A DNA stretch of 12,544 bases from Chthoniobacteraceae bacterium (GTDB lineage Bacteria; Verrucomicrobiota; Verrucomicrobiia; Chthoniobacterales; Chthoniobacteraceae): positions 1 through 12,544 of the forward strand of contig JANNXQ010000249.1 in the NCBI GenBank assembly GCA_031409655.1. The letters are read 5' to 3'. This document shows, in pieces, positions 1 through 12,544 of the stretch (the first letter of the stretch is position 1; each line of letters begins with the position of its first letter). A program made the position numbers and the translations under genes. Under the pieces are notes generated by a model. The model was not told where the DNA came from. It did not search any database and worked only from the letters and a program-made list of their open reading frames with translations.

Positions 1-1
1 A

Positions 2-1321
2 GATTTTAATAATGACGGCACGGGCGGTTTGATGCTGGAGGCATCGGACTTCAACGAGTATTCTTTGCGAATCAATCCGTTCGTGGTTGGTCCGAGCAAG
101 GTCGGCTATCAGTTCAAAACAACGAGCTTAGCAGGTGGGACGACCGTCCCCCTGACGTTCGATAACGCCGGCAACGTCGGCATCGGCACGACCACGCCCG
201 CCACCAAGCTGGAAGTCGCGGGCACCATCACCGCCACGGCTTTCAGCGGCCCGGTCACCGGCAACGTGAGCGGGAGCGCGGCGAGCTTCACCGGCTCGCT
301 GGCGGGAAATGTCACCGGCACGCAGGGCGCGACCGTCGTCGCCAGCGTCGGTGGCGTGACTGCGGCGAATGTGGCCGCGGGCGCGAACCTCGCCAATGCG
401 GCGACGACGGCGAACACGCCGAACACGATCGTGAAACGGGATGCCAGCGGGACGATCCCCGCCAGCGCGGTGGCTACGGCACCGCCGGGGATGGCGCTCA
501 TTCCGGCGGGGACATTCACGATGGGCAACTCGATCGGGGATGCCGACATCACGGATGCGACTCCGATCAAGACGACGGTGTCGGCGTTTTACATGGATGT
601 GAATCTGGTGAGCCTCAGCCAGTGGCAGGCGGTAAAAACCTACGCGGATGCCAACGGCTATACCTTCACCAATGCCGGTTTGGGCAAGGCGGCGACCCAT
701 CCTGTGCAGACGGTGAACTGGTATGACTGCGTGAAGTGGTGCAACGCGCGATCGCAGCAGGCTGGGAGAACACCGGCGTATTACACGGATGCGGGGCTGA
801 CCACGGTCTATAAAACGGGGGAGCCTGGGACGGTCTATGTGGATTGGGTGGTGAGCGGGTATCGTTTGCCGACGGAAGCGGAATGGGAGAAGGCGGCGCG
901 GGGCGGGCGGAGCAATCAGCGGTTTCCGCGGGGCAACACCATTTCCCAAAGCCAGTCGAACTACTACGGAGACACGGCCAGCTATGCCTACGATTTGGGA
1001 CCGAACGGCTACAACGCGGTTGGGAGCGTCGGGGGAACGTCGCCTGCGACGAGTCCTGTGGGCTCGTTTGCGGCGAACGGGTATGGTCTGAAAGACATGG
1101 CTGGGAATGCGTTCCAGTGGTGTTGGGATTGGTATGGGACTCCGTATGCTGGAGGCAGCGATCCCTACGGGCCAGCTTCGGGCTCGGACCGCGTGCTCCG
1201 CGGCGGCTCTTGGTTCGACTTCGCGGACCTCGCGCGCTGCGCGAGCCGCGACTACTACTACGGCCCGACGAGCGCCTACGACAACTTTGGCTTCCGGGCT
1301 GTGCTGCCCCCAGGTCAGTGA
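2..1321 (+). CDS. 5'-truncated protein with tail-fibre-like stalk and C-terminal FGE-sulfatase (SUMF1/EgtB/PvdO-like, CLec-fold) domain; candidate DGR target
   Basis: The frame is open from position 2 (DFNNDGTGGLMLE...), so the true start is probably upstream of the window. Motifs MALIPAGTFTMG, HPVQTVNWYD, YRLPTEAEWEKAARGG, NGYGLKDMAGNAFQWCWD, RVLRGGSW and GFRAV are typical of the FGE-sulfatase family. The N-terminal GNVGIGTTTPATKLEVAG and Gly/Ala/Thr-rich segments resemble fibre repeats. Confidence 0.9.
   Translation, partial: DFNNDGTGGLMLEASDFNEYSLRINPFVVGPSKVGYQFKTTSLAGGTTVPLTFDNAGNVGIGTTTPATKLEVAGTITATAFSGPVTGNVSGSAASFTGSLAGNVTGTQGATVVASVGGVTAANVAAGANLANAATTANTPNTIVKRDASGTIPASAVATAPPGMALIPAGTFTMGNSIGDADITDATPIKTTVSAFYMDVNLVSLSQWQAVKTYADANGYTFTNAGLGKAATHPVQTVNWYDCVKWCNARSQQAGRTPAYYTDAGLTTVYKTGEPGTVYVDWVVSGYRLPTEAEWEKAARGGRSNQRFPRGNTISQSQSNYYGDTASYAYDLGPNGYNAVGSVGGTSPATSPVGSFAANGYGLKDMAGNAFQWCWDWYGTPYAGGSDPYGPASGSDRVLRGGSWFDFADLARCASRDYYYGPTSAYDNFGFRAVLPPGQ
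1187..1321 (+). other. Putative DGR variable region (VR) and IMH-like 3' end
   Basis: Codons at the usual CLec variable positions are NNC (GAC, CTC, TTC GAC TTC, GAC CTC, AGC, GAC TAC TAC TAC GGC, AGC GCC TAC GAC AAC). The intervening scaffold codons are almost adenine-free. Confidence 0.6.
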
Positions 1322-1619
1322 GCAACAGAACAGCTAGCGGAACTGCCCGGAGCAGGCGAGGCGGAGCGAGGGACGAGCGCAGCCTGACTGCGGAGCGATC
1401 GAAGCGAATGAAACTTCCCGAACTGGAAAAGAGAAAGCCCGCGCAGCGGCGGAAATGTTTGTGAAGCCTTGAATCATGCCCAAGCCCGCCCCCATCCCGC
1501 CCCCGCGCCGGCTGCCCATCGAACCGGGAACATCCCACTTTGAACAAGGAACCATGAACGCCCCCGCCGCCGATCCTTCGCCGACCCTCGCAAGGACGCG
1601 CGCTTCGCAGCCTCCTGCC

Positions 1620-2021
1620 TCAAACCGACCAGTCTTCCACGCGCAGGCCGGGGATGCGGTTGAATTCCCCCGTGTTACCGGTGACGACGGTCAGGTCGTT
1701 GGCCAGGGCAATCGAGGCAATCAGGAGATCGTTCAAGCCGATGGACCTGCCCTCTTTCTCCAGCGTATCGCGCGCAGTCGCGTAGTGATGCGCGGCGGCG
1801 CGGTCGAAATCGAAGTTCTCCAGCGGATCCAGCACCCTCTCGACCCGCTCCCGCCGTTCGGCGGGGTTTTCGTATTTCCGTGCGCCGTGCAGCAGTTCAG
1901 CCCACACCACGGAGCAGGTGGCGATTTGATCCCTGGGAGTCGCCTCCAGCCGCGCCCGAATGCTGGTTTGCCGGCCTTTGAAATAGAGGATCCAGGCGTT
2001 GGTATCGAGCAGGTAGCGCAT
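1620..2021 (-). CDS. vapC: PIN-domain VapC family toxin
   Basis: MRYLLDTN at the N-terminus, ELLHG, and NDLLIASIALANDLTVVTGNTGEF carry the PIN acidic residues. The ATG at 2021 overlaps the upstream stop (TGATG); a GTG at 2024 is an alternative start. Confidence 0.92.
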   Translation of the reverse strand: MRYLLDTNAWILYFKGRQTSIRARLEATPRDQIATCSVVWAELLHGARKYENPAERRERVERVLDPLENFDFDRAAAHHYATARDTLEKEGRSIGLNDLLIASIALANDLTVVTGNTGEFNRIPGLRVEDWSV

Positions 2022-2263
2022 CACCAGTTGGCGATGGGTTCGAGGGGCGAGTCCGCCGGGAAGTCGAAGGGCTCATTGGCGAAGCAACCCGCCGTTTGCT
2101 CGAAGTATCCGACCGGCCAGCCTTTCGCATCCACCTCGACGGGCTTGGCCTTCGATGGCTGCACGAGGGCAATCGCATCGCGCACCAGCCGCTCCAGCTT
2201 GGAGGCCGAGTCGGGGTCGAGTTCCTTGAGGGTGGCTTGCAAGTCCACTGTGACCGTGCTCAT
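2021..2263 (-). CDS. Putative antitoxin (80 aa) of the upstream-encoded VapB type
   Basis: Small ORF translationally coupled to vapC. Acidic C-terminus GWPVGYFEQTAGCFANEPFDFP resembles VapB-type tails. Start taken at MSTVTVDL (ATG 2263), which sits behind a promoter-like motif. Confidence 0.75.
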   Translation of the reverse strand: MSTVTVDLQATLKELDPDSASKLERLVRDAIALVQPSKAKPVEVDAKGWPVGYFEQTAGCFANEPFDFPADSPLEPIANW

Positions 2264-2269
2264 GGCGGG

Positions 2270-2298
2270 ACGCTGCCACACACGGTGGGAAATGCCAA
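2270..2298 (-). promoter_or_regulatory. Putative sigma70 promoter for the leftward TA module (leaderless)
   Basis: Minus strand reads TTGGCA-N17-CAGCGT, with TG upstream of the -10, then 6 nt to the ATG at 2263. The -10 match is weak. Confidence 0.4.
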
Positions 2299-2364
2299 CC
2301 GCAGAATCCGGGGATGCCCGCCGAGGGTAAACCATTCCCTGATGCCGCCGATGCAAACCATCCG

Positions 2365-2393
2365 TTGCCCGATGCGACCGGTTTCGCTAGTCT
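2365..2393 (+). promoter_or_regulatory. Putative sigma70 promoter for the rightward TA module (leaderless)
   Basis: TTGCCC (2365-2370)-N17-TAGTCT (2388-2393), then 7 nt to the ATG at 2401. No Shine-Dalgarno sequence. Confidence 0.55.
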
Positions 2394-2400
2394 CCGCGCC

Positions 2401-2628
2401 ATGATTACCATCCAGGAAACACTCGTGGTGGATGCGCAAGGGCAGGCCGTGATCACGCTGCCGCCCTCGGTGAAGCCGGGGCCGCACCGGGCGGTGGTGC
2501 AGATCGAGGACGAGGTGGAGGCCGCGCCCGCAAAGCCCGTGACCCCGAAGGCGGGATGCCTGAAAGGCTTTTGGATGGCCCCGGACTTTGACGCGCCGCT
2601 GGAGGATTTCCGGGAGTATATGGAATGA
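2401..2628 (+). CDS. Putative antitoxin, DUF2281-like (75 aa)
   Basis: C-terminal PKAGCLKGFWMAPDFDAPLEDFREYME is characteristic of DUF2281-type antitoxin tails. ATGA overlap with the downstream PIN gene. Confidence 0.82.
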   Translation: MITIQETLVVDAQGQAVITLPPSVKPGPHRAVVQIEDEVEAAPAKPVTPKAGCLKGFWMAPDFDAPLEDFREYME

Positions 2629-3011
2629 AGCTGCTGCTCGATACGCATGCGCTGATTTGGTTTCTGGAGAATGACCCGAAACTGAGCGCAGCGGCGCGGG
2701 AGGTGATCGAGGAACCCGCGAACCAGCGATGGGTGAGCATGGCCAGCGGATGGGAGATCGCGATCAAGGCGCAGATCGGGAAGCTGCGGTTGCCGCTGGC
2801 TTTCGAGGGATTGTTTCCCGGTGCGCTGGAAGCACGCGGCTTTTCCATCCTGCCGATTCAGGCGGGACATTTGCACCGCTATCACGCGCTGCCGCTGCAT
2901 CACCGCGATCCTTTCGACCGGCTGCTCGTCGCGCAGGCGTTGGCGGATGGATTCAGCGTCGTCGGCAACGATGCGGCGTTCGATGCCTATGGCGTGACGC
3001 GCATCTGGTGA
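2625..3011 (+). CDS. vapC: PIN-domain VapC family toxin (Sll0205-like subtype)
   Basis: MKLLLDTHALIW, WEIAIK..IGKL, LPLHHRDPFDRLLVAQA and D..FDAYGV..IW motifs. Confidence 0.93.
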   Translation: MKLLLDTHALIWFLENDPKLSAAAREVIEEPANQRWVSMASGWEIAIKAQIGKLRLPLAFEGLFPGALEARGFSILPIQAGHLHRYHALPLHHRDPFDRLLVAQALADGFSVVGNDAAFDAYGVTRIW

Positions 3012-3033
3012 CGCGACCACTTTCTCTCCTGCC

Positions 3034-3942
3034 ATGAAAACACCCATCCTCCTCGCCGCGGTGCTCGCACCTGCGCTGTCCTTCGCCGGCCCGCGCACTT
3101 CCACAAACTACACCATCGCCACCGATACAGCCGACGCCGGCGGCAAACGCACCACGAGCGCAAACTACACGAACGACGGCAGCGCGGGCGGAGTCGCGGG
3201 CATCTCCACCGTCGCCGCCCCCGCCGAGACGGCGAAGCACGGCTACCTCGGCCAGCTTTACGACGTGACCGGCCTGGTGCTCAACGCCACGCCCACCACG
3301 GTGAACGAAGGCGGCACGCTGCAACTCAGCGCCGGGCAACTGCTCGATGACGCCACCACGCTCGCGGTGCCTGCTGCGTCTGTAACTTGGAGCGTGGCCG
3401 CGGGACCACTGACCGGGATCAATACCAGCGGAGTCGCTACCGCCGGCGCGGTGTATCAAGCCACCGCCGCCACCGCGCAGGGCATTTTTGCCGGCAACAC
3501 CAGCACCCTCGCGCTCACCGTGCTCAATGTGAACTTGGATAACTTCGGCGCCTACGCCGGCGATACCCTCGACGACGCCTGGCAGGTGCAATACTTCGGC
3601 CAGCCCCCGAACGCGAACGCCGGCCCGCTCGTGGACTTCGACCGCGACGGCCAGACCAACGCCTTCGAATACACCGCCGGGCTCATCCCCACCGACGCGA
3701 ACTCCGTCTTCCGCCTGCGCCTCGAAACGGTCCCCGCCCAGCCCGGCCAGAAGCGCGTGATCTTCAGCCCGCGCCTCACCGACCGCACTTACATCGTGAA
3801 GGCCAAACCCAGCCTGCTCACCGGCCCCTTCGCCCCGCTCGGCAGTTCGTCCTTCTCCGACAACGCCCAGGAGCGCACGGTCACCGACCTGAGCGCCAGC
3901 GGTGCGACGAAGTTTTACCAGGTGGAGATCACCAAGCCGTAG
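3034..3942 (+). CDS. Secreted protein with Ig-like domain, TSP3-like Ca-binding motif and Verrucomicrobia-type C-terminal domain
   Basis: Signal peptide MKTPILLAAVLAPALSFA. Ig-like segment TVNEGGTLQLSA...VTWSV...GINTSGVAT. DDAWQVQYFG...DFDRDGQTNAFEYTAG motif and terminal KFYQVEITKP. Strong GC3 codon bias. Confidence 0.8.
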   Translation: MKTPILLAAVLAPALSFAGPRTSTNYTIATDTADAGGKRTTSANYTNDGSAGGVAGISTVAAPAETAKHGYLGQLYDVTGLVLNATPTTVNEGGTLQLSAGQLLDDATTLAVPAASVTWSVAAGPLTGINTSGVATAGAVYQATAATAQGIFAGNTSTLALTVLNVNLDNFGAYAGDTLDDAWQVQYFGQPPNANAGPLVDFDRDGQTNAFEYTAGLIPTDANSVFRLRLETVPAQPGQKRVIFSPRLTDRTYIVKAKPSLLTGPFAPLGSSSFSDNAQERTVTDLSASGATKFYQVEITKP

Positions 3943-3943
3943 C

Positions 3944-4042
3944 GAAAGTAGTCATGGGCTTTAGCCCGTGAAGACATGGCGCGCTGAGGGAGCGATCGAT
4001 CCGATTCGCCGCCTGGACGGGCTAAAGCCCAGCACTACTTTC
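3944..4042. repeat. GTAG-family REP doublet (REPIN-like)
   Basis: Inverted arms 3944-3969 (GAAAGTAGTCATGGGCTTTAGCCCGT) and 4017-4042 match at 24/26 nt. Each arm has GTAG followed by a GGGCT-TT-AGCCC palindrome. It begins 2 nt after the stop codon. Confidence 0.85.
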
Positions 4043-4196
4043 CGCGGCACGACGAAGTTCTGCCAGGCGGAATGCCGATAAGGCTGCTCGCTGCCTGCTC
4101 GCCCGCCGAAAGCGAGTGGCCTGCCGGCACCCTCGCTCTACGATAGCGCCCTATGGCTCGCGGCCATTCCGGGTTAGCTACGCCGACTCTCTTTCA

Positions 4197-5510
4197 ATGA
4201 TGCTCCATCGCCGCCAATTCCTCCGCCACCTCGGCGTTTCTGCCGCCGCGCTGCCTTTCCTCGCGGGGCTGCCCAGCCTCACCGGTGCGCCGCTGCCGCA
4301 GCGACGCCAGCGCCTGGTCATCATGTTCTCGCCGAATGGCACGCTGCCGCAGGATTTCTGGCCCGATGCCGCGGGCGACGAACTGGTCTTCAAGCCGATC
4401 CTGCAGCCGCTCGAACCCTTCCGCGATCGCACGCTCATGCTCCACGGCATCGCCAACAAAATCCGCGGCGATGGTGACGGGCACATGCGCGGGATGAGTT
4501 GTCTGCTCACCGGCACGGAGCTGCTGCCCGGCAATATCCGCGGCGGTGGCGGCCAGCCAGCAGGCTGGGCCAGCGGCATCTCGATCGATCAGGAGATCAA
4601 AAACTTCCTCCAGAGCCGGCCGGAGACACGGACGCGTTTCGGCTCGCTGGAACTCGGCGTCGCGGTGCCCGATCGCGCCGACCCATGGACGCGGATGAGC
4701 TACGCTGGGGCGAATCAACCCGTCGCGCCGGTGGACGATCCGTATCAGATGTTCGCGAAGCTTTACGGACGGATGAAGGATCGCGACAGCCTCGTGAGCA
4801 TCCTCGACGACGTGCGCGAAGATCTCGGCCGCGTCTCCACGAAGCTCAGCGCGCGCGACAAGGCGCTGCTCGAACAACACGTCACGCTGGTGCGGAATCT
4901 GGAGCAGGAACTTTCCAACAACGCCGCCGACAAAACGGTCGCGCATCCGATGCCCGAACTCGACCCGAGCATCGAACTCGTGAACGACAACACCCCCCAG
5001 ATCTCGCGGATGCAGATCGACCTGCTGGTCAACGCGCTGGCCAATGACATGACCCGCGTCGCCACGCTGCAATACATGCGCAGCGTCGGTCAGGCGCAGA
5101 TGCGCTGGCTCGGCATCGAGGAAGGCCACCACTCGCTCTCGCACGAGCCCGACACCAACACCGGCGCCTACGAGAAGCTGCAGAAGATCAACACCTGGTT
5201 CGCCGGGGAATTCGCCTATCTCGCGAAACGTCTCGCCGAGACGCCCGAGCCCACTGGCGAAGGCTCGATGCTCGATCACACCCTGCTCGTCTGGACGAAC
5301 GAACTCGGCAAAGGCAACTCGCACACCCTCGACAATATCCCCTGCGTGCTGGTCGGCGGCGGCGCCGGATTCAAGATGGGCCGCAGCCTCCAGCTCGGCA
5401 ACGTGCCGCACAACCGGCTATGGCTCAGCGTTGCGAATGCGCTGGGCCATGACCTCAAGACCTTCGGTAAGGCCGAACTCTGCGAAGGCGGCGCGCTGAA
5501 TCTGGCGTAG
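4197..5510 (+). CDS. DUF1552 domain-containing protein (Tat-like N-terminus)
   Basis: RRQFLRHLG...LPFL N-terminus, [73 protein letters not shown]. Start at ATG 4197 or 4200. Confidence 0.88.
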
Positions 5511-5539
5511 CCGCGCTCACGCACCGCAGTTCTCCCCCC

Positions 5540-6958
5540 ATGAAAACACGCATCCTCTGCGCGCTGATCTGCGCACTTCCACTCTGCTCGGCCGTGTCCG
5601 CCGCACCGCTTCGGGCGGGAGCGGCTGCGGTCGAGATCACACCAAAGATTTTTCCCCTGAATATGTCGGGCGGCTTCAGCGCGAATACGGCGGAGCGCGC
5701 GCACGATCCACTCCATGCGCGCGCTCTCGTGCTCGATGATGGCCAGACGACGCTCGCGATGGTGGTCGTCGATAATCTCGGGGCCGGTCCTGAGGTGCTC
5801 GATGAAGTGAAGGCGCTCGCGGCGAGCCGCACCGGCATGGACCCCGCGAAGATGCTGATCAGCTCTACGCACACGCACTCGGGCCCTTCGCTGAATACGC
5901 GCTCGGCGGAGGCGGCTGCGTATTGGAAGCTCTTCGTCGAAGGGACCGCCGAGTCGATCATCAAGGCGCACGCGGCGCTGCGGCCGGCGGCGTTTGGCGC
6001 CGCGGCTCACCCGCTGCCGGACGAAGTGTACAATCGCCGCTGGTTTTTGAAGCCGGGCAAAATGCCGCTGAATCCTTTCGGGAAAATGGATCAGGTGAAG
6101 ATGAACCCAGGCACGAACCCCGATGTCCTCGACCGGCCCGCGGGTCCGACGGATCCCGACATCACAGTGATCTCCGTGCAGGACACGAAGCGAAAGCCGA
6201 TCGCACTCTTCGCCAACTACGCGCTGCACTACGTCGGCGGTGCGCCGAAGGGGCAGGTGTCGGCGGACTACTTCGGGGAGTTCGCGCGGCTTATGCCGTC
6301 GCGCTTGCACGGAGACGAAAGCTTCGTCGCGATGCTGTCGAACGGCGCGTCCGGCGACATCAATAACATCCCCTTCGGCGTCACGCGGCCTCCGCGCGAG
6401 CCCTTTGAGCAGATCCGCATCGTCGCGCAAAAAGCCGCGGACACCGCGTGGCTCGCGCAGCGGAAAATCGAGAAGCATCAGACGGATGTCCGTCTCGGTA
6501 TGGTGCAGCGCGAGGTGACGCTGCGCTATCGCCGTCCGGCCGCGGATGAGGTGACGGAAGCGCGCGCGGTGCTGGCGGTGAAAGCCCAGGACGCCGTCGA
6601 AAAGCTGCCGCGACTCGCCCAGAATTACGCCCGCAACGTCGTCGCTGCGTCCGAGCAGCCCGAAGAGACCATCACGGTGAAAGTGCAGGCCATCCGCATC
6701 GGCGACTTTGCCGTGTGCGGCATTCCGTTTGAGACCTTCGTCGAGATCGGTCTTGATCTAAAGAAACGCAGCCCATTTCCGCAGACCATGGTGGTCGGCC
6801 TCGCGAATGGCCGCCACGGCTACCTGCCGACGCTCGAACAACACCCGCTCGGCGGCTACGAGACGTGGCTCGGCACGAACCGCGTGCAGGAAGACACGTC
6901 GGTGATCCTCACCAAAAATCTCCTGGAGATGCTCGGGGAGTTGAAGCGGCTCGAATGA
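5540..6958 (+). CDS. Secreted neutral/alkaline ceramidase-like hydrolase (PVC-type)
   Basis: Signal peptide. LRAGAAAVEITP, HDPLHARALVLDDG, SSTHTHSGP, NYALHY, SADYFG, GASGDIN, PFETFVEIG and LANG..GYLPT....GGYE motifs. Confidence 0.8.
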   Translation: MKTRILCALICALPLCSAVSAAPLRAGAAAVEITPKIFPLNMSGGFSANTAERAHDPLHARALVLDDGQTTLAMVVVDNLGAGPEVLDEVKALAASRTGMDPAKMLISSTHTHSGPSLNTRSAEAAAYWKLFVEGTAESIIKAHAALRPAAFGAAAHPLPDEVYNRRWFLKPGKMPLNPFGKMDQVKMNPGTNPDVLDRPAGPTDPDITVISVQDTKRKPIALFANYALHYVGGAPKGQVSADYFGEFARLMPSRLHGDESFVAMLSNGASGDINNIPFGVTRPPREPFEQIRIVAQKAADTAWLAQRKIEKHQTDVRLGMVQREVTLRYRRPAADEVTEARAVLAVKAQDAVEKLPRLAQNYARNVVAASEQPEETITVKVQAIRIGDFAVCGIPFETFVEIGLDLKKRSPFPQTMVVGLANGRHGYLPTLEQHPLGGYETWLGTNRVQEDTSVILTKNLLEMLGELKRLE

Positions 6959-6968
6959 AGCCGCGGCG

Positions 6969-7667
6969 TCAGTTGCTCGCGACTTGCACGTTTGCCGCCG
7001 GCGCAAGGCGACCGTGTCGCTGCTCCACGAGCGCGGTGGCGATGGCGTTGGCGAGAGATTCGCGGTATCCGCTGCTCGCACAGCGCGCGCCTTCACTGGG
7101 ATTACTCAGGAAGCCACACTCGACGAGCACGGCGGGATACTCGTTGCGCTTCAGCACGCGGAAGTTTGCCGTCTTCACCCCGCGCGATCCCGTGCCGGGC
7201 AACTCGTCGATCTCATTGAGAATGTTCCGCGCGATCCCGCGCGAAGGCCGCGAGCGATAGAAGACTTCCGCGCCGGCCGCACCTCGCCGGCTGGAATGAT
7301 TGAAGTGGATGCTGACGAAGATGGCGTTGTCCTGGCTGTTGGAAATGCGGGCGCGTTTATCGAGCGGGATGAAACGATCACTGGAGCGGGTCATCACCGT
7401 GCGGAAGCCGGCGCCGCGCAGCTTTGACTCCAGGCGGCGGGCGACATCGAGGCAGTGATCTTTTTCCCGCCCAGCCCAGCGCGAGGTGGCGCCATTGTCA
7501 TGTCCGCCGTGCCCGGCATCGATGACCACCGTGGTGAAGGTGCGGCTGGTATCTTTCACGCCCGTCGCGCAGCCCGAGAGCAGCGACACCATGGCCAACG
7601 CGAGCAGCGGCAGCCATGCCTTGCCCTTGGCGGGCGGAGTGTCGATGCTCTGATGAATGCTGCTCAT
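6969..7667 (-). CDS. N-acetylmuramoyl-L-alanine amidase (Amidase_3), predicted lipoprotein
   Basis: [14 protein letters not shown] in GREKD, FVSIHFN and [12 protein letters not shown] zinc/catalytic motifs. Lipobox LSG-C follows a hydrophobic stretch. Start taken at MSSIH (7667). Confidence 0.92.
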
Positions 7668-7737
7668 GAAAAAGTTCCCCTTTCGGGAAGTTGCGGCCCT
7701 AGTCACGACGGCCACCTTCCTTTGTCAAGCAGCCGAC

Positions 7738-9876
<2,139 letters not shown>

Positions 9877-9877
9877 T

Positions 9878-10007
9878 CTGGGAGCGCCGCCGTCCCGTGC
9901 GGTAATCGTGGCTACGCGCGCAGCGCCCGTGGTCGCTCCACCTCGTCCGGGAAGTGAACGCTCCGCGTTGAGCCTCCGATTGCCGCACGGGACGGCGGCG
10001 CTCCCAG
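9878..10007. repeat. REP/REPIN-like or MITE-like inverted repeat
   Basis: Arms 9878-9908 (CTGGGAGCGCCGCCGTCCCGTGCGGTAATCG) and 9977-10007 are reverse complements at 30/31 nt. It begins 2 nt after the yyaL stop codon. Confidence 0.85.
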
Positions 10008-10217
10008 TCAGGCAACCGCAATGATACCACTTTTTGTCACGCCCGCTTCCCGTCTCACCATTTCGCGGGAAGCGGCGCATTGGAAAAACACGCGCTATGT
10101 CGAAGGGTGGTGGCTATGCAACGAGGCAGATTTTCGAGCCGACGGCGAGCGGCCTACAAGGCCGCGCACGTCTTCCGCCGAAATGTTCTCCGCCCCCACC
10201 CACGCGGACCTGCCCGC

Positions 10218-12410
10218 ATGAAACCCCTCCGCCTTTCCCTACTCGCCGCGCTCGCTTGCCTCGGTGCCCTCTCCGCAGACGCCGGACAGCCGGGCCAGAC
10301 CCAGCAGCTCATTGCGACCGACCAGACGCCCGAGGGCCTCGAGAAATCCGACTGGGCCAGCATCCGCGCGGCGCACACGGCCTGGCAGCACGGTTTCCTG
10401 CCCATCGAAGGCGGCTGGCAGGCGCGCAATCCGGGCCAGCAATGGACGACGAAGTTTGACGCCCGCGGCTTCCTCACCACTCCGAAAGACGGCGGCTGGA
10501 CGTGGGGCCTCGAGCTCCAGAGCTGCGGCGTGGGGGAAAGGCAAACGCCCGTCTCCGGGCAGCCCTCGATGAATGCCGAGGGCCAGCGGCTCACTTACCA
10601 ATTGGATGCCACGCTGCAGGAGTGGTGGGTCAATGACCAGCGCGGGATCGAGCACGGCTACACGCTGGCGCAGCGCCCGCCTTGTAGGGCAACCGCTCCG
10701 GTTGCCGCAGCTGGCGATTCGGCCTTCCTGGCAGGCGGAGCGCCTGCCCTACAACTGCTCCTCTCCACCCGCGCCACGCTCACGCCGAAGGTCACTGAAG
10801 ACGCGCTGGGCGTGGCTTTCACCGATGCCAACGGAGCGACGGTGATCAACTACACGGGGCTGAAAGTGACCGATGCCGACGGTCACGCCCTCGCCTCGCG
10901 CTTCGAGCCGGCGGGGGAAAAGTGCGTGCGCCTCGTGGTGGAGGACCGCGCCGCGCGGCATCCCATCACCATCGATCCCATCGCGCAGCAAGCCTACCTG
11001 AAGCTCGCTGGCGGCAGCGACGTCGGACATGCCCGCGACAGCTTCGGCAGTTCGGTGGCCGTGTCGGGCGAGACAGTAGTCGTCGGGGCTATCGGCGAAG
11101 ACAGCAGTACAACGGGCATCAACAGTACGCCCGACGAGTCTTCCAATGACGCTGGCGCGGCCTACGTCTTCGTGCGCAGCGGAGCGACCTGGAGCCAGCA
11201 GGCCTATCTTAAGCCAGCCATTATTGGCACGACGCAAGCGAATGACTCTTTCGCCCACTCGGTGGCGGTATCGGGCGACACGGTGGTTGTGGGGGCTTAT
11301 GGCGAGGACAGCAGCACGATCGGCATCAACAGCACCCCGAACGAGAGCGCCAGTAACGCTGGCGCGGCTTACGTTTTTGTGCGCAGCGGAACGACTTGGA
11401 GCCAGCAGGCTTACTTGAAGCCTGGCGCCATTGGCGTCTCACAATTGGGCGATAATTTCGGCACCTCGGTGGCGGTGTCGGGCGAAACGGTCGTGGTCGG
11501 GGCACCCTCCGAAAGAAGCGGTACAATAGGCATCAACAGCGTGCCAGATGAAAGTGCGGGCGGTGCCGGAGCGGCGTACGTCTTCGTGCGCGATGGGACT
11601 GCGTGGAGCCAGCAGGCCTATCTTAAGCCCGGCGCCGTCGGCACTACGCAGGAGGCTGACCAGTTCGGCTACTCGGTGGCCGTGTCGGGCGACACGGTCG
11701 TTGTCGGAGCGTGGCAAGAGGACGGGAGCGCCACGGGCATCAACGGCGCACCTGACGAGGCCGCTAGGAGTGCTGGCGCTGCCTACGTTTTCGGGCGGAG
11801 CGGCGCGACGTGGAGCCAGCAGGCCTATCTAAAGCCCGGCGCCGTCGGCACCACACAAGCGAATGACTTTTTCGGATTCTCGGTGGCCCTGGCGGACGAC
11901 ACCGTTGTCGTCGGAGCGATTGGTGAGGCCAGCAACACCACGGGCATTAACGGTACAGCTGACGAGGCCGCTAGTAGTGCCGGCGCAGCCTACGTCTTCG
12001 TGCGCAGCGGTTCGACGTGGAGCCAGCAGGCCTATCTTAAGCCCGCGGCCGTCGGGACCACACAGGCTGGCGAACTATTCGGTTCCTCGGTGGCCGTTTC
12101 GGGCAACACGGTGGTCGTGGGGGCTTTTAACGAAGGCAGCAGCAGCACAGGCATCGACAGCACGCCCGATGAGAACGGCAGCCGCGCCGGTGCGGCCTAC
12201 GTGTTCGTGCGCAGTGGGGCGGCGTGGAGCCAGCAAGCCTACCGCAAGCCTGCGGCCGTCGGCACGTCGCAGGCCGTCGATCAGTTCGGCCTCTCGGTAG
12301 CCGTATCGGGTGATACGGTGATTGTAGGCGCTCCGTACGAGGACAGCAGTACGAAGGGTGTTAATAGTATTCCTAACGAGGGTGCCTTTAGCGCCGGCGC
12401 GGCCTACTGA
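10218..12410 (+). CDS. Secreted FG-GAP / integrin-alpha-like beta-propeller repeat protein, probably 3'-truncated by an IS
   Basis: Signal peptide MKPLRLSLLAALACLGALSADA. The N-domain ends in HPITIDP. Seven QQAYLK...FG.SVAVSG.TVVVGA...AGAAYVF repeats follow, and the ORF stops abruptly at AGAAY*. Confidence 0.88.
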   Translation: MKPLRLSLLAALACLGALSADAGQPGQTQQLIATDQTPEGLEKSDWASIRAAHTAWQHGFLPIEGGWQARNPGQQWTTKFDARGFLTTPKDGGWTWGLELQSCGVGERQTPVSGQPSMNAEGQRLTYQLDATLQEWWVNDQRGIEHGYTLAQRPPCRATAPVAAAGDSAFLAGGAPALQLLLSTRATLTPKVTEDALGVAFTDANGATVINYTGLKVTDADGHALASRFEPAGEKCVRLVVEDRAARHPITIDPIAQQAYLKLAGGSDVGHARDSFGSSVAVSGETVVVGAIGEDSSTTGINSTPDESSNDAGAAYVFVRSGATWSQQAYLKPAIIGTTQANDSFAHSVAVSGDTVVVGAYGEDSSTIGINSTPNESASNAGAAYVFVRSGTTWSQQAYLKPGAIGVSQLGDNFGTSVAVSGETVVVGAPSERSGTIGINSVPDESAGGAGAAYVFVRDGTAWSQQAYLKPGAVGTTQEADQFGYSVAVSGDTVVVGAWQEDGSATGINGAPDEAARSAGAAYVFGRSGATWSQQAYLKPGAVGTTQANDFFGFSVALADDTVVVGAIGEASNTTGINGTADEAASSAGAAYVFVRSGSTWSQQAYLKPAAVGTTQAGELFGSSVAVSGNTVVVGAFNEGSSSTGIDSTPDENGSRAGAAYVFVRSGAAWSQQAYRKPAAVGTSQAVDQFGLSVAVSGDTVIVGAPYEDSSTKGVNSIPNEGAFSAGAAY
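10682..10754. repeat. GTAG-family REP doublet located in-frame inside the FG-GAP gene
   Basis: TTGTAG-GGCAACCG-CTC-CGGTTGCC on the + strand (10682-10706) and TTGTAG-GGCAGGCG-CTC-CGCCTGCC on the - strand (10754-10730). Confidence 0.85.
10986..12407 (+). repeat. Seven tandem 207-bp (69 aa) coding repeats
   Basis: The QQAY codons start at 10986, 11196, 11403, 11610, 11817, 12024 and 12231 (spacing 210, then 207 five times). The seventh copy is incomplete. Confidence 0.95.
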
Positions 12411-12544
12411 GCATTCCAAAAAAGGTTCATAGTCCATCGAGGTTAAGAGTCGATTGGATCCAGAAGGCGCGCAGACAACGCTTCACCTTCCGGACTCGGG
12501 TCAGAGCCTTGGGCGCGGCGCGGCTGAGTTCCCAAAGCTCTTTC
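12407..12544 (-). mobile_element. Probable right end of an IS630-family insertion sequence
   Basis: Repeat similarity stops exactly after the TA at 12405-12406 (GCC TA|CTGAGCATTCCAAAAAAGG). A minus-strand frame ends 20 nt inside this boundary and resembles IS630 transposase C-termini. Confidence 0.65.
12427..12543 (-). CDS. C-terminal 38 aa of a probable IS630-family transposase (partial)
   Basis: My translation is KELWELSRAAPKALTRVRKVKRCLRAFWIQSTLNLDGL*. It resembles the 'L.ELS..AR.AL.R.R....L..AFW.Q..L' tail I recall from IS630 transposases. It is not in the ORF track because it has no start codon in the window. Confidence 0.6.
   Translation of the reverse strand, partial: KELWELSRAAPKALTRVRKVKRCLRAFWIQSTLNLDGL

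Follow-up and report, generated by a model that had tools for sequence, protein, structure and literature searches.

The contig described here raises the question of what a DGR-like variable repeat means when it stands by itself. The window, i.e., the whole stretch of 12,544 nucleotides that was analysed (GC content ~64%), is contig C249 of the 6.85-Mb draft genome (G000; 306 contigs, 94.9% complete) of a Chthoniobacteraceae bacterium, and it opens with a gene of the FGE/CLec kind. At the end of this gene the original prediction, made from the sequence alone, saw a DGR variable region with no template repeat (TR) or RT nearby and took it for a candidate remote target that is or was diversified in trans from a template located elsewhere. 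It has thus to be asked whether the tail is a variable repeat (VR), what kind of system wrote it and whether that system is still within its reach. The features are collected in Table 1.

Table 1. Features of the target gene and its downstream flank (window positions unless stated otherwise)
Feature	Position	Strand	Remarks
Target gene	2..1321	+	ORF; contig edge cuts the 5' end; frame closes ...GFRAVLPPGQ-stop at 1321
FGE-sulfatase-like C-type lectin (CLec) domain	aa 162-434 of target	+	PF03781, E 4.5e-45
Variable repeat (VR)	1179..1288, mutagenised part 1187-1288	+	18 variable codons; longer by one codon in 1250-1264 than the aligned alleles and templates
Putative IMH	1289..1317	+	Encodes GFRAVLPPGQ; identical to two close alleles in all 10 codons
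Retained spacer	1322..1467	+	In intact cassettes separates target from HRDC accessory gene; ~150 nt; break near 1465-1477
130-nt element	1478..1607	.	First non-DGR sequence past the break; 91.5% identical to C212:1578-1707, behind a paralogous fibre gene
PIN (VapC-like) gene and upstream 80-aa putative antitoxin	1620..2263	-	PF01850, E 1.2e-19
DUF2281 antitoxin and PIN gene pair	2401..3011	+	PF10047 and PF01850

Codon style and adenine-specific variation in the tail of the target gene

Together with its IMH, the VR spans 1179-1317 at the 3' end of the FGE/CLec gene. The translation first given for this tail is correct, and the start proposed for the variable region, 1187, holds for its mutagenised part, but similarity to templates is found already from ~1179-1181. 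The richness in NNC codons is real: 25 of the 34 codons at 1187-1288 end in C against 18.5 expected from genome codon usage, and opposite template AAC it is 16 of 17 against 10.3 (P=0.002). The T-ending style of the preceding stretch is likewise borne out, since of 50 codons 16 end in T (7.5 expected) and 9 in C (23 expected); two-fold NNY codons are divided 13 C to 1 T in the VR versus 26 C to 28 T in the part of the domain ahead of it (P=0.002). The caveat that GC-rich genomes favour NNC codons anyway is apt insofar as this genome is GC-rich, yet the excess of C-ending codons and the switch of codon style at the VR border go beyond GC bias alone. The scaffold codons mostly avoid adenine, as had been stated, except for one at 1268, whereas TCT at 1208, which had been counted among them, proves to be a variable codon when aligned with alleles and templates.

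The distribution of differences among alleles carries the assignment further. Against the window, two close alleles (L085 and L089) differ at codon positions 1/2/3 by 5/7/31 and 5/11/36 over 184 body codons (350-900), i.e., mostly at third positions, whereas over 33 codons of the VR the order is inverted, at 12/9/3 and 10/10/4; the IMH differs at none (0/0/0 in each). For the count of adenine columns, the template of the nearest cassette found (L119) served as a proxy for the cognate one, with the indel zone at 1250-1264 left out. The window differs from this template at 24 of 37 A columns and 7 of 65 others (P=2e-8), from L085 at 17 of 27 A columns versus 4 of 60 others, from L089 at 14 of 27 versus 3 of 60, and from a metagenome contig of runs X1 and X3 at 17 of 27 versus 0 of 60 (this contig of 169 nt has 21 differences, of which 19 are listed: 1 upstream, 1 in the indel zone and the 17 counted). 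The enrichment reaches P values from 1e-6 to 2e-11; the alleles are related and hence not fully independent, and the three comparisons agree. Allele differences lying outside the putative template adenines, which had been named at the outset as evidence to the contrary, are few; A columns dominate in all three alleles.

The same contrast extends to proteins. In an alignment of the window protein with 41 others, picked for high identity among 120 homologues listed, the 13 most variable columns all fall within the VR, and the entropy is 2.94 bits at variable codons versus 0.69 in the scaffold and 0.73 in the body. Residues that AAC cannot yield (K/E/Q/M/W) make up 9 of 719 at the variable codons versus 91 of 1024 in variable columns of the body. 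Given the inversion of codon positions, the concentration on A columns, the depletion of residues unreachable from AAC and an IMH in common with complete cassettes, the tail of the target gene is almost certainly a DGR variable repeat, and this part of the original prediction stands.

A second variable segment lies further upstream in the CLec domain, at window 900-1060, and is not adenine-specific (differences at positions 1/2/3 of 17/10/19 and 14/12/24). Part of it resembles the version in genome G148, not that in G083, and run X1 has a 118-nt replacement there; this variation suggests mosaic exchange between alleles.

The target as a putative secreted fibre

The CLec domain is preceded in the target protein by a low-complexity stalk. 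The end of another contig, C31, overlaps window 1-56 exactly and continues the frame from a signal-peptide-like start (judged by eye); if C31 is the upstream part of the gene, the product is likely a protein of ~684 aa with a signal peptide. Two paralogues in the same genome (C212 and C144) have the N-terminal module or the stalk in common with the target and end in a different repeat head. This sharing of module or stalk between proteins with other heads, along with the signal-peptide-like start on C31, makes the target likely to be a secreted modular fibre with an exchangeable head.

The domain matches the structure of TvpA (2y3c) at E 9e-25 and the FGE fold family (SUMF1/FGE) at E 1.7e-27. 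The active site of FGE is formed by a cysteine pair preceding the RCAAR motif, and both positions are absent or gapped in the target when aligned to 2aft. The AlphaFold model of the CLec domain (pLDDT 32.6) is unusable, so that the placing of the variable residues on the exposed face of the head leans on homology to TvpA, by which they would be exposed.

Cassettes in relatives and their decay

Scans with the VR form of the IMH, which cannot match templates directly, led to 5 loci in genomes and 18 in metagenomes. Four of the loci (L090, L098, L102 and L104) are complete cassettes, ordered target, HRDC gene, RT and TR, with adenine-specific TR/VR pairs. Their VRs end in the same IMH motif as the window, and the templates of related cassettes carry a distinct IMH*, a G/C change near the end of the motif. 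TR/VR mismatches fall on a template A in 17 of 18 cases in L090, 17 of 18 in L098, 25 of 28 in L102, 20 of 21 in L104 and 24 of 26 in L119. The AAC-rich template style that had been guessed exists in relatives. A CRISPR-like array with 36-nt repeats lies ~2 kb downstream of the complete DGR of L102 (L102:4270-4885).

From these intact loci a series of decay can be followed: L119 has a frameshifted RT, L095 an HRDC gene without an RT, L094 and L097 an HRDC stub and L093 the spacer only. Twelve further loci have neither HRDC nor RT within 1.1-3.5 kb downstream, and three more have too little downstream sequence; in this survey of the loci L070 and L071 had no match to the motif used. L119 shares its stalk with the window (89% over 210 nt) and has a more distant head; at L119:3117-4227 the frameshifted RT is accompanied by a template that bears one scaffold change absent from every VR compared, which fits decay. 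A VR in the draft genome G886 matches the L119 template, departing from it at 20 A positions and 2 others, but neither a TR nor an RT turned up in G886. One identical VR recurs in the core-less loci L093, L096 and L100, which may be one population sampled repeatedly, as against three different VRs in L090, L102 and L104 with their near-identical templates.

Across 151 genomes of the family, the head subfamily occurs in 28, a DGR-type RT in 14 and both in 6, so that no DGR RT was found in 22 of the 28 head-bearing genomes, most of which are drafts and not every head of which need carry a VR.

Several of these loci have peculiarities of their own. At L085:1617-2900 the closest allele is followed by a toxin-antitoxin-like pair and then by a truncated second VR with IMH and a repeat of the downstream flank. 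At L087:2600-9850 a transposase-like insertion lies next to three to four tandem FGE targets with this IMH, and inspection showed no apparent fit between these targets and the single DGR template detected in that genome (L109, L123). Giant frames of 2700-4500 aa with tandem FGE heads were seen in L073:2800-5700 (G073:C13), L155 and L180 (G058:C119) and L181 (G055:C12). In G073 and G058, five head copies, internal or terminal, have VR-type ends that are unlike one another; compared with the G074 template, these ends depart at 16-23 of 38 A columns and 6-12 of 88 others. Neither genome (62% and 80% complete) yielded a DGR RT.

A break ahead of the accessory gene

Downstream of the window VR, homology to the cassettes persists for a short distance and then ceases. 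Window 1292-1465 aligns with the VR-to-HRDC stretch of L119 (L119:2441-2620) at 76% identity (E 7e-28), and 1291-1467 with the intact cassettes L090, L102 and L104 at 65-66%; the homology ends 4-27 nt ahead of the position of the accessory gene ATG. Where the cassettes have HRDC and RT, the window has a PIN gene with its 80-aa companion, an ORF for which no family match was found; the pair is absent from the paralogous C212 locus. Beyond it, window 2354-3946 is 87% identical to C212:1738-3337. In 34% of DGRs the IMH is followed by a GC-rich hairpin (PMC5758913); folding at this place in the window is not significant (z +1.3; 178 of 200 shuffles fold as well), and no close perfect inverted repeat was seen.

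The flank also holds a secreted-looking 302-aa protein (3034-3942) without a Pfam or NCBIfam match, which is met close to fibre-type genes at no fewer than five sites of the genome (the window, C212, C144, C232 and C152) and 2 kb behind the VR in L103; it has no homology to the protein behind the L119 template (E 0.68). DUF1552 genes usually have partner genes close by, and the one at window 4197-5510 stands without them. A ~130-nt repeat (window 9878-10007) is found on at least 12 other contigs, and the 140-nt sequence at the contig end (12404-12544) is 99-100% identical on five others.

The search for RT, template and accessory gene

As first noted, no TR or RT was found near the gene, nor was one found elsewhere in the window or in the rest of the assembly. 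With PF00078, no RT was matched in G000 (94.9% complete), the control being positive in 3 of 14 genomes; by tblastn, six RT queries gave a best E of 0.056 and a seventh nothing at E≤0.1. Neither blastn nor an adenine-aware scan nor an AAC-run pattern found a TR in this assembly: the whole-genome BLASTN proposed as a check for a near-identical copy returned only paralogues at 60-65%, and the closest matches of the adenine-aware scan, self aside, still carry 13 non-A mismatches over 66 nt and 16 over 69 nt. A query with Avd-like accessory genes had no match in G000, and one with HRDC a single partial match (C181, 76 aa, E 7e-7), which may be a helicase domain. In the closest paralogue (C232:54350-55195; 63% at the amino acid level) the tail resembles a VR that has decayed: its IMH is altered, and the same spacer is there in part.

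Beyond G000, searches of 151 family, 401 order, 401 phylum and 145 other-family genomes, along with viral and metagenome scans, did not recover the cognate template. The template pattern occurs in 4 of the 151 family genomes (none cognate), in 0 of the 401 phylum genomes, twice in the 401 order genomes (the window itself and another VR) and in no viral contig; the exact scaffold pattern occurs in no metagenome contig. The genomes with the closest alleles (G083, G148 and G167, all drafts, one of them rated 100% complete) likewise yielded no RT or TR. The original prediction had granted that the lack of a TR-like copy or DGR RT in the genome or close relatives would tell against it, and neither was found in G000 and these three genomes. 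A remote, i.e., non-adjacent, target has been defined by differing from a TR of the same genome only by A-to-N changes (PMC5758913). As no such TR and no RT was found in this assembly, nor an accessory gene of the cassette type beyond the partial HRDC match, the designation as a remote target diversified in trans is not supported.

A probable orphaned cassette target and its alternatives

That the gene retains the spacer, cut short right ahead of the accessory gene, suggests that it was diversified in cis and lost the core later. The reading to which we would assign a probability of roughly 0.6 is that the VR is an orphan, once the target resident in a cassette whose adjacent accessory gene, RT and template have been lost; the locus would then likely be the frozen leftover of a known kind of system and not a new one. 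The ancestral order would have been that which relatives still show, with the target first and the HRDC gene, RT and template behind it. Template RNA would have been reverse-transcribed with errors at adenines and the copies inserted from the IMH; the 18 codons altered in this way are likely to make up the ligand-binding face of the CLec head. The core would subsequently have been swapped, through a rearrangement shortly ahead of the HRDC start codon, for a toxin-antitoxin block found elsewhere in the genome. The cell would now be left with one fixed binding specificity on a secreted modular fibre, open to change only by ordinary mutation or allele swap. This reading has its limits: a 2-kb core could be unassembled or unbinned, given the completeness and fragmentation of this assembly and the draft state of the other negative genomes, and the spacer is no proof of loss at this spot, since a duplicated target would carry it too.

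A possible but rather unlikely alternative is that a core which the assembly lacks continues to act on the target, either from a remote cassette in trans or in a sub-population that has the core in place. The intact IMH and spacer would suit such an arrangement, remote targets are known in 10 DGRs (PMC5758913), and trans activity along with strain variants that have intact cores is documented in Thiohalocapsa (PMC10907252). The population data bear on it from both sides. They are contigs of low depth (2-9), assembled from four runs of a single study that may include the source sample; runs X5-X20, whose word shares were small, are not used, and gaps in contig cover are not counted as findings. 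The flanks of the window are present exactly in all four runs, and its exact VR is present in X3. One variant VR allele, rediversified throughout but for an unchanged non-A scaffold, stands as an identical contig in X1 and X3. X1 has the exact flanks but no contig of at least 99% identity across the window VR. The gene body that possibly belongs to this variant, on a neighbouring contig, is ~5% different from the window; 0 of 60 non-A differences despite such a divergence suggests recent rewriting from a common template. The variant may be an allele that is likewise frozen, a paralogue or an indication that the population still contains a core, and a precedent for each of these is in print (PMC10907252). 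Its identity in two samples and the exact VR in one fit stable alleles, no template-like loose end is among those listed for the 18 contigs over the VR (three further loose ends lie beyond these), and the failure to find an RT or TR in G000 and in the three genomes with the closest alleles also weighs against a core maintained elsewhere.

That the CLec head was diversified in another organism's DGR and that horizontal transfer or head swapping then joined it to a resident fibre gene, with no core ever in this lineage, is quite improbable. Near-identical heads (L085 and L089; 82-85% nucleotide identity over 1.1 kb) were indeed seen in another genus and in a genome not belonging to the family set, none of the 3 same-genus genomes has a match to the VR, and the fibre paralogues on C212 and C144 as well as L119, which has the stalk with a more distant head, would agree with heads that move. 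The spacer up to the accessory gene would nonetheless have travelled along, for which reason the donor piece would have to be a cassette fragment, and such a transfer differs from the loss of a resident core only in the site of the break. Scarcely credible, finally, is an ordinary FGE-family tail with NNC codons from GC bias and variability from relaxed or positive selection: the genome is GC-rich and FGE tails do share the RGGSW...GFR scaffold, but it is positions 1-2 of template-A codons that vary, against conserved third positions and a conserved scaffold, residues out of reach of AAC are depleted, four other FGE tails of G000 (C270, C130, C29 and C131) lack the NNC pattern on inspection, and the A-column enrichment refutes it.

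Implications

The presumed orphan can be placed, tentatively and with more doubt than confidence, in a family-wide pattern wherein the DGR is a transient visitor that diversifies the CLec heads of secreted fibres and is then shed, the frozen heads being kept, swapped and stacked in giant proteins as a heritable library of binders that outlives its generator. This is proposed because 22 of the 28 head-bearing family genomes are without a detected DGR RT and because frames of 3000-4500 aa in two such genomes have several different VR-type ends; a full-text search found no paper on such a library in this family. Were orphaning the rule in the family, past mutagenic retrohoming would have shaped a larger share of surface proteins than is now estimated, and the set of alleles would amount to a natural library of CLec binders. 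Taken singly, the locus is an ordinary degenerate DGR. It nevertheless illustrates that codon pattern and alleles suffice to recognise an isolated VR, and that such a VR is not necessarily a live remote target; surveys anchored on the RT overlook VRs that do not adjoin one (PMC8144416).

Comparison with known systems

The target class, the HRDC accessory genes and degenerate loci have all been published already (PMC5758913, PMC10907252); our full-text search, covering titles and abstract openings, brought up no evident paper on orphan VRs or HRDC DGRs in Verrucomicrobia, and supplementary DGR tables may list such cassettes. From FGE itself (SUMF1/FGE), whose fold family it shares, the window protein differs in its missing active-site cysteines and its hypervariable segment. 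A closer parallel is provided by DGR target category 'b', with a CLec1 VR at the C-terminus of an FGE-sulfatase domain, e.g., TvpA of Treponema denticola (PMC5758913). Both have a VR at the C-terminus of an FGE-like CLec domain, flanks that are constant, an IMH that encodes the 3' residues and an N-terminal extension; the differences are that no TR or RT was found in the window genome and that the N-terminal part is a Verrucomicrobia-type secreted module with a stalk common to non-CLec paralogues. To judge from its sequence, the target works like TvpA-type CLec1 targets, and this assembly supports neither membership in an active DGR nor remote-target status.

Cassettes with an HRDC accessory gene make up 14 of 372 DGRs (PMC5758913), and those seen in relatives (L090, L098, L102, L104 and L119) match the window in IMH, VR layout and downstream spacer, L119 also in the stalk. 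The window is set apart by having no HRDC gene, RT or TR and by a non-A scaffold that departs from the nearest template at the 7 columns counted above. A parallel might also be struck with Thiohalocapsa PB-PSB1, which has degenerate DGR loci and candidate remote targets—its DGR 1 is no longer variable, and its DGR 7 has no matching TR elsewhere (PMC10907252). There, as here, a CLec target stripped of its machinery lies near small repeated elements; complete DGRs of each class are kept in that genome, whereas none was found in G000, and its targets are NTPase- or vWA-linked sensors, whereas that of the window looks like a secreted fibre.
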